This document shows, one piece after another, positions 1 through 64,000 of a stretch of 64,000 nucleotides of DNA. The position numbers were made by a program, and so were the translations under genes. The DNA is taken from contig CBDUSI010000002.1 in the NCBI GenBank assembly GCA_965370045.1, positions 5,207-69,206 on the forward strand, written 5' to 3'. This DNA is from an uncultured bacterium. GTDB lineage: Bacteria; Planctomycetota; SZUA-567; JAKLDR01. Numbering within the stretch: position 1 is the stretch's first letter; every line of letters starts with the position of its first letter. The notes under the pieces were generated by a model. It was not told the DNA's origin, did no database searches, and worked only from the letters and a program-made list of their open reading frames with translations.

Positions 1-666
1 GGCCAGCAGCAGTCGCGCGCGCGGCTCGGCGGCGACTACCCGCGGCCAGGCCTCCAGCAGGAAGCGGTGCCCCTTGTGGTCGGTGAGCGCGGCGACCATG
101 CCCAGGGCCAACTCGCCGTCGGCGATGCCCAGCGCCCGGCGGGCGTCGTCGCGGGGAGGAAGGCTCTCGAAGCGCGAGAGGTCGATGCCGCTGAGCACCA
201 CCGAGATCATCTCGGGCGGCACCCGGCAATCGATCAGCACGTCGCGCACCGCGCGGCTGATGGCGATGAGGCGGTCCACCGCCCAGGTGTACTTCCAGCG
301 GCTGTTGATGCGGAAGTCCACCCTCCGGCTGGCCACCACCGCCGGGCCGCGGGCCAGCTTGGCGGCCAGCGAGCCGATCAGCACCGCGTGGGCGTCGTGC
401 AGGTGAAGCACGTGCGGCTTGAACTCGCTGAGCGCCGCCGCCGTCCCGATTATTGAGCGGATGCCGACCTCCCCGCGCACCGGAACGGGGCGGACCTCCA
501 GGCCCAGCTCCGGCGCGCGGCGGGCCATCTCGCCCTTCCGGTTGCAGATCATCAGGCAGGAGTGGCCGCGCCTCTGGAGTCCGGCCGCCAGCCAGGCCTG
601 CTGCTGCTCGCCGCCGCGCCAGCCGGTCTCGGTGCCCAGGTGGGCGACGCGCAGGTTATCCGGCAC
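1..666 (-). CDS. Glycosyltransferase family 4 protein (truncated by the window edge)
   Basis: Not in the ORF track. Manual translation from GTG at 666 gives MPDNLRVAHLGTETGWRGGEQQ...HLHDAHA...GMVAALTDHKGHRFLLEAW, which are GT-B/GT4 motifs. The frame is open to position 1 and overlaps the waaF stop. Confidence 0.85.
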   Translation of the reverse strand, partial: MPDNLRVAHLGTETGWRGGEQQQAWLAAGLQRRGHSCLMICNRKGEMARRAPELGLEVRPVPVRGEVGIRSIIGTAAALSEFKPHVLHLHDAHAVLIGSLAAKLARGPAVVASRRVDFRINSRWKYTWAVDRLIAISRAVRDVLIDCRVPPEMISVVLSGIDLSRFESLPPRDDARRALGIADGELALGMVAALTDHKGHRFLLEAWPRVVAAEPRARLLLA

Positions 667-1660
667 GGGCGGTCCCCCGGCGCCTGAGTTCATCGAGCTT
701 CGCGGCGACCTCCTCCGGCTCGGGTCGGGCCCCGACGTCCCCCACCGCGGCGGCCACCGGTCCCAGCGGCAGGTAGAGCTTGGGATCGGTGCTGACGAAG
801 ACGCCTATCACGGGCAGCCCCAGCCCGGCGGCCAGGTGCATGGGGCCGGAGTCGTTGCCGGCGAAGCCGCTGGCAACTTCAAAGAGCGCGGCCATCTGGG
901 CCACGCTGTTGCGGCCGGCCAGGTCGATGACCTCCCCGCCGGCGTCGCGGGCGGCGGCGGCGACCGCGGCGGTCTTGTCCCGCTCGTTGGGCGCGGCGGT
1001 GAGGGCCACCTCGGCGCCGCCCTCCGAGAGCAGCGCGGCCAGGCGCCCGAAGCTCTCCGCGGGCCACTCCTTGCCGGCGCCGGCCGCGCACGGCGCCAGG
1101 ACGTAAAGCGGCGCGTCCGGGCGGCGGCGCTCGGCGGCCAGTATCCCCGCGACTTGCTCCCGGGCCGACGGGGGGGCTGCGAGCCTGACGGTGCGTGAAC
1201 GGTCGAGCGCCAGGGGGGCGCCCAGCCCGGCGGCCAGCTCCAGGTAGTACTCCACCTGGTGGAGCGCGCGGCGTTTCTCGTCACACAAGACCGCCTCGGT
1301 CAGCATCCAGGAGCGGCCGTCGCGGGCGTAGCCCGCCCGGCGCTTGACGCCGGCCAGTTGGACGGCCAGCGCCGAGCCGAAGGAGTTGGGCAGGAGCAGC
1401 GCGGAGTCGAATTCCCCGTCGCGAAAAAGGCGCGAAAGCGTCAGCACCGAGCCCGCGCCTCTCTTGACCGGGAGCGTCGCGTCAACGTCCGCGGCCCCGG
1501 CGAAGAGCTCGGCCATGTGTCCCGGCAGGGCCAGGGTGAGGTGCGCGTCCGGCGCGGCGCGCTTGACCGCCTCCAGCGCGGGTAGGCACATGACCACGTC
1601 GCCCAGCCAGTTGGGCGCGCGGACCAGGAGCCGACGACATTCCTTGAACCATCCGGGCAT
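656..1660 (-). CDS. waaF: Lipopolysaccharide heptosyltransferase II (GT9)
   Basis: LLVRAPNWLGDVVM, LLPNSF.SAL, GYARDGR and GNDSGPMHLAA motifs. Confidence 0.85.
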   Translation of the reverse strand: MPGWFKECRRLLVRAPNWLGDVVMCLPALEAVKRAAPDAHLTLALPGHMAELFAGAADVDATLPVKRGAGSVLTLSRLFRDGEFDSALLLPNSFGSALAVQLAGVKRRAGYARDGRSWMLTEAVLCDEKRRALHQVEYYLELAAGLGAPLALDRSRTVRLAAPPSAREQVAGILAAERRRPDAPLYVLAPCAAGAGKEWPAESFGRLAALLSEGGAEVALTAAPNERDKTAAVAAAARDAGGEVIDLAGRNSVAQMAALFEVASGFAGNDSGPMHLAAGLGLPVIGVFVSTDPKLYLPLGPVAAAVGDVGARPEPEEVAAKLDELRRRGTARAG

Positions 1661-1669
1661 TGGAAAGGT

Positions 1670-1698
1670 ATTCTAGCCCCGCCGGGACGGGATATCAA
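1670..1698 (-). promoter_or_regulatory. Putative sigma70 promoter for waaF (near-leaderless)
   Basis: Minus strand TTGATA-N17-TAGAAT, 9 nt upstream of the ATG. Confidence 0.55.
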
Positions 1699-1726
1699 GA
1701 CTCAGTAACTCAAGTATTTGGGAGGG

Positions 1727-1960
1727 TTACCCGTCTTCCTTCTTTTCCCCGGGAACTTGGCGATCTTCCCCGACGCCCTTGAGGTCCTTCTTGGCCTTAT
1801 CGAGGGCCTTGAGTGAGCGCTCGGGATCGCCCGGGGTGTGGTCCGACCACTCCCTGTTGTCCTTGCGCGCGCCTGGTTTCTTGGGCTCGGGCTTATCCTC
1901 GCCGCAGCCGGCCAGCAAGAGGGCGAAAACGGGCACGGCCAGTATCGTCAGGTAGCGCAT
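1727..1960 (-). CDS. Small lipoprotein
   Basis: MRYLTILAVPVFALLLAG|C lipobox, AGGAG RBS upstream, charged mature part. Confidence 0.7.
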   Translation of the reverse strand: MRYLTILAVPVFALLLAGCGEDKPEPKKPGARKDNREWSDHTPGDPERSLKALDKAKKDLKGVGEDRQVPGEKKEDG

Positions 1961-2061
1961 GATTGGATCTCCTGGGGTTTCCCTGCTCCTATGAACATCC
2001 CGACGGAGGGTATGGGTCACATATATAGAGATACCCGCACAGGGCAACGCCTGGCCCTTGA

Positions 2062-4458
2062 TTAAAACATCCAGAGGTCGGTGAGGCAAGTTCGAATCGT
2101 CCTCGCGTCCCGTTTCGGAGCTTTCAGCTTCTCGATGATCCGCCGGGCGCGCTGGGCGACCTCAGCGTCCTTGCTCCCGGTCGCCTCGCGCAACGCGGGG
2201 AGCGCAGCCTTGCCGATCTTCTCCAGGGCCATGGAGGCGGCCTCGCGCTCTTTCCACGCGTCGGCACCGAGGTCGACAATCAAGCTCTTCACCCGGACGG
2301 CTCGGTCCTTGGCAACAGGGACTTTGGCTTCTCCGGCCGCCGCCCGCAGCGCGGGGAGCAGCAGGGGAGAAATATCTCGCCCATATCGCCGCAGGTGTTT
2401 CGCCAACGCTCCGTCCAACCCGGCGCGGTTCTGGTTGTAAGTCAGCTGCAATACGTCCGCGTAGGTCAGCTCGCAGCCGGCGGGAAGCTCGGCCCTGAGC
2501 TCTCCATGCGAGCCGAAGACGGTCAGCGTGACGGTCTTGGCGTCTTTGGCCGGGGGAGTCTTGATGAGGTCGAAGATACGGAGATGGAACTTCGCCCCGG
2601 GCTTCTCCTCCGGGCCGCCCCGCAGCAGCACCAGGCCGGACTCGGCGTCACATCCCAGGCGCAGTTGCATGCTCTCGGCGAAGGGATGGGCCTTGACGAA
2701 CTCCTCGTTGAACACCGCAACATTGCCGCGGCGCTTCCGCCTCAGATTCCCTGCGAGCCTGTACTCGCGGGGAGGCCCTCCTTTGTATCCGAAAGTGTGG
2801 GCCCTGCGTCGGAGAAATGGCCACAGTCTTTCCTTCAAAGTCTGTCGGTACCATTCCGCGGTGCGGGCCTCCAGCGCGGTCAGCGTTGAGCGGAGCAGCC
2901 TGCGCTCCTTCGGGCTTCGCTTCTCCGCGCTCTTTCCGTCCATGCAAACCTCGGCCAGATCCCGCCACATCAGCGCGGCCAGCGACAGAGAGACCTGCTC
3001 GGTCTTGAGCCCCGCGCGGACGGCCCGGCAGCGGGCATCGAGGTCCCTCTTGCTCGCGAGATCAATGAAACCCGCCAAGTAGTCCGCGGCCGGGGTTTCC
3101 TTGATCTTTGCCCTGAGCGACTTACGCAAGGCTTCATGGTACGCGCGGCGCCGGTCGCGATGCGCGCCATGAGCGTACCAGCGAACTATCCAACTTTCTG
3201 CCGCGCACTTGGCAAAGCGTTTCCGCTCCTCAGGAGTCAGCTTCCCGCCGCCCACCCCAATCGCCCCTACGACGCCGGGGCCGCCCAGCGGGATGTCACT
3301 GATGGCCTCGTCGCTCCCTTTCTGCTTCCCGGCCGGCTTCTTCGCAGGTTCGCCGGCCGACGCCGCTGGGCCCAGCCCGAAGCACACCGCCAGCCCAGCC
3401 GCCGCCCCCGCCAGGCGCGGCGCGCGCCACACGTGCCGGAAGCACTGCGTCCCGTTCTTCCTCTGCAGCCAGCAGCCGCCCCCGCAGGCCCGGGCGTACT
3501 CGCACGAGCGGCAGCGGCCCTCCGGCCGCCAGCTGCGCAGCGCGGCGAAGCCTTCCGCCCAGACCTCCCGGAGCGGCCGGCGGAGGACGTTACCGGCGCT
3601 GGCCCGGCGGTCCAGAGTGGTGCAGGGCACCAGTTCGCCGCCGGGCAGCACCACGCACTGGGTGCGCCCCGCGCCGCACAGGAAGGGATAGTCGCGGACC
3701 AGCGGCTCCTCCTCGCCGAGGTAGCCGATCTCGTCGGCCATGCCCACCGGGAAGTGGTTGCGCTTCGCGGCGCAGAAGTCGATCAGTCCGCGAAGCTGCC
3801 GCCGGGAAAGGAACAGCCGGCGGCTCTCAGCGGCGCGGCCCTCGGGCACCAGCAGATGCAGCCCCCAGGCGGTGGCCCCGCTGGCAATCACCTCGGCGAA
3901 GGTTTCCGAAAGGTGACCGTAGTTGTGAGAAGTCACCGTGGTGCCGGCGGCCACCTCGCCATCAACGATCTCGCGGTAGAAGCGGATGGCCCGGAGCGCG
4001 TCCTCATGGGCGCCGCCGCGCCCGCGGAAGTCGTCGTGGACCCGCTGGGGCCCGTCGAGGCTGACCGCGGCGAAGCCCGGAGGGTGCCGCTCCATTGCCG
4101 CGCGCAGGCGCGTGCCCGGGTTCGCGGCGGTATTGATCTCCCATCCCTGGCCGCGTTCGCGGAGCATGTCGACGACCTCGGGCAGGTCCGGCCGGCCGGC
4201 CGGTTCACCGCCGGTTATCAGGAATCGGGGAATGCGCATATCGGCGACCTGGTCGAGAAGCCTGGCGACTTCCCGGAGGGGCATGTCCGGCGCGCCGGAC
4301 CCGTCGGCAGCCAGGCAGTGCGGGCAGGCCAACTCGCAGCGCAGGGTGGCCATCCACTGGATGAACTGCGGGACCGGGGTGTAACCGTTCTCGCGAAAGA
4401 AATCGAGATCGCGCCCGGCCGATGCGCGCCCGTGGCCGCTCTGGCTGTGCGTGGCCAT
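2062..4458 (-). CDS. Radical SAM/SPASM protein fused to a hydrophobic segment and a C-terminal HEAT-like domain
   Basis: CELACPHC, ITGGEP and SLDG motifs; SPASM cysteines CGAG..C...PC...CRSC...CGGGC; C-terminal LGADAWKEREAASMALEKIG..ALPAL HEAT repeat. Confidence 0.85.
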   Translation of the reverse strand: MATHSQSGHGRASAGRDLDFFRENGYTPVPQFIQWMATLRCELACPHCLAADGSGAPDMPLREVARLLDQVADMRIPRFLITGGEPAGRPDLPEVVDMLRERGQGWEINTAANPGTRLRAAMERHPPGFAAVSLDGPQRVHDDFRGRGGAHEDALRAIRFYREIVDGEVAAGTTVTSHNYGHLSETFAEVIASGATAWGLHLLVPEGRAAESRRLFLSRRQLRGLIDFCAAKRNHFPVGMADEIGYLGEEEPLVRDYPFLCGAGRTQCVVLPGGELVPCTTLDRRASAGNVLRRPLREVWAEGFAALRSWRPEGRCRSCEYARACGGGCWLQRKNGTQCFRHVWRAPRLAGAAAGLAVCFGLGPAASAGEPAKKPAGKQKGSDEAISDIPLGGPGVVGAIGVGGGKLTPEERKRFAKCAAESWIVRWYAHGAHRDRRRAYHEALRKSLRAKIKETPAADYLAGFIDLASKRDLDARCRAVRAGLKTEQVSLSLAALMWRDLAEVCMDGKSAEKRSPKERRLLRSTLTALEARTAEWYRQTLKERLWPFLRRRAHTFGYKGGPPREYRLAGNLRRKRRGNVAVFNEEFVKAHPFAESMQLRLGCDAESGLVLLRGGPEEKPGAKFHLRIFDLIKTPPAKDAKTVTLTVFGSHGELRAELPAGCELTYADVLQLTYNQNRAGLDGALAKHLRRYGRDISPLLLPALRAAAGEAKVPVAKDRAVRVKSLIVDLGADAWKEREAASMALEKIGKAALPALREATGSKDAEVAQRARRIIEKLKAPKRDARTIRTCLTDLWMF

Positions 4459-4613
4459 GCCCGGTCCTCCCGGCTCCCCGTAACGTCCTCACCCCGGGAG
4501 GGTTCGGTTATTCCGGAGAATTCCCGATATGCGCCGGACAATGCCGTAAGGCCCGCGTGCCGGGCGATTTCCCGCTTGCCTCTCCCAATCCCGGAAGTTA
4601 CCATGCAGAGGCT

Positions 4614-7130
<2,517 letters not shown>

Positions 7131-7136
<6 letters not shown>

Positions 7137-7154
7137 GTATTGTGTCTCCGGAAT
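7131..7154 (+). repeat. 24-nt motif matching the reverse complement of the motif upstream of the RAYT transposase
   Basis: aagtaagtattgtgtctccggaat versus the reverse complement of 61391-61414 (aattaagtattatgtccccggaat): 21/24 identical. Confidence 0.6.
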
Positions 7155-7164
7155 TCCTGCGATT

Positions 7165-8565
7165 ATGTGGAACGTGCGGAGTTCCGCGTTCATGTCAAGC
7201 ACTAGCCCGAGGAGGTGGTCCCGCTTTGTGACTAAGTACATCTGCTGTTTGCTTCTGTCGGGCTTCTGCTCGGTCGCAGTAGCCGCTGAGAACAAGCCTC
7301 GTCTCCGCTTTGAACTTGTGGTCGAAGCGGCCCCGGAGGATTTCCGAAAACCTCGCGGCACAGCATACCACACAGCCAAGGGCGGCAGAGTCGTCTGGGT
7401 GCCAGATATGCCCCTTGCTGGGTACATCCGGGTGTTCAACCGAGGATCAGACGATTACGTTGTCCGATCTGAGACGGAGGATTTCCTCAAGAAAGTGTCG
7501 TTCGTCGGCGCTATGGTCAACAGGAAGACCATATTCTCACGTGACTTGCCGCCTGTGGTCTTCTCTTATTCCACCACCACAAAGAAGATACTTCTAACGC
7601 CTGGTGGCCCGGGCGTGCTGGTGAAGTTCCAGTTCAAGCCCGGTCCCGGTTTCGTGTGGCCCACCGGTAGGTGGGAGCCGGTCTTTCAGATCAACATTGG
7701 GGGCGGACGGAAACCTGTGCGCGTGAGTACTCGGGTTCGCCTCAAGAAGGTCGAAACGCCGGATGACCGCCTCAACGTCCATTGGTTTCACTATCAGCGA
7801 ACCTATAACGATGGCAAGTACGACACAGCCCTGCAGTCCTTGGACAAGCTTATTCGGGCGTGTCCTAACGACGCGTTCCTGAAGCACAAGCGATACCAAC
7901 TACTGTTCGCCACTGGAAGCCTCGAAGCGGCCGCGGCTAGTCTACGAGAGACAGTAGCACTTGTGGAATCAGGCAAGACTACAAGACCGCTGGTCATTCT
8001 GCGCGCCCGTTCCCAAGAAGAGAGCCTCGCCATATTGAAGAAGCAACAGAAGGGGATGGACGCACTAGCCAAACAAGGCAGCGCGCTCGATGCGGTTGGT
8101 GAAGGGGCTAACAGGAAGCAGAGAGACACCGCAGCGGCTGGCTTGAAGTCTCACTGCCCAGTCATACAGGTGAAAGCCTTGCGAGCACTGATACGCGCCT
8201 CCGCGAAGGAGACAGTGGAAAGTGTGGTCCCGTTGCTTAGCGCCTCAGATTCAGCGAACTACTACGCGCCTGACGGCTCGCTAATACTAGTTCGCCGTGA
8301 GGCATGGGACACAATATGTAAGCTGCACCCTAGATTGAAGAAGGCTGCTTACGACCCGCAAGCACATGAAGAAAGTCGAGAGAAGGCCATTGTGCGGCTG
8401 CGCGCTCTGATGCAGCCGCGACAGGACGACAAGACGAAGCCTAGTTCTGCCACCTTGCCCGTGACCATGATTGCAGCTAGTCTACTAGCAGGGCTGATAC
8501 TTGTTCTTCTCATCTTCCTGGGAATGCGCTCACGGCATCGACGACGTACCGTCAACGGTGAGTAG
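7165..8565 (+). CDS. Hypothetical exported protein with TPR/HEAT-like helices and a C-terminal membrane anchor (start uncertain)
   Basis: 466-aa ORF with a signal-like N-terminus, TPR-like YDTALQSLDKLIRACPND and a C-terminal TM plus basic tail; codon usage is less GC-biased than the flanks. Confidence 0.65.
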   Translation: MWNVRSSAFMSSTSPRRWSRFVTKYICCLLLSGFCSVAVAAENKPRLRFELVVEAAPEDFRKPRGTAYHTAKGGRVVWVPDMPLAGYIRVFNRGSDDYVVRSETEDFLKKVSFVGAMVNRKTIFSRDLPPVVFSYSTTTKKILLTPGGPGVLVKFQFKPGPGFVWPTGRWEPVFQINIGGGRKPVRVSTRVRLKKVETPDDRLNVHWFHYQRTYNDGKYDTALQSLDKLIRACPNDAFLKHKRYQLLFATGSLEAAAASLRETVALVESGKTTRPLVILRARSQEESLAILKKQQKGMDALAKQGSALDAVGEGANRKQRDTAAAGLKSHCPVIQVKALRALIRASAKETVESVVPLLSASDSANYYAPDGSLILVRREAWDTICKLHPRLKKAAYDPQAHEESREKAIVRLRALMQPRQDDKTKPSSATLPVTMIAASLLAGLILVLLIFLGMRSRHRRRTVNGE

Positions 8566-8803
8566 GGCTCAATTGTATTGCCGGCTCGGCGCGGCATGAC
8601 GGGCCTGCCCGGCGTCCAACACTCGACTCTTCCCGTTTGGCGCGACCGCTCCCGGGCCCGCCGGTTGGCCAGTGCCACTGATTATTATTTCCGCATCCGC
8701 CTCGCGCTCTAGCGCTTAAGAAAGTAATATTTCCGGTTTGAGGGAAGAATTTCTATTACTTATGAGGGGGTACTGTTGATTTGGGATTTCGGACTGCGGA
8801 TTG

Positions 8804-8899
8804 AACCGCCAAGAGGCCAAGAAGAGCAGGTACCGCTTTGTGTGCTTGGTGCTCTTGGTGGTAAACAGAGATCAGGTCAGCTCTTGGCGCCTTGGCGGT
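8804..8899. repeat. Imperfect palindromic short element (AACCGCCAAG...CTTGGCGGT)
   Basis: aaccgccaagaggccaag at the left end and cttggcgccttggcggt at the right end; a half copy lies at 32934-32952. Confidence 0.6.
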
Positions 8900-8915
8900 A
8901 GAGAGCCCCTTCACG

Positions 8916-9107
8916 CGCGAAGAAAAAAAACGCACAAGCGTCGTAAGCCACGGGTTATCAGGGGCGCAGGTCATGACAAAACGGGGTTGTCGCTCGGAGT
9001 GGCACCTTCAGGTGCCCGACGAGCGGCAATTCACTTTGCCAAAACCACGCCAGGAGGGCGGAACCTCGACGGTTCGCCACGGAGGGCGAAAGACATCGTT
9101 TGGTGGG
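8916..9107 (+). ncRNA. Structured repeat element, copy 1 (candidate ncRNA or non-autonomous element)
   Basis: Near-identical to 9181-9396 and to the reverse complement of 31902-32088; hairpins ttgtcgctc/gagcggcaa, ggcacc-ttca-ggtgcc and ttcgcc/ggcgaa. Confidence 0.6.
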
Positions 9108-9164
9108 CCCACGCAGAGCGAAAGACTATCGAAAGCAGAGCGCTTTGGCGTGAGAGAGGAGGAG

Positions 9165-9396
9165 CACGAAAAAGACGCGCAAGCGTCGTAAGTCACGAGC
9201 TTCCAGGGGCGCAGGTCATGACAAAACGGAGGCTGACCGATTCACAGAGGACACAGAGGACACAGAGGGAGGGCGTTGTCGCTCGGAGCGGCACCTTCAG
9301 GTGCCCGACGAGCGGCAATTCACTTCGTCAAAACCACGCCAGGAGGGCGGAACCCCGACGATTCGCCACGGAGGGCGAAAGACATCGTTTGGTGGG
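9165..9396 (+). ncRNA. Structured repeat element, copy 2 (with a ~44-nt cacagagga-repeat insertion)
   Basis: Tandem copy 245 nt after copy 1; the same stems are conserved. Confidence 0.6.
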
Positions 9397-9435
9397 GCGA
9401 CGCACAACGGAAGACGTGAGACGGGAGGGCTCATA

Positions 9436-9492
9436 GAAAAACGGCGAAGCGTCGTAAGTCCTTAGCGTTCAGGAGCGCAGCTCTTGCCAGAA
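9436..9492 (+). repeat. Truncated, degenerate third tandem copy of the element, overlapping the lnt stop
   Basis: aagcgtcgtaagtcc...ttcaggagcgcagctcttgccagaa aligns with the 5' part of the element. Confidence 0.5.
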
Positions 9493-11063
9493 TCGCGAGA
9501 CGGGCGCCTCAGGGTGCGGACAATCCCCACAATCGCACCCAGCACGGCCAGGCCGGCGCATATCCACGCGAAGAGGTCGCCGATGGTCATGTATAGCGTC
9601 CGGCGCGCGGGGGGAACGCGCAAGTCCATGCGCACCAAGCCTTTCTGCCACAGGCCGCCGTGCTCGGGAACGGTGATCCGACCGCCGGAGTCTATCCACG
9701 CGGAGACGCCGGTGTTGGTGGCCCGTACCAGCGGCCGGCGTGTCTCCACCGCGCGGAAGGCGGCCAGGGCCAGGTGCTGATGGGCCTGGGAGCTCTGCCT
9801 GAACCATGAGTCGTTGGTCAGGTTGACCAGCAGGCGCGCTCCGCGCCTGGCGTCGCTGCGGGTAATATATGGAAAGGCGTCCTCGTAGCAGATGTTGACC
9901 CCCAGCGGCGCGCCGGCCATCCGGGGCAGCGGCTGCTCCCGTCCGCCCGGAGTGAAGGTGGTGCCTATGAGGTGAAAGATCGCGTCCGCCCCCGGGAAGC
10001 GCCCGCCCAGCGGGACATATTCGCCGAAAGGCACCAGGTGGCGCTTGTCGTAACGGCCGGCCAGCTTGCCGTCGGGAGAGATCAGCACCGCCGAGTTCCA
10101 GTTGCGCCCGGTGCGGTTCCCGGACTCGTTGGTCTCGTGGACCACGCCGCCGGCCAGGAGCCAGCATTGCTTCTCTTTCGCAAGAGAAGCCAGCAGCCCC
10201 TCCGCGCGGTCGAGCAGCTCGCCGGGCACCATGGTCTCCGACCAGACTACGAGGTCCACCTCGCCGGGGGACAACTCGTTCATCAGCCGCTTCTGCTCGC
10301 GGATCTGGTCCTCGGCCGAGACCTTCTTGGGCCCCACCTTGAAGGCCACCAGCGGCTGGACGGCGGCGATTCGCATTCGCAGCGCGTTCGGTTCCCGAAG
10401 CTGGCGGTTGCGGATCAGGCCGTAGGCCGGTCCCGCCCCGAGGACCAGGACGACGACGAGAACTCTGACCGCGAGCCGCCTGGGACTGCGACCCGCCGCC
10501 AGCGCGGCGGCCAGCACGGTCAGAAAAGACACACCGTAGACCCCGGCGAGGTCGGCGGGGCCCATCGCCGCGGGGACTCCCGCCCAGACGGTCCCGGCCA
10601 GCATCCAGGGGAAGCCGGTGAAGAGGTGCGCGCGCCCGAACTCCAGCGCGACCCACAGCGCGGCCAACATGAGGGGCCAGGCGCGGGTCCCCGCCGCGCG
10701 CCTCTGGAGCGCGGCGCCCAGCCCGAAGACCGCTCCGAAGCACGCGAAGTATATAGCCAGTCCCAGGCAACCGGCGAAGCTCACCGTGCTCATCCAGAAG
10801 AGGCCCACCGCGGCGGACAGCGCGAAGCCGGCCGCGCCCAGCACTGTGCTCCTGCGCAGCGAGGCGCCGCGCAGGCTCCAGACGACCAGCGCCAGTCCCA
10901 CCAGCGCCAGCGGAGCGGAGACCGGCCAGAGCCAGGGCCGCAGCGTGAAGTTGAAGGCCGCGCCGTAAAGCAGCGACCCGGATACCAGCGCCACCCAGCG
11001 CTCCCGGGCGCATTGCGGAGGGCGCGGCTTGCTGCGCGATAACCTGTCAGTCTGGTCAGTCAC
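9462..11063 (-). CDS. lnt: Apolipoprotein N-acyltransferase
   Basis: Multi-TM N-terminus with LFTGFPW; nitrilase triad WSET, YDKRHLVPFGEY, ICYED; NDSWF and RATNTGVS. Confidence 0.95.
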   Translation of the reverse strand: MTDQTDRLSRSKPRPPQCARERWVALVSGSLLYGAAFNFTLRPWLWPVSAPLALVGLALVVWSLRGASLRRSTVLGAAGFALSAAVGLFWMSTVSFAGCLGLAIYFACFGAVFGLGAALQRRAAGTRAWPLMLAALWVALEFGRAHLFTGFPWMLAGTVWAGVPAAMGPADLAGVYGVSFLTVLAAALAAGRSPRRLAVRVLVVVLVLGAGPAYGLIRNRQLREPNALRMRIAAVQPLVAFKVGPKKVSAEDQIREQKRLMNELSPGEVDLVVWSETMVPGELLDRAEGLLASLAKEKQCWLLAGGVVHETNESGNRTGRNWNSAVLISPDGKLAGRYDKRHLVPFGEYVPLGGRFPGADAIFHLIGTTFTPGGREQPLPRMAGAPLGVNICYEDAFPYITRSDARRGARLLVNLTNDSWFRQSSQAHQHLALAAFRAVETRRPLVRATNTGVSAWIDSGGRITVPEHGGLWQKGLVRMDLRVPPARRTLYMTIGDLFAWICAGLAVLGAIVGIVRTLRRPSRDSGKSCAPER

Positions 11064-11080
11064 TGCGGCGGATTATAACC

Positions 11081-13345
11081 CTAACGCTCTCCGGCCGCCA
11101 GCGCGCGGAGGTACTCGTTCACGTAGCGCCGGTACTGGGCAGCCACCGGGGCCCTGCGGCCCAGGGCCTCGCCTATCTCCTCGCGCTTGCCGGGCCCGGG
11201 CCGCAGCGGGCGCAGCGTCCCGTCCGGGGCGCGGACCGCGCGCGGCGCCAGCGAGCTGCCGCGCCCCGGCCCGCCGGCCTCGCGGCCCCAGTCGGTCCGC
11301 AGGGCGGGGGGGGCGTTGGAGGCGAGCTTCTCGCCGGGCCGGGTTTCCATGTTCACCTTCTCGGGGATCACCCGCTCCGGGAGGGGCTCGCCGCTGCCCA
11401 GTTCCCTGCCGGAGGGCGGCTTCTCGGCGGGGTGTCCCGGACCCCTGCCGCTGGGGCCGGGCTTCTTTCCGGGTCGGCTGGTTGACTTTCCGCCGGGGGT
11501 CTTGACCGTGCCGCCGGGGGTCGGCCGGACGCCGGGGCCCTCCGGCTGCTCGGGCGCCTCGCCGCTCTTGCCGTCGCCGGGATTTTCGGGGTTTTCCTTG
11601 CCGGGCTTGCCGGGAGGCTTCTTGCTCCCGGGAGGCTTGCCGGGTCCGGGGGCCTCTTCGCCGGGGGGGGCCATGTACTCGCCCCCGTCCGGGTCGGAGG
11701 GCTTGCCGGAGTCCGGCGGGGACTTGGACGGGGGTTGCTTCTCTCCGAGGTCCGGCTTGTATAGGCTTTCCATCGGGCGGGTGGTCTTCCCGACCTTCTC
11801 GCCGCCATCGCCGGAGCGAGTCGGCGGAGGGGCGGACAGGCGTTGAGGCGGGCGCTTCTCGAGCAGAGGCCCGGCGGCGGAGGCCAGCCGCCGGGGCGGA
11901 CGATAGGCGCCCTCCTCGCTGGCGCCGCGGTTGGGCTTCGGCTGGTGGGTGTCGAAAGCCTCCAGGCGGTAGCGGAAGCCCTCCGCGCTGCCGGCGACCA
12001 GCACTTCGCGGGGGACCAGCACTGCGCCCTGGGACTCGCGCCGGCCGGAGACCTCGGGGACGGCGAAGGCCATGCTCCTGCCCCCGGCCCGGAAGACCAT
12101 GCGCGCCTCTCCCAGCCGGTAGTCGTCGGCCACGCGGTAGTCGACCGCCAGCCGCCCGTCGGCGAGTTCGCGGACCGCCGCGGCCGCCGCCGGGGCCAGG
12201 TCCTTCCGGGCGGTGATCGTCCCGCGGGCCACCTCGCGCGCGGCTCCGCCGCCCGCCGGGCGCACCAGCACCGAGTAGCGGCCCACGCTCCGGACGGTGA
12301 AGGCCACCCGCCAGTCGCCCGGGCGCGTCCGCCGGGCGGAGAGCATCTTCCGGCCGGGCTCGAGGCGGACCTCCACGAACTCGACCGCGCCCCTGGACTT
12401 AACGTGAAGCTCGACGCGGGTGCCCTGCAGGCAGTCGATCTCGGCGGAGGAAACCGTCCGCGGCCCCAGCCCGGTGTATTTCGGGTAGCGGTAAGTCACT
12501 TTCGCCACCGCGGCGTCCGGACGCGGCCGGACCCTCACGCGGAAGGTCCGCGAGGGGTAGACTCCCCCGCGCGCGCCGGCCTCCACCCGGTAGCTGGCGC
12601 CCGTGGGGGCCGCTTCGGTCCGCCACAGCCCGCCGGCCGAGCGGCGCATCTCGGTCGTCGCGCCGGCCTTGAAAACCAGCCGTACCCAGTCCGGCTCACG
12701 CCCGGCCATGCGGCAGGAGGCGGAGAGCGGCTCGCCCTCCTCCAGATCGGCGTCGCCGGGCAGCACCTTCACGATGCGGGTGGGCCCGGTTCCGCCCAGG
12801 CCGGAGACTTGGCCGAGGGCATCGAGGTAACGCGCGCCGCCGGCGGCCAGAAGCGCCAGGCCCAGGCCGAGGGCCAGGAGCACCGAGGCCGGTCCTCGCC
12901 GGGAGCGCCGCTCGCCGCGCGCGACCTCGCCGGCGGTGAGCCCGGCCACGGCCGCGTCGGCGCGCTCGGCGGCCAGCCCGGCCACGCCGGGGTCGAGCCC
13001 GGGGCTGTTCTCCGCCAGCAGGATGAGCGAGCCGGCCAGCTGTGGCCGGGCCCGCTCGGCCAGCGCCGCCAGGTAACGCCGGCCCGGCCGGCGGGCCAGG
13101 GGCAGGAGCGCGGCAGCGACCGCCAGCGCCCCGGCGACCGGGAGCGTCTTGGAAACGAACTCGGCGAAGGGCAGGAGCGTCGGCGGCGCGAAGGCCAGGG
13201 CCGCGGCGGCCAGCTCGGCGCAGGCCAGGAACGCGGCCAGGGACAGCAGTGTCGAGGTGATCAGCGCGCGCAGCAGGAGGCGCACCTCCAGCGCGCGGAG
13301 CAACCGGAGCGCGGACGGCCCCAGGAGCGGGCGGCGGCTCTTCAT
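11081..13345 (-). CDS. Membrane-anchored DUF4175-like protein (TM helices, Ig-like domains, Pro/Gly-rich tail)
   Basis: N-terminal TMs; V.Y.YP.YTGL and V.DDY.L motifs; C-terminal P..YRRYVNEYLRAL. Confidence 0.6.
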   Translation of the reverse strand: MKSRRPLLGPSALRLLRALEVRLLLRALITSTLLSLAAFLACAELAAAALAFAPPTLLPFAEFVSKTLPVAGALAVAAALLPLARRPGRRYLAALAERARPQLAGSLILLAENSPGLDPGVAGLAAERADAAVAGLTAGEVARGERRSRRGPASVLLALGLGLALLAAGGARYLDALGQVSGLGGTGPTRIVKVLPGDADLEEGEPLSASCRMAGREPDWVRLVFKAGATTEMRRSAGGLWRTEAAPTGASYRVEAGARGGVYPSRTFRVRVRPRPDAAVAKVTYRYPKYTGLGPRTVSSAEIDCLQGTRVELHVKSRGAVEFVEVRLEPGRKMLSARRTRPGDWRVAFTVRSVGRYSVLVRPAGGGAAREVARGTITARKDLAPAAAAAVRELADGRLAVDYRVADDYRLGEARMVFRAGGRSMAFAVPEVSGRRESQGAVLVPREVLVAGSAEGFRYRLEAFDTHQPKPNRGASEEGAYRPPRRLASAAGPLLEKRPPQRLSAPPPTRSGDGGEKVGKTTRPMESLYKPDLGEKQPPSKSPPDSGKPSDPDGGEYMAPPGEEAPGPGKPPGSKKPPGKPGKENPENPGDGKSGEAPEQPEGPGVRPTPGGTVKTPGGKSTSRPGKKPGPSGRGPGHPAEKPPSGRELGSGEPLPERVIPEKVNMETRPGEKLASNAPPALRTDWGREAGGPGRGSSLAPRAVRAPDGTLRPLRPGPGKREEIGEALGRRAPVAAQYRRYVNEYLRALAAGER

Positions 13346-13381
13346 CACGGGGTCATCCCCCGCACCCTCGACGGGCCGGCG

Positions 13382-13897
13382 TCAGCGCCCGGCGGCGACG
13401 ACGGCCTCGCGCTCGGCGCTGCGGTCCACCAGGAAGTGCGGTTTGCCCAGAGTGCTGGCCTTTGGCGCCTCTTCGAGGGTCAGGCCCTTGGCCTCCAGCT
13501 GGGCGCGGATCACCTCGAAGGCCAGACCGGCAGGGACGCGCCCCACCCGGGCCGTGATCCGGAGGTCCTGCTTATGGATGTAGTTTCTGGCCTGCTGGGT
13601 GAGGGTCAGCCTGCAGCCCAGCCTGCTGCTCATCCGGGCGAGGACATGGTGCACGGGGGTCTTGTGGAAATCGAGGTTGATGAACCCCTGCTCTGGGAGG
13701 GTGCTCCGGGGCCGGCTGCGGGCCGTGTCCCTCCAGGTGGGCGCCGCCAGCTTCCTGTAATCGTCCTCTGCCTCCCAGGCCGTGTCCGCCCGGCCGGTGC
13801 CGCGCGCCTGGAAACCGACATCGGATTTATCCGCGTAGCATCCGGCGGACAGCAGGATCAGCGCCGCGCCGAGGGGAAGAAGGCTCTTCAGCTTCAT
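13382..13897 (-). CDS. Lipoprotein with a secretin/TonB short N-terminal (STN)-like domain
   Basis: Lipobox SAG|C; INLDFHKTPVHHVLARMSSRLG resembles STN domains. Confidence 0.6.
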   Translation of the reverse strand: MKLKSLLPLGAALILLSAGCYADKSDVGFQARGTGRADTAWEAEDDYRKLAAPTWRDTARSRPRSTLPEQGFINLDFHKTPVHHVLARMSSRLGCRLTLTQQARNYIHKQDLRITARVGRVPAGLAFEVIRAQLEAKGLTLEEAPKASTLGKPHFLVDRSAEREAVVAAGR

Positions 13898-13966
13898 CGT
13901 GCCACCTCCTGCCGGAATGTCCGTGTTCGAAGGAGGGCCGCTTCCGGCGGGAGTGGACGGCCGCTC

Positions 13967-15148
13967 CTACTTGGTCGATTTGTCCTCGCAACGCATCGCG
14001 TCCGCGACGTCCTGCTTGGTGGCGTCCCACTGCTTCTTCTGGAAGCGGAAGTAGTCGCGGAAGCTCCGGCCCAGCTTGCTGCTGCGGCGCAACTCGGAGC
14101 CGAAGTAGCTCTCCATGTCGCGCTCCAACGCCGAGACCTGCTTGGACTGGAAGCGCGCGTAGGCGCGCATGCCCTCGCGGACCCGGGGGGGGCGCACCAC
14201 CAGCTCGTTGTGCATGTAGGTCTTGGCCTCGCCGGGCAGCTCCTTGGCCAGGGCCTTCTGGTGCCGCACGTAGCCGCGGGTCGATTCGGCCAGTTTGGGC
14301 AGCCGCTCCCTCTCGCTCTTGAGGTAGCGTCCCAGATCGTCGGGCAGCTCGGCGGCGAGCTTCTGCTGGTGGCGGTAGTACTCGCGGACGTCCTCGCGGA
14401 GCTTGCCGGTCAGTGCCCAGTTGCTCTTCCAGAAGACCTTCATGTCCGCGGCGAGCTGCGGGGGCAGCTCCCGGAGCTGGTAGCGCATGTAAGTCCCGGC
14501 GTCCTCGCGGAGCTTGGGCGGGCGCTCGACCACCTCGCTGCGGAAGTAGCGGCGCACGTCCTCCTTGGCGGCCCGGGCCAGCTTGACCTGATGGCGGAAG
14601 TACTGGCGGACGCCGACGCGCAGCTTCTTGACCTGGGCCAGGTTGCTCTTGAAGTAGGACTCGATGTCGGCTTCGAGGTCCTTGATGCGCGCCTGCTGGT
14701 AGCGCATGTAAGCCTTGAAGTTCTCGGCCAGTTTGGGGTAGCGCTTTTTCTCGGCGGCCAGGTAGCTCTTGACGTCCTTGGCCATGAGGTCCAGGAGCCT
14801 GCGCTGGTGACGCAGGTATTCCTTGACGTCCCCGCGCAGGGCCGCGGTCAATTTCAGGTTGTACTTGAAGTACTGGTCGATGTCCTTGGGCAGCTCCTTG
14901 CCCAGCTCCTTTTGATGGCGGAAGTAAGCGACCAGGTTTGTCTGCATCCGGACCATGATGCTCAGGTTGTAGCCCATATAGCGCTCGACGTCGTCGGTCA
15001 GCTGGCCGGCCAGGTCCTGCTGGTGGCGGACGTAGTCGCGGACGTCTTCGCGGACCAGCGGCGCGCGCTTGCAGACTTCGCGGCAGCCGCTGAGAGCCAT
15101 TGCCGCCGCGGCGAGGAGCGGAGCCACCACACAGAGGCGCAGACGCAT
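13967..15148 (-). CDS. Lipoprotein made of about 20 tandem 18-residue amphipathic helical repeats
   Basis: Lipobox LSG|C; repeat consensus L.ED[VI]..Y.R[HY]Q alternating with Y..S[NE]; GGAGG RBS. Confidence 0.85.
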   Translation of the reverse strand: MRLRLCVVAPLLAAAAMALSGCREVCKRAPLVREDVRDYVRHQQDLAGQLTDDVERYMGYNLSIMVRMQTNLVAYFRHQKELGKELPKDIDQYFKYNLKLTAALRGDVKEYLRHQRRLLDLMAKDVKSYLAAEKKRYPKLAENFKAYMRYQQARIKDLEADIESYFKSNLAQVKKLRVGVRQYFRHQVKLARAAKEDVRRYFRSEVVERPPKLREDAGTYMRYQLRELPPQLAADMKVFWKSNWALTGKLREDVREYYRHQQKLAAELPDDLGRYLKSERERLPKLAESTRGYVRHQKALAKELPGEAKTYMHNELVVRPPRVREGMRAYARFQSKQVSALERDMESYFGSELRRSSKLGRSFRDYFRFQKKQWDATKQDVADAMRCEDKSTK

Positions 15149-15241
15149 CTAACCCTCCCGGCCCCGCGGACGGGGCCACCGTAATATTGGACGTGTCGGC
15201 AGGGCCCTTATCAGCCCGAAAAGCCGGCCTTTTCAGAGGGG

Positions 15242-15271
15242 ATTCTAAGGCCTGCGGGGGGCGGTTGTCAA
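15242..15271 (-). promoter_or_regulatory. Putative sigma70 promoter for the repeat lipoprotein gene
   Basis: Minus strand TTGACA-N18-TAGAAT. Confidence 0.6.
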
Positions 15272-16017
15272 GGCTCGACAGGGGGCGGGGCAAGTCCCAG
15301 CTCTCGCCTTTGCCCGGCGGTCAGCTTCTGGGGTCCGTTGGGCCGGGCCCGTCCCTCGTAGATGGCGCGCACGACCCGCTTGACCTTCTCGGTGAAGGGC
15401 GCCGCGGCGTGGAAACGCCCCGGGACACTGTAGTTAGCAGCGCCGTCCAGAATCGCCGAGCAGGACGGCCGGACCGTCCAGTCCTGCTCCAGTCGGATGG
15501 AGTGATAGTCGGCGCGGGCCCGCGGCGAGGCGCGGAGCTTCCTCAGCACCTCCGAGCCGGGCTGCATGTCCCGCACCGAGGCCGAGCGCATCTTACGGCC
15601 CTTGGTGGTGCCGTTGTGCGGGGTGCACACGGTCACGATGCGCCGGACGCGCCCGCGCATCTGCTCGGCGTACCAGCGGCAGACCAGCCCGCCCAGGCTG
15701 TAGCCCACCAGGTCCACCCGCTGGCCGGGCTTGAGCTTCAGGCCCGCCACGAAGGCGGCCAGTTCCCGGGCGTACTCCGGGACGCGCTTGTTGGTGCCCA
15801 AGCCCGAGAGCCGGCAGACGTGCACCTCGGCGTCGACTGAGTCGCGCAGCTCCTCAGCGATCGGCTTCACCCACCACTTGACGTTGCCCCAGCCGGGGAC
15901 CAGCACGACCACGCGGGTGCCGGGAATGCGCTCGGCGGGCGGGCGCGGCCGGGAGGCCTTGCACCCCCCCGCAGCCAGCGTCAGGAAGAGGAGGGCGGCG
16001 GTGGCTTTACGGAGCAT
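15268..16017 (-). CDS. Lipoprotein alpha/beta hydrolase (small lipase/esterase)
   Basis: AGG|C lipobox; LVPGW oxyanion loop; GYSLGG nucleophile elbow; TPHNGT; later Asp and His candidates. Confidence 0.85.
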   Translation of the reverse strand: MLRKATAALLFLTLAAGGCKASRPRPPAERIPGTRVVVLVPGWGNVKWWVKPIAEELRDSVDAEVHVCRLSGLGTNKRVPEYARELAAFVAGLKLKPGQRVDLVGYSLGGLVCRWYAEQMRGRVRRIVTVCTPHNGTTKGRKMRSASVRDMQPGSEVLRKLRASPRARADYHSIRLEQDWTVRPSCSAILDGAANYSVPGRFHAAAPFTEKVKRVVRAIYEGRARPNGPQKLTAGQRRELGLAPPPVEP

Positions 16018-16765
16018 TACTGCGCTCCGGCGGCAGGCGCAGCTCCGCCTTCTGCCGGGAGGTGAGCTTCTGGGGGCCGCCGGGTCTGGCCCGCCCCGTG
16101 AAGATGGCCACTATCGTCTTTCGCACGTCCCCCCGGTAGGGCCCCATCAGATGGGCCTTGCCGGGGAGTTGGTAGTTGCTGGCCCCCTCCAAGATGGGCG
16201 AGAAAGAGGGCCTGATCGTGGTGTCCTTGGCCAGCCTGATGGAGTGGTACGCCACGTCGGCCCGCCGCGAGGCGCAGAGCTTCTTCATGGCCCCGGAGCC
16301 CGGCTGCATGTCCTGCACGGAGGGAAGCTTGAGCCTGGCGGCCTTGGTGGTGCCGTGATGCGGGGTGCAGATGGTGACGATGCGCCCCGCGCGCCCGCCC
16401 AGTTGCTCAACGTACCAGCGGCAGACCAGCCCGCCGAAGCTGAAGCCCACCAGGTCCAGCCTGTCTTCAGGCTTGAGCCCCAGCCTCTTCACGTAGTCGG
16501 CCAGCTCCTGGCCGTAGGTGGGAAGGCCCTTGGTGATGCCCAGGCCGGTGAGCTCGATGCGGTGCGTCTCGACGTCGATGTACTTGTGAAGGGTCTCGGC
16601 GATGGGCTTCATCTGCTCGGCGCCGCTGGCCCAGCCGGGGACCAGCACCACCACATGGCGCGGCGCGCCGGGCTGGCGCACCTTTCTGCGGCGCCCGGGG
16701 AACCGGCAGCCGGTCGCGATCAGGGCCACGAGCAGAGCGAGGGCAGCGGTCACTCTCGGAGACAT
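16007..16765 (-). CDS. Lipoprotein alpha/beta hydrolase (paralogue of the neighbouring gene)
   Basis: ATG|C lipobox; LVPGW, GFSFGG and TPHHGT motifs. Confidence 0.85.
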   Translation of the reverse strand: MSPRVTAALALLVALIATGCRFPGRRRKVRQPGAPRHVVVLVPGWASGAEQMKPIAETLHKYIDVETHRIELTGLGITKGLPTYGQELADYVKRLGLKPEDRLDLVGFSFGGLVCRWYVEQLGGRAGRIVTICTPHHGTTKAARLKLPSVQDMQPGSGAMKKLCASRRADVAYHSIRLAKDTTIRPSFSPILEGASNYQLPGKAHLMGPYRGDVRKTIVAIFTGRARPGGPQKLTSRQKAELRLPPERSNAP

Positions 16766-16847
16766 AGCTCGCGCCAGTCTAATGGTTCCCCGTGGGGATG
16801 CAAGAAGAACGTCGAGAAGGTGCTTCGGCCGGCGCGGTCAAAACCCG

Positions 16848-16875
16848 TTGACTGCCGCCCAGCGGACCGTATAAT
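16848..16875 (+). promoter_or_regulatory. Putative sigma70 promoter of the aspC operon
   Basis: TTGACT-N16-TATAAT. Confidence 0.65.
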
Positions 16876-16943
16876 TCCTGTCGACTCCTGGGGCTGCGCG
16901 CGGCGCGGCCCCGCAGTTTGTTGACGGGAACGAGGGAGAAGGA

Positions 16944-18146
16944 ATGCCCAAGCTCGCAGAGCGCATCGGACGGATCGGGGAATCGGTAACCCTGGCGGTC
17001 GCCGCCAAGGCCAAGGCCATGAAGGCCGAGGGCGTCGACGTGGTCGCTTTCGCGGCCGGCGAGCCGGACTTCGACACCCCCGAGTACGTGCGCGAGGCAG
17101 GCAAGGCCGCCATCGACGCGGGCCAGACTCGCTACACCCCGGCGTCGGGAACTCCCGCGCTCAAGAAGGCCATCGCCGACAAGCTCAAGCGCGACAACGG
17201 CCTGGAGTACGACCCGGCCAAGGAGATTCTGGTCTCCTGCGGGGCCAAGCACGCCATCTACAACCTGGTTCAGGCGCTCTGCGAAGAGGGCGACGAGGTG
17301 GTGATCCCCGCGCCCTACTGGGTCAGCTACCCGGAGATGGCCAGCCTGGCCGGGGCGGAGCCGGTGTTCCCGGCGGCGACGAGCCAGCAGGAGTTCAAGC
17401 TGACCCCCGAGCAGCTGGCCGGAGCGATCACCGCGAAGACCAAGGCGGTCATCCTCAACAGCCCCTCGAACCCCACCGGCGCGGTCTACTCGCTGGCGGA
17501 GCTGAAGGCGCTGGCCGCGGTGCTTCTCGAGAAAGATATCTGGGTCATCTCGGACGAGATCTACGAGAAGCTGGTCTACGACGGCGCCGAGCACGTCTCT
17601 ATCGCCGCGGTCGAACCACGCCTGAAAGACCGCGCCCTGGTCGTCAACGGCCACTCCAAGAGCTACGCCATGACCGGCTGGCGGATCGGCTACGCGGCGG
17701 GCCCCGCGGCGGTCATCAAGGCCGCCGGCTCGCTGCAGAGCCATTCGACCAGCGGACCGGCGGCGATGTGCCAGACCGCCGCGCTGACCGCGTTGACCGA
17801 AAAGGACAGCGGCAGCACCGAGCTCGAAGCCATGCGCAAAGAGTTCCAGACCCGCCGCGACCTCATCGTCGAACGGCTGGGCGCCATCAAGGGGATAAGC
17901 TGCGTCAAGCCCCAGGGGGCTTTCTATGTATTCCCGGACGTCTCCGGCTGCTACGGGCGCAAGATCGGCGAGGTCCAGGTGGACGGCTCGCTGAGCTTCG
18001 CGCAGGCCTGCCTGGAGACCGCCCACGTGGCCCTGGTGCCCGGCGCGGCCTTCGGCGCGGACAACTGCGTGCGCATGAGCTTCGCGACCAGCGCCGAAAT
18101 CATCAACAAGGGCCTCGACCGCCTCGCCAAGCTGCTGGCCGTATAG
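16944..18146 (+). CDS. aspC: PLP-dependent aminotransferase class I/II (aspartate aminotransferase)
   Basis: GEPDFDTP, NSPSNPTG, SDEIY and SKSYAMTGWRIGY motifs. Confidence 0.92.
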   Translation: MPKLAERIGRIGESVTLAVAAKAKAMKAEGVDVVAFAAGEPDFDTPEYVREAGKAAIDAGQTRYTPASGTPALKKAIADKLKRDNGLEYDPAKEILVSCGAKHAIYNLVQALCEEGDEVVIPAPYWVSYPEMASLAGAEPVFPAATSQQEFKLTPEQLAGAITAKTKAVILNSPSNPTGAVYSLAELKALAAVLLEKDIWVISDEIYEKLVYDGAEHVSIAAVEPRLKDRALVVNGHSKSYAMTGWRIGYAAGPAAVIKAAGSLQSHSTSGPAAMCQTAALTALTEKDSGSTELEAMRKEFQTRRDLIVERLGAIKGISCVKPQGAFYVFPDVSGCYGRKIGEVQVDGSLSFAQACLETAHVALVPGAAFGADNCVRMSFATSAEIINKGLDRLAKLLAV

Positions 18147-18156
18147 GAGAGATTCC

Positions 18157-18630
18157 ATGTCCGGATGCACGCCCATGAGCCGTGAGGGCTACAGCAAGCT
18201 CCAGAAGGACGTCGCCGCGCTCAAGGCCAAGGGCCCGGATCTGCGCGCGGCCATCCAGCACGCTCGCGAGCAGGGCGACCTCAGCGAGAACGCCGCCTAC
18301 CACGCCGCGCGGGAGGACCTCGCCAAGCTGGAGGCCAAGATCGGCCAGATCCAGGGGCAGTTGGCCAGCGCGGAGATCATCGACGAGGCCAAGCGGGCCG
18401 CGGCCGCCGGCACGGCGGTCTTCGGCTCCTCCGTGAAGGTCGTGGACCTGGACAGCGGCCGGGAGGACGTCTACCATCTGGTGGGCCCTGGCGAGGTCGA
18501 CGTGCTCGACAACAAGATTCTGACCACCAGCCCGGTGGGCCAGGGGCTGATAGCCAAGAAGGTCGGCGACCAGGTGGAGATCAAGGTGCCACGGGGCGTC
18601 ATGCGCCTGCGTATTGAGGAGATCACGTAA
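18157..18630 (+). CDS. greA: Transcription elongation factor GreA
   Basis: AREQGDLSENAAYHAARE and SPVGQGL motifs. Confidence 0.95.
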   Translation: MSGCTPMSREGYSKLQKDVAALKAKGPDLRAAIQHAREQGDLSENAAYHAAREDLAKLEAKIGQIQGQLASAEIIDEAKRAAAAGTAVFGSSVKVVDLDSGREDVYHLVGPGEVDVLDNKILTTSPVGQGLIAKKVGDQVEIKVPRGVMRLRIEEIT

Positions 18631-19740
18631 TTGGCTGAGCCCAATCTCGACGGCCTGCGCGAACGCATAGACGATCTCGACGCCGAGATCGTGAAGCTGA
18701 TCAACGAGCGCGCCGACTGCGCCAAGAAGATCGGCGAGGTCAAGCGCTCGTCGGGCGCCGGGGCCTTCTCCCCGGCCCGGGAGCGCGCGGTTTACGAGCG
18801 CGTCCTGGCGCTAAACAAGGGGCCGCTCGGCGCCGAGAGCATCAAGGCCATCTACCGGGAGATCATGTCCGGGTCGCTGGCCCTGGAGCGCTGCCCGCGG
18901 GTGGCCTACCTGGGGCCCGCCGGCACCTTCACGCACAAGGCGGCCCTCAGCAAGTTCGGCAGCTCGGTGGAGTACCACCCCGAGCCCAGCGTGCGCGACG
19001 TCTTCCTAGAGGTCAGCCGGGAGCACTCCGACTACGGGGTGGTACCCATCGAGAACTCCACCGAGGGCGGCGTCAACCAGACCATCGACTGCTTCTACGA
19101 GACTCGCCTGAGGGTCTGCTCGGAGATCTACGTCGCGGTGCACCACAACCTGATGGCCACCTGTCCCCGCGAGGAGGTCCGGGTGCTCTACTCGCACCCC
19201 CAGGTCTTCGGGCAGTGCCGCGAGTACCTGGGCGCCAACTTCCCGCGCGCCCAGCAGGTGGAGTGCCCTTCGACCACCGCGGCCGCCGAGCGCGCCGGCA
19301 AGGAACCGGGCGCCGCGGCCATCGCCAGCGATACCGCCGCGGAGATCTACGGCCTGCGGGTCCTGGAGCGGGCCATCGAGGACAATCCCGACAACGTGAC
19401 CCGCTTCTTCGTGGTCTCCCGCCAAGCGGCCCCGCGCACCGGCAACGACAAGACCTCGTTGATGCTCTCCATCAAGGACGCGCCCGGGGTGCTGCACGCC
19501 ATGCTCATGGCCTTCAGCGACCGGGGCGTCAACCTGACCCGCATCGAGAGCCGGCCGTCGAAGAAGCGGGCCTGGGACTACTACTTCTTCGTCGACCTGG
19601 TGGGCCACGCCGAGGACCAGCCCGTCAGGGAGGCCCTGGCCGAACTGGCCGGCAGCACCCGGCACCTCGAGATCCTGGGCTCCTACCCCCGGGCCGAGCA
19701 CGTGCCCATGCCCGAGAGCCAGGCCACCGAGGAGGAGTAG
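18631..19740 (+). CDS. pheA: Chorismate mutase / prephenate dehydratase
   Basis: LRERIDDLD chorismate mutase domain; YLGPAGTFT, PIENSTEG, NVTRF and IESRPS motifs. Confidence 0.95.
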   Translation: MAEPNLDGLRERIDDLDAEIVKLINERADCAKKIGEVKRSSGAGAFSPARERAVYERVLALNKGPLGAESIKAIYREIMSGSLALERCPRVAYLGPAGTFTHKAALSKFGSSVEYHPEPSVRDVFLEVSREHSDYGVVPIENSTEGGVNQTIDCFYETRLRVCSEIYVAVHHNLMATCPREEVRVLYSHPQVFGQCREYLGANFPRAQQVECPSTTAAAERAGKEPGAAAIASDTAAEIYGLRVLERAIEDNPDNVTRFFVVSRQAAPRTGNDKTSLMLSIKDAPGVLHAMLMAFSDRGVNLTRIESRPSKKRAWDYYFFVDLVGHAEDQPVREALAELAGSTRHLEILGSYPRAEHVPMPESQATEEE

Positions 19741-19746
19741 CACCGC

Positions 19747-20754
19747 ATGATCTTCGTGATGAATTCCGGGGCCACCCATGCCGAAATCGACCACGTCATC
19801 GAGCGCATAGAGAAGCTCGGCCTCTCCCCCCACATTTCCAGGGGCACCGAGCGGACCATCATCGGGGCGCGCGGCGACGAGCGCGCGCTGCGCGACCTGC
19901 CGCTCACCGCCATCCCCGGGGTGGAGCGGGTCATTCCCGTCCTCAAGCCCTACAAGCTGGCCGCCCGGGAGTTGCACCCCGAGGGCTCGGTCATCCCGGT
20001 GGGCTCCGCGCGAATCGGCGGCGGCCACTTCCTGACCGCCGCGGGTCCCTGCACGGTGGAGAGCCGCGAACGGCTGTCCGAGACGGCCGAGGCGGTGAAA
20101 GCCGCCGGGGCCGGGGCGCTGCGCGGCGGGGCCTTCAAGCCGCGCACCAGCCCCTATTCTTTTCAGGGGTTGGGCGAAGAAGGCCTGAGATACCTCCGCG
20201 AGGTGAGCGACGAGTCCGGTCTGCCGGTGATCACCGAGGTCCGGGACCTGCGCCACGTGGAACTGGTGGCCCGCTACGCCGACTGCCTGCAGGTCGGCGC
20301 GCGCAACATGCAGAATTTTGACCTCTTGACCGAGCTCGGCAAGGTCCGCAAGCCGGTGCTGCTCAAGCGGGGCATGAGCGCCACGGTCAACGACCTCCTT
20401 TTTGCATCGGAATACATCCTGGCCGAGGGCAACCACCACGTGATCCTCTGCGAACGGGGCATGCGCACGTTCGAGACCGCCACGCGCTTCACGCTGGACG
20501 TCAGCGCGGTGGGCGTCCTCAAGGCCGAGAGCCATCTTCCCGTGATGGTCGACCCCAGCCACGCCGCCGGCCGCGTGGACCTGGTCGAGTCGCTATCGCT
20601 CGCCGCCGTCGCCGCCGGGGCCGACGGGCTCATCGTCGAGGTGCACCCCTGCCCGGAGGAGGCGGTCTGCGACGGCGAGCAGGCCCTGCTGCCGGCGGCC
20701 TTCGCCGAAATGATGAAAAAGGTGAACGCGATTCGCAAGGTCGTTAGCGGTTAG
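19747..20754 (+). CDS. aroF: DAHP synthase (class I-beta)
   Basis: AGPC, GGAFKPRTSPYSFQG, GARNMQNF, LKRG and DPSH motifs. Confidence 0.95.
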   Translation: MIFVMNSGATHAEIDHVIERIEKLGLSPHISRGTERTIIGARGDERALRDLPLTAIPGVERVIPVLKPYKLAARELHPEGSVIPVGSARIGGGHFLTAAGPCTVESRERLSETAEAVKAAGAGALRGGAFKPRTSPYSFQGLGEEGLRYLREVSDESGLPVITEVRDLRHVELVARYADCLQVGARNMQNFDLLTELGKVRKPVLLKRGMSATVNDLLFASEYILAEGNHHVILCERGMRTFETATRFTLDVSAVGVLKAESHLPVMVDPSHAAGRVDLVESLSLAAVAAGADGLIVEVHPCPEEAVCDGEQALLPAAFAEMMKKVNAIRKVVSG

Positions 20755-20787
20755 GCTGCGGCCGCGCTCTGCGGCGTAAGGGACGCT

Positions 20788-21396
20788 ATGGCCGGGAAGC
20801 CCGGGAAGAAAAAGGCCAAGAAGAAAGCCAAGAAGAAGGCCAAGCGGGCCCCTCGCGGCAAGCCAGCCGAGAAGAAGGGCTGCTTGCGGATCGGGCTCAG
20901 GACTGTGGTCTTTCTCATCGTTCTCATGCTGGGAATGGTCCTAATCGCGACCTTGGCTATCGCCATACCCAGCCTGCTGGCCGCCCGGCGGCAGGACAAC
21001 CAGAGCGGGGCCAGCAGCTCTCTGCATGCCTACGCCTCAGCTCAGACCATCTACAAGAAGGAGAAAGGGACTTATGCGGATTCGCTGCCCGCTCTGCGAG
21101 AGAAGGAATCCCCGCTGCTCAGCGCCGAGTTCGCCGCTGCCCACCGCCCCGGCGGCAAGCCCAGGAAGGGTTACCTTTTCATGGAGCCGACAAGCATAGG
21201 CGGCAGGAAGATCGACTGGAAGAAGGATTTCGCGCTGTGCGCCTGGCCAGTCTCCCACGGCCGCAGCGGCTATCTTACTATGATCGTGACAACGGACGGC
21301 GTCGTCTGGGCCAAGGACTTGAAGAAAGACAAGACCGGACCGCTGGAGGACTTTCCCTCCAATCCCCTAGAGGCGGGCTGGATGATTGCGGAGTGA
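20788..21396 (+). CDS. Pilin-like / DUF2950-like membrane-anchored protein 1
   Basis: Lys-rich N-terminus, TM helix, IAIPSLLAARR; GYLF and FALCAWP..GRSG..T.IV..DGVVW.KD. Confidence 0.75.
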   Translation: MAGKPGKKKAKKKAKKKAKRAPRGKPAEKKGCLRIGLRTVVFLIVLMLGMVLIATLAIAIPSLLAARRQDNQSGASSSLHAYASAQTIYKKEKGTYADSLPALREKESPLLSAEFAAAHRPGGKPRKGYLFMEPTSIGGRKIDWKKDFALCAWPVSHGRSGYLTMIVTTDGVVWAKDLKKDKTGPLEDFPSNPLEAGWMIAE

Positions 21397-21400
21397 GACC

Positions 21401-21994
21401 ATGACTGAAGCTGAGACAACACCGGGGAAGAGCCGAGCACTCAGAGGGGCGCTCTGGATTCTGGTGATCCTCCTCTCCGGGGGAACGATTGCCGCGGTTA
21501 TCAGCATCTCATTGTTACGGTCACGACGCAACACCGTAGCTATGCGCGCCCACTTGGAGATCAACTCGGTAGGCTCTATGCGCGCCTACGCCGAGGCCCA
21601 AGCCATGTTCCACAGTGAACGCTTTCAACGCGGCGGAACGCTGGGGTACGCAACGCCCTACACCCTGCTCAAGTCTCACCTGGACGGCAGCGGCCAGAGC
21701 ATCGACCTAATCGACACGGCCTTCGCCGCCGCCGAGGGCCCGGGCGCACCACCCAAGCACGGCTACGTCTTCTTGGACATGAAGACCATCGGCGGGGAGC
21801 CCATCAACTGGGTGGACGACTTCGCCCTCTGCGGAACGCCCGCGAGGTACGGCAAGACCGGCTGCCGGACTTTCATCGTCAAGACCGGCGGCACCGTCTG
21901 GGGCAAGGATCTGGGCGAAAGCCGGCTGCTGACCGACTTCCCCAACGACATCGAGAGCCAGGGTTGGAAGAAGGTCGAGGCCGAGCGTGACTGA
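21401..21994 (+). CDS. Pilin-like / DUF2950-like protein 2
   Basis: TM helix; NSVGSMRAYAEAQ, PKHGYVF and YGKTGCRTFIV motifs. Confidence 0.75.
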   Translation: MTEAETTPGKSRALRGALWILVILLSGGTIAAVISISLLRSRRNTVAMRAHLEINSVGSMRAYAEAQAMFHSERFQRGGTLGYATPYTLLKSHLDGSGQSIDLIDTAFAAAEGPGAPPKHGYVFLDMKTIGGEPINWVDDFALCGTPARYGKTGCRTFIVKTGGTVWGKDLGESRLLTDFPNDIESQGWKKVEAERD

Positions 21995-22562
21995 GTCCGA
22001 GGCCCCCGCACGACCGCCTGGCGACGGCAAGAAGGCCCTCGGGGCCCTTATCGGCACGCTGGGCGTCCTGGTCATTCTGGGGGCCATCGGCGCGCTGGCC
22101 TTCTCCTGGTACGTGAGGCGCCAGCGCGAGCGGGAAGTGGTCGGGCTGATGTGGTCCTATGCCGAGGCCCAGGTCATGTACCACCGCAACGACTGGGTCG
22201 GCAGCGGCACCCTCGGTGTGCTGGAGTACGCCACGCCCTACACGCTGCTCAACACCCAGAACGATAACACCGGAACCCCCATCGACCTCGTTGACTCAAC
22301 CTTCGCCGCCGCGCGCGGCGAGGACGGGATTCCCAAGCACGGCTACCTCTTCATGGACATGAACGCCATCGGCGGAGTGGTCTTCAACTGGGTCGACGAC
22401 TTCGGCTTGTGTGCCACTCCGGCCTACTACGGCCGGGCCTACCGGCGGACCTTCATCGTGTGCACCAACGGCACGGTTTTCTACAAAGACCTGGGCGAAA
22501 GCCGGTTCGTCACCGACTATCCCGCAGACCCCACCGCCGCCGGCTGGGTGATCGCCGAGTGA
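21987..22562 (+). CDS. Pilin-like / DUF2950-like protein 3
   Basis: TM helix; YAEAQVMYHRNDW, PKHGYLF and RTFIV motifs. Confidence 0.75.
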   Translation: MTESEAPARPPGDGKKALGALIGTLGVLVILGAIGALAFSWYVRRQREREVVGLMWSYAEAQVMYHRNDWVGSGTLGVLEYATPYTLLNTQNDNTGTPIDLVDSTFAAARGEDGIPKHGYLFMDMNAIGGVVFNWVDDFGLCATPAYYGRAYRRTFIVCTNGTVFYKDLGESRFVTDYPADPTAAGWVIAE

Positions 22563-22593
22563 GCCGCCGCCGGCTTCCCCCTTCGGGAATACC

Positions 22594-22622
22594 TTGCCGC
22601 CGGGCGGGGCCCCGGGTACAAT
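22594..22622 (+). promoter_or_regulatory. Putative sigma70 promoter upstream of the fourth pilin-like gene and the tpiA block
   Basis: TTGCCG-N17-TACAAT followed by a GGAGG RBS. Confidence 0.55.
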
Positions 22623-22657
22623 AGCGCGGTCGTCAGTTAGATAGATGGAGGTAGAGA

Positions 22658-23242
22658 ATGGCTAACGGAGAAGAACCCAAGAAGAGCAACGTCCTGCTCT
22701 GGGTGGTGCTGGGCTGCGGGGGCGTGCTGGCGCTGGTGGCTGTCGTGTCCATCGTCGCGGCCATCGCCATACCCAGCCTGATGCGCGCGCGACGCACCAC
22801 CCTGGAGGTCAACTCGGTCGGCTCCATGCGCGCCTACGCCGAGGCCCAGGTCATGTTCCACCGCAACGACTGGCCCGGCAGCGGCACCCCCGGCGTGCTG
22901 GAATACGCCACCCCCTACACGTTGCTCAGCACTCAGGTCGACGCCAACGGCCTGCCCATTGACCTTATCGACGCGGCCTTCGCCGGCGCCGCGGGCGTGG
23001 GCGCACCACCCAAGCACGGGTACGTATTCAAGGACATGGCCACCATCGGCGGGGTGCCCATCAATTGGGTGGACGACTTCGGCCTCAGCGGCCTGCCCTC
23101 CACCTACGGGCGCACCGGCTACCGGACCTTCATCATCAATACCCAAAGCACGGTGTTCGGCACGGACCAGGGGCGCGGCGGAACCTTCGTGGCGGACTAC
23201 CCCAACGACACCGTGGCAGCCGGCTGGATAATAGCGGAGTAG
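22658..23242 (+). CDS. Pilin-like / DUF2950-like protein 4
   Basis: IVAAIAIPSLMRAR pilin-type helix; PKHGYVF and YGRTGYRTFII motifs. Confidence 0.8.
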   Translation: MANGEEPKKSNVLLWVVLGCGGVLALVAVVSIVAAIAIPSLMRARRTTLEVNSVGSMRAYAEAQVMFHRNDWPGSGTPGVLEYATPYTLLSTQVDANGLPIDLIDAAFAGAAGVGAPPKHGYVFKDMATIGGVPINWVDDFGLSGLPSTYGRTGYRTFIINTQSTVFGTDQGRGGTFVADYPNDTVAAGWIIAE

Positions 23243-23280
23243 ATTCCCGGAAAGAAGACGAGGGACGGAGGACCGACTTC

Positions 23281-24033
23281 ATGCGTCGCAAGTTCGTGGC
23301 CGGCAACTGGAAGATGAACAAGACTGGCGAGGAGGGCGCGGGCCTGGTCAAGGAACTCGTCCAGGCGCTGGCCGACACCGACAGCGCCGACGTGGCCGTC
23401 TGCCCGCCATTCACCGCGTTGAGCGCGGTGGCCGCCGAGCTCCGGGGGTCGCGCATCGAGCTCGGTGCTCAGAATATGCACGCCGAGAGCTCCGGGGCCT
23501 TCACCGCGGAGATCAGCGCCGGGATGCTGCTGGCCGCCGGCTGCAAATACGTTATCCTGGGCCATTCCGAGCGCCGCGGTCTCTTCGGCGAGACCGACGA
23601 GATGGTCAACCGCAAGCTGCACGCCGCGCTGGAGGCCGGCCTCTCGCCGATCGTCTGCGTGGGCGAGAAGCTCGACGAGCGCGAGGCCGGCCGCACCGAG
23701 GAGGTGGTCTCCGGCCAGGTCCGGAAATCCCTTGCGGAACTCGACGCCAAGGATATGATCAAGGTAACCGTGGCCTACGAGCCGGTCTGGGCCATCGGCA
23801 CCGGCAAGAACGCCACCCCGGACGAGGCCCAGAAGGTCCACGCGGGAATCCGCACGCTGCTGGCCGACACCTTCGGGAAGGCCTGCGCCGAGGCCGTGCG
23901 CATCCAGTACGGCGGCAGCGTCAAGCCGGCCAACGCCAAGGCCATACTGGCGCAGGCCGACGTGGACGGAGCGCTGGTCGGCGGCGCGAGCCTCAAGGCC
24001 GCGGACTTCGCGGCCATCGTGTGCGCCGGATAG
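23281..24033 (+). CDS. tpiA: Triosephosphate isomerase
   Basis: AGNWKMN, GHSERR, AYEPVWAIGTG and YGGSV motifs. Confidence 0.97.
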   Translation: MRRKFVAGNWKMNKTGEEGAGLVKELVQALADTDSADVAVCPPFTALSAVAAELRGSRIELGAQNMHAESSGAFTAEISAGMLLAAGCKYVILGHSERRGLFGETDEMVNRKLHAALEAGLSPIVCVGEKLDEREAGRTEEVVSGQVRKSLAELDAKDMIKVTVAYEPVWAIGTGKNATPDEAQKVHAGIRTLLADTFGKACAEAVRIQYGGSVKPANAKAILAQADVDGALVGGASLKAADFAAIVCAG

Positions 24034-24058
24034 GGTCTGAAGCTGGAGGCACCCTGAA

Positions 24059-24580
24059 GTGAAATCGTTCCTGTTGATAAGCGCCGGAGTCGTCTACGGC
24101 ATCACCGCGCTGTTGCTCCTGGGCGCGGTGCTCCTGCAGGAGTCCAAGGGCGGGGGCCTGGCCGCGCTGGGCGGCACCCGCGCGGAGGGCGCCTTCGGGG
24201 CCTCGAACCCCCTGCGGCGGCTCACCGTGGTGCTCTCGATCATCTTCTTCCTGCTGGCCTCGGTTCTCTCCCTGGCCCTCGCGCCCAAGGGCAGCGCCAC
24301 CAAGGGTCGCGACAAGCCGCCGCCGGCCGACGGCGGGGAAAAGGACGGGGAAAAGGACAAGGACGACAAGGACGACAAGGACGACAAGGACGACAAGGGC
24401 AAGAAGGGCGTCGAGGTAGAGGCGCCCATCAAGGACGGCGATAAGAAGCCTCCCCCGCTTCCCAAGGATGGCAAGAAGCCCGCGCCGGAAGCACCCAAGA
24501 AGGATGAAGCCAAGCCCGGCGAGAAAGCTCCGGCCGAGAAACCCGCCGGGAAGCCGGAAAAGAACCCCCCCGCCGGCTGA
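24059..24580 (+). CDS. secG: Preprotein translocase subunit SecG with a long low-complexity tail
   Basis: VLLQESKGGGLAALGG...L.RLT with two TMs, directly after tpiA. Confidence 0.85.
   Translation: MKSFLLISAGVVYGITALLLLGAVLLQESKGGGLAALGGTRAEGAFGASNPLRRLTVVLSIIFFLLASVLSLALAPKGSATKGRDKPPPADGGEKDGEKDKDDKDDKDDKDDKGKKGVEVEAPIKDGDKKPPPLPKDGKKPAPEAPKKDEAKPGEKAPAEKPAGKPEKNPPAG
24334..24397 (+). repeat. In-frame 12-nt and 9-nt tandem repeats in the secG tail (GEKD x2, DDK x4)
   Basis: ggggaaaaggac x2 followed by aaggacgac x4. Confidence 0.8.
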
Positions 24581-24593
24581 GCTGAAACCTCCC

Positions 24594-25520
24594 GTGGCCA
24601 GGCGCAAGCCCAAGTCCCGCAAGTCTCTTCCCGTCGAGAGCATGACCGGCTTCGGCGCCGCCGGCGCCCGCGCTGGCGGCTTCCGCGCCGAGGTGGAGAT
24701 GCGCGCGGTCAACGGCCGCTACCTCTCGCTCAAGGTCCGCCTGCCCGCGGAGTACGCCTCCCTGGAGGAGGATATCCGCCGGCATCTCAATGGTGAGCTG
24801 GGCCGCGGCAACGCGGAGCTCCGCGCCGAAATATACCCGGACGGCGCAGCCGGGTCGATGGAGATCGATCCCGGGCGCGTCGAGGCCTACGTCCGCAACT
24901 GGCGAAAGCTGGCCCGCCGGCTGAAGATCGAGGGCGATCTGCGCCTGGAGGTCCTGGCGGCCATGCCCCAGGTTTTCGCCCCGCCCCGCGAGCGCGCCGC
25001 GGCCCGCCGGGCGCGCGCCGCGCTTTCGGCGGCGACCAGGGACGCGCTCGAGAAGCTCAAGGCCATGCGCCGCCGGGAGGGCGCCGCGCTGGTCCGCAGC
25101 CTGGAGCGGGACCTGGGGGCCATCGAGCGGCTGCGCGGGCGCCTGGCCCGGCGCGCCCCCCAGGCGGTCAAGGTGCTGGTGTCCCGCACTGCGGAGCGGG
25201 TCGAGAAGCTGCTGGCGCGCTCCGCGGCCGCGACCGCGGGGGTCCGCGAGGAGGACCGCGCCCGGGAGCTGGCCTGGTGGGCGGACCGTTCCGACGTCTC
25301 CGAGGAGATCGACCGCCTGGCCAGCCACCTGGGGCAGTTCCGGACGGCGCTGGCCCGCGGCGGGCCGGTCGGCAAGCGCCTGGACTTCCTGGTCCAGGAG
25401 ATGCACCGCGAGGTCAACACCATCGGCTCCAAGGGCTCGGACACCGAGCTCTCCGGTCTGGTGGTGGAGGTCAAGCTCCAGATCGAGAAGCTCCGCGAGC
25501 AGGTCCAGAACCTGCTCTAG
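24594..25520 (+). CDS. yicC: YicC/YloC family endoribonuclease
   Basis: SMTGFG, VNGRYL, DVSEEIDRL and GKRLDFLVQEMHREVNTIGSK motifs. Confidence 0.92.
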   Translation: MARRKPKSRKSLPVESMTGFGAAGARAGGFRAEVEMRAVNGRYLSLKVRLPAEYASLEEDIRRHLNGELGRGNAELRAEIYPDGAAGSMEIDPGRVEAYVRNWRKLARRLKIEGDLRLEVLAAMPQVFAPPRERAAARRARAALSAATRDALEKLKAMRRREGAALVRSLERDLGAIERLRGRLARRAPQAVKVLVSRTAERVEKLLARSAAATAGVREEDRARELAWWADRSDVSEEIDRLASHLGQFRTALARGGPVGKRLDFLVQEMHREVNTIGSKGSDTELSGLVVEVKLQIEKLREQVQNLL

Positions 25521-25537
25521 GATAGGAAGCTGGAACC

Positions 25538-26179
25538 TTGGCGCCCGAAGAGCCCCGACCTCCCGACGGACTGCTCCTGGTGGTCTCCGGTCCCGGGGGC
25601 GCGGGCAAGAGCACGCTCTGCCAGCGGCTGGCCGCCGAAGGAGAGGACATCGCGCTGAGCGTCTCGACCACCACCAGAGAGCCGCGCCCCGGAGAGGTCG
25701 ACGGTCAGCACTATTTCTTCACCTCGCGCGAGGAGTTCGAACGCGACGCGGCCGCCGGGCGGTTTGCCGAGCACGCCGAGGTGGCCGGCGACCTCTACGG
25801 CACGCCGCGGGAGTTCCTGGACGCCAAGCTGGCCGCCGGGGTCGACGTGGTCCTGGACATCGACGTGCAGGGCGCCGCCGGGGTGCGCGCGGCCTACGGG
25901 GAGCGCGCCGTGTCCGTCTTCCTGCTGCCGCCGGGCCGCGCGGTCCTGGAGGAGAGGCTCCGCGGCCGCAGCACCGACAGCGAGGCGCGCATCGCCGAGC
26001 GCCTGGAGCTGGCCGAACGGGAGATTGAATCCGCGCGCTCCGAGGAGTACAATTACCTGGTGATCAATGATCGCCTGGAGGACGCGCTCGCCGGCCTGGC
26101 AGCCGTCCGCCGGGCGGAACACGACCGCATCGCACGAAGGGGGAGCAGAGCAGCATGGGATTTGAAAACCTGGACATAG
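25538..26179 (+). CDS. gmk: Guanylate kinase
   Basis: SGPGGAGKST, SVSTTTREPRPGE and DIDVQGA motifs. Confidence 0.95.
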   Translation: MAPEEPRPPDGLLLVVSGPGGAGKSTLCQRLAAEGEDIALSVSTTTREPRPGEVDGQHYFFTSREEFERDAAAGRFAEHAEVAGDLYGTPREFLDAKLAAGVDVVLDIDVQGAAGVRAAYGERAVSVFLLPPGRAVLEERLRGRSTDSEARIAERLELAEREIESARSEEYNYLVINDRLEDALAGLAAVRRAEHDRIARRGSRAAWDLKTWT

Positions 26180-26514
26180 AGCTCCTGGCCGAGAAGGCCG
26201 GGGGGCGCATCAAGTCCGCTTCGCTTGTCCAGAAGCGCATCCGCGAGCTGGAGCGCGGCTGGCCGTCGTTGCTGGCCACCACCGAGCGGGACCTGATCCA
26301 GGTCGCTCTCAGGGAGTTCACCGCTGACAAGATATGGCTGGTCAGCGGCGACGAGGCCGCCGAGCTTCGCGACCAGCGGCTGATCGAGGAGCACGAGCGG
26401 GCCCGCGCCGTGGAGACCGCCCGCCGGGCCACCGACCTGGCGGCCGGAACCGCGCCGAGCATCCCCCGACCGGGACTGGGCGGAGCGCTGGGGCTCGGGG
26501 CTCAGAAGCCCTAG
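26155..26514 (+). CDS. rpoZ: RNA polymerase subunit omega
   Basis: Lies between gmk and coaBC; GGR.K..SLVQKRIREL...VALRE motif. Confidence 0.8.
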   Translation: MGFENLDIELLAEKAGGRIKSASLVQKRIRELERGWPSLLATTERDLIQVALREFTADKIWLVSGDEAAELRDQRLIEEHERARAVETARRATDLAAGTAPSIPRPGLGGALGLGAQKP

Positions 26515-26527
26515 CCTGCGTCCGAAC

Positions 26528-27112
26528 ATGCTCAAGGGCCGCCGGATAATCCTGGGCGTCACCGGAGGCATCGCCGCCTACAAGGCGGCGGACCTGACCA
26601 GCAAGCTGGTCGCCGGCGGCGCCGAGGTCCGTTGCGTCCTCACCGAGTCGGCGACGCAGTTCGTGACCCCGCTGACCTTCCAGTCGCTCTCCGGCAACCC
26701 GGTGGCCGCCGACACCTTCGACCGTTCGGTCGACGCGTACCCGCACCTGGCCCTGGCCGATTGGGGCGAGGTTCTGGTCGTGGCCCCGGCCACGGCCAAC
26801 ATCCTGGGCAAGGCCGCCGCGGGCATCGCTGACGACGTGCTCACCACGGCGCTGCTTTCCTTCCCGGGTCCGGTGCTCTTCGCCCCGGCGATGAACGTCA
26901 AGATGTGGGAACACCCGGCGGTGGCCGAGAACGTTGAAACCCTGCTGGCCCGCGGCGCGAACTTCGCGGGACCGGGACGCGGGCGGCTGGCCTGCGGCCA
27001 AGTCGGAGTGGGGCGCATGGCCGAGGTCCCGGAGATCATCGAAGCCATCGGGAGCCTCCTGCCGGGAAAGGACAAGAACAAGGAGAAGGGGAGGCGGAGG
27101 CGCAAGACTTGA
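26528..27112 (+). CDS. coaC: Phosphopantothenoylcysteine decarboxylase
   Basis: GVTGGIAAYK, APATAN, PAMN and LACG.VG.GRM motifs. Confidence 0.9.
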   Translation: MLKGRRIILGVTGGIAAYKAADLTSKLVAGGAEVRCVLTESATQFVTPLTFQSLSGNPVAADTFDRSVDAYPHLALADWGEVLVVAPATANILGKAAAGIADDVLTTALLSFPGPVLFAPAMNVKMWEHPAVAENVETLLARGANFAGPGRGRLACGQVGVGRMAEVPEIIEAIGSLLPGKDKNKEKGRRRRKT

Positions 27113-27786
27113 AGCTGCTGGTGACCGCCGGTCCCACCTGCGAAGATATTGACGAGGTCCGCTACCTGACCAATCGCTCCACCGGGAAGATGGGCTGTGC
27201 CGTGGCTGCCGTGGCCGCGGAGCGCGGGCATCAGGTGCTGCTGGTCTGCGGCCCGACGCATCATCCTGTGCCCCAAGGGGTTGCGGTTACGAATGTGCGC
27301 AGCACCCGGGACATGCTGGAGGCCTGCCTGGGCCTCTTCCCGGACTGCGCCGCCATGGTGGCCGCCGCCGCGGTGGCCGACTACCGGCCTGCCGGGCCGG
27401 CGGGCGGCAAGCTCAAGAAATCCGAGGGGGACCTGGTCCTGCGCCTGGAACGCAACCCTGATATTGCCAAGGAGTTAGCCAAGGCCAAGCGTCCTGGGCA
27501 GGTCATCGTCGGGTTCGCTTTGGAGGCCACTAATATATCTGAATCTCGCTCCAGTGCGGAGGCCAAGCTGGCCGATAAGAAACAGGACATGGCCGTGCTC
27601 AACGGCCCGGCGGCAATGGGTGCGGCCGGGGCGGAGGTGTCCTTCTTCACGCCGGAGGAGGGCTGGACCGAGCCGGAAGTCCTGGACAAGACCGCGGTGG
27701 CTTGTCGCATTGTCGACTACCTGGAAGCGAGGTTAAGCGAGCCCCATGAAGCTGACAGTGGAGGTCGCCCGCAGGGCAGGGACTGA
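27109..27786 (+). CDS. coaB: Phosphopantothenate-cysteine ligase
   Basis: VTAGPT.E.ID.VRY.TN.STGKMG, AAVADY, NPDI and GFALE motifs. Confidence 0.9.
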
Positions 27787-28201
27787 AGACCTGCCGCTGC
27801 CCGCCTATCAGAGCGAACACGCCAGCGGCATGGATCTGCTCGCCGCGGTCGAGGAACCGCTGACCATCGAGCCGGGCAAGCGCGCGCTGGTTCCCACCGG
27901 CCTGTTCATCGCCGTGCCGCCCGGTTACGAGGCCCAGGTCCGGGCTCGCAGCGGGCTGACGATCAAGAAGGGCATCTGCGTCCTCAACGGTCCGGGAACG
28001 GTCGACGCTGACTACCGCGGCGAGGTCGGCGTGATCCTGGCCAACCTCGGCGACGAGTCCTTCACCATCGAGCGGGGCATGCGCATCGCGCAGATGGTCA
28101 TCGCCCCAGTGGTCCAGGTCGAGCTGCGCAAAGTGGAGAAGCTTCCCGACACCCAGCGCGGTGCCGGAGGTTTCGGCAGCTCGGGAGTGAAGGGCAGCTA
28201 G
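27746..28201 (+). CDS. dut: dUTP diphosphatase
   Basis: [22 protein letters not shown] and [10 protein letters not shown] motifs. Confidence 0.97.
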
Positions 28202-28204
28202 ACG

Positions 28205-29095
28205 ATGAGCGTCTTCGCGGCTCTCCCCCTGCTGGCCGCCGCGGTCACGGAAAGCGGCCCGCCGGTCGCCGAGGGCATCGGCCTCTGGGAGGGCGTGTTC
28301 CTGGGCCTGGTGCAGGGCCTCACCGAGTTCATCCCGGTCTCTTCCAGCGGGCACCTGGCCGTGGGACACATGATCAAGGCGTGGTTGAGCGACGGTCCGG
28401 AAAGGGCCATGACCGCCGCCGAGTTGGCTTCCAACCGGGCCTTCGACGTGGCCGTGCACGCGGCCACGCTGCTCGTCATGCTGCTCTACTTCCGCGACGA
28501 GGTGCTGGCTATCATCAACAAGCGCCCCAAGCTCATCGGCCTGATCGTGCTGGGCTGCGTTCCCGCAGTGGCGGCGGGCCTGTTCGCGGGCTCCTGGTTC
28601 GAAAGCCTGGCGACCAGCGCCTACCTGGTGGGCGCGGCTTTCATGGTCAACGGGCTGTTCCTGATCGCCTCCAAGTTCTTCGGGATCGAGACCAAGCGCC
28701 TGGAGGATCTGCGCCCCTCCGACTCTCTCCTGGTGGGGCTGAGCCAGGCGGTGGCCATCACGCCCGGAATCAGCCGCTCGGGGATGACCATCACCAGCGG
28801 TCTGATCTGCGGGCTGCGCCGCAACGAGGCCTTCGTCTTCAGCTTCCTACTGGGCATGCCGGTAATCGCCGGGGCGGCGGCCTACAAGCTGAAGAGCATC
28901 GGGCAGCTGGCCGTTTCGGAGTCGTGGCTGGGCCTGGCCGGCGGCTTCGTGGCCGCGTTCCTTTCGGGATTGGTGGCAGTGTGGTTCCTGGCCAAGCTGG
29001 TCAAGCGCAGGAATCTGTTGCCCTTCGGACTCTACACCCTGGCGCTGGGATTGGTAATCATCGGCGTCAAGATCGCCCAAGCCATCTGGAGCTAG
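28205..29095 (+). CDS. uppP: Undecaprenyl-diphosphate phosphatase
   Basis: QGLTEFIPVSSSGHL and PGISRSG motifs. Confidence 0.95.
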   Translation: MSVFAALPLLAAAVTESGPPVAEGIGLWEGVFLGLVQGLTEFIPVSSSGHLAVGHMIKAWLSDGPERAMTAAELASNRAFDVAVHAATLLVMLLYFRDEVLAIINKRPKLIGLIVLGCVPAVAAGLFAGSWFESLATSAYLVGAAFMVNGLFLIASKFFGIETKRLEDLRPSDSLLVGLSQAVAITPGISRSGMTITSGLICGLRRNEAFVFSFLLGMPVIAGAAAYKLKSIGQLAVSESWLGLAGGFVAAFLSGLVAVWFLAKLVKRRNLLPFGLYTLALGLVIIGVKIAQAIWS

Positions 29096-29101
29096 TCCGC
29101 C

Positions 29102-31834
29102 ATGGCCGCGAAAGACACCAAGCAAGACAAAGGCGAGCCCGCGCGCACCGGAAGCACCAGGGCGCTGGTCTTCGGCTTCGTCGCCCTGGCCCTGGGGGCC
29201 TTCGCGACGGTCAGCATCTGCGATTACCACCCGGGCGACCCCAACCTCTTCCTGCCGGAGTACGCCGCCGAGGCGGGGGTCGGCAACCGCTGCGGGGCGG
29301 TGGGCGCCAACTTCGCCTATCACCTGGTCAGCACCTACGGGCTGGCCGGGTACGTGCTGCCGGTGCTGCTCTTCTTCTGGGGATTCCACGTGCTGGTCCG
29401 CAAGGAGCTGGCCGCGCCCTGGCGCAAGCTGGCCGGCGGGGCGCTCTTGCTGGTCGCCCTGAGCACCCTGGCCGGAGCCCTCTCCGCCGGCGGAGGCTGG
29501 CTGTACGAGAGGGTCGGCTCGCTCAACGTGCCCACCCCTTACGCGGGAGCCCCGCGTGCCGGCGGCCTGCTGGGTTACTTCGCGGCCAGCGGGCTGAGCG
29601 AGCCCTTCGGCCCGGTGGGCATCTACCTGATCGTGGCCGCCGTGGGCCTCCTGGCGCTGGTGCTGGCCGCCCAGCGTTCGGTGGAGTGGGCCCTGGTCGG
29701 AGTGGGTCACTCGGCAATGAGCGGCCTGCGCGTGCTGGGCGGGCGTCTGCGGCGCTCGCGCTCCGACGAAGAAGACCAGGACGGTGAAGAGAATGCGCCC
29801 CGCGCCCGGCGCGGCCGGGGCAGGGGCAAGGGCGGGCCCAGCGTGCGCGCCACCTTCGGCCAGTCCGAGGAGGACATGAAGCGGGCCCGTAACGCGGCTC
29901 CGCCGGCCGAGCAGGAGCCGGTCATCAGCATCGCCCGGGTTACCGAGCCGCCTCCCCCGCCGGAGAGCGATGAGGAAAGGAACCGGCGCGAGAAGCAGGA
30001 GATCGCGGCGATGGCCGCGCGGGCCTCGGGGAACAGGCCCGCGGTCAAGGCGGCTCCCGCGCCTCCCGTCGAGCCCGCCGCACCGCTTCCCCCGCCGGTG
30101 GTCAGGAACCACCAGGCCTCCGGGCCCGCTACGGCGTCGCCCCGCAAGCCGCGCAGGCCGGCGCGCAAGCCGGCGCCGGTGGAGAGCGCCCCGGCCAGGC
30201 CCGCCGCGGTGGACTACGGCGACTACAAGCTGCCCCAGGTCTCGCTCCTCGACAAGGTCGAGCACCAGACGCAGGTCACCAACGAGGTGCTCACCGGCCG
30301 GGGCCAGGTGCTGGCCGACACCCTCAAGGAGTTCAAGATCGTCACCCGCCTGGTCTCCATCGACCGCGGCCCGGCGGTGACCATATACGAGCTGGAGCTG
30401 GCCGCCGGCGTCCGGGTGCAGCGGGTGATTGAACTGGCCGACAACCTGGCCATGGCCATGTGCGCTCCCAACGTGCGGATCATCGCTCCCATCCCCGGGC
30501 GCGACTCCATCGGCATCGAGGTGCCCAACACCGAGCGCGAGGTAGTCCGCCTCCGGCCGCTCCTGGAGTCGAAGAACTTCAAGTCGAAGACCCGGGACAT
30601 GGTCATACCCTTTATCATCGGGCGGGATGCGGCCGGGGAGATACTGGTCGAGGACCTGGCGCGCATGCCCCACCTGCTGGTCGCCGGAGCCACCGGCAGC
30701 GGCAAGTCAGTGTGCCTCAACTCGTTCATCAGCACCATGCTGATGGCCCGCAGCCCCGAGCAGGTCAAGCTGCTGCTGGTCGACCCCAAGATGGTGGAGA
30801 TGAGCCAGTACAAGGGCATCCCCCACCTGATCACCCCGGTGATAACCGACATGAAGCGCGCCGCGGGGGTCTTCGAGTGGGCCACCAAGAAGATGGACGG
30901 GCGCTACGAGATGCTCAACACCACCGGCGTGCGGGACATCGCCCGCTACAACAAGCTGGGGGCCGCCGAGCGCCTGGCGCGCGCGGAGGCCGCCGACGTC
31001 GAGGACCCCGAGCGCTTCAGCGCGCACATGCCCTACCTGGTGATCATCGTCGACGAGCTGGCCGACCTGATGATGCTGGCCTCCAAGGAAATCGAGCGTT
31101 CCATCACCCGCCTGGCCCAGAAGTCCCGCGGGGTGGGCATCCACATCATCCTGGCCACCCAGCGGCCCAGCGTGGACGTGGTCACCGGGCTGATCAAGAC
31201 CAACATGCCCGCGCGCATCGCCTTCCAGGTCGCCAGCAAGGTCGACAGCCGCACGATCATCGACCAGAACGGCGCCGAGAAGCTCATGGGCATGGGCGAC
31301 ATGCTCTACCTGCCGCCCACCACCAGCCAGCTGGTCCGCGCCAAGGGCACCTTCGTTTCCGACGACGAAGTTGTCCGCCTCGTGGCCCACTCCAAGAAAC
31401 AGGCGCCGCCCGACTTCGTGCCGGAGCTCGAAAACATAACCGCCGGCGGCGGCGCGAACGGCGGAGCCGGCGGGGGCCTCTCCGACGAGCTCTTCGAGGA
31501 GGCCGTCCGCGTGGTGCTGGAGACCCGCCGCGGATCGGTCTCGCTGCTTCAGCGCCGCCTGGGCGTGGGCTACACCCGCGCGGCCAAGCTCATCGACATG
31601 ATGGCCGAGCGCGATATCTTGGGGCCCTACCGCGGCTCCAAGCCCCGGGAGATACTCATCAGCCTGGAGGAGTGGGAATCCGGCTCCTTCATCGGCGGAC
31701 CGGTGGCCGCCCAGCGCGAGGACGAGCGCACGCCCCAGGACATTCCCGACGCCGAGGACTACAACGAGGCCGAGGACTACCCGGAGGCCGCGGAGCAGGC
31801 CGAGCCGGCTACCAGCATCAGCAGCCGGAGCTAG
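29102..31834 (+). CDS. ftsK: DNA translocase FtsK
   Basis: 4-TM N-terminus; PHLLVAGATGSGKS, IVDELADLMM and LATQRPS motifs; gamma domain SLLQRRL.VGY.RAA. Confidence 0.96.
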   Translation: MAAKDTKQDKGEPARTGSTRALVFGFVALALGAFATVSICDYHPGDPNLFLPEYAAEAGVGNRCGAVGANFAYHLVSTYGLAGYVLPVLLFFWGFHVLVRKELAAPWRKLAGGALLLVALSTLAGALSAGGGWLYERVGSLNVPTPYAGAPRAGGLLGYFAASGLSEPFGPVGIYLIVAAVGLLALVLAAQRSVEWALVGVGHSAMSGLRVLGGRLRRSRSDEEDQDGEENAPRARRGRGRGKGGPSVRATFGQSEEDMKRARNAAPPAEQEPVISIARVTEPPPPPESDEERNRREKQEIAAMAARASGNRPAVKAAPAPPVEPAAPLPPPVVRNHQASGPATASPRKPRRPARKPAPVESAPARPAAVDYGDYKLPQVSLLDKVEHQTQVTNEVLTGRGQVLADTLKEFKIVTRLVSIDRGPAVTIYELELAAGVRVQRVIELADNLAMAMCAPNVRIIAPIPGRDSIGIEVPNTEREVVRLRPLLESKNFKSKTRDMVIPFIIGRDAAGEILVEDLARMPHLLVAGATGSGKSVCLNSFISTMLMARSPEQVKLLLVDPKMVEMSQYKGIPHLITPVITDMKRAAGVFEWATKKMDGRYEMLNTTGVRDIARYNKLGAAERLARAEAADVEDPERFSAHMPYLVIIVDELADLMMLASKEIERSITRLAQKSRGVGIHIILATQRPSVDVVTGLIKTNMPARIAFQVASKVDSRTIIDQNGAEKLMGMGDMLYLPPTTSQLVRAKGTFVSDDEVVRLVAHSKKQAPPDFVPELENITAGGGANGGAGGGLSDELFEEAVRVVLETRRGSVSLLQRRLGVGYTRAAKLIDMMAERDILGPYRGSKPREILISLEEWESGSFIGGPVAAQREDERTPQDIPDAEDYNEAEDYPEAAEQAEPATSISSRS

Positions 31835-31901
31835 TTGCCCTTAGACTGTAGGCTGTAGTCCGTAGGCCCTGGTTTCCTCACCTCTCCTTCAGCCTACCCT
31901 T

Positions 31902-32088
31902 CCCAAACGATCTCTTTTGACCTCGTGTCAAACCGTCGGGGTTCCGCCCTCCCTGGCGTGGTTCTGGCAAGTGAATTGCCGCTCGTCGGGCACCTGAAGG
32001 TGCCGCTCTGAGCGACAACGCCCTTTTGTCATGACCTGCGCTCCTGAAAGCCCGTGGCTTATGACGCTTCGTCGCTTTTTTCTTCGCG
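31902..32088 (-). ncRNA. Structured repeat element, gene-linked copy (overlaps the last ~10 codons and the 3' UTR of the HTH gene)
   Basis: The reverse complement aligns with 8916-9107; stem ttcgcc/ggcgaa is replaced by tttgac/gtcaaa (two compensatory pairs). Confidence 0.65.
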
Positions 32089-32685
32089 TAACCGCCTCGC
32101 TTCTAATGGGTCAATTAGCCGGCCGTCTTCGTCGGTCATCTCGTCTACGGCCGCGCGGGCCAGGGCGATGATGTCGCTGTTTCCTCCATTCCCGCCGTAC
32201 TGCTTGCTGTAGGCTTTCTGCCAGAGCGAGGGTTCGGAGTCGTCGCGCATGCGCCTCTCTACATCATGGCGGTATTCGGCCAGGGTCATTTCGGCTTCCT
32301 TGAGCTGCCGCCAGCTTTCGGCGTCCTTCTGGCGCTCTACGACTTTCTCGGCCAGGATGTCGTTGCGGTCGCGGAGGACGGCGCTGCGCTCCTTGCCGCG
32401 CTGGTCACCGAGCAAAGCCTGCGCCGCGCGCAGGGCCACGCGCTCGTTCTCGCTCTGCAACAACTCTTCGAGCTTGGCGCGGGCCATTGAGGCCGCCTCC
32501 AACGAGGCGCGGTGCTGGGCCTCCTCGAACAGCCGCCAGTAGACCGCGCCGTGCGCGCGGGTGATCTCCCGCAGCCGGGCCCGGTCTACGTCCAGCTCGC
32601 CGGCGATATCCTTCCACGACTTGCCGTGTGCGCGAAGCAAGGCGATCTCGGTCAACAGGGTGAACTCTTCTTGGGACTCATGCAT
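32059..32685 (-). CDS. Orphan HTH protein resembling terminase-small-subunit-like proteins
   Basis: N-terminal HTH (GKSWKDIAGELDVDRARL); LEELLQSENERVALRAAQALL helix; coiled coil; AAAGGAG RBS. Confidence 0.7.
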   Translation of the reverse strand: MHESQEEFTLLTEIALLRAHGKSWKDIAGELDVDRARLREITRAHGAVYWRLFEEAQHRASLEAASMARAKLEELLQSENERVALRAAQALLGDQRGKERSAVLRDRNDILAEKVVERQKDAESWRQLKEAEMTLAEYRHDVERRMRDDSEPSLWQKAYSKQYGGNGGNSDIIALARAAVDEMTDEDGRLIDPLEARRLREEKSDEAS

Positions 32686-32738
32686 GGCGCTCTCCTTTCA
32701 AATAGCCCTTCGGGCCGCAAGTGGTCAGTGTATACTCT

Positions 32739-32767
32739 ATTATAGCGCGAACACACCAGAATGTCAA
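32739..32767 (-). promoter_or_regulatory. Perfect-consensus sigma70 promoter of the HTH gene
   Basis: Minus strand TTGACA-N17-TATAAT. Confidence 0.8.
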
Positions 32768-33109
32768 GCAGAATTACCAGAAAACTGCGCCGAGCGGGCT
32801 ATGATGCGTAATAGGCTGATATATAAGGTGATACGCGAGGCAATATTGAACAGCACGTCCGGACTCCGGACTCCAGACTAAGTATCCGGAGGCTGCGTAC
32901 AGGTCGCGCCAAACGGGAAGGGGGGGGGATCGTAAACCGCCAAGATGCCAAGCGCACCAGCCGGCCGCTGACAACTGAGGTTGCCCTTGACGCCCGCGCT
33001 TGGTGGGACCATACTGAGTGGAGGAGGATCGGGCGCACTTGTGGGGGCTCCGAGGACCGGGGCGGGAAATCTAATGTTCTGTTTTCAGAATAGCGCCTCG
33101 CTGCCGGGT

Positions 33110-33154
33110 AGCACCGAGAAGCACCGAGGAGCACCGAGGAGCACCGAGGAGCAC
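33110..33154 (+). repeat. 10-nt tandem repeat (agcaccgagg, about 4.5 units)
   Basis: agcaccgaga agcaccgagg agcaccgagg agcaccgagg agcac. Confidence 0.85.
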
Positions 33155-33234
33155 TTCGGTGCAGGACAGCCCTGCCGATTCTAACGACCCACGCGCCGCA
33201 TCAGATCCGCTGGACGACGCCTTAGGAGACTGCG

Positions 33235-35898
33235 GTGGGCAAGCGCAATCTGTTCTGTAAGGCCGGAGATCTTCATAACGAAGCCGATGTAGAGCAGATA
33301 TTTGTCCGTCGGTTCCTTGAGCACCTAGGTTACAGCGACAAGCAGATTCGCCCGAAGGATTCGTTGACCAAGTTGACGGTAGGCGGCTTCCATCAACCTG
33401 AAGCCAAGTATCGGCCAGACTTCGCAATCAAGGTGGGACCCGAAGTAAGGTGGATTGTGGAGGCCAAGGCCCCTGACGAAAAGCTGGACAAACACGTTTG
33501 GCAGCCTCGGTCGTACTGTAACCTCCTCAATGGGCAGTACCGCAACAGAAATCCCGTAGGCTACTTCGTCCTAACGAATGGTCTCCACACGCGCCTTTAC
33601 CAAGGGGACTTCAACAAACCCGTGGCTTGCGTGACGCTTTCCGAAGTTGTGACATCGAACGCCAAGTTCAAGAAACTGAGTTCGCTTCTCGATCCGAAGG
33701 CCTTCAAGGTGGCCAAAGCAGTTCCCGCTTCAGACATGCATATCCTGCAAAAGCAGCCGTTGGAGGACGTGACCGCAGCTTTCGCTTGGTGCCATCAGGA
33801 GATATACCGAAAAGACAATATCAGTCAAGCAGCTGCTTTTACAGCATTCGTAAAAGTCGTGTTCCTGAAGCTTCTATCTGATCGCAATATCCGTGACAAG
33901 CACCCGGGCATAATTGCGGAGCAGAGCATAGAAGTGCCGGCTGACGATGTGGACTTTTCCTCACGATGGCTCCGCGCCCAGGAGAAGCATACTCCTAATC
34001 CGCTTGATTCAATCCAATTCAGGAACTTCATCAAAGCAATGGAGCAGGAGATTGCCAATAGAAAACGGAAACGCATCTTTGATCCAGACGAGATAATTGA
34101 CCTGAGCCCAGAGACCATTCGAAGCGTGGTAGCAAGAATCGAGCACCTGTATCTCTTTGGCATTGATGCAGACCTCAACGGCCGGCTATTCGAAACCTTT
34201 CTAAATGCGACCATGCGCGGCAAAGACTTAGGACAGTACTTCACACCCAGAAGTATTGTGCTATTGGGAACTCGGATAGCAAACATCCAGGTGGATGCAC
34301 CTGTTGCAGGAGGAGGATGTCATACGGACATAGTTATTGACGCGTGTTGCGGAACAGGGGGGTTCTTGATTGAGGCGTTGGCTTACATGTGGGACAAGAT
34401 CAACCTAAACCCCTCGCTAGAAAAGGGCGAGAAGCGGAAGCGCTGCAAACGCGTGGCCACTCAGCACATCTACGGCGTTGATGTCGGCCGCAAACCACCC
34501 GTGGCGAGAATCGCTCGCATGAATATGTACCTGCACGGTGATGGGGGTGGAAGCATATTCCAGACTGATGCGCTAGACAAGGAACTTCGTGACGGAAAGA
34601 CCGACGCACCAGAGCTGATAGCAGAAAGAGCGCAGCTCCGCAAACTCATTGGCCAAGGGGGGTTCGCTAACGTAGTACTTACGAACCCACCGTTCGCCAA
34701 GAAATACGAGCGAAAGACTCCAAGTGAGAGGCGCGTTCTGGACGGGTACGAGATTGCGACTTGCTCAGGGAAGAGGCTGCCAAGTCTCAAGTCCAACCTA
34801 ATGTTTGTGGAGCGCTACCACGACATCTTGGTCGTTGGTGGAAGGCTTGTGACCGTCATAGACGATGGAATCTTGAGTGGTAGAAACTACGCGCGGTTCA
34901 GGGAGTTTCTGCGCAGCAAGTACCTCGTCAAGGCTGTTGTTTCGTTGCCCGGCGATGCTTTTCAGCGCTCCAAAGCCCGCGTGAAGACATCGCTCCTGGT
35001 GTTGGAGAAGCGAGATCCCGCGAGTCAACAGGAGCAACCATCTGTCTTCATGTATGGTTGTGAGTACGTCGGCATCGATGATCCAGCCAGACAACGGTCA
35101 TTGCCAATAGATAAGGAAAACCGACGCAAGGCAGGCCTAGAAATTGATGCCGTCGCCGGGCTCTACGCGGACTTTCTGGCCGGGAACCCCGATGCATCGC
35201 ATCTCGTTTCCTCGGAGAAGATTCAGGATCGGCTGGATGTGAAGTCATGCCTTATGACGCCAGGGCGGATGGTCAGTGCTTGGAAGAACAACGGCATCAG
35301 CGTAGTAACGCTCTCTGAGCTTGCGGAGCCAGTTGAGTTCGAAGAGGACAAGATAATCGAAACGAAGAGCACCGATGACTTGGTTACATGTCTCAGGGTT
35401 ACGTACGAGGGTTTTGCTGAGAAGGGCGACGAGATATGTTCTTCTGATACTACGTATAGCCGGCTGTATCGCGTAGACCCGGGGCAGATTGTCGTCTCAA
35501 ACATCGCAGCTCATTACGGTAGTACCGCCATCGTCCCGCAAGAAATGGAGGGTTGCGTCGTAAGCTCGGAGTGCACGGTACTCCGCCCCAGACCCGGTGT
35601 GGATGTTCGCGTTCTTTGGCTCCTGCTCAGGTCACCAGAGGCCAGAGCGGATATGCTCCTTCGGGCTACGGGCGCTAATCGCACCAGAGTTAGCTGGGAC
35701 ACGCTCAAGGGCCTCCAACTTCCGCGCCCGCCGCAGAGCTTGGTAAAGCAAGTTGCCACAGCAGTTGATGAAGCAGAAGAGGCCCAGCAGGTTGCGACAA
35801 AGCGTCTCCGTGAAGGCCGGGAGATGCTGGAAGGCAAGCTACAACTGGATGGTAGCGAAGCGCAGTCCATCTTGCGGGCTTTCAAGCCGCCGAAGTAG
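33235..35898 (+). CDS. Type IIG-like restriction-modification protein (PD-(D/E)XK nuclease + N6-adenine methyltransferase + TRD)
   Basis: NEADVE...RPDF...VEAK nuclease; LGQYFTPR, DACCGTGGFL and NPPF methyltransferase motifs; C-terminal specificity-domain-like region; visibly lower GC. Confidence 0.88.
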   Translation: MGKRNLFCKAGDLHNEADVEQIFVRRFLEHLGYSDKQIRPKDSLTKLTVGGFHQPEAKYRPDFAIKVGPEVRWIVEAKAPDEKLDKHVWQPRSYCNLLNGQYRNRNPVGYFVLTNGLHTRLYQGDFNKPVACVTLSEVVTSNAKFKKLSSLLDPKAFKVAKAVPASDMHILQKQPLEDVTAAFAWCHQEIYRKDNISQAAAFTAFVKVVFLKLLSDRNIRDKHPGIIAEQSIEVPADDVDFSSRWLRAQEKHTPNPLDSIQFRNFIKAMEQEIANRKRKRIFDPDEIIDLSPETIRSVVARIEHLYLFGIDADLNGRLFETFLNATMRGKDLGQYFTPRSIVLLGTRIANIQVDAPVAGGGCHTDIVIDACCGTGGFLIEALAYMWDKINLNPSLEKGEKRKRCKRVATQHIYGVDVGRKPPVARIARMNMYLHGDGGGSIFQTDALDKELRDGKTDAPELIAERAQLRKLIGQGGFANVVLTNPPFAKKYERKTPSERRVLDGYEIATCSGKRLPSLKSNLMFVERYHDILVVGGRLVTVIDDGILSGRNYARFREFLRSKYLVKAVVSLPGDAFQRSKARVKTSLLVLEKRDPASQQEQPSVFMYGCEYVGIDDPARQRSLPIDKENRRKAGLEIDAVAGLYADFLAGNPDASHLVSSEKIQDRLDVKSCLMTPGRMVSAWKNNGISVVTLSELAEPVEFEEDKIIETKSTDDLVTCLRVTYEGFAEKGDEICSSDTTYSRLYRVDPGQIVVSNIAAHYGSTAIVPQEMEGCVVSSECTVLRPRPGVDVRVLWLLLRSPEARADMLLRATGANRTRVSWDTLKGLQLPRPPQSLVKQVATAVDEAEEAQQVATKRLREGREMLEGKLQLDGSEAQSILRAFKPPK

Positions 35899-36045
35899 GA
35901 TTTAGGCCCCCAAACCCGCCTTCCGCCCGCGGGGTCAGGCCTCCTCCGTTTCCCCTTGACGGCCTCCCGGGGGACGAGTAGTATTCCGGTGTTCGCCGAG
36001 GCCGGGATACGGGGATTACGGGCCTCGTGCAGGGGAGGATCAGTC

Positions 36046-36426
36046 ATGGCCGTCGTCATGCGCGGGACCTGCTCGGAGTGCTACCAGACCATGGATTTGT
36101 TTCTCACCGACAAGCAGAAAGAGATTGTCTGCCCGGTCTGCGGGCACGCCGTTCCGTCCCTGGACAGCAAGACCATGCAGGCCATCGCCAAGGACCAGGC
36201 CAAGCGGCGCGTGTTCACGGTGGTGGCCTTCCTCCTGTTCCTCCTCGCCGTGGGCCTGTTCGTCGGCTTCATCGACAGGGCCGAGCCGGCGGTCATGGGC
36301 GATACCTGGGCGAACGGCCTGCCGGGCATCGCCAAGGGCCTGCTTGGCGGGTCGGTTGGCGTGCTGCTCGTCTCGCTCATCGTGGGCTTCGTGGCGTCCA
36401 ACCGCAGCTACGTCTGCGAGTTCTGA
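36046..36426 (+). CDS. Small zinc-ribbon membrane protein
   Basis: CSEC...CPVC followed by two TMs; GGAGG RBS; TTGACG-N16-TAGTAT upstream at 35956. Confidence 0.7.
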   Translation: MAVVMRGTCSECYQTMDLFLTDKQKEIVCPVCGHAVPSLDSKTMQAIAKDQAKRRVFTVVAFLLFLLAVGLFVGFIDRAEPAVMGDTWANGLPGIAKGLLGGSVGVLLVSLIVGFVASNRSYVCEF

Positions 36427-36563
36427 GCCCCGACCTCACGGCACACCGCTGTTTCCGAACGACCAACGCCAATCTATTGGTGTCTGGAGCGATGCGCTTG
36501 ACCGCTCCCGTCCGACTGCTACACTCCCGCGCGTGAAGCCTTCCGCACAGTAAGGAGCCCGCA

Positions 36564-38003
36564 GTGGCCAAGAAAACCGCGCGCAAGCGGCGCATCCAGG
36601 ACCGCAACGCCAGTATCTGGGTCGCGCCGGGGGACATCGACGTTGAATTAGAGCAGTGCCAGGACGAGGGCAAGCGCCTCGGCAAGCTCAAGGCCCAGGG
36701 CCTGGCGCTCAAGAAGAGGCTGGGCACCGCGGCGGAGTTCGGCCCCGACGCCGCCAAATCCCGCAGCAAGAAGAAGCGGGCCAGCAGCCTGGAGGTGCAG
36801 CTCGAGGCCCGCCAGTGGCTGGGCAAGACCATGAACCTCAAGGAGCACGGTCCCTACGCCGGAGAAGAGCCCTCCGACCTCGCCGGGATTCGCGAGCTGC
36901 GCCCCGCCGCGCCGCGCGTCCTGGGCGGCAAGTTCTCCCCGCGCCGCGCCTTTGACCGCATTTACGGCGCCTGGCTGGGCCGCTGCTGCGGGTGCTACCT
37001 CGGCAAGCCGGTGGAGGGCGCCTCCCGCGCGGACATCCACGCGATTCTCAAGTACCAGAAGCGCTTCCCGCTGAACGACTACTTCACCCGCCCGGCGCCG
37101 CCCAAGATCAGAAAAAAGGGCGGCAAGTGGGCGGTCTTCCCCACCACCTACAAGAAGCGCTGCATGATCGAGGACGACGACACCAACTACACCACCATCG
37201 CCCTGGCGGTAATGAAGAAGTACGGCCTGGACTTCACGCCGGTGGACGTGGCCGAGTTCTGGCTGGGCAACATGGCCTTGCTGCACACCTTCACCGCCGA
37301 GCGCGTCGCTTACCGTAACTTCAGCTGGGGCATCAACCCGCCGGAGTCCGCGGTGGTGGCCAACCCCTACCGCGAGTGGATCGGCGCGCAGATCCGCGCG
37401 GACGCCTTCGGCTACGTGGCGATCTCCCGACCTGAAAAGGCCGCGGAGCTGGCCTGGCGCGACGCCTGCATCAGCCACGTGAAGAACGGCATCTACGGGG
37501 AAATGTGGACAGCGGCCTGCCTGGCCTGGGCCTACGAGCTCGAAGACCCGCGCGCGGTGGTCATGGCCGGGCTGAACGAGATACCCCTGCGCTCGAGGCT
37601 GGCCGACGCGGTGCGGCACATCGTCCAGCTCTACGACAACGGCCTGTCCTCCGACGCGGCGCTCCGCGACATACACAGCCGCTGGAACGAGAAGCGCCGC
37701 CACCACTGGGTGCACACCATCAGCAACGCGGAGATAGTGGTCTACGCGCTGCTCTGGGGCGAGCGCGACTTCGGCCGGACGCTGTGCCTGTCGGTCGACG
37801 CGGCCTTCGACACCGACTGCAACGGGGCCACCGCGGGAAGCATCCTGGGCATGATGCTGGGAGCGAAGAAACTGCCCGCCAAGTGGACCCGCCAGCTCAA
37901 CGACACGCTGGAGACCGGCGTGGCCGGCTACTACCGGGTGAAGATCTCGGACATGGCCCGGTGGACCGTCGAGCTCGCCCGGCAGCTGGCCAAACGCAAG
38001 TAG
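36564..38003 (+). CDS. ADP-ribosylglycohydrolase family protein
   Basis: GAWLGR..GC.LGKPVEG, EDDDTNYT, EWIGAQIRAD and DTDCNGATAGS motifs. Confidence 0.9.
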   Translation: MAKKTARKRRIQDRNASIWVAPGDIDVELEQCQDEGKRLGKLKAQGLALKKRLGTAAEFGPDAAKSRSKKKRASSLEVQLEARQWLGKTMNLKEHGPYAGEEPSDLAGIRELRPAAPRVLGGKFSPRRAFDRIYGAWLGRCCGCYLGKPVEGASRADIHAILKYQKRFPLNDYFTRPAPPKIRKKGGKWAVFPTTYKKRCMIEDDDTNYTTIALAVMKKYGLDFTPVDVAEFWLGNMALLHTFTAERVAYRNFSWGINPPESAVVANPYREWIGAQIRADAFGYVAISRPEKAAELAWRDACISHVKNGIYGEMWTAACLAWAYELEDPRAVVMAGLNEIPLRSRLADAVRHIVQLYDNGLSSDAALRDIHSRWNEKRRHHWVHTISNAEIVVYALLWGERDFGRTLCLSVDAAFDTDCNGATAGSILGMMLGAKKLPAKWTRQLNDTLETGVAGYYRVKISDMARWTVELARQLAKRK

Positions 38004-38020
38004 TCCCCAGCGCGCAATAG

Positions 38021-38052
38021 AAAAGCGGGGGACGCCTTCCGGCGCCCCCCGT
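38021..38052 (-). terminator. Intrinsic terminator between convergent genes
   Basis: GC stem-loop cggggg.cgcc-ttcc-ggcg.cccccg with a T-tract on the minus strand. Confidence 0.55.
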
Positions 38053-38081
38053 ACCCCACGGAGCGAGGTTGGGAGTTCTCG

Positions 38082-40598
38082 CTACTTCTTCTTGTCCTTC
38101 TTCCAGAAATAGTACTGCAAGAGGTGGCCGGCGCGCATGTGCATGGCCCGCCGCCGGCTCCACTGCGAGTTGCCCGGCAGGAAGACCGGCGGGCACTTCG
38201 ACTCCGGGGAGGCCTCCAGCCAGTGCTCCACGGCGTCGTCGGCGTAGTCGGCCTTGCCGGACTTCAGGGCCACGTAGGCGTGCAGGTCGGCCATGAAGAG
38301 CGGCGCGTCGAAGAAGTTCTCCGGGAAGTCCTTGTCGCAGCCGGCCTTGAGCAGCTTGAAGAGGTCCTTGTCCCCGGTGTAGTGGTGCAGCAGGCAGAAG
38401 ACGTGGACGGCGTAGCAGTAACGCATGTCGTCGCGGGTGTAGCCCTGCCCGCGGATCTGCTGGCGATCGTGGAGGTGCGGGCCCAGCTTCTTCCGCTTGG
38501 CGGTGACGTTGGTCTTGAACAACTTCAGGGCCTCGTCCAGCCACGTCTTCTTGCCGGTGAGGGCGTGCATCGCGATGTAGGCGTGCATGGCCCAGGCGTT
38601 GGCGGCCATGTTCCCCTGGGGGCCGGCGTAGGGCCGGGTCTTGGCGATGTGCGCCCAGGCGACCTTGAGCCCCTCGGCGTTGCGCTTGCAGGCCTCCAGG
38701 GCCTTGGGCTCGCCGGTAAGCATGTAGTAGAGCGCCACCCCGGCCAGGTAGTTGCTGTGCACCCCCGGCGGGCGGGAGAGCCGGTTGCAGTGGAAGGCGG
38801 GGAAGCCCAGATCCCCGCGCTGCAGCCCGCGGACGTGCGCCGGGTCGCGGTCCGACCAGAGCTGGTCGACGTCTATGCGGTGGCGGGCCATGTTGATGGC
38901 ATTGCGCACGAAGGCCAACTCGCCGGTGCGCATGGCGTTGACCAGCATGATCCAGGTCCAGTCGTGGTGCAGGCCCACCGGCCCGCGGCCCGGCACGTGG
39001 ATGTCCCCGAAGTCCATCCATCCGTACCAGTAGCAGGAGTCGCCGAAGTAGGTGACCGCCGACCAGGGCGAGGACTTGCGGGCCGCGACCAGCCCCGTGG
39101 CGCTGGCCGGGTCGACGGTGCTCCTGGTCATGCGCATCCAGGCGTCGAGCTTGGCGTTGCACTCGTCGTCGCCGGTCTTCACGCCGGGAGGCGCGAAGAG
39201 GCCCGGGGCGGCCTCCGTCCCGGCGTAGTAGGCCGCCGGGGCCAGCGCGAAGAGCGGCCTGGAAAGCTCGGCCCAGCTCTCCTTCGCGTCGCGCCCGGAG
39301 AAGTCCAGGATGATCTCGTGGCCCTTGTGCACCCCGCCGGGCAGCCAGTAGAGCCCGGCTTGGGGCAAGGTTTCCAACTGCTTGTCAAAGAGCCCCGCCC
39401 ACTGGACGTGCCGCTTCCGCGGCCACTGCCCCTCAATGGGCCACAGCCAGAACTTGAGCGTGGCGCCGTCGAGCTCGATGGCCTTCTCATAGTTCTGCCA
39501 GAAGTTCCGAACCGCCGTCGTGAGCTTGCGGTCGCCGGTGGAGATGGCCACCACCCCGTCGGTGCGCTCGCCCTTCTTGATCTGCTTGCCCCCGCCGCTG
39601 ACGGTGTACTCGAAGTCCTTGAGCTGGTATATCTTGTAGGCGTTGTACTTGAGCTTGCGGCCGTCCTTGTTCAGCTTGCAGACCTGGAGGACCTTGAACT
39701 TGCCGCTGGGGGCCGAGCCCTCGCAGCTGGCCTGGGGCTCGCCGTCAAGGCCGAACTCCAGGGCCATGCCGTCGAAGAGCAGCCACTCCATGTTGCCCAG
39801 GGTCTTGCTCTTGCTCTTCTTGTAGTAGCCCATGCCCCCGCCGTTCTCCAGCCAGACGTGGACCTTGGCGAACTTCTGCCCGGCGAAGGCGGAGACGCGC
39901 ACGGTGTAGCCCAGGCGCTCGCCATGCACCCCCGGGAACTTCCCGCGCAGGCAGACCACGGCGCGCAGCGGACCGGCCCGCTCGACCGTGACCTCGGCGG
40001 GTGCCGCGGCGACAACGGGCTTGGGCGGGCCGTACTCGGTGACGGTTACCTTCTTGTAGCGGATGGTCTTCTCGACCTTCTTGGCCTCTCCCGGCGCGTA
40101 GAGCACCAGGCCCTTGCCGGCGGAGGTGACCAACTCCTTGCCGTCGACCTTCACCGACTTGAAGATGCCGGGCTTCTTCTTGTCGATCACCAGCACCATC
40201 GGCCCGGTCGATATCCTGACCTCGCTCGCACCGTCGACCACCTTGACAGGCTTGGCCGGCGCGCGGTTCTTGCCGTCGTCGCGCAGGAGCAGCGTGACTG
40301 TGCCATCGGCGGGGACGGCCACCTGGCAGTCCATCAGCGCCCACCTCACCGAGCCGTCGTCCCAGGGCGCCAGCTTGGTGAACTGCGCGGGCAGCACCTT
40401 GCCGCCGGCCGAAACCGACAGCTTCTTGACGTCCTTGAGCGCGCCCTTGGCGAAGGGCACTCCGCTGGTCACCGCCCCCGCCTTGCGGGCCACCTTGGCG
40501 TCGTCGCTGACGGTGAGCTTGACCTCCAGCGCGGCTGCCGGGCCGGCCAGAAGCGCCGCCAGGCAGACCGCCGGGAACCACGAACGCTGTATTCTCAT
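38082..40598 (-). CDS. Large secreted protein resembling the exo-rhamnogalacturonan lyase (PcRGLX/YetA) family
   Basis: Signal peptide; VTSGVPFAKG, W.DGSVRWAL.D, GPLRAV, YGWMDFGD and ARH.IDVD motifs. Confidence 0.7.
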   Translation of the reverse strand: MRIQRSWFPAVCLAALLAGPAAALEVKLTVSDDAKVARKAGAVTSGVPFAKGALKDVKKLSVSAGGKVLPAQFTKLAPWDDGSVRWALMDCQVAVPADGTVTLLLRDDGKNRAPAKPVKVVDGASEVRISTGPMVLVIDKKKPGIFKSVKVDGKELVTSAGKGLVLYAPGEAKKVEKTIRYKKVTVTEYGPPKPVVAAAPAEVTVERAGPLRAVVCLRGKFPGVHGERLGYTVRVSAFAGQKFAKVHVWLENGGGMGYYKKSKSKTLGNMEWLLFDGMALEFGLDGEPQASCEGSAPSGKFKVLQVCKLNKDGRKLKYNAYKIYQLKDFEYTVSGGGKQIKKGERTDGVVAISTGDRKLTTAVRNFWQNYEKAIELDGATLKFWLWPIEGQWPRKRHVQWAGLFDKQLETLPQAGLYWLPGGVHKGHEIILDFSGRDAKESWAELSRPLFALAPAAYYAGTEAAPGLFAPPGVKTGDDECNAKLDAWMRMTRSTVDPASATGLVAARKSSPWSAVTYFGDSCYWYGWMDFGDIHVPGRGPVGLHHDWTWIMLVNAMRTGELAFVRNAINMARHRIDVDQLWSDRDPAHVRGLQRGDLGFPAFHCNRLSRPPGVHSNYLAGVALYYMLTGEPKALEACKRNAEGLKVAWAHIAKTRPYAGPQGNMAANAWAMHAYIAMHALTGKKTWLDEALKLFKTNVTAKRKKLGPHLHDRQQIRGQGYTRDDMRYCYAVHVFCLLHHYTGDKDLFKLLKAGCDKDFPENFFDAPLFMADLHAYVALKSGKADYADDAVEHWLEASPESKCPPVFLPGNSQWSRRRAMHMRAGHLLQYYFWKKDKKK

Positions 40599-40623
40599 CG
40601 GGTGGGCCTCTCCTCGGTCAACG

Positions 40624-42567
40624 CTACTTCTTCTCTTTCGGAGCAGCGGTCTTGCCACGGCCTTCGATGAAGGTGACGCCCAGTTTCTTGGCCACCTCGG
40701 AGGCCAGCTTGTAGAGCTTCTCGTTCTTCTTCTGCCAGTCGAGGGCCACCTCCTTGACGGAGCCGGACTTGTGGTCCTTTCTGGCCCCGCCGTAGCGGTT
40801 GGCCAGGCGGATGCGTGCGTCGAGGTGGGTGCGGATGCGCTTGGCCAGGTCCTCGCCGAGCTTGGCGCGGTGCTCCGGCATTTCAATGGCCTTCTCAACG
40901 AAGACCCGGACCTCCACGTCCTGGTTGCCCTCCCGGAAGGCCTCGGAGCGCACCGTGGGCAGCGGTCCGTTCTTGCCCTTGCCGAGAATGTAGGGGATGC
41001 AGTAGTTGAGGTTGAGCTGCCCCCAGTAGCTCTCCGGGTAGCGGCCGGCCAGGGTGGAGCGCAGCCGGCCCCGAGCGTCCTTCAGCACTCTCCAGAAGTC
41101 CCCGCCGATGCGGCCCAGGCCGCAGGCGTAGCGCCGCTTGCGCTTGTGCTTGAGCTCGAAGGTGGAAAAGGCCCCCATCCACATCTCCATCTTGTAGCGC
41201 TGCTCGGCGAGCGAGGAGTGCATGTTGAACTCGCGGGGGTAGTACATCAGCCAGCGGTCGGCCTTCCAGCCGAACCCGTGGCCCTGCTGGGGGTCGCAGA
41301 TGTTGAGGTGAATGCCCCACAGGGCGATGCCCATTCCAATGTTGTAGCCCTGCCAGCTGGCGGCGTAGTGGTGAGAGTGCACCGCCCAATTGGCGTTCTT
41401 GACCCCGTTGGTGATGTCGTCCATGGCCATCTTGGTGGGCCGGGCGTCGCCGATGAGCCCGAAGAGCATGGACTTCTCCATCCCGTGCTTCTTGAGAACG
41501 GGCTGCACGCCGTCGGTGAACTTCTTCCAGAACTTCTTGGACTCCGGCGTGCCCCAGGCAGGTCCGGTGCGCTTCTTGAGCTTGCTGGTCTTGGGATCCC
41601 ACAGGGTGTACTTGACGGGTCGGTCGCTGGTGCGGGCGGCGCCGCCGGTGCCGCTGGCGTGGCCCATGGAGGAAACCGGCTCCCAGCAGTAGAAGACCAC
41701 GCCGGGGACCTTGCCGAGGTGCCTGGTGGCCACGGCCAGGTACTTCTCGACGTTGTCGAAGTTGGGCTGGAGCTCGCCCTTCTTGTCCTTGAACCAGCGA
41801 ACCGTCGCGTGCTCGTTGCCGAAGTGAGTCCGGCGCACGGCCGAGATGTAGAGGGTCTTCTGGCCCATCTCCCCCAGTATCGCGAAGGTCTTGTCCAGCA
41901 GCGCCAGGTGCTTCTTGCTCCACATCTTAACGCCGTAGGCCAAGGCCACCGACTCCGGCGACTGGACGATGTCCAGATGCCCATGGTACTTGACGGGGTC
42001 GGGCAGCGTGTAGTCCACGACCTTGAGATTAACGGTCACCGCCACCGGACCGGCGCCCGCGGCGCTGATGGTCACCTTCCCGGAGTAGTCGCCGGCCTTG
42101 GCGTCCTTGGGCACCTTCACCCTTATCCAGACGGGCTGGATCACCTGGCCCGCCTTGTTCGTGCGCTTGACCTCCTTGGGCGCCACCTCCTCCAGCGAGT
42201 CGAAGGAGAAGCCCTTCGGGCCGCCCCGTCGCCGGCTCGGCGCCCCGTCACAGACGCCATAGCGGATCTGGACGGCCTTGGCCGGGATGGTCCCGGGGCC
42301 CGTGAGGTCCGTGGGGACTACCTTGATCTCATTGATGGGCCCGTCGTTCAGCACCACCACCTGCCCGGCGAAGATGCCGTTGCGGACCCCAATCAACTTG
42401 ACTGGTCCCAGGGACTTGTCCGGGGCCTTGTACTCTTCTATGGCTATCTTCTTCATGATGGTGTGGTTGCGGACCTCGAACCCGCCGGCCAGCGTCGGGG
42501 AGGCGCAGGCCGAAAGCAGGGCCGCCGCGGCAGTGGCGGCGAAGAGACTCAACCGAGGAGTGCGCAT
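40624..42567 (-). CDS. Secreted glycoside-hydrolase-like protein (DUF4091/DUF6067/GH123-like)
   Basis: Signal peptide; QPVWIRVKVPKDAKAGDYSGKVTI...L.V.DYTLP; C-terminal P.PTVR.E..REG.QD.E. Confidence 0.6.
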   Translation of the reverse strand: MRTPRLSLFAATAAAALLSACASPTLAGGFEVRNHTIMKKIAIEEYKAPDKSLGPVKLIGVRNGIFAGQVVVLNDGPINEIKVVPTDLTGPGTIPAKAVQIRYGVCDGAPSRRRGGPKGFSFDSLEEVAPKEVKRTNKAGQVIQPVWIRVKVPKDAKAGDYSGKVTISAAGAGPVAVTVNLKVVDYTLPDPVKYHGHLDIVQSPESVALAYGVKMWSKKHLALLDKTFAILGEMGQKTLYISAVRRTHFGNEHATVRWFKDKKGELQPNFDNVEKYLAVATRHLGKVPGVVFYCWEPVSSMGHASGTGGAARTSDRPVKYTLWDPKTSKLKKRTGPAWGTPESKKFWKKFTDGVQPVLKKHGMEKSMLFGLIGDARPTKMAMDDITNGVKNANWAVHSHHYAASWQGYNIGMGIALWGIHLNICDPQQGHGFGWKADRWLMYYPREFNMHSSLAEQRYKMEMWMGAFSTFELKHKRKRRYACGLGRIGGDFWRVLKDARGRLRSTLAGRYPESYWGQLNLNYCIPYILGKGKNGPLPTVRSEAFREGNQDVEVRVFVEKAIEMPEHRAKLGEDLAKRIRTHLDARIRLANRYGGARKDHKSGSVKEVALDWQKKNEKLYKLASEVAKKLGVTFIEGRGKTAAPKEKK

Positions 42568-42909
42568 GTGGATCCCTCCTGAATCCGGTGTTCCGGTCAC
42601 GGCTGTTTCGTCCGGGCAGTGTTCAGCCTCCAGCTGCGGGCCACCTCGGGGCGCAGCTGAAAGAGGCCCCTCGTCGCGCTCACGCCAACAACAACCCCCT
42701 GACCGGGGCGGGCCCCCGATCCGTGAGCACAACAGTCAAGTCTTGGGCCACTCAGACAACCTGGGCCGCGGCGCACCCGGGCTGGCGCTGTGCCGCAACC
42801 CGGACGCCTTTCCATATGCATGCATACACCTCAGGAACCGGGTTGTCCAGAGAAAAGGTACCTGCGGTCTCGAAGACGTCTTGCAGCGCGGTTTCCGGAC
42901 GCGGGCCGG

Positions 42910-45039
42910 TTATCTGAGCGCGGGGTCTCCGAGCAGGTTGAAGCTGCGCAGCACGTCGGAGTGGGCGGCCGGCAGGCGTCGCTTGGCGAGCATCAGCGCG
43001 CGGCCCAGGGAGACCTTGCGGTCCTCCTTGATTATCTTCGCGATCTCCCGGCCGAGGATAAGCTGGCCTTCGGGGGCGCTCATCCCCGAGGGGGCCACCA
43101 GGGCGCACACTCCCTTGCCCGGCTCCTTGATCAGCCGCTCGGCCAGAGAGTCGTTGCCGAAAGTGAAATTGAAGTAGCCCGCCAGGCAGCCCAGGATCAC
43201 GCCGGCGGGCAGTTCTTCGGCGTCCAGCGCGGGCACGTCCGCGGCGCGGAGCTCCTTGCCCTTGCCCAGGTAGCCCGTGGACGCGTGACCGTAGAAGACG
43301 AAATAACGCGGCTTCTTCTTCCAGCCGGCGATGATCTCCGCGCGGACGTCGGCGCTGTTGCCGTGGTCCGAGAAGAGCACCAGGTCGGTCCCGCCCCAGG
43401 AGAAGAGCCCGGCGATCTCCCGGGCGCCCTCCTCGAAGAGGGCCATGTCGTCGTCGCCGACCACCAGCGCGGCCTGCGAGCCGCCGTACTGGTCGGCGAC
43501 CGCCAGTCGCGCGGCAACCTTGTCGACCATGGCCCCGGCCTCCGCGGCGGTGCGCGCCGGCAGCCGGCCCACGGCCACCTCGGGGTACTCGTCGCCGCCG
43601 CTGACGCAGCCGAAGAGGTTGTCGCTGGCCTCCTCGAAGTGCGGGCCCTGGGCCAGGAAGCTGGGCAGCAGGCCCGCGCCCGGGGCTCCCAGCCGGCCGC
43701 GCATGTCCGCGCTGGCGTCGCCCACCAGGCAGAGGTACTGGGGACCGTGATGACGGACCAGCGCGCGAATGGCCTCGGGAATCGCCTGGCCGCAGCCGAA
43801 GGCGTCGTAAACGTCCTCAGCCGCGTACAACCTGACTCGGCCGCGCCGGCCGCCGTGCAGCGCCACCAGTCGGCCGGCGGCTTGCATGTAATCGGCGTGG
43901 CTGACCACCAGATAGCGATGCCCGCCGGTCAGCCGCGCGTCCCAGGGGTCGGCGGCGCGCTGGGAACTGGCCGCCAGCCGCCCGCCAGGCCCGGCCAGCG
44001 CGTAGCTGCGTCGTCCGGCGGCGTTCGTGACCCACGAGGCGACCCAGGAGCCCTTCACCTGCCTGACGTCGAGCGCCAGGAGTTGGGGGCGTGCCGGGTC
44101 AGTGACGTCCAGGCCCGTTACGTCCGGCCCGCTGAAGCCGCCGACGGCCACGCGTTGACTTGCGCCGGCGGAGATCGTCGCGTTCAGGCGGTCGCCGACC
44201 GCGACCAGCTTGCGCGGGTAGCTGACCTCCACCCAGTCGGCGCATACGAAGTCGAAAGCGACGCCGGGGAGCGCCTGGCCCGTGAGTTTGACGCTGTTGG
44301 CGCCCTCGACGGCCAGGCCCGCGGGCACCTCGAAGCTCTGCTCCCGGCGGGCGTTGCCCTCCCAGATCATGGTGCCCACCAGTTGGCCGTTGAAGCGCAC
44401 CTCCACGCTGTGATCCGGGTTCACGCCGATGACGTTGAAGGCGCCGCGCAGCGCGACCTTGACGCGCACCGGCCCGGAAGCCAGCGGCCCGGCAAGATCG
44501 GCGGTCAGCTCCAGCGAACGGCCGGGCATCAGGAACGTGGAGTAGAACCAGTGCTCCTCGCCGGGCAGCGCGCCGGTCATGCCGCTCATGTAGAACTGGT
44601 CTTCCTCGACGTGCACGGTCCGGACGTAGCTGGTCGGCCCGTCGGTGACCTTCTTCCCGCCCTTGCCACGGCGCCGGAAGCGGCTGTAACGGCCGAAGCC
44701 CTCGCCGCTGCGGTCCGCGCGCAGCGGCAGGCTCTTGCCCGCGTAGGGCAGCGCCCGGTCCGAGACCAGCAGGGCGCGCTCGGCGGCGTAGAGACCCTCG
44801 TAAGGCGCGGAGTAGACCTCGATGCCGGCTTTGGTGCGCACGTAGTCGATGCCCCGCCCGTCGGTGTACACATAGACCCGCCCGCGGCTCAGGCCCCAGG
44901 AGGCCAACTCCGCGTTGCTGAGACGCAGCACGCCCTCGCCGGGGGTGGAGAGGCGGCGCACGGCGCGCGTTCCCGCGCGGGCCGGGGCGCCGCTCGCGAC
45001 CAGCAGCGCGGCCGAGAGGGCGATGAGCAACCGTTTCAT
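42910..45039 (-). CDS. C25 (gingipain) family cysteine peptidase
   Basis: Signal peptide; DVYDAF..G, YLCLVGDA, SDNLF and AVGRLP motifs; catalytic FYGH and GC; C-terminal NLLGDPAL. Confidence 0.88.
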   Translation of the reverse strand: MKRLLIALSAALLVASGAPARAGTRAVRRLSTPGEGVLRLSNAELASWGLSRGRVYVYTDGRGIDYVRTKAGIEVYSAPYEGLYAAERALLVSDRALPYAGKSLPLRADRSGEGFGRYSRFRRRGKGGKKVTDGPTSYVRTVHVEEDQFYMSGMTGALPGEEHWFYSTFLMPGRSLELTADLAGPLASGPVRVKVALRGAFNVIGVNPDHSVEVRFNGQLVGTMIWEGNARREQSFEVPAGLAVEGANSVKLTGQALPGVAFDFVCADWVEVSYPRKLVAVGDRLNATISAGASQRVAVGGFSGPDVTGLDVTDPARPQLLALDVRQVKGSWVASWVTNAAGRRSYALAGPGGRLAASSQRAADPWDARLTGGHRYLVVSHADYMQAAGRLVALHGGRRGRVRLYAAEDVYDAFGCGQAIPEAIRALVRHHGPQYLCLVGDASADMRGRLGAPGAGLLPSFLAQGPHFEEASDNLFGCVSGGDEYPEVAVGRLPARTAAEAGAMVDKVAARLAVADQYGGSQAALVVGDDDMALFEEGAREIAGLFSWGGTDLVLFSDHGNSADVRAEIIAGWKKKPRYFVFYGHASTGYLGKGKELRAADVPALDAEELPAGVILGCLAGYFNFTFGNDSLAERLIKEPGKGVCALVAPSGMSAPEGQLILGREIAKIIKEDRKVSLGRALMLAKRRLPAAHSDVLRSFNLLGDPALR

Positions 45040-48000
45040 CGCTTGGCCTCCTCGACCCGGGCGCGGCGGCCGGGCCGCCCGCTGCCTTCCACTTCCTCGA
45101 TCAGGTACTCGTGCGTTCCCGGAGGCGGCTTATCGCGATGGCGGTAGCGCCGCTGGCCGGGCTCCCCGCCGGGGACGCCGACCGCGGTCCTGGCCACCTC
45201 GCGCCAGGCTCCTGTGAACTTCTCGAAGCGCGCGCCGCGCGGAGTCTTGCCGGTGGCTTCCTCCTCGATCAGGCCGCCGCAGCGTTCGACCTTGCGGCGC
45301 AGCACGCGGTAGCCGGCGGTGCCCCGCTCGCTCGCGGCGCTCCAGGTCACCAGCGCGGCGCGGCCAGTCCGCCGGACGCGGGCCTCCAGGCCCTCGGCCG
45401 CGCTCGGGCCCCAAAGTACGTCGCCGGAAGTATCCGCATCCGAGCCCTCTCCCGAGAGCCAGCCAGCACCGGAGGCGTAGCCGGTCAGCGTGACCGTGGT
45501 CCCCCCCCCCATGTCGATCTCGACTGTGTTGGTGCCGCCGGCATCCGCGAACCCCAGGCCCACGAACTCGTACCCATCCCAGGCTGCGCCCGTAACGTGC
45601 AGATACATCGAACTCGAGTCGTAGAAGACTACGTTCTCGAAGATCGTGGTGGTGGCGTTCGCCGACAGGGTCAGCCCGGCCGCGCCCAGGTCGTAGAAAC
45701 GCGCGTATGTCACGTCCACATTGCCGGCCAGGCCCATGTTGTATGTGCCGCTGATGGCTTCGACCGTGGCGTAGCCGCCGGCCTGCTGGCTGGTCCCCGA
45801 GACTGTGAAGGTGCTGCCCGTGTTGCCCGTGAAGCTCGTGCCGTTGGCCATGCGCAGCGTGCCGTTGGCCGCGACCGTCAGATTGCCGTTGAGCGTGGAG
45901 TTGGCCCCGAGGATGAGTATCGCTGTCGAGCCCACCGTCACGCTCTTGCCGGCCGGCACGGTTATCCCGCTGGACAGCGTGGCCTGACCGCCGGTCATGT
46001 TGATGCCGCCGTTGAGCGTCACGGTGCCGGCCACCTGGAGGTTACCGCTGGCTCCAACGCCCAGCGTGCCGCCGGAGTCGACCGTCAGGGCGTCGAGGTT
46101 GTTGGTGGCCACGGTCACGTTGGGCGCATTGGCGTACAGGGCGGAAGACGGGACCTGGACGTCCTGGCTGGTGGCGGGAAGGATCTCCGGCGCCCAGTTG
46201 GCCGTGGTGCCCCAGGCTCCGCTGGAGGATCCGTCCCAGATGTGCACGTTGTAGGCGAAGGCGTAGATGCTGTAGGTGATGCCCGAGGGCGAGCCTCCGT
46301 CGGTCACCCGGAAGCGGTACTGCTTGCCGGCGGCGTTGGAGTCCGGCTGGATGCAGAACCACAGCTCGGTGTAGTCGTTGTTGTTGTTGATGGCGTACTG
46401 CGCACCGCTGGAGTCGTCGGAGAACTCTCCAGCAACGGCGGTGCCGCCGACCACGCCCGCCTGGCCGAATTCTCCGGTGGCCACGGCCCCCTCGTTGGTC
46501 TTGCTCACGTTGGTGGGGCTGATCGTTTTCCATTTGGAGGTTGCCCCGGTGATAGTGGTCCAGGAGCCCGGAGTGTAGACGAAGGGGGACTCCTGGTACT
46601 GGATCTGCCAGTCGTAGTCGGAGGTGGAGCCGCTCTGATGGTCGATCTGGATGCTCAGGATGTACTTGGTGCCCGGAGTGAAGTGAAAGTTGGTGTCGTC
46701 GCCCTGCCAGGTGGGCGCGGCGCCGTTGTCCAGGCCCCACTCGTAGCCGCTCTGAGCGTCGGCCGGGGAGGCCACGGTGAGCTGGATGGTCTGGCTGTAG
46801 GTGTCGAGGTTCCCCACCTTGGCTCCGGCGGCGTTCACCTCGATGATCCGGATGTAGTAGGTGCCATTGACCGAAGCCTGTACCGCGAAGTCCTCCTCGT
46901 AGATGGTGTCCGCCGCGAAGCTCTCGGAGGCCTGGGCGTCGTCCTTCTCGTGCCAGTAGCCGTAGGAGGCCGCCGGCGGCTCCAGCAGCTTGGTGCCGGT
47001 CACGGCGGTCGCGTCGGCGTGGTCGGCGTCGTCCCACATGCGCAGGTTGCCGGCGCCCTCGACCATCACGCTCGCGCCGGTGAAGCTGGGGTTGTCGGCG
47101 AACTCCAGGCCCAGGCGGTGACCGTTCCATGCGCCGTTGTTGCTCCTGACCCCCACGCGCAGGTGGAGCTGCGCCCCGGTGGCCGCGGAGATCGAGGCGT
47201 TCTTGCTGCCCATGGCCGCGTCGCTGGCGTCGGCCCAGCGGTAGGAGACCTGCTCCTGCGAAGACTGGGACGTGATCGCGTAAGTGGTGTAGCTGATACC
47301 GTAGGTCGAACCGCTGTTGGTGATCCGGAAGCGGTACTTGAAGCCCGCCGCCGAGGCCTGGGGGGTCACCGCGAACCAGTATTCGGCGTAGACCGGGTTG
47401 CCGCTAAGGACGTGCGTGGCGCCGTTGGAGTCGCTGGAGAACTCCCCGTTCACGGCAGTGCCCCCCGGCGAGGACATGGAGAAGTGGTTGGCGGCCTCCA
47501 CGGTGCCTTCATTGGCGATATCGACGAAGGCTGGCGTGGAGTCGATCTGCCAGTCCGTCGAGCCGGTGGTCACCGAGGTCCACGGGCCGGGCGTGCCGTC
47601 GGGGTCCTTCTGGTACTGTATCACCCAGTCGTAGTCCGAGTCCGAGGCCGAGGTGTTCTTGACCTGGACCGCCAGGATGTAGGTGTTACTGGTCGTGAAG
47701 TTCAGCGCGGTGTTCTCGCCCCCCCAGACCAGGTTCTCACCCAGAACCGCGGCGTCCGGCGCCCAGTTGTAGGCGGTCTGGTCGTCGGCGGGGTCGACGG
47801 CCTCGACTTGGATGGTCTGCTGGTAATCGTCCAGTGTGCCCACCAGCGCGCCCGCGGCGTTCACCTCCACCACTCGCAGGTAGTAGGTACCCGCCGTGGT
47901 GCAGCGGACGGTGAAGTCCTCCTCGTAGACCAAGTCGGCGGTCTTGGTTTCCGCGGAGGTAACGTTGCTCTCGTGGTATTCGCCGTCGGACGGGCTGCCG

Positions 48001-50987
48001 GACAGGAGCTTGCTCCCGCTGACCGCGTCGCCGTCGGTGCGGTCGCCGTCGTCGTACATTCGAACCGTGGCGCTGGCGGTGGTCACCAGTGTGGGGCTGG
48101 TGAAGCTGGCGTTGTCGTCCCACTGCAGTGCCAGGTAGTGCGTGCTCCAGGCCGCGCCCTGGGGCTTGATGCCCACGCGCAGGTGCAGATCCTGGTTGGT
48201 GGCCACCGTGGTCGAGGTGTTCTCGGCGGCCAGGGCGCCCTCGCCGTCATCGGCCCAGCGGTAGGCGGTCTGCTGCTTGGAGTCGTAAACCGCCCGGGCC
48301 AGCACCGCGAACTCGAGCGCACGGGTATTGCCGCCTCGGATTACCCGGAAGGCGAAAGTCTTGTTGGCCGCGGCGGCCTGGGCCTCAACTGCGTACCAGA
48401 ACTCGGAATAGGTGCTGCCTGTCCAGGCGTAGGCAACGCCGTTATCATCGTTGGAGTACTCGCCGTTGGCGGCGGTGCCCGCGCCGCTGCCGCAGACGAA
48501 CTGCCCGGTAGTCACTACGCCATTGTTGTTGTGACCGTTGTAGGTCTCGGTGTTGTTGGTCATCTGCCAGTATGTGGACGTGTAGGTTACGTCTGTCCAA
48601 TCTCCGGGCGTGCCATCGGGATCCTCCTGGTACTGGAGTTGCCAGTCCCAGGTGCCGCTGGCCCCGCTGTAAACCCGTTCGTACTGGATGGCCAGGATAT
48701 ACTTCTGGCCGGTGGAGAAGTTCAGCGGCTGGTTGGCCGTGCCCCAGGAGAGCGAGGCGGCGTCGGGAGCCCAGTTGTAGGCGCTTTGCCGATTGGTGGA
48801 GAGTTCCACATCCAGGCGGATGGTCTGGCTGTAGGCGTCCAGCGGGCCGACCAGGACGCCGGCGCTGGTCACCTCCACCACCCGGAAGTACCAAGTGTCC
48901 GGGTTGTCGTAGATAGGGGTGTAATTGACCTGTACCGTGAAGTCCACCTCGTAGAGGACGTCGCCGGTGAAGTTCTGGGAGCTGGTCACGTTGGACTCGT
49001 GGTACTTGCCGTCCGATGGCGAGCCGGAGAGCATCTTGGCCCCGCTGACCGCGTCGCCGCCGGTGTGGTTGGGGTCGTCCCAGGTCTTGAACGTCGCCGA
49101 GCCGGTGGTGAGCAGAGTCGGACTGGTGAAGCCGGTGTTGTCGTCGACCTGCAGCGCGAGGTACTTGCCGTTCCAGTCCTCCTGGCCGCTGCGGACGCCC
49201 ACGCGGAGGTGCAGCTTGACGTTCTCGACCGTTTCGTAAAAGTCATTCTCCGCGGCGGCCGGCCCTTCGTTGCTTTCCAGCCAGCGGTAAGAGACCTGCT
49301 CTCGCGCGGGGACCCGGGCGATGGCGAAGGTCCTGGGGTTCCAGCTACTCCCGGCTGCCACGACGCGGAACTGGTAGGAGTGGCCGCGCGCGGCGGCCGA
49401 AGCGGTGATCGCGTACCACAGTTCCACGTAGTTGCCGCTGGTGTAGCTGTCGCGCAGGCCGTTATTGTCGTTGCAGAACTCACCAGTGGCCACGGTGTAG
49501 CCCGCATGTCCGGACTGGCTGTACCAGGCGGTCTGGGTAACGGTCCCGTTGGTAATGGTGCACTGGTGGGCGGTGGTGGTGGTCCAGACGCCTCCGGTGG
49601 TGACGTTGGTCCAGGCGCCGGGACTGCCCGTGTCGTAATCCTCCTGGTACTGGAGATAGAAGTCCCCGTTGGTGATGTTGTTGTCCAGGGCCACCTGCAC
49701 GGCGATGACATAGATGTTCCCCGACTGGGCGATAAGCTCGGTGTCCTCGGTCTGCCAGGAGAGCGCGCTGGGGGCCACCGCGGCGTCCGGGGCCCAGGCG
49801 AAGCCGGTCTGCTTGGCTTGGGCATTGACGACGTCGAGCTGTATTGTCTGGCTGTAGCCGTCCAGGGTGCTGACGAAGTTCCCGCCGGAGTCCACCTCCA
49901 CGACGCGCAGGTACCAGGTGCCTGTGGCCGTCGGCATGATGGTGAAGTCTTCCTCGTAGAGGACGTCCGCCGCCTTGGTTTCGCTGGAGGTGACGTTGGA
50001 CTCGTGGTACTCGCCGTCAGACGGCGAGCCGGAGAGCAGTTTGGTCCCGCTCACCGCGTCGCCGTCGGCGTGGTCGGCGTCGTTCCACCACGCACCGGAG
50101 GGCAGCATGGCCGCGCCGGTGAAGCTGGGGTTGTTGGCGTACTGCAGGCCCAACCGGTGAGTGCCCCAGCTGCTCTCCTGGGAGCGAATGCCCACGCGCA
50201 GGTGGAGCTGCTGGTTGGTGGCGGACGTGTATGCCGTGTTCTCGGCCTGCAGCGCGCTCTCGTCGGAATGCGCCCAGCGGTAGCTCTCCTGGAAGTGGCC
50301 GGGCGTGGCCGGTTTCACCGACACTGAAGTGATTGCCCAGCGGTCGGTGACCGCGAAGTTCCAGCTCATGGTCACGCTGGCGGCGCCCGCCTCGGTGCTG
50401 GCGCCGCCCTCAACGTCCCCGAAGTTGTTGGGGCCGCTTTGGGCTTGCCATCTCTGGGTCTGCCCGGCGCCCACGGTGGGATTGCCGTCGGCGCCGCGGA
50501 AGCAGATGGTGTCCACCACGATCTCGCCGGCCGCGCTGTTCACGGCAACCGAGGCCGTCGTGCTCCGGCCCGTGGCACCGGTCGCGGTGCCAAAGGGCGT
50601 GGCGGTGGATGCGCCAGTGAAGGAAATGGCGCCGCAGACGGTATCCTCTCCGGCGCTCATGGTTACGACGACGTTGTGGGTTCCCGTGGGCGGAGCGACA
50701 AGGTACCATAGTTCCGTGATGGCCCAGCCTCCATTGGTGTCCCTGCGAAGCAGCGTAAGGCCCTGGCCGTTGTAGGTCACCGAACTGACCGGATCTCGAG
50801 AAGAAACTCCAACTACCAGCAGACGCTGGGTGCCGGAGCAGGTGTGGCTCCAGGTGAAGCTGGCCGCGTCGCCGCTGGTGCTGCTCGAAGCGTCGACCGC
50901 CACCGCGGCGCGGGCCGAGCCTGAGCCCAGCGCGAGCGCGAGCGCGCAGACCGCGACTCGCCAGAGCCTGGCGGATCCTCCGCCCAT
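45036..50987 (-). CDS. Giant secreted repeat protein (adhesin/surface layer-like)
   Basis: Signal peptide after a GGGAGG RBS; four A+B tandem modules of ~290 aa (Q.[ST]YRW..D...LHLRVG and AY.W.PD); WDGS..G.W..A.NW beta-helix; C-terminal W.AASE.GTAGY.VLR domain. An alternative start lies at 51047. Confidence 0.85.
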   Translation of the reverse strand: MGGGSARLWRVAVCALALALGSGSARAAVAVDASSSTSGDAASFTWSHTCSGTQRLLVVGVSSRDPVSSVTYNGQGLTLLRRDTNGGWAITELWYLVAPPTGTHNVVVTMSAGEDTVCGAISFTGASTATPFGTATGATGRSTTASVAVNSAAGEIVVDTICFRGADGNPTVGAGQTQRWQAQSGPNNFGDVEGGASTEAGAASVTMSWNFAVTDRWAITSVSVKPATPGHFQESYRWAHSDESALQAENTAYTSATNQQLHLRVGIRSQESSWGTHRLGLQYANNPSFTGAAMLPSGAWWNDADHADGDAVSGTKLLSGSPSDGEYHESNVTSSETKAADVLYEEDFTIMPTATGTWYLRVVEVDSGGNFVSTLDGYSQTIQLDVVNAQAKQTGFAWAPDAAVAPSALSWQTEDTELIAQSGNIYVIAVQVALDNNITNGDFYLQYQEDYDTGSPGAWTNVTTGGVWTTTTAHQCTITNGTVTQTAWYSQSGHAGYTVATGEFCNDNNGLRDSYTSGNYVELWYAITASAAARGHSYQFRVVAAGSSWNPRTFAIARVPAREQVSYRWLESNEGPAAAENDFYETVENVKLHLRVGVRSGQEDWNGKYLALQVDDNTGFTSPTLLTTGSATFKTWDDPNHTGGDAVSGAKMLSGSPSDGKYHESNVTSSQNFTGDVLYEVDFTVQVNYTPIYDNPDTWYFRVVEVTSAGVLVGPLDAYSQTIRLDVELSTNRQSAYNWAPDAASLSWGTANQPLNFSTGQKYILAIQYERVYSGASGTWDWQLQYQEDPDGTPGDWTDVTYTSTYWQMTNNTETYNGHNNNGVVTTGQFVCGSGAGTAANGEYSNDDNGVAYAWTGSTYSEFWYAVEAQAAAANKTFAFRVIRGGNTRALEFAVLARAVYDSKQQTAYRWADDGEGALAAENTSTTVATNQDLHLRVGIKPQGAAWSTHYLALQWDDNASFTSPTLVTTASATVRMYDDGDRTDGDAVSGSKLLSGSPSDGEYHESNVTSAETKTADLVYEEDFTVRCTTAGTYYLRVVEVNAAGALVGTLDDYQQTIQVEAVDPADDQTAYNWAPDAAVLGENLVWGGENTALNFTTSNTYILAVQVKNTSASDSDYDWVIQYQKDPDGTPGPWTSVTTGSTDWQIDSTPAFVDIANEGTVEAANHFSMSSPGGTAVNGEFSSDSNGATHVLSGNPVYAEYWFAVTPQASAAGFKYRFRITNSGSTYGISYTTYAITSQSSQEQVSYRWADASDAAMGSKNASISAATGAQLHLRVGVRSNNGAWNGHRLGLEFADNPSFTGASVMVEGAGNLRMWDDADHADATAVTGTKLLEPPAASYGYWHEKDDAQASESFAADTIYEEDFAVQASVNGTYYIRIIEVNAAGAKVGNLDTYSQTIQLTVASPADAQSGYEWGLDNGAAPTWQGDDTNFHFTPGTKYILSIQIDHQSGSTSDYDWQIQYQESPFVYTPGSWTTITGATSKWKTISPTNVSKTNEGAVATGEFGQAGVVGGTAVAGEFSDDSSGAQYAINNNNDYTELWFCIQPDSNAAGKQYRFRVTDGGSPSGITYSIYAFAYNVHIWDGSSSGAWGTTANWAPEILPATSQDVQVPSSALYANAPNVTVATNNLDALTVDSGGTLGVGASGNLQVAGTVTLNGGINMTGGQATLSSGITVPAGKSVTVGSTAILILGANSTLNGNLTVAANGTLRMANGTSFTGNTGSTFTVSGTSQQAGGYATVEAISGTYNMGLAGNVDVTYARFYDLGAAGLTLSANATTTIFENVVFYDSSSMYLHVTGAAWDGYEFVGLGFADAGGTNTVEIDMGGGTTVTLTGYASGAGWLSGEGSDADTSGDVLWGPSAAEGLEARVRRTGRAALVTWSAASERGTAGYRVLRRKVERCGGLIEEEATGKTPRGARFEKFTGAWREVARTAVGVPGGEPGQRRYRHRDKPPPGTHEYLIEEVEGSGRPGRRARVEEAKR

Positions 50988-51052
50988 CACAGTGCCTCCC
51001 TGCACCCGATCAGGCACGACCGTTCCCCCCATCAGCGTCCCTACCATAATAT

Positions 51053-51703
51053 CTAATCGGCCGTCTTGGCCGACCCCTTAACCTTCCTGCCAGCGTCCGC
51101 CGGTTTCGGACGGCTCTCGAAGAGCTTGTTGATCTTGCTCCGGAAGTCGCTTAAATCAAAGGGCTTAGCGAGGTGGGCGTCGGCCCCGGCCTCGAAAATC
51201 TCCTCAATGCTCTTCTCGTCGCTCAGGGCGGTTACGGCCATGATTTTGGTGTCCGCCAGGCGGGAGTCCTCGCGCATGCGCCGGCAGGCGTCGCGGCCGT
51301 CCAGGCCCGGGAGCATGATGTCCAGCAGCACCAGGTCGGGCCGGAAGGAGCCGGCCAGGAAGCCGGCATCGAACCCGTTGCGGGCCACGCGTACTTCCCA
51401 CCCGTCGGCGGCCAGCACCTTCTCTATCAGGTTGGCCATGTTCCGCTCGTCCTCGACGACCAGTGCGCGACGCGGGGCCTCCTTCTCCGGCGGCTCGAAA
51501 TTAGGCAGGGGAATGCCGTGTTTGCCCGCGAATTCCAGCAGATGCTTTTTGGGTATGCGGCGGAAGCGGGAGCCGGGCACCTTGTAACCCTCGATGTCCC
51601 CGGCGTCGAAACGGCGGATGATGGTCATGTGGCTGAGGTCGCAGAGCTTAGCGGCCTCAAGCGTGCTGACCCAGTTACGATCTTTCTTGCGGCGCTTATT
51701 CAT
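51053..51703 (-). CDS. Response regulator with an N-terminal excisionase-type HTH
   Basis: ST.EAAKLC.LS..TIIR.FD.G...GYKVPGSRFRRI HTH; receiver motifs VEDE, LLDIMLPG and KPF. Confidence 0.9.
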   Translation of the reverse strand: MNKRRKKDRNWVSTLEAAKLCDLSHMTIIRRFDAGDIEGYKVPGSRFRRIPKKHLLEFAGKHGIPLPNFEPPEKEAPRRALVVEDERNMANLIEKVLAADGWEVRVARNGFDAGFLAGSFRPDLVLLDIMLPGLDGRDACRRMREDSRLADTKIMAVTALSDEKSIEEIFEAGADAHLAKPFDLSDFRSKINKLFESRPKPADAGRKVKGSAKTAD

Positions 51704-51762
51704 CGGGTGCGCGTCTCCAAACAGATGGCTTGCTCCACACTGAACCCCTTCTCCCTGGTTAT

Positions 51763-51791
51763 ATTATACATATTAACACGCTGAATGTCAA
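51763..51791 (-). promoter_or_regulatory. Perfect-consensus sigma70 promoter of the regulator-giant protein-C25 operon
   Basis: Minus strand TTGACA-N17-TATAAT in an AT-rich intergenic region. Confidence 0.8.
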
Positions 51792-51841
51792 CTATATTCC
51801 AGCTGTTTAGTGGTGGATAGAGCATTTCTATATTTAGAGGG

Positions 51842-53560
51842 CTACTGGCGGAGGTCCCATCCGCGCCGCGGGGGCCTCCCCTTCTTGCCCCGGTTCCGCT
51901 TGTTGCGCACGGTAATGACTGCCTCGGCGGAACTCGAAAGCCCGCCGGCATCGGTCACGGTGACGCGCGCGGTGTAAACGCCCGCCTCGCTGTAGAGGTG
52001 CTCGACCTTCTTGCCACCCTCCGCGGTCGCCCCGTCGCCGAAGTCCCAGGCGTAGGAGAGCTTCCCGCCCTCGGGGTCCCGGGCCCGGGCGGTGAAGGTG
52101 ACCACCAGCGGCGCCCAGCCCGTCTTCTTCCTGGCCCTGAGCCTCACCTTCGGCGGGAGGTTGGGCGCGGCGGCCTTCACCTCGATGAAGGCCTCGGCGA
52201 CGGCGGTCGCCCCCCGGTCGTCGTAAACGGTCAACTCCACGAGGTAGGAGCCGGGCGCGGAGAAGGTGTGGGCGACCTCGAAGCCCTCGGCGACCTCTCC
52301 GTCGCCGAAGTCCCACTCTGCGCGGACCACTTCGCCGTCGGGGTCGGAGGCCTCGGCGCGCAGGCTCACTGCCAGCGGCGCGGGCCCCGCGACGGGATCG
52401 GCCAGGATCGCGCAGATCGGCGGCTTGTTGAGGTGCGGCTGGGGTACCTCTCCGGTGGTGAGGGCCAGCAGCTTGCGGCCCGCGCCCACGTAGACCGTGC
52501 CCCCCGCGCCCACCGCCGGGGCGCTGGCGGTGGTGCCCTCGGCGGCGTACTCGGCCAGCAGCACGCCGTCAGCGGAGAACACCTGGGTCCCCGCGTATAT
52601 CTTGCCGGCCCAGTCTACCGCCGGGGAACTCTCCGGATGCATGGTCGGCGCCGCCCACCTGGCGGCCCCGTCGGTGCCTACCGCGTGCAGGCGGCCGTCG
52701 CCCGCGGTCAGGTAAACAACCCCGTCACCCATCGCCGGCGAGGAGTAGACCGGTCCGCCCAGGTCGCAGGTCCAGCGCACGCTGCCGGCCGGGTCCAGCG
52801 CGTAGAGCTTGCCGTCCGCGCAGCCCTGGTAGACGGTGCCATCAGGTCCGATGGAGCAACCCGCGCGGTCAGCCATGCCGCCGAGGTTCAGCGCCCACTT
52901 GCGGGTGCCGTCGGGGTTGACCGCGTGCATGCGCCCGCTGATGTCCGCGGCGTAGAGCACCCCGTCCGCGGAGACGGCCGGCACCGCCGAGAAGACCTTG
53001 TAGTTGCCGTACTGCCAACTGCGGGTACCGTCGGGCTTCACGCAGAAGATGCCGCTGCCGTTGGAGCCGAAGTAGATGTTGCCCGCCGGACCGATAAGCG
53101 GCGCGTGCAGCGGGGAGGCGGTCACCGGGTGGAACCACTTGAGCGCGCCGTCCGCGTTCAGGGCGGTGAGGCCCTGTTGGGCCTCGGGCTGGCTGCCGTT
53201 GTTGTAGGCGGTCACGTACACGGTGCCGTCGGCGGCGATAGCTGGCGCGGCGTACTTGATGGTGCCCTTGGTGTCGTAGCTCCAGACCAGCTGGCCAGCG
53301 GCGTCCAGGCAGTAGAGCTTGCCGTCGGTGCTCCCGATGTAGACCCGCCCGCCGGCGCCCAGCACCGGGGAGGAGTACACGTTGCCGCCGGTCTCGAAGC
53401 TCCACTTGGCGGCGGAAACGTCGGCACCGATGTAGTCGGCCCGGCTGGTGCCCTGAGCGTCATGTCGGAACTGCGGCCAGGGAGCTTGTTCGCTCGCCGC
53501 CGCAGACCAGACAAGTGTCAGGGAAAAGAAGAGCGCGCAGGAGATGGCTTTTCTTGTCAT
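51842..53560 (-). CDS. Secreted PQQ-like beta-propeller protein with two PKD domains
   Basis: WPQFRHD..GT; repeated SSP..G..G.VY.GS.DG.LY.L..G...W blades; two WDFGDG PKD motifs. Confidence 0.9.
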   Translation of the reverse strand: MTRKAISCALFFSLTLVWSAAASEQAPWPQFRHDAQGTSRADYIGADVSAAKWSFETGGNVYSSPVLGAGGRVYIGSTDGKLYCLDAAGQLVWSYDTKGTIKYAAPAIAADGTVYVTAYNNGSQPEAQQGLTALNADGALKWFHPVTASPLHAPLIGPAGNIYFGSNGSGIFCVKPDGTRSWQYGNYKVFSAVPAVSADGVLYAADISGRMHAVNPDGTRKWALNLGGMADRAGCSIGPDGTVYQGCADGKLYALDPAGSVRWTCDLGGPVYSSPAMGDGVVYLTAGDGRLHAVGTDGAARWAAPTMHPESSPAVDWAGKIYAGTQVFSADGVLLAEYAAEGTTASAPAVGAGGTVYVGAGRKLLALTTGEVPQPHLNKPPICAILADPVAGPAPLAVSLRAEASDPDGEVVRAEWDFGDGEVAEGFEVAHTFSAPGSYLVELTVYDDRGATAVAEAFIEVKAAAPNLPPKVRLRARKKTGWAPLVVTFTARARDPEGGKLSYAWDFGDGATAEGGKKVEHLYSEAGVYTARVTVTDAGGLSSSAEAVITVRNKRNRGKKGRPPRRGWDLRQ

Positions 53561-53921
53561 GAGAACGCCCCCCGATCCCTCAGCGCGGTTGCTCAGCGTC
53601 ATTTATCTAAGCAACAGATATGCCACGACTTACCGCTTTTCGGTCGCGCGTATGCCACGTTGTGCATAGCTTTACGCCTGACCGGTCCGATAACTAGTAT
53701 GACGCATAACGTCACAGTGACGCTGAGCGGCTCGTTGATGACTATTACTGTCGCTCGCGAGGCAGTGAAAGGGGCCATTCCCAGCGCACTGTCATATTCC
53801 ATAATCTTGCGGGTGGAACTGTGACGCTGGTGCGCGGTTGTTGTGGCCGGTCCCAAGAAAAGCGAGATATCCGAGTAACCTTGCCGGGAACTACGCTATA
53901 ATGTGAGTGGAGGAGTTGCAC

Positions 53922-55277
53922 ATGGGTCGACATCTGCTGCGCCTGGCGACCGCCCTGACTCTGATATGTCTGCTTGCCGCCGGCGCTCTCGGCGACGAGC
54001 TGGTCCTCAAAAGCGGGACGCGTCATCAGGGCAAGGTCGTCGAGGACAAGGACGGAGTCATAAAGTTCCGGGTCAAGCTGCCCAGAGGCAGCGCGGTGAT
54101 GAGCTTCCGCTACAAGCGGATCCGCTCGATCACCGTCGCGGGCAAGACCCGGCTGATCAAAGCTGGCGGGGTCTCCAAGCCCGCGCCAAAGCCCGAGCCG
54201 ACGCCGGTCGCCAAGCCCGGCCCCAAACCCGAACCGAAAAGCGAACCCAAGGCTCCTCCCAGGCCGGCCGCTGATCCCAAGAAGTTGAACGGCCTGCCGG
54301 TGCGCACCTCCGCGGAGGTCGAGGCGCTGATAGCCAGGGCCGCCGCCGACCCCGGCTGGCTGGCCTCGACGAAGCTCAACTATCCGAAGTCGTTGCGCCT
54401 GAACTGGTCGCGGGCTCCGGGCAAGGGCTGGAAGCCCAACGTCAATATGGGCGCGCACATGATCAGCAACGTCTACCGCTCTCCCAAGAAGTGGAAGTAC
54501 GGGGTCAAGCTGCTGCACCACACCCTGACCGTCAACAAAGGCAACGCCTCCGCGCTCAAGAAGAGCTACAACGAAATGGGCCGTCAGTACTCGGACTTCC
54601 TGGGCGACCCGGCGCGCGCGGCCTACTGGTGGCGCAAGGCCGGGGCTCAACCCTGGAAGCTGGCCGACTGCTACCGCCGGCTGGGCTCCCGGGAGATGGC
54701 CATCGCCCAGATGCGCCGGGTGGGCGGGGGGCGAGTGCCCTGGGAGCGCGTGGTCCATCAGTGGGCCATGCTCGGGGACCTGGACGCGGCGCTGCGCCTG
54801 GCCGAGAGCCAGGCGCGCTCGCGGCCGGACCTGATGTACCGCGCCGCCGGCCGGGCCTGCTGTTTCGCCGGCAAGTTCAAGGAGGCCGCCGCCTACTTCG
54901 ACAAGGTGGTGGCCTTGAAGAAGGGCAGTCGCGGATTGACGCGCAATAAGAACTTCGCCCGCGACGCGGCCGCGGCCATGAAGGCGCTGATCGGTTACGC
55001 GCCCGGCAAACTCCGCGACGGGACCTACACAGGCTCGGGTAAGAGCTTTCGCGGGAACATCAAGGTTTCGATAACCGTCTCGGGCGGCAAGATCACAGCG
55101 GCGAAGGTGACCGGCAATCCCGACGACTGGTCGGGCCGGTCGACGTTCGAACTGCCCAAGCGCATCGTCGAGCAGAACGGGCTGGCCGGGGTGGACCTGG
55201 TCAGCCGGGCGACCTATAGCTCCGACGGGACCATGAACGGCGCGGCCAAGGCCATCGGCAAGGCCCTGAAGAAGTAG
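53922..55277 (+). CDS. Secreted TPR protein with a C-terminal FMN-binding domain
   Basis: Signal peptide; DELVLKSG..H.GKV N-terminal domain; Pro-rich linker; DGTYTGSG..F.G.I.V...VDLVSRATYSS. Confidence 0.8.
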   Translation: MGRHLLRLATALTLICLLAAGALGDELVLKSGTRHQGKVVEDKDGVIKFRVKLPRGSAVMSFRYKRIRSITVAGKTRLIKAGGVSKPAPKPEPTPVAKPGPKPEPKSEPKAPPRPAADPKKLNGLPVRTSAEVEALIARAAADPGWLASTKLNYPKSLRLNWSRAPGKGWKPNVNMGAHMISNVYRSPKKWKYGVKLLHHTLTVNKGNASALKKSYNEMGRQYSDFLGDPARAAYWWRKAGAQPWKLADCYRRLGSREMAIAQMRRVGGGRVPWERVVHQWAMLGDLDAALRLAESQARSRPDLMYRAAGRACCFAGKFKEAAAYFDKVVALKKGSRGLTRNKNFARDAAAAMKALIGYAPGKLRDGTYTGSGKSFRGNIKVSITVSGGKITAAKVTGNPDDWSGRSTFELPKRIVEQNGLAGVDLVSRATYSSDGTMNGAAKAIGKALKK

Positions 55278-55354
55278 CCGCGGCCGCGCGCGCGTACCAC
55301 CCGCCTTCCTCCATCCTCCTCGCCTCATAAGCGCGGTGCGGCGGTCCGACCGCG

Positions 55355-56671
55355 TCAGTCGCCGGCGATGCGCTCCCTGCGCCAGCCCCGCGTGTAGACG
55401 ATCACCGCCAGCGCCTCGGCGAAGAAGCCGCAGACCAGCACCGCCGCGGCCGAGGCGGAGGTCAGGTGTCCCATGGCCAGGAGGCCCCAGCAGCAGAGGT
55501 AGGCGGTCGCGTTGCGGGAGATGCCGCCCACGAACATGCCCGCGGTGCGGCGGTGGACCATGGCCAGGCCGTGGTAGTAGTTGCGCCAGGCTATCACCAG
55601 GGGGACCGGGCAGAGCACCAGGAAGACGTGCCCGGCCATCTCCAGCACCGGGGGCTTCCACCCCAGCACATGGCCGATGAAGAGGGTCTTCAGCGGCGTG
55701 ACCGCGGTCACCAGCATCAGGCCGGTCACCACCAGCACCACCCGGCGCATGAAGCGCCGCAGGCCGGCCAGGTTGCGGTGGCCGAAGGTGACGAACACGT
55801 GCCTGAACTGGTTGGAGGTCATCTGGAAGAGCATGGACAGGTCGAAGCCCACGCGCAGCGCGGCCACCATCGGCTGGGGATCCTCCAGGCGGCCGGCGAA
55901 GGAGTAGATGATCGGCCGGGTAATCGAGAACATCACGCCGGTGAGCGCCACCGGCCAGAAGAAGGCCAGCGCCTTGCGGTAGGAGACCTCGTCCCCCTCG
56001 GAGTTGAGGGTGCGCACGTTCATCATCCGGCAGAGGTGCCAGGACCAGACCATCTGCACCGCCAGGGGCACCGCCTGGGCCGAGACCAGGGTGACCGCCG
56101 GGTTCCAGCCCAGGTGGAAGCCGACCAGCAGCACCCCCAGCATCAGGAGCACGTAGGCGACGTTCAGCATCGCGACGACCCCGGTGCGCTTGGCCTGCAC
56201 CAGCAGGCCGGTGTAGAAGTGCCGCAGCCCGTTGAGCAGTATCAGCGGGGAGAGCAGGCGCAGGTACCTGACCACGTCGGCCAGCACCGGCCCCTCAATG
56301 TCGAAGAGCGCGGCGAGCACCAGCGGCCCGGCCGGGGTGAAGCTCAGGACCAGGAGCGGCGCGGTCAGCGCCAGGCAGACCGCCACCGTGAAGCGCAGGC
56401 AGACCGCGCGCGAGCGCCCCGAGCGCCCCAGGACGTTGGTCATCTGGGGCACGAAGGCCAGCACGGCGTTGAATATCCAGTAGACGCTCGATGCGTAGGC
56501 GAAGACCACGATTTCGCGCACCGCCTGCGGGTAGCGCGCCAGCGTTGCGTTCTGCAACTGCCGGGCCACCACCATGGCCAGGCTCATCATCAGCAGCGGC
56601 CAGTAGAACCGCCAGTAGTCGCGCCCCGAGCTTTGCGGCTCGACGGGGCCTTCCCGGGTGTCGCTCTGCAC
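55355..56671 (-). CDS. MATE/MOP-superfamily membrane transporter (ANKH-like)
   Basis: About 12 TMs with an internal two-fold repeat F[YF]WP[LV]A/L. Confidence 0.65.
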   Translation of the reverse strand: MQSDTREGPVEPQSSGRDYWRFYWPLLMMSLAMVVARQLQNATLARYPQAVREIVVFAYASSVYWIFNAVLAFVPQMTNVLGRSGRSRAVCLRFTVAVCLALTAPLLVLSFTPAGPLVLAALFDIEGPVLADVVRYLRLLSPLILLNGLRHFYTGLLVQAKRTGVVAMLNVAYVLLMLGVLLVGFHLGWNPAVTLVSAQAVPLAVQMVWSWHLCRMMNVRTLNSEGDEVSYRKALAFFWPVALTGVMFSITRPIIYSFAGRLEDPQPMVAALRVGFDLSMLFQMTSNQFRHVFVTFGHRNLAGLRRFMRRVVLVVTGLMLVTAVTPLKTLFIGHVLGWKPPVLEMAGHVFLVLCPVPLVIAWRNYYHGLAMVHRRTAGMFVGGISRNATAYLCCWGLLAMGHLTSASAAAVLVCGFFAEALAVIVYTRGWRRERIAGD

Positions 56672-56833
56672 GTCGTTGATTGCCCCTCCTCCCTGATATG
56701 TCCTGGTCTAACCGCAGTCCGGCCAGGGTCAAGCGAGAAAGGGGCGGGAAGTCGCTCCGGACGGGGGTGGTTTGACGGCGGCGGCCGGCGCGCGACAATG
56801 GCGGCGAACGAAGGACCTGGAAGGAGATGAAAG

Positions 56834-57199
56834 ATGGCGGAATGTTCATGTTGTGGCGGCGGATCGAAGCTCCCCGTGGCCCAGGCCGTGGACCTGGCCG
56901 GACTGGTGGAGTACGCGGAGGGATCGATTGTCAGCCGCACGCTGGTGGACAACGACTCCGGGACGCTTACGCTCTTCGCCTTCGACGCGGGCCAGGGGCT
57001 CAGCGAGCACACCGCGCCCTTTGACGCCGTGGTCCAGATTGTCGACGGTCGGGCGGGTCTCACCATCGGCGGGAAGAGCATCGAGGCCGAAGCCGGTCAG
57101 ATGGTGCTGATGCCCGCGGACGTGCCGCACGCGCTCAAGGCGTCCGAGCGTTTCAAGATGCTGCTCATCATGATCCGCGCGAAGTGCGCGGGGAAGTAG
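56834..57199 (+). CDS. Cupin domain protein
   Basis: TLFAFDAGQGLSEHTAPFDA...MPA.VPHAL motif. Confidence 0.92.
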   Translation: MAECSCCGGGSKLPVAQAVDLAGLVEYAEGSIVSRTLVDNDSGTLTLFAFDAGQGLSEHTAPFDAVVQIVDGRAGLTIGGKSIEAEAGQMVLMPADVPHALKASERFKMLLIMIRAKCAGK

Positions 57200-57262
57200 G
57201 GGCTCCAGCGCGGGCTTCTGGAGACCGCTGGGCCACAGCAGGGAGAAGAACATAACGACGGA

Positions 57263-57300
57263 GCCCCGCGGCCGGAGCGGCTGCGGGGCGCTCTGCTTTT
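57263..57300 (+). terminator. Putative intrinsic terminator
   Basis: gccccgcggcc-ggagc-ggctgcggggc stem followed by ...tgctttt. Confidence 0.5.
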
Positions 57301-57324
57301 CAGTTCCCGGCAGGGAAGGTTGTT

Positions 57325-57450
57325 TCAGTCGCGGCCCAGGCTGCTGTCCAGCAGCGCCGCGGTCCCCGGATACTGCTTCCTGATCTCATGGAGCTGTCTG
57401 AGGACCACCCTGAGAGCAATAACTATCCGCTTGAACCTCTCGCCGTCCAT
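57325..57450 (-). CDS. Possible small protein (41 aa)
   Basis: MDGERFKRIVIALRVVLRQLHEIRKQYPGTAALLDSSLGRD with a GGGGAG RBS; no family recognised. Confidence 0.3.
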   Translation of the reverse strand: MDGERFKRIVIALRVVLRQLHEIRKQYPGTAALLDSSLGRD

Positions 57451-57585
57451 TGACTCCCCCCCTGCTCAACGCCGTATCTCCATTTTATCGACTTGGGGTT
57501 CCGGGAACATGAGTCCATTTAGGAGATTCCGTCGGGGCCTTTCGGGAAATCCGGGAAGGGCGCTTACGCGGACGCGCGGGCCCGG

Positions 57586-58257
57586 CTACGAAGTGATCGC
57601 CTTGACCGTGTCGCCGGAGATCATGCGGATGAGCCGGGCGGTCTTCTCGTCGGTCATGACGATCAACTGCAGACCCGCTTCCGACGCCTCGGCGTTCAGC
57701 CTGACCAGCTCGCCGATGATCAGGCTGGCCATGTTGCGGACCTCGCGGAGGTCCGCGAACAGTCTGGGCTGGCCGGTCTCCAGCAGGCGCCGGCAGGCGG
57801 CCTCGAAGGCGGGACGCTCCGGGGTGTAGAGGTTGTAGCAGCGCACCTTCAAGGTGGCCGAGCCACGCTCCGCGGACGTGGACACTTCGAAGCGTTCGTC
57901 CTGGGGCTCTTCGCTGGCTCTGATCGCGACGGCTACTTGGCTGTCGCCGACCGGCGCGCGCTTCTTCATGGGTTTGGGCTCGGGGGGCAGGTCTTCCGCG
58001 ACGGGCTCGGTTACGCCCTCGGTGGCCGCGGCGCGTTTGTCCAGGGCCGCCTGGACGGCCCGGGCCTTCTGCTCGTCGATATGCCCCCTGGCAATCAGCA
58101 GGCTGGCCAGTGAGTGCCGGGGCCTGCCCGCCACTATCTCGGCGGAGAGCATCCGGCTGCATTCCACGACGTCATTGAGGCTCAGGAACTCGTTGAAAAG
58201 GGCCATCCGGGCGAAGAGGTCGTCCTCCGGAGTGAGCGCGCTGCCTTCGGCCGTCAC
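57586..58257 (-). CDS. STAS-like domain protein with an N-terminal helical (MshEN-like) domain
   Basis: LFARMAL...FLS...SLASLLIARGHI N-terminus; C-terminal LFADLREVRNMASLIIGELV STAS-like motif. Confidence 0.65.
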   Translation of the reverse strand: MTAEGSALTPEDDLFARMALFNEFLSLNDVVECSRMLSAEIVAGRPRHSLASLLIARGHIDEQKARAVQAALDKRAAATEGVTEPVAEDLPPEPKPMKKRAPVGDSQVAVAIRASEEPQDERFEVSTSAERGSATLKVRCYNLYTPERPAFEAACRRLLETGQPRLFADLREVRNMASLIIGELVRLNAEASEAGLQLIVMTDEKTARLIRMISGDTVKAITS

Positions 58258-58351
58258 GATACGTTTCCTCCTGGCGTCACTGGCGTGTATTGTCCCGACG
58301 CGGCTCCCGAACGCAAGGGCAGCCCGGGTGTCATGCAGCGCGCAATCCCCT

Positions 58352-59323
58352 TTACTGCTGCAAGTCGAGCAACTGCCCGGCGGCCTCGGCCAGCCGCGCG
58401 GGAGTGAGGTCTTCCATACCCACCGGCGCGACGGGCCCCAGCGGGGCCCACAGCTCCGGGTCGGTGGGTCCGAAGACCGCCAGACCCTCGGCCCCGGCCC
58501 AGGCGGCCAGGTGGCTCAGGCCCGAGTCGTTGCCGAGGTAGAGGTCGCAGGCCGCGAACAGCGCGGCCAGATCCGGAATCGACCAGCACTCGGAAATCGT
58601 GCAGTCAACGTCGCGAAAGGCCGCGCGCACTTCGGGCCTCTCTATCTCCGCGGGGCCCAGCACCAGTTTGACGTGCGTTTCGCTCTCGGCGGCCAGCAGT
58701 TGACAGGCTTTCGCGAAGCGCGCCGCCGGCCAGCATTTCTCCACCGACCCCGAGCCGGGGGCCACCGCGACGCGCCGGCCGGGCCGCGCGGCCCAGGCGG
58801 CGGCGTCACCAGCCACGTTCAGGGGCGGCAGGGGCGGGGACTCCGGGCGGCTGAAGTCACCCGCGGCGGGGGCCCTCACCCCGGAGAGTTCCAGGGGCTC
58901 GGCTTCCAGGTCGATGTCCAGGGCTTCCGCGGTGCGCGCCAGGAGCTGCTCGGCAACGTGCCCCGCGCCGGGCTCCGGCCAGGTGTCGACTGAAGCCGTG
59001 GTCGGCACGCCCGCCTTTCCGGCGCGCTCGGCGATCTCACCGCCGCCGCCGGCCCCGAAGGCCACCAGCGCGGCGACGTCTTCGAAGAGGCCGTCCCGCT
59101 CCATGGCGTCGACGAACAGGGCGGCCAGCTCCGGCGACTCGTAGGGCCGGGTCTCGCGGAACAGGCCGGAGAGCCGGCCCACCCGGCAGCCCGGCGGGGA
59201 GGCCGCCAGGGCGAGGGAGAGGTCCTCGAACTCGCGGCGGATCAGCGCGAAGGCCGGCAGGGAGACGATCGCATCGCCCAGCGCGCCGGGGCGCAGTACC
59301 AGGCACCGGGTCCGGCCGTTCAT
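58352..59323 (-). CDS. Glycosyltransferase family 9 protein
   Basis: RPGALGD, PGSGS..KCWP, GNDSG.SHLAA and FGPTDP motifs. Confidence 0.88.
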   Translation of the reverse strand: MNGRTRCLVLRPGALGDAIVSLPAFALIRREFEDLSLALAASPPGCRVGRLSGLFRETRPYESPELAALFVDAMERDGLFEDVAALVAFGAGGGGEIAERAGKAGVPTTASVDTWPEPGAGHVAEQLLARTAEALDIDLEAEPLELSGVRAPAAGDFSRPESPPLPPLNVAGDAAAWAARPGRRVAVAPGSGSVEKCWPAARFAKACQLLAAESETHVKLVLGPAEIERPEVRAAFRDVDCTISECWSIPDLAALFAACDLYLGNDSGLSHLAAWAGAEGLAVFGPTDPELWAPLGPVAPVGMEDLTPARLAEAAGQLLDLQQ

Positions 59324-59920
59324 CTACCTGGTGTGGGTCAGCGCCCGGCGGATGATCTCGCCGGCCTCGGTGCCGGCGCCCAGTTCGCCGAGGGCGCGCC
59401 CTGCGGCGGCCTCGGCCTCGGGGCGCTTGTAGCCCAGGGCCACCAGCGCGTCGACGGCGTCCTCAGCGGCCTCGGTGGGCAGCCTCCGCGCGGCGGCGTC
59501 GGAGCCGGGGGCGCCGAATTCCTCGACCTTGCCGCGGAGCTCCAGGGCGATGCGATCGGCCTTCTTGGTGCCCAGGCCCTTCACCCGTTTGAGAGCGGCG
59601 ACGTTGCTGGTCCTGACCGCCTCGGCCAGCTCCGCGGGGCGCATGGCCGAGAGCACGGACAGCGCCAGGTTGGCACCCACGCCGTTCACGGAGATGAGCG
59701 CGCCGAAGACCTCGCGCTCGGCGGCGTCGGCGAAGCCGACCAGTTCCTGGGCGTCCTCGCGGACCAGTAACCGGGCCAGCAGCCGGCACTCGGCGCCGGG
59801 CTCGGGGAGCTTTTCGAAGGTGGCCAGCGAGATGCGCAGGAAGTAGCCCACGCCGCCGGCCTCGATGACCGCGCCGGCCGGCGTTTTCCTGACCAGTTTA
59901 CCGCGGACGTGATCGAACAC
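59324..59920 (-). CDS. ruvA: Holliday junction branch migration protein RuvA
   Basis: GTG start MFDHVRGKL; GGVGY, VRED, SVNGVG, G.G.KKA.RI.LEL and ALVALGY motifs. Confidence 0.95.
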   Translation of the reverse strand: MFDHVRGKLVRKTPAGAVIEAGGVGYFLRISLATFEKLPEPGAECRLLARLLVREDAQELVGFADAAEREVFGALISVNGVGANLALSVLSAMRPAELAEAVRTSNVAALKRVKGLGTKKADRIALELRGKVEEFGAPGSDAAARRLPTEAAEDAVDALVALGYKRPEAEAAAGRALGELGAGTEAGEIIRRALTHTR

Positions 59921-59942
59921 GGTGCTTCCCGACGGAGCCGCG

Positions 59943-61271
59943 CTACTGGTCGCTCTTGAGGCTGAGGTTCTGCTCGACCAGCTTAACGCGCAACTCACGC
60001 AGCGAAGTCTGGCCGAAGTTCTTGACGCTGAGGAGCTCCTTCTCGCTGTGGCTGACCAGGTCGGCGATGGTCACGATGCCCAGGCGCTGCATGCAGCTTC
60101 TGCCGCGCACCGAGAGCCCCAGGTCGGCGATGGGCCGGTTGAGCAGCGGGTTGTCGCTGCCGGGACCCATGCGCCCGCGCTGGCGGCGGCGGCGCTCCTC
60201 GTCGCGACCCAGGCCCAGGTAGAGACTCTTGGCGGCGAGCAGGTCCTTGATCTCCTGGAGGCTGGTGTCCCCGAAGTTCTTGTGGGCCAGGAGGTCGTCC
60301 TCACTGTGGCGGATGAGGTCGCCGAGGGCCCTGATTCCCAGGCGGGCCAGGCAGTTGCGGCTGCGCACCGAGAGCTCGAAGTCGTTGAGCGGGGTGCGCA
60401 GCAGCATCTCCATGCGCTCCTGCTCCTTCTCCTGGGCCTCGTCGTAGTACATCTCGGTGGAGGCCACCGCGTCGGAGAGGTACAGGCGGACGCGCTCGTT
60501 GGTGGGGGAGAGCTTGAGGGCCTGTTCGAAGCAGGCGATGGCCTCGTTGAAGCGGCTGTTCTCGTCGTGGAGCAGCCCCAGGTTGGTCAGCGCGTTGGCG
60601 AAGATGCTGGACTCTCCGGCCACGCGCTTGTAGCGCTCGGCGGCCGGCTCCTCGTGGCCGCGGAGGTCGAGTATCCAGGCGCTGCGGAAGTTGGCTCCGG
60701 GGAGTTCGGGGTCGGCGGCCAGGGCTTCCTCGTAGAGGTCCAGGGCCTTCTGCTGGTCGCCCTCCTCTTCGGCCATGAGCCCCTGGACGTAGAGGGCTTC
60801 GGGGGCCTTGGACTTCTTGGCGGCCTTGACGGCCTTGGCGGCGGCCGCAGCGGCCTCCTCGGAGCGGCCCAGGCGTTGCAGGCACTCGGCGCGCCTGGCC
60901 AGGTCGACGGCCGGCTCCGCGGCGCTCTCGGCGGACTGCTCGAAGATGTCGGCGGCCTCCTTGAGGCTGTCGCGGGCCATGCGGATCTCGCCGACCAGGA
61001 AGCAGGCCAGGGGCACGTGCCGGCGGTGGTTGAGCAGCGCCTCGGCCTCCTCGTCCTGCCCCATGGCCCACAGGAAAGCGCCGTGGCGGACGGCGGCCTC
61101 TTCGGCGGGCAGGCTGGGGGCCAGGTCCCGGTCGAAGTTGGCGAGCAAGTCGCGGAGTTCCTTGCGCTCTTCGGGCGAGACGCTCAGATGGCGGCGGAGC
61201 TTGAGGGCCTGGCGGGGTCCGAATTCGGCGGCGGCCAGCCATTCAAGAAGGGGGGCGTCGGCGTTGGTCAT
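59943..61271 (-). CDS. TPR protein with two RNA polymerase alpha-CTD domains
   Basis: TPR repeats; ELSVRSRNCL...KNFGDTSLQEI and GLSVRGRSCM...KNFGQTSLREL. Confidence 0.9.
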   Translation of the reverse strand: MTNADAPLLEWLAAAEFGPRQALKLRRHLSVSPEERKELRDLLANFDRDLAPSLPAEEAAVRHGAFLWAMGQDEEAEALLNHRRHVPLACFLVGEIRMARDSLKEAADIFEQSAESAAEPAVDLARRAECLQRLGRSEEAAAAAAKAVKAAKKSKAPEALYVQGLMAEEEGDQQKALDLYEEALAADPELPGANFRSAWILDLRGHEEPAAERYKRVAGESSIFANALTNLGLLHDENSRFNEAIACFEQALKLSPTNERVRLYLSDAVASTEMYYDEAQEKEQERMEMLLRTPLNDFELSVRSRNCLARLGIRALGDLIRHSEDDLLAHKNFGDTSLQEIKDLLAAKSLYLGLGRDEERRRRQRGRMGPGSDNPLLNRPIADLGLSVRGRSCMQRLGIVTIADLVSHSEKELLSVKNFGQTSLRELRVKLVEQNLSLKSDQ

Positions 61272-61332
61272 GGGGAGTCTTCCTCCGTATGGCGCGAAAA
61301 AGGCGAGTTTTCTTACGCTTGCTGGGCGGAAG

Positions 61333-61360
61333 AGGATAGGAGGTATTGCCTACAAGTCAA
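61333..61360 (-). promoter_or_regulatory. Putative promoter of the TPR-alphaCTD/ruvA operon
   Basis: Minus strand TTGACT-N16-TATCCT. Confidence 0.45.
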
Positions 61361-61418
61361 GCACCGAAAGCCACATCCGAACATTGTCCTATTCCGGGGA
61401 CATAATACTTAATTACGC

Positions 61419-61447
61419 TTGACGCGCCCTCGCTGCGGGCCTATTCT
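61419..61447 (+). promoter_or_regulatory. Putative (near-)leaderless promoter of the transposase
   Basis: TTGACG-N17-TATTCT, 8 nt before the ATG. Confidence 0.5.
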
Positions 61448-61455
61448 CTCCCTCC

Positions 61456-62127
61456 ATGGCGCGCATTGCCAGGGTAGTGGTTCCGGGGCATCCGCATCAC
61501 GTGACGCAGCGCGGGGTGCGTTCGATGGCGGTCTTCGCCGGCGACGGCGACCGCGAGTTGTATCTGCGGCTGATGGCCAAGCAGTGCGCGCGTTTCCGGG
61601 TCGAGGTGCTGGCCTGGTGCCTGATGACTAACCACGTACACCTGGTGATGGTCCCGGAGCGCGAGGAGGGGCTGGCCGCGGCGGTGGGCGAGGCGCACAG
61701 GCGCTACACCCGGACCAGGAACTTCGCCGAGGGGGTCAGGGGCTATCTCTTTCAGGGGAGGTTCGGTTCGTGCGTGCTGGACGAGCGGCGCCTGCTGGCG
61801 GCGGCGCGCTATGCGGAGACGAACCCGGTGCGCGCCGGGATGGTGGTTCACCCGGGGGATCACAAGTGGAGCAGCGCGCGCTTTCACCTGGGGCGGCGCA
61901 AGAGAGACGCGCTGGTCGCCGACCGCACGCTGCGGGGGCTGGTGGGCGACTGGGGGGAGTTCCTCGGCGCGGATGACGGCGAGGCGGAAGAGTCCTTGCG
62001 GCGCGCGACGCGGACGGGCAGGCCGGCGGGGGACCGGCGCTTCCTGGTCCGCGTTGAGAGGTTGACCGGGCGTGAGCTCCGGCGTCGGAAACCCGGCCCG
62101 CGGCCGAAGGGGAGAAGCGGGTCCTGA
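61456..62127 (+). mobile_element. Y1/HUH transposase, REP-associated tyrosine transposase (RAYT)-like
   Basis: PHHVTQRG, WCLMTNHVHL (HUH), G.LFQGRF, Y...NPVRAG and WSSA motifs. Confidence 0.88.
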
Positions 62128-62445
62128 AACAGTCGATCAGGATAGCCCGGGTCAAGGCGCTTCCTGAGAAGGGCGACCTGGAGGCCGACCACAAGCTGCT
62201 CATGCCCGTGCTCGGGGAGATTGCCGGCGAGAGGCCCGAGGCGGTTCGCGTGGCCCCCACGACCCAGCTACGGACATTTATGTAGGCCCGTTAGGGCTGT
62301 TGGGGGGGCGAGAGGGGTGGTCCCGGGTGCCGCCCCTTCCGCCTCTGGGGGCGCGCCTTGCGCGCCGGGGCCGGCGGGCGTCAAGTGCAAAAATCGGCCC
62401 GAGAACGGGACGCACAAGTGCTTAGGGCGCCGGGTGGAAATTGCC

Positions 62446-62474
62446 TTGACAGCCCCTCGGGGTTCGGCTAGCTT
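62446..62474 (+). promoter_or_regulatory. Putative promoter for pilM
   Basis: TTGACA-N17-TAGCTT. Confidence 0.5.
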
Positions 62475-62605
62475 TCTCACGTCAGATTGAGGCCGTGCCC
62501 TGTGGGGGCCGGCCGGTTTTCGCGTATCCGCGCGAGGCGGTCGGTCACGCGGACGCACATTGTGCGTCCCCCCACACAAGGGACCGAGTCAGGGACGGGA
62601 GAACC

Positions 62606-64000
62606 ATGTTCGGAACCACAGTAGCCTGGGGCCTGGACATCGGCTCGTCGACCATTAAGGCCGTCAAGCTTCGCAAGACCGGCAGCGGCGTGGAGGTGCT
62701 CGATTTCGACGTCATTGAAATCGAGCACAGCGACGACGAGTCCTCCCGGGACATGCGCAATGCCGCGGCCATCGCCGAGCTGGCCCGCCGCAAGAAGTTC
62801 GGCGCCATCCCGGTGGTGGTCTCGGTGCCCGGCAACCAGGTCTTTTTCCGGCCCTTCAACCTGCCGGCGGTGGGCGAGCGCAAGGTGCCGGAGATCGTGC
62901 GCTACGAGGCCCGCCAGCAGGTGCCCTTCCCGCTGGAGGAGGTGGTCTGGGACTACCGCACCGCCGAGGGCGCCGGAGCCGGCGAGCTGGCCGTCAGTCT
63001 GGTGGCCATCCGCAAGGAGATCGTCGAGCGCCTGCTGTCCACCATGCGCGAGCAGGGCATGAACGTGGCCGGGTTGACCCCCAGCCCGGTGGCGGTGCTC
63101 AACTACGTGCACTACGACGTCCAGCCTCTGGAGACCAGCCTGATCCTGGACGCCGGCGCCAAGGTCACCGACTTCGTCATCCTTCACGGGGGCAGCTTCT
63201 GGTTCCGCCCCCTGCCGGTGGCCGGCGCAGACATCACCCACGTCTTCGAGCAGAAGTTCCGGATGCCCTTCGCCGAAGCCGAGAGCCTCAAGACCAAGCT
63301 GGCCGAGAGCAAGCAGTACCAGAAGATGTTCCAGGTCATCGAGCCCACCCTGCGCAGCCTGGCCGGCGAGATCCAGCGCACCAGCGGCTACTACCTGTCG
63401 CTGCAGCGCAACGTGCGCATCAACCGGATATTCGGTCTGGGCCATACCTTCCGGCTGCCGGGCATGTGCGAGTTCCTCAGCCAGAACATTGAGATGGACC
63501 TGGAGTTGATCAGCGCTCCGCAGCGCATCGCGGTCTCCGCGGCCATCGACACCACCTGGTTCGCGGAGGAGTTCCCGGGCATGGGGCCGTCTCTGGGTCT
63601 GGCGCTGCAGGGACTGGGCCTGGCCCACGTGGAGATGGGCCTGCTGCCCGAGTCGCTGGTCCGGGAGAAGCGGGCCGGCGCGCGCCGCAAGCTCTTCATC
63701 GCCGCGGCCGCGGCCATCGCCGGCCTGGTGGCCAGCGAGTACGTGGCCGCCAGGAACGAGACCGCGGGCCTCGACGGCGAGGAGGGCCGCATCGCCAAGA
63801 TGAAGAAGGTCCTCAAGGAGACGGCGGCGAGGCAGACCAAAGTTGGCAACGCTGGCCGGCTGATCAAGCCGCGCAAGGCTCAGCTGGAGCGCTGGGGCCG
63901 CATCGGCATGGAGCGCGGGCGTTACAGCGAGGTGGCCGGCAAGCTGCTCGCCAAGATGGGCGAGCACAACGCGGAGGTCAAAGCCAAGCACAGGAGTAGG
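62606..64000 (+). CDS. pilM: Type IV pilus assembly protein PilM with a fused PilN-like extension (runs off the window)
   Basis: Not in the ORF track. Manual translation gives MFGTTVAWGLDIGSSTIKAV...EIVRYEARQQVPFPLEEVVWDY...LGLALQGLG, then LLP, a TM helix and a coiled coil. Confidence 0.9.
   Translation, partial: MFGTTVAWGLDIGSSTIKAVKLRKTGSGVEVLDFDVIEIEHSDDESSRDMRNAAAIAELARRKKFGAIPVVVSVPGNQVFFRPFNLPAVGERKVPEIVRYEARQQVPFPLEEVVWDYRTAEGAGAGELAVSLVAIRKEIVERLLSTMREQGMNVAGLTPSPVAVLNYVHYDVQPLETSLILDAGAKVTDFVILHGGSFWFRPLPVAGADITHVFEQKFRMPFAEAESLKTKLAESKQYQKMFQVIEPTLRSLAGEIQRTSGYYLSLQRNVRINRIFGLGHTFRLPGMCEFLSQNIEMDLELISAPQRIAVSAAIDTTWFAEEFPGMGPSLGLALQGLGLAHVEMGLLPESLVREKRAGARRKLFIAAAAAIAGLVASEYVAARNETAGLDGEEGRIAKMKKVLKETAARQTKVGNAGRLIKPRKAQLERWGRIGMERGRYSEVAGKLLAKMGEHNAEVKAKHRSR

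Follow-up and report, generated by a model that had tools for sequence, protein, structure and literature searches.

What kind of element is the tandem array at 8916–9492, how did it arise, and does it act as DNA or as RNA? It lies between two convergent genes in the window analysed here, a stretch of 64,000 nt from the genome of an uncultured planctomycete. On the + strand its parts follow the order A-B-L-A-B-L-A, where A is a module of about 69 nt, B one of about 126 nt and L a linker. The anchor AAGCGTCGTAAG, whose recurrence an earlier note on this DNA had reported, is present as exact + strand copies at 8936, 9181 and 9447, giving periods of 245 and 266 nt, and a further copy with one mismatch lies on the − strand at 32058–32069. 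The number of anchor matches expected by chance is 0.15, and four copies were reached in none of 100 shuffles. A repeat search also returned a pair of 144-nt repeats (8983–9126 and 9272–9415; 92% identity) and a 78-nt repeat present three times (starts at 8904, 9149 and 9415). Tandem Repeats Finder (TRF) detected a 9-nt tandem in the array and did not pick up the long units. Alignment of the units agrees with the earlier description of two full units and a truncated third, units 1 and 2 being complete and unit 3 consisting of module A only. The difference of 21 nt between the periods is due to two indels: unit 2 has 44 additional nt between A and B, including 2.9 copies of the 9-nt tandem CACAGAGGA (9243–9268), and linker 1 is longer by 23 nt.

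All modules of the locus are in the + orientation. Module U (8629–8803) is an AT-rich promoter-like leader, the last part of which (8754–8803) is a short GATTTSGGA-type repeat, and module C (8805–8899) is a CCAAG-type hairpin with 18-nt arms (8805–8822 and 8882–8899). The first copy of A (8916–8984) is followed by the first copy of B (8982–9108), which scores 135.9 bits with a covariance model (C2:14188–14314) and contains helices P1, P0, P2, P4 and possibly P3. Linker L1 (9109–9160) is the long variant of a common L module and aligns to L2 and to array linkers on contigs C15, C45 and C66. The second copy of A (9161–9229; 89% identity to the first) then leads into the insert with the 9-nt tandem (9230–9270, from TRF), the second copy of B (9271–9397; 136.2 bits) and the short linker variant L2 (9398–9426), which has a small hairpin with a GGGAGGG loop and is 87–90% identical over 30 nt to the C66 and C45 linkers. 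The third copy of A (9427–9492; 71% identity to the A2 region) is the whole of unit 3 and overlaps the 3′ end of the neighbouring lnt gene on the opposite strand. B1 and B2 are 93.7% identical, and B2 is at most 87.5% identical to any other aligned copy (53 copies); the two are mutual nearest relatives, and the duplication was local. The 9-nt tandem also precedes B, or sits within ORFs of the gene family described below, on at least 10 contigs.

The left neighbour is an orphan ORF of low GC (7165–8565, + strand, 466 aa). On the right, lnt (9462–11063, − strand) encodes an apolipoprotein N-acyltransferase-like protein (Pfam CN_hydrolase 7.4e-31, LNT_N 1.1e-18). Six nucleotides past its stop codon (9462–9464) the − strand carries the A hairpin (9455–9441) and a run of five T. 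Similar terminator-like hairpins with T-runs are found on the − strand at 8929–8942 and 9174–9187, as reverse complements of the starts of A1 and A2. Simple scans found no sigma-70 consensus in U and no sense-strand terminator at the end of the array. A coding reading of the array was rejected: its longest ORF (8801–9436) has no Pfam match and crosses the two B copies in different frames, in keeping with the earlier statement that no credible ORF is present.

Module A is a piece of a gene. It begins with the last 10 codons and stop of an HTH gene of about 208 aa and continues into a 40-nt tail that contains the invariant palindrome GTCATGAC; A1 is a relic that retains ~10 terminal codons and the TAA of such a p208-type gene. 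The anchor, as the earlier note did not recognize, is therefore the stop-codon region of a paralogous gene. An intact member, p208, is encoded in the window on the − strand (32059–32685), and its last 29 nt are the start of module A. In the intact genes A begins 29 nt before the stop in four cases and 37 nt before it in one. The A-B tail of p208 (31898–32088, − strand; A 32021–32088, B 31898–32023) ends 69 nt from the stop of the convergent ftsK gene. This A-B copy is 88% identical to the array over 188 nt, and the earlier proposal, that the array represents this 31.9–32.1 kb element standing alone, holds. The p208-type protein is a small HTH protein without a recognisable catalytic domain, and the p208 cassette adjoins a restriction-modification-type methyltransferase gene.

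The two leading modules are also shared with other loci. U aligns at 73–81% to the sequence directly 5′ of gene-less A/B arrays on contigs C31, C61, C45, C15, C197 and C83, and likewise 5′ of an intact p208-type gene on C43; in all it precedes seven gene-less arrays, including the present one, and one intact gene. U is a putative promoter. The arms of the C hairpin form an inverted repeat (89% complementary), and the arm sequence is found on at least 10 contigs. In members of the gene family module C is read in frame as an inter-domain linker, a position in which B and the C hairpin substitute for each other.

Module B is a 126-nt five-helix structure of RNA type formed by P1, P0, P2, P4 and a possible P3, P1 having a tandem G-A internal loop, and the conserved multi-hairpin core that had been described for the units is real. 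Pairing is kept in 96.2% of 1551 pair cells across 53 copies, and both sides have changed in 19 of 31 pairs; the observed values were reached in none of 500 shuffles, and slid controls were 37–53% paired. Its 35 invariant columns lie mostly in loops and junctions, whereas the P1 stems have been wholly replaced via compensating pairs. The P2 hairpin loop carries GGA in all 35 of 35 B copies; GGA is also usual in the P4 loop, with CGA instead in 5 of 35. Cells with G·U outnumber those with A·C (119 against 18), an excess that indicates the sense strand as the one that folds. Folding of the array gave z = −4.4 for the + strand and −2.65 for the − strand. The two ends of B show no mutual complementarity, the long hairpin P1 covering only the 5′ 45 nt, and B has no terminal inverted repeats.

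The covariance model found 37 copies of B in the host genome and 16 in a congener, so that the 53 copies come from two searched species of one genus. Neither B nor the associated gene family was found in 60 other genomes of the class. A pattern scan of genome contigs gave 48 loci. Seven of these are true B copies and belong to a single MAG of an uncultured Planctomycetia bacterium, one is a weak match of 20.7 bits, and 40 have no match at all. When metagenome and viral contigs were scanned with the pattern (72 loci and one locus, respectively), there were only four weak matches of 21–23 bits, which are read as a product of the seed pattern itself. The whole window has no Rfam 15 match at gathering thresholds, and in 8560–9560 the two matches obtained (E = 0.9 and 2.9) are far under threshold. 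A survey of literature on Planctomycetes found no fitting repeat or multicopy structured RNA, which is no proof of absence in print. As judged from these searches, B is an undescribed, strongly covarying structure that appears confined to one genus of uncultured Planctomycetia.

A census of the genome gave 40 loci with a total of 22 copies of A and 37 of B. Where the two modules adjoin, they always share one orientation, and the loci are arranged as ABAB(A), BABA, AABA, ABA, AAB, AA, AB, or B or A alone. The associated HTH genes constitute the ‘D’ (D-domain) family, with about 71 six-frame matches in the genome. Neither the dozens of element copies nor their tie to this family of roughly 70 members had been noticed in the earlier note. 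For 26 B copies a D-family ORF lies no more than 700 nt away, and every one of these copies runs in the direction of its ORF, with gene orientation taken from a GC3-based caller that missed some genes. Stop-codon avoidance was considered as the cause of this bias and is not supported (1.5 stops per copy sense, 2.2 antisense). Relative to these genes B is placed downstream of a consensus promoter, between two domains and in frame with them, or past the end of the gene. On C13 and C50 sigma-70 consensus promoters (12/12) end 2–3 nt before P1; by alignment a like promoter stands ahead of B on C164, and a TACAAT variant on C100. The in-frame copies (8 of 37, on C34, C141, C3, C130, C15, C29, C80 and C30) lie between or after D domains and are stop-free. 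P0047, a close homologue from another data set, has a 39-residue B-like insert that is absent from its paralogues.

All seven evaluable arrays, including that at 8916–9492, face a convergent gene, six of them at 18–84 nt from it, distances that rest on a crude gene caller. The C45 array has as its counterpart, in the orthologous position of the congener, a D1-B-D2 gene, and orthologous loci of the two species carry different cassettes. Synteny with the congener is lost just beyond ftsK and a kinase gene. At lnt the congener provides no clean empty site, its lnt contig stopping 212 nt past the gene. The one apparent pair of a filled and an empty site (congener contig C305 against G000 C1) was rejected, being a deletion that takes out B plus most of a hydrolase gene.

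We consider that 8629–9492 is probably a gene-less copy of a genus-specific modular cassette, a mosaic repeat of the BOX/BIME/RPE kind that was produced by local tandem duplication and whose action, if it has any, would be on RNA in cis. In its normal form the cassette comprises a leader, which may be U or a different one, a small D-family HTH gene and an A-B tail. At 8629–9492 the coding part is absent and an L-A-B unit of ~245–290 nt has been duplicated in tandem in place, leaving U-C-A-B-L-A-B-L-A abutting the 3′ end of the convergent lnt.

How such a cassette might work can be put forward only tentatively, and the mechanism as a whole is doubtful. B would be a folded module in sense orientation that is co-transcribed with its surroundings, here possibly from U, forming a terminal stem-loop at 5′ ends and a structured block inside or after genes. 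Its loops (P2 and usually P4) would present GGA/GGAGG, a Shine-Dalgarno-like motif, to a binding partner, and B would thereby alter the stability or the translation of the transcript. The hairpin and T-run that each A of an array forms in reverse complement might also terminate the convergent gene. Several observations count against parts of this scheme: the simple scans found no sigma-70-type promoter in U and no terminator at the sense-strand end, transcription starting ~7 nt downstream of the consensus promoters would cut into the basal pairs of P1, and the antisense A hairpins have stems of 5–6 bp only.

One close parallel among known mosaic repeats is BOX, the boxA-boxB(n)-boxC family of Streptococcus pneumoniae and S. 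suis. Its elements are described as modular, with a variable number of modules and a predicted RNA fold, as transcribed in the form of UTR extensions at the 5′ or 3′ side of operons, as enriched between convergent genes, and as able to form or enter ORFs (PMC3049150). The modules described here are likewise distinct, vary in number and order over 40 loci and are predicted to fold, a likeness of kind and not of homology. No sequence or structure is shared: B is a 126-nt multi-helix fold with invariant loops rather than a simple stem-loop. Moreover, the present modules are tied to one expanded gene family, of which module A is a piece, and BOX is transcribed whereas transcription of these modules is putative.

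Rickettsia RPEs, according to the account in PMC10969869, are repeats of ~100–150 nt that lie in frame in protein genes, unrelated metabolic ones, where translation runs through them and yields a peptide insert. Of the 37 B copies eight are similarly in frame, as are C hairpins. However, the in-frame copies here belong to a single gene family, in which they form linkers or tails, B as a whole is not a palindrome, and many B copies lie in leaders, tails and gene-less arrays. The BIMEs and REPs of enterobacteria and pseudomonads are portrayed as mosaic intergenic structured repeats at gene 3′ ends with proposed roles in termination or mRNA stability (PMC2817692, PMC3733652), and the REP unit as a 20–40 bp palindrome, often with a GTAG/CGTC tag and often in inverted dimers, that flanks a RAYT gene (PMC3733652). 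The present arrays are also mosaic, intergenic and at gene 3′ ends, but their units measure 69 nt (A) and 126 nt (B) and are all head-to-tail, whereas REPs alternate in orientation and are linked to RAYT transposases. Membership of the REP/BIME class itself was rejected on these grounds and on the lack of such repeats in the flanks of the Y1_Tnp gene.

The alternative that survives best, although it is unlikely, is selfish DNA: the modules A, B, C and L would be palindromic parasites comparable to Rickettsia RPEs or MITEs, spreading by recombination or some other mechanism at the DNA level and having no RNA role, and the array would be junk from unequal crossing-over. The restriction of the elements to one genus fits this proposal, as do the stop-free in-frame copies in D-domain ORFs (8 of 37), the insert in P0047, the interchange of B and the C hairpin as inter-domain linker, the different cassettes at orthologous loci, the 33 of 420 contig ends that lie within 300 nt of a module, and the in-frame fusion of RPEs to host ORFs (PMC10969869). 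Since B is restricted to a single genus, recent spread rather than function could account for the conserved loops, and its covariation would arise too if spread needed a single-stranded DNA hairpin. MITEs are defined by terminal inverted repeats and target-site duplications; B, however, lacks the former, and no clean pair of a filled and an empty site, in which a target duplication would show, was found for it. The excess of G·U over A·C, the invariant columns in loops and junctions beside P1 stems swapped by compensation, and the strict sense orientation of B (26 of 26 copies) with respect to the genes beside it, which stop avoidance does not explain, count against purely selfish DNA. The single IS200-like Y1 transposase gene (Y1_Tnp, 61456–62127) was examined as a possible partner and rejected, no A, B, C or L repeats being present in its flanks.

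Slightly less likely is the proposal that B is a CsrA-binding module and that the U-led A/B arrays are CsrB/RsmZ-like decoys titrating CsrA from D-family and flagellin mRNAs. CsrA is described as binding GGA in hairpin loops (PMC4894983, PMC13443453). The array has GGAGG eight times on the + strand and never on the − strand (GGA 17 and 2 times, respectively); the genome background of GGAGG is 1.1 per 577 nt, and random windows with at least eight make up a fraction of 0.00065. The loops of P2 and usually P4 carry GGA and that of L has GGGAGGG, csrA and fliW are adjacent on contig C19, and the leaders of the three flagellin genes have hairpin loops with GGA and CAGGGAGGA-type Shine-Dalgarno regions that resemble the B loops. 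Like CsrB/RsmZ sponges, the array has several hairpin loops with GGA, and the genome encodes CsrA.

Against this, Shine-Dalgarno-like purine runs inherently resemble CsrA sites, which weakens the likeness, the excess of GGA by itself is not significant (fraction 0.075), and the P4 loop has changed from GGA to CGA in 5 of 35 copies. Most B copies lie within mRNAs rather than in stand-alone RNAs. There is no homology to CsrB/RsmZ, scans found neither a consensus promoter nor an own sense-strand terminator, and the motif also occurs in mRNAs and ORFs. The CsrA encoded here is of the FliW-partnered kind, for which the protein FliW is the known antagonist, and as far as the account in PMC4894983 goes the organism studied there has no antagonising small RNAs. 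A broader form of the proposal, in which B is a dedicated protein-binding RNA module with CsrA as the best candidate and the seven U-led arrays are decoys tuning ~70 B-linked HTH genes and the flagellin mRNAs, is less likely again. If true, these would be the first RNA antagonists of a FliW-type CsrA and would have been made from a mobile, self-amplifying module.

It is very improbable that the array is an artefact of the MAG assembly, either a chimeric join or a wrong repeat copy number. The genome is indeed a 210-contig MAG in which the modules break the assembly at many contig ends, and the array is spanned by no public run: DNA reads from four runs gave short contigs only, and run X4 yielded many contigs of the same modules joined in other orders. 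A search for public RNA runs that contain this DNA gave none. However, a divergence of 6–11% between units together with two indels makes the units distinguishable during assembly, and collapse or expansion of repeats is for this reason unlikely. Seven arrays of like architecture lie on separate contigs, and a 220-nt contig from an independent run matches 9298–9500 with four differences.

Least probable is a guide-RNA array, in which the units would be scaffolds and the linkers guides for an RNA-guided nuclease, transposase or recombinase. Structured repeated units with more variable linkers, and the methyltransferase gene beside the p208 cassette at 32 kb, are what speak for it. The earlier note had left two options for the linkers, guide-like segments or decayed sequence; the second is correct, since they are diverged copies of one module common to the arrays, homologous to each other and to linkers of the C31, C45, C61 and C66 arrays. 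The linkers have no further match elsewhere in the genome. Neither they nor the whole array match any of 50,697 phage records, and against 72,556 plasmid records the only match was one of 27 nt to the simple 9-nt tandem. Searches of the 88%-complete assembly for TnpB-type, IS110-type and reverse-transcriptase genes (PF07282, PF01548 and PF00078) gave no match each, the window has no Rfam match, and the sole associated protein is the small HTH protein without a recognisable catalytic domain. The reading is thus largely refuted, and the finding is not a new guide-RNA system.

CRISPR arrays have short direct repeats of ~23–50 nt and unique spacers of similar length; units of 245–266 nt, too long as the earlier note had said, with homologous inter-unit segments and no phage or plasmid match rule out this class. 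Dispersal beside housekeeping genes and units of 245 nt speak against two further classes, the attC sites of integrons and the RNA arrays of type III toxin-antitoxin systems.

With the gene-less modular cassette as the preferred reading, the system is of interest because B occupies every position relative to one runaway gene family, namely 5′ ends behind promoters, in-frame sites, tails and gene-less arrays. It provides a compact case for the joint amplification of structured repeats and a gene family, in which it can be asked whether the repeats are parasitic or have been recruited for post-transcriptional control. Should the B loops bind CsrA or the ribosome, mosaic repeats would be linked to a global regulator. 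For annotation, the modules explain many assembly breaks and over-long ORF calls in this lineage.

The associated HTH protein has a faint likeness to the terminase small subunit (PHROG TerS, E = 0.01), and its best Foldseek match is weak (2ao9, E = 0.8). A scan of 80 proteins, namely the query plus 79 of its distant relatives, found HTH_23 in 17, TerS PHROGs in four and Terminase_5 in one. A TerS assignment is thus weakly supported. The Atlas neighbours of the protein belong to HTH_23/HTH_Tnp_1_2/Terminase_5 clusters, with scores of 0.92–0.94.

The array (window 8916-9492, + strand) is real and is built from module A (~69 nt), module B (~126 nt) and linkers (L). The 12-nt anchor from which the earlier note derived its tandem units does recur at 8936, 9181 and 9447, and a fourth copy with one mismatch lies on the opposite strand at 32058-32069; 0.15 copies are expected by chance, and none of 100 shuffles reached four. 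A repeat search returns a 144-nt pair (92% identical) and a triple of 78 nt whose copies are spaced by 245 and 266. After alignment the order is A1-B1-L1-A2-B2-L2-A3, with a 44-nt insert containing a 9-nt tandem between A2 and B2; the third unit, described as truncated, proves to be module A alone. The lack of a credible ORF also holds, as the sole long ORF (8801-9436) takes B1 and B2 in different frames, and it matches no Pfam family. The array is probably not an assembly artefact. The 9-nt tandem, CACAGAGGA (window 9243-9268), is also found on at least 10 other contigs, its copies lying in both orientations 5' of B copies and within ORFs of the D family, the expanded gene family described below.

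Module B has a genuine structure, which belongs to the sense strand. From 35 copies, RNAalifold predicts five elements, among them a closing stem (P0), a long hairpin (P1) interrupted by a 2x2 G-A/G-A internal loop, an invariant hairpin (P2) that has GGA as part of its loop, and a hairpin (P4), one pair of which is split evenly between C-G and A-U (17 copies each). Across 53 copies (51 distinct) from G000, the window's own genome, and from a second species of the genus (the congener), 96.2% of 1551 pair cells are paired and 19 of 31 pairs are altered on both sides, in an alignment that was fitted to the model and so somewhat favours the structure. These values were matched by none of 500 shuffles, and sliding the partners by 1-3 columns lowers pairing to 37-53%. 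In an independent MAFFT alignment 15 of the 31 pairs are compensated. The fold is assigned to the + strand of the window because G.U cells exceed A.C cells by 119 to 18. The array as a whole folds with z = -4.4 against shuffles on the + strand and -2.65 on the - strand.

The array is a single member of an extensive repeat family. In the G000 assembly (4.46 Mb, 210 contigs, 88% complete), blastn together with a purpose-built covariance model (R1) gives 22 A and 37 B copies over 40 loci; where both are present, their orientation is always identical. The congener has 16 B copies and both sister-genus genomes none; G000 and the congener are the only positives among 62 genomes of the class, and blastn agrees (2 of 41 genomes positive). 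A pattern scan across 185,579 species genomes gives 48 loci, of which only seven are true B copies, all in one MAG ('uncultured Planctomycetia bacterium'), and scans of metagenome and viral contigs find no true copy. In a public marine metagenome run, many short contigs carry these modules at 85-99% identity to window 8500-9700. The modules are joined there in other orders, for example U (the leader module, 8629-8803) straight to B, so relatives with rearranged cassettes exist in that sample.

An iterated profile detects 71 six-frame ORF pieces of the D family in G000, together 1.25% of the assembly; of the 420 contig ends, 33 are no more than 300 nt away from such a module. Many members contain two copies of the D domain (~110-150 aa). 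The family has no match in Pfam, NCBIfam or PADLOC; elsewhere, 5.8 billion proteins yield just 43 and 13 clusters of relatives, all of them lacking Pfam domains, and the profile of the ~208-aa type (p208) matches only its own genome among the 62 of the class. The protein is predicted to be a helix-turn-helix (HTH) protein and is possibly TerS-like. The AlphaFold model of p208 (pLDDT 71) has an N-terminal HTH followed by long helices, its top Foldseek match being the phage protein 2ao9 at only E = 0.8, and a PHROG small-terminase family is matched at E = 0.01. Among 1.84 billion representatives, a full HMM search recovers 136 proteins at E <= 0.001, only two of which reach 1e-10; when the query and 79 of the 136 were scanned for domains, 17 of the 80 matched HTH_23 and four small-terminase PHROGs, and Atlas neighbours of the family protein agree with these matches. 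P0047, from another data set, is closely homologous to p208 (74% identity); an insert of 39 residues in it resembles translated B, at a point where paralogues have a short Gly-rich stretch instead.

Module B occupies several positions relative to genes. For all 26 copies that have a D-family ORF no further than 700 nt away, copy and ORF share one orientation. B lies directly 3' of sigma-70 promoters matching the consensus at 12 of 12 positions, ~20-60 nt before the start codon (scanned on contigs C13 and C50), and alignment places it likewise on C164 and, with a TACAAT variant, on C100. It is in frame and stop-free between D1 and D2 on C34, C141 and C3, follows D2 with the ORF continuing on C130, C15, C29, C80 and C30, and is located past the stop in p208-type genes. 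In other paralogues module C, a CCAAG-type hairpin, replaces B between identical flanking codons. Solitary copies (three in G000, one in the congener) lie in sense orientation between ordinary genes; the congener copy (C305; L183:1501-2493) forms the leader of a carbon-nitrogen hydrolase gene, between the stop of an upstream gene and the hydrolase gene's ribosome-binding site, and at C1:23409-23438 of G000 a deletion has removed B and all but the last ~50 nt of the hydrolase gene. Stop codons are not notably depleted on the sense strand of B, so ORF compatibility does not explain the orientation rule.

Module A is derived from the end of a p208-type gene. At five loci it begins inside a ~208-aa ORF, 29 nt (at one of them 37 nt) upstream of the stop, and the five ORFs are paralogues; each A copy of the array thus opens with the remains of the final ten codons and the TAA stop, and the anchor is that stop region. 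The window's own p208 (32059-32685, - strand) is followed by A and B at 31898-32088. U lies directly upstream of six other gene-less A/B arrays (contigs C31, C61, C45, C15, C197 and C83) and of an intact p208-type gene on C43, and window 8805-8899 is a copy of module C. With U and C present and the coding part missing, the locus is a cassette scaffold that lacks its gene. B1 and B2 are 93.7% identical and at most 87.5% identical to any other copy; as mutually nearest copies they indicate that the doubling occurred locally. At the site of the G000 C45 array, the congener has a D1-B-D2 gene beside the same flank. As judged with a crude gene caller, a convergent gene faces all seven arrays whose downstream neighbour could be assessed, six at 18-84 nt. 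Upstream of p208, a repeat at 32733-32843 is shared with C48, C60, C6, C37, C68 and C132; it is distinct from U, which gives the cassettes no fewer than two types of leader. Divergent from p208 is a gene for an 887-aa N6 DNA methyltransferase with a fused type I specificity-like C-terminus (33235-35898, + strand; low GC3, 0.61), and the cassette is thus adjoined by a restriction-modification-type gene.

A role in cis at the RNA level is suggested by the orientation of B in the sense direction, by the G.U bias and by the promoters that abut it. The + strand of the array is purine-rich, with eight GGAGG against none on the - strand (background 1.1), located in the P2 loop, the P4 loop and a small hairpin in L. 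On the opposite strand, each A start reads as a 5-6-bp hairpin and then a T-run; a terminator scan detects two of the three, and the third lies 6 nt past the stop of the convergent lnt gene (apolipoprotein N-acyltransferase-like, 9462-11063, - strand). Passages of a published account describe BOX, ERIC, Correia and BIME repeats as structured blocks with effects on the stability, processing or termination of transcripts (PMC3049150), and generic roles of this type would be the most economical reading. The array is of the modular interspersed-repeat kind, in a new form: the structural evidence for B is stronger than for most such repeats, and B is unusually tied to one expanding gene family. A bolder reading, that the array or B binds CsrA, is given little chance. 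Published abstracts name GGA in hairpin loops as the CsrA recognition feature, csrA and fliW are adjacent (C19:29410-29980), and the leaders of the three flagellin genes (C97:~1224-1480, C137:~10729-10880, C31:~16790-17048) have GGA hairpin loops and Shine-Dalgarno regions with GGA, much like the B loops, a layout to be expected if CsrA controlled them; however, Shine-Dalgarno-like runs would look the same anyway, hence the low estimate. The guide-like linkers suggested earlier as one option are largely refuted, while the residual similarity noted between them is genuine: L1 and L2 are homologous, being two length variants of one module also present in the arrays on C31, C45, C61, C66 and C15. 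They match no phage or plasmid, and a search of the 88%-complete G000 assembly found no TnpB-type, IS110-type or RT genes. A REP/RAYT system is rejected, as the only IS200-like Y1 transposase gene of the assembly (window 61456-62127, + strand; Pfam Y1_Tnp, 28.9 bits) has no A, B, C or U repeat in its flanks. A known RNA family (no Rfam match for array or window) and CRISPR are ruled out.

Upstream of U, a 466-aa ORF (7165-8565, + strand) lies where the GC content is low, at 0.50-0.60 compared with 0.67 in the window overall; it is without a match in Pfam, PHROG, NCBIfam or PADLOC, is single-copy in G000 and gave no match in the congener. The whole 7.1-9.5 kb interval, from a kinase gene to lnt, differs between the two species.

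Follow-up and report, generated by a model that had tools for sequence, protein, structure and literature searches.

A lineage-restricted planctomycete lipoprotein built of twenty 18-residue helical units: a candidate envelope scaffold with paired terminal cysteines

The gene at 13967..15148 (minus strand) of the window, i.e. the whole 64,000-nucleotide stretch of DNA that was analysed, is real and conserved. It encodes a 393-residue lipoprotein which, judging from homology searches, is the first to be described from a small family of proteins that is confined to some Planctomycetota. The mature chain consists almost entirely of twenty units of five predicted helical turns each, and two cysteines, one close to the lipid anchor and one close to the C-terminus, tend to be present or absent together in the family. 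The reading that we favour, though with somewhat less than even confidence, is that the protein would be a lipid-anchored helical scaffold of the cell envelope, of fixed length and with joined ends, its hydrophobic stripe lying against a membrane.

Results

The gene and its expression signals

The N-terminus of the product, MRLRLCVVAPLLAAAAMALSGC, is a lipoprotein signal peptide (residues 1–22, 15083..15148, minus strand) ending in the lipobox L-S-G-C22. A signal peptide ending in a lipobox of the form [LVI][ASTVI][GAS]C places the protein among the bacterial lipoproteins (Lgt/LspA substrates), with lipidation predicted, and in nearly all homologues the signal peptide likewise carries a [GAS]-C lipobox. 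Upstream of the gene lies a putative sigma-70-like promoter, TTGACA-18 nt-TAGAAT (15242..15271, minus strand), which is recognized by its match to the consensus (11 of 12 positions) and shares nucleotides with the stop codon of the hydrolase gene that lies upstream. The region contains one such site, versus a mean of 0.0 in 50 shuffles, in agreement with the near-consensus promoter reported in the initial annotation. A Shine–Dalgarno-like GGGAGGG, read from the sequence (15153..15159, minus strand), precedes the ATG by 4 nt, and the two elements together are probable strong expression signals for the repeat gene. The 5' leader folds no better than its shuffles (z -0.62), Rfam gave no match in 13000–16000, and the sequencing-run index listed no RNA run, the metagenome contigs sharing few words with the gene.

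Repeat architecture

Residues 30–393 (13970..15061, minus strand) form an array of 20 amphipathic, predicted helical units of 18 residues, three of which (192–210, 211–229 and 302–320) have 19. This layout, already described in the initial annotation, is borne out by the BLOSUM62 autocorrelation of the mature chain, which peaks at lags 18 (z 12.6) and 36 (z 12.5) relative to 300 shuffles. Position 10 is indeed a near-invariant Tyr (18 of 20 units, the other two having Phe and Ala). Two types of unit alternate strictly: the ten odd (A) units all carry Y.R[HYF]Q, whereas the motif of the even (B) units, Y..[SYNA][NE], is found in eight of ten, the exceptions being FWKSN and AMRCE. The prolines of the mature chain lie where they had been said to cluster, at the unit junctions: 12 of 12 fall on the final residue of a unit or on its first or fourth, with PP pairs at 210–211, 229–230 and 320–321. 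Family-wide, the proline columns also sit at unit ends, P229 being the best kept (92%), and breaks are conserved at 137, 229 and 320. Note that 8 of the 19 junctions of the window protein lack Pro, and that most of these lack Gly as well. Cysteines are confined to position 6 in the signal peptide, position 22 in the lipobox, and positions 26 and 387, so that the two non-lipidated ones of the mature chain lie near its ends, as first noted.

At the level of sequence, the repeats are shown to be ancient: they align unit by unit between species, orthologous units being more alike than same-type units elsewhere (0.75 versus 0.34, 0.49 versus 0.32 and 0.30 versus 0.22). Tandem Repeats Finder detected no 54- or 108-nt array at the gene. 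The absence of a DNA array and the greater likeness of orthologous units exclude a recent DNA amplification or repeat expansion. The mature length is near-constant inside each subfamily, with 363–377 residues in 29 and 390–403 in 23 of the 54 distinct full-length members.

A straight, narrow stripe with a polar centre

The hydrophobicity spectrum of the protein peaks at 99 degrees, i.e. 3.64 residues per turn (power 20.7, versus a shuffle maximum of 7.7 ± 1.7), and the peak lies at 98.5–101 degrees in 51 of the 54 members, as expected from the earlier proposal that 18 residues correspond to five helical turns. Because of this correspondence, the conserved positions (L3, I/V7, Y10, an aromatic residue at 11, Q/E14 and L17/18) would form one straight, narrow stripe running along ~365 residues, or ~55 nm if fully extended. 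In the helical-wheel profile computed per position, (i) the apolar positions span only 160–280 degrees, i.e. ~120 degrees; (ii) the centre of the stripe, at 220 degrees, is polar and occupied by Q/E/N (Q in 81% of A units; Q, E or N in 86% of B units); (iii) Asp (46–50%) stands at its 140-degree edge. The stripe is flanked by acidic residues on one side (Asp6) and basic residues on the other (Arg/Lys4), position 6 being D, N or S in ~70% of the units. The mean hydrophobic moment is modest (0.39) and the mean hydrophobicity is -0.29. These two values suit the packing of helices on one another at least as well as they suit binding to a membrane. Positions 3, 7, 10, 14 and 17/18 display the 4-3-4-4-3 spacing (heptad plus hendecad) of hydrophobic core positions in coiled coils of 18-residue periodicity. 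The net charge, +29 in the window protein, takes values from -24 to +41 among the family members. Since it is not conserved, electrostatic membrane binding is no family trait, and we dropped an electrostatic role for the +29. The aromatic content is 7.6–16.5% in the family, and the f19 subfamily possesses W/R-rich motifs, e.g. RFLEWRKREWW; both features may be counted as a membrane-interface flavour in favour of the scaffold reading.

Given a 34-sequence alignment, AlphaFold2 drew helices at residues 4–133, 138–227, 230–301 and 307–385, with a mean pLDDT of 66, a pTM of 0.33, a pLDDT of 75–86 over residues 90–190 and no confidence in the packing. These long helices, of low global confidence, agree with the all-helical chain that had been anticipated. 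The single-sequence AlphaFold2 model (pLDDT 56) was uninformative. The ESM Atlas had no usable match for the window protein, and its model of the homologue P0005 is of low confidence (pTM 0.32), with unrelated search rows.

Family and distribution

The gene is present in a single copy in its own genome. The class is represented by 62 genomes, 26 of which gave full-length homologues (E <= 1e-5) in profile searches, distributed by genome family as follows: 3/3 in f1, 16/17 in f4, 2/2 in f5, 1/1 in f3, 2/5 in f7 and 1/32 in f2. In a sample of 401 genomes of the phylum, profiles A2 and A3 matched 37 and 34 genomes, respectively, and these include 21–22 of the 23 genomes of family f19. A comparison by hhalign shows that the two subfamilies share a common origin (probability 99.85, E 9e-31). 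When 1.84 billion representatives were searched exhaustively with phmmer, only 31 came out at E <= 1e-3.

A Pfam scan to E <= 10 listed 14 families, none above its own cut-off and none of them an apolipoprotein model. Phasin_2 (PF09361; E 0.0067, 17 bits versus a cut-off of 24.9) was rejected, one of 34 members reaching E <= 1e-3, as was TIGR04540 (CLB_0814 family; 25.9 bits versus a cut-off of 50, residues 74–114 only). The sequence profile search of the PDB gave nothing below E 0.01; in Foldseek, no PDB row reached E < 1, the rows being single long helices, and the wide VIA-align search also returned single long helices only, the top row, with Z 11.1 and an rmsd of 4.3 over 107 aligned residues, being the phasin 5ip0, below the long-helix noise bar of ~13. 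A word-index search found no homologue with the protein and, with profile A1, one already-known protein; because the repeats swamp this index, an empty result there carries no weight on novelty. A related-locus search found no relative with the window protein and two loci with one f19 member, which were used for their neighbouring genes. A full-text literature search found no description of such a protein. Since no Pfam, NCBIfam or PDB family matches, we treat the lipoprotein as belonging to a new family, which by these comparisons is undescribed, single-copy and restricted to a few Planctomycetota lineages.

Neighbourhood

The repeat gene is followed by a gene for a 171-residue lipoprotein of no known family (13382..13897, minus strand), which is kept in this position inside the window's own genome family, with tblastn matches just downstream of the homologue in L002, L003 and L004. 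Next comes a gene for a 755-residue membrane protein (11081..13348, minus strand) with a weak DUF4175 match (PF13779, E 1.3e-5, 23.9 bits, cut-off 27.3). This protein is kept next to the repeat gene in genome families f1 and f5, at the same position in G001–G003 and G040 (BLASTP E 8e-10 with the G040 neighbour). Lnt is encoded farther downstream (9462–11063), and two lipoprotein alpha/beta hydrolases (Palm_thioest-like) are encoded upstream; neither the hydrolases nor Lnt are kept beside the gene outside its closest relatives. A functional link to the hydrolases was rejected because the adjacency is lost outside the closest genus, and one to PilM_2-fusion genes because these are divergent neighbours in just 3 of the 12 distant loci examined.

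Paired terminal cysteines

Cys26 (15071..15073, minus strand) lies four residues past the lipidated cysteine, and Cys387 lies in the C-terminal MRCE motif (13988..13990, minus strand). Among the 54 distinct full-length members, 19 have both a cysteine near the anchor and a C-terminal one, 33 have neither, two have the C-terminal one only and none has the N-terminal one only. The conservation check in homologues therefore sustains, with two exceptions, the earlier suggestion of a pairing between the terminal cysteines. The state of the N-terminal cysteine changed at least 7 times on the family tree, and the independent pairs on well-supported branches go in the same direction in 3 of 3 cases (sign test p 0.25); with the relatedness of the members taken into account, the covariation falls short of being decisive statistically. 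Member L059 has two extra N-terminal cysteines (GCCC) and also two cysteines near its C-terminus. Because the two cysteines come and go jointly, a disulfide probably joins both ends of the chain in the window lineage. A point against this is that searches of the window's genome, which is 88% complete, revealed no DSBA, Thioredoxin_4, VKOR or DsbB as a candidate enzyme for the proposed disulfide.

Discussion

The scaffold reading, which we hold tentatively, would make the protein a structural component of the cell envelope rather than an enzyme. A helical loop of fixed length, anchored by its lipid, would lay its aromatic/aliphatic stripe on a membrane surface, and a disulfide between the cysteine near the anchor and the C-terminus would place both chain ends at the membrane. 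Its role would be that of a scaffold or fence rather than the binding of a small ligand. The more specific idea that this disulfide closes a ring is unlikely. Such a ring, with a contour of ~55 nm set by the invariant repeat number and ~17 nm across, would corral a defined membrane patch or a complex in the membrane, and would be the bacterial equivalent of an apolipoprotein or nanodisc belt.

Coiled-coil cores can hold polar layers, and the stripe could also be buried. It occupies about 5 of 18 positions with 4-3-4-4-3 spacing and has Tyr and Gln/Glu at core-like positions, like polar-layer coiled coils, which is consistent with a chain folded back into a rod, either an antiparallel two-helix hairpin of ~27 nm or an up-down four-helix bundle of 11–16 nm. 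In such a rod, which we consider possible but rather unlikely, the stripe would lie between A- and B-type faces, the disulfide would staple the open end beside the lipid anchor, and the whole would act as a periplasmic spacer or tether. A fold-back at any unit boundary would set A units opposite B units and so explain their strict alternation; RPP 209–211 lies within 5 residues of the Cys26–Cys387 midpoint, the covariation of the cysteines would set the termini side by side, and the breaks at 137, 229 and 320, together with those of the AlphaFold2 model at 134–137 and 228–229, would delimit helices of 6, 5, 5 and 4 units. A tether would also be in keeping with a survey which reports that none of the known outer-membrane tethers could be detected in Planctomycetes (10.1101/2021.05.31.446380). 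However, the best-kept proline, P229, is off the midpoint and the prolines show no mirror symmetry around any turn, the packing of the AlphaFold2 model carries no confidence, and the arm lengths of the four-helix form would, by simple arithmetic, leave Cys26 and Cys387 several nanometres apart. Moreover, with matches in only 34–37 of the 401 sampled genomes, the family is too unevenly distributed to supply a general tether for Planctomycetes. Finally, one acidic and one basic flank favour parallel pairing by the coiled-coil flank rule, so the Asp6 and Arg/Lys4 flanks argue against an antiparallel hairpin. They would pair favourably in a parallel homo-oligomeric coiled coil of untwisted helices (18 residues per 5 turns) bearing several lipid tails, an arrangement that the period of 3.6 residues per turn also suits. 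There, Cys26–Cys26' and Cys387–Cys387' staples in a parallel dimer could be an alternative source of the covariation, as disulfide-using lineages might add both at once. This arrangement is nevertheless very unlikely: the junction prolines, including the three PP pairs, are hard to fit into a straight 55-nm rod, independent staples should occur singly more often than in 2 of 54 members, and the matched extra cysteines at both ends of L059 suit N-to-C pairing better.

The initial annotation had offered two further possibilities, a helical solenoid and, as its leading idea, an apolipoprotein-like belt. In a solenoid, each unit would be a short helix plus a turn, an A+B pair would make a TPR/Sel1-type repeat, and ten pairs would build a superhelix or a closed toroid with its ends touching. 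The 36-residue super-repeat has the size of known helix-turn-helix repeats, D, N and S, so frequent at position 6, are typical helix N-cap residues, prolines stand at unit ends, and a toroid would bring the termini together, as the cysteines might suggest. Such a fold is improbable all the same, since there is no TPR, Sel1 or HEAT model match and, a weaker point given the low global confidence, the AlphaFold2 helices cross most unit junctions (with pLDDT 75–86 over 101/102, 119/120, 155/156 and 173/174), eight junctions are without Pro and mostly without Gly, and Foldseek and VIA-align give only single long helices. A lipid carrier whose amphipathic helices encircle the rim of a disc or droplet of lipid, the belt being closed by an N–C disulfide, so as to solubilize or transport lipid, would account for the proline-punctuated tandem helices, for long-helix predictions of low confidence like those of exchangeable apolipoproteins, for the covarying cysteines and for the lipid-related genes nearby (the two hydrolases and Lnt). 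Yet exchangeable apolipoproteins have an 11/22-residue period, and not one of 18/36, and their class A helices have a wide apolar face with basic residues at both boundaries and acidic ones in the middle of the polar face. The narrow stripe with central Gln/Glu/Asn and Asp at its edge, and a charge varying from -24 to +41, therefore indicate that the units are not class A helices; they do show the proline punctuation between repeats that is typical of apolipoproteins. In addition, the Pfam rows down to E = 10 include no apolipoprotein model, the Foldseek row for apoA-IV (E 4.7) is noise, the hydrolase and Lnt neighbours are not conserved beyond the closest relatives, and a lipid-anchored protein cannot leave the membrane as a particle unless released. 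The carrier is accordingly an improbable reading too.

Several aspects of the family seem worth pursuing. It is conserved and lineage-restricted, with no Pfam or NCBIfam model covering it and no solved relative. Twenty units of five helical turns, kept in register between species over a long time, offer a clean natural example of a 3.6-residue periodicity. The coupled gain and loss of the terminal cysteines provides a concrete hypothesis on the arrangement of the chain, and a closed loop, if true, would be a natural membrane scaffold of fixed circumference, with possible applications. The envelope of Planctomycetota is atypical and dynamic; this, and the failure of the survey mentioned above to detect a known tether, make new abundant structural lipoproteins worth characterising there.

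Compared with known systems, the window protein shares with TPR/Sel1-like repeats a super-repeat of ~36 residues made of two different helical halves, but it matches none of their models and has no AlphaFold2 turn at each unit junction. Phasins (PhaP, Phasin_2) also use long amphipathic helices, in their case to coat a hydrophobic surface; they are cytoplasmic and are not lipoproteins, and the Phasin_2 and 5ip0 signals are both sub-threshold. Exchangeable apolipoproteins (apoA-I, apoA-IV, apoE) have in common with it tandem amphipathic helical repeats, junction prolines and two alternating unit types forming a double-length super-repeat. In contrast, its repeat is of 18 residues (3.6 per turn), with a narrow apolar face centred on Tyr and Gln/Glu, and it is a bacterial, lipid-anchored protein found only in some Planctomycetota and without sequence match to them. 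Braun's lipoprotein Lpp is a heptad-based trimer of ~58 residues per chain whose C-terminal Lys is linked to peptidoglycan, whereas the window protein has ~370 residues, an 18-residue period, proline kinks and a pair of terminal cysteines, its family does not conserve a C-terminal Lys, and no sequence match (Pfam, NCBIfam) connects the two. What it shares with Lpp and other coiled-coil envelope lipoproteins is an N-terminal lipid anchor, an all-helical chain as predicted here and a regular hydrophobic stripe; in addition, its own expression signals are probably strong, and a structural part in the envelope is plausible for it.

An array of 18-residue units behind a lipobox

The minus-strand gene at 13967..15148 encodes a lipoprotein of 393 residues, with the signal peptide MRLRLCVVAPLLAAAAMALSGC and the lipobox L-S-G-C22. 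Autocorrelation of the mature chain, computed with a substitution matrix and compared with 300 shuffles, is strongest at lags of 18 (z 12.6) and 36 (z 12.5), with lesser peaks at lags 54, 72, 90 and 108–110. With unit borders set relative to the aromatic residue, the chain divides into 20 units, three of which have 19 residues. Position 10 is Tyr in 18 of them; all ten odd units (A units) read Y.R[HYF]Q and eight of the ten even units (B units) read Y..[SYNA][NE]. Within their units, the 12 prolines of the mature chain are confined to three positions, the first, the fourth and the last, and the only cysteines downstream of the lipobox are Cys26 and Cys387. On the 5' side, GGGAGGG lies 4 nt from the ATG, and a promoter-like site, TTGACA-18-TAGAAT (15271..15242, minus strand), scores 11/12 matches, with none found in shuffles. 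The initial annotation had described a 20-unit array after the lipobox with a near-invariant Tyr10, an alternation of two unit types forming a 36-residue super-repeat, prolines clustered at unit junctions, non-lipidated cysteines at the two ends only and a near-consensus promoter of its own; every element is present, and this observation is confirmed.

Conservation, subfamilies and age of the repeats

The gene is real and conserved. Present as one copy in its own genome, it has a homologue with 76% identity in the same genus and further ones with 50% in a sister genus and about 22–30%, at nearly equal length, in other families of the class. At E <= 1e-5, a profile search of the class was positive in 26 of 62 genomes, distributed among genome families as 3/3 in f1 (the window's own), 16/17 in f4, 2/2 in f5, 1/1 in f3 and 1/32 in f2, with short partial matches in 2/5 genomes of f7. 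In an even sample of the phylum (401 genomes), the family profiles A2 and A3 gave 37 and 34 positives, respectively, nearly all in these families and in f19, a family of another class (21–22 of 23). Searched exhaustively with phmmer, a set of 1.84 billion representative proteins returned 31 matches at E <= 1e-3, eight at <= 1e-10 and one at <= 1e-30; among them was P0030, an apparently unrelated repeat protein of 1062 residues, which was set aside.

Sequence comparison divides the family into two main, clearly homologous subfamilies (hhalign probability 99.85, E 9e-31, 341 columns): the window's type, with Y.RHQ units, and the f19 type, which is rich in Trp/Phe, with motifs such as RFLEWRKREWW, and carries one extra 18-residue unit. 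Among 54 members, the mature length is 363–377 residues in 29 and 390–403 in 23 of the remaining 25. At the DNA level, the gene shows no tandem repetition with a period of 54 or 108 nt, and orthologous units resemble each other between species more than they resemble same-type units elsewhere in the chain, which argues that the repeats are old. Only one member hints at recent turnover of the repeats: a strongly homogenised variant, a 421-aa ORF in an f4 genome (L057/L028, G016:C63) with near-identical 36-residue copies (…NAAENITLLNDDARKWAQDQPKRADK…).

Gene neighbourhood

On the minus strand, the gene order is two hydrolases, the repeat gene, a 171-aa lipoprotein, a 755-aa membrane protein and Lnt. 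The hydrolases (16007-16765 and, directly 5' of the repeat gene, 15268-16017) are alpha/beta hydrolase paralogues, 55% identical and each with a lipobox, which match Abhydrolase_1 and PGAP1-like families and, with scores over the cut-off, Palm_thioest (palmitoyl-protein thioesterase) and DUF676. Their genes overlap by 11 nt and therefore probably form one operon; the pair adjoins the repeat gene in the closest genus only. The 171-aa lipoprotein (13382-13897, lipobox LLSAGC) matches no Pfam or NCBIfam family. The 755-aa protein (11081-13348) has membrane segments at its N-terminus, a middle part with sub-threshold likeness to DUF4175 (23.9 bits; cut-off 27.3) and a long tract of low complexity rich in Pro/Gly/Lys. 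The run of same-strand genes ends with Lnt, the apolipoprotein N-acyltransferase (9462-11063; CN_hydrolase and LNT_N), so that the organism can probably make triacylated lipoproteins.

The 171-aa lipoprotein and DUF4175-like genes also lie 3' of the repeat gene in 3/3 other f1 genomes, and a DUF4175-like gene does so in one f5 genome. Matching places in an f3 genome are taken by genes for a small lipoprotein and a 740-aa protein, but comparison demonstrated no similarity (E 0.21 and 0.74). Since the neighbours vary in f4 and f19, and a divergent gene for a 631–658-aa PilM_2 fusion (PilM_2 domain N-terminal) recurs in only 3/12 distant loci examined (L034, L037 and L041, all f4), the context gives no pointer to function.

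A narrow stripe along the helices

A per-position tally covering 24 full-length proteins of the window's subfamily shows L, V or T at position 3, I, V or L at position 7, an aromatic or aliphatic residue at position 11 and L, P or V at positions 17/18. At position 10, A units have Y in 92% of cases and B units Y, W or F in 89%; at position 14, A units have Q in 81% and B units Q, E or N in 86%. Plotted on a 100-degree helical wheel, all these positions fall within 160–280 degrees, the stripe using about 5 of 18 positions with the spacing 4-3-4-4-3. At one edge, position 6 is Asp in 46–50% of units; at the opposite edge, position 4 is mostly Arg/Lys. The hydrophobicity spectrum of the repeat protein has its maximum at 99 degrees (3.64 residues per turn; power 20.7, shuffle maximum 7.7 +/- 1.7), and 51/54 members peak at 98.5–101 degrees, so that the stripe is straight. 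Family-wide proline columns stand at unit ends: 229 (92%), 119 and 356 (67%), 320 (58%), 137 (50%), 83 and 265 (42%).

From a 34-sequence alignment, AlphaFold2 predicted four long helices (4-133, 138-227, 230-301 and 307-385), with a mean pLDDT of 66, a pTM of 0.33 and a local pLDDT of 75–86 over 90-190. That helices run on through most unit junctions has good support in this model; on helix arrangement in space, the prediction offers nothing usable.

The terminal cysteines

Cysteines were classed in 54 distinct full-length members as N-terminal (a second Cys at most 21 residues after the lipidated one) or C-terminal (within the last 60 residues); the homogenised variant was left out of both count and tree. 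Both are present in 19 members, neither in 33, the C-terminal one only in two and the N-terminal one only in none, so that the two probably belong together, as the initial annotation had suggested in holding a head-to-tail disulfide possible. The two exceptions are L019, whose Cys lies 50 residues from the end within a repeat, and L073, the most divergent member. On a tree of the protein core, from which the Cys-bearing ends had been trimmed, the N-terminal state has switched seven times or more; well-supported branches provide three independent contrasts, all in the same direction, too few for significance (sign test, p 0.25). In the sole member where two additional cysteines follow the lipidated one (GCCC), two are likewise found near the C-terminus.

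The simplest reading of this pattern is a disulfide joining the two chain ends, which would place both at the membrane anchor. Alternatively, each cysteine may bond with its counterpart in a parallel dimer, giving two staples. A search of the 88%-complete genome that carries the gene found none of the families DSBA, Thioredoxin_4, VKOR and DsbB, which speaks against any such bond. Note that members without the pair have other conserved C-terminal motifs, E/H-L-P-D/N-G-T in f4 and, in f19, an A-F-G-D…P tail beyond the position of the Cys.

A probable structural role in the envelope

The lipid anchor, the all-helical chain, the straight, narrow, aromatic-rich stripe with its polar centre, the proline kinks, the fixed unit number, the ends that probably meet, the single copy and the probably strong expression signals together point to a structural envelope protein rather than an enzyme or a small-ligand binder. 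We favour, at slightly under an even chance, a helical loop, held by its lipid anchor, that lies along a membrane surface, because an aromatic, Arg/Trp-rich stripe is found across the family, the proline kinks are irregular and the predictors failed to find self-packing. A hairpin or bundle rod, in which the chain folds back on itself, would better fit the narrow stripe with its conserved Tyr and Gln/Glu and would account for the A/B alternation, but the proline pattern is asymmetric and the acidic and basic flanks favour parallel, not antiparallel, pairing; we regard it as doubtful. A parallel oligomer is unlikely, and a solenoid or a true lipid-carrying belt would each be quite improbable. 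The regularity of the protein is striking; it is also conserved and lends itself to experiment.

Scans of the protein against Pfam and NCBIfam gave scattered sub-threshold matches only. At E <= 1e-3, none of 25 f19-type members matched any Pfam family, and no single family was matched by more than three of 34 window-type members. A PDB sequence profile search, Foldseek, VIA-align and the ESM Atlas returned nothing over noise, and a literature search found no description of such a lipoprotein. The closest likenesses are to the exchangeable apolipoproteins and phasins, through Pro-punctuated amphipathic repeats, and to coiled-coil lipoproteins of the envelope such as Lpp. The repeat protein belongs to none of these groups: it has a period of 18 instead of 11/22 or 7, lacks the class-A charge pattern and is unmatched by their sequence models. 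The interpretation first proposed is supported in part, namely in its architecture, its linked chain ends and its promoter-like site; the apolipoprotein analogy, with its putative lipid binding, is a loose one. The repeat lipoprotein is thus a new protein family, whose general kind is that of helical-repeat envelope lipoproteins.
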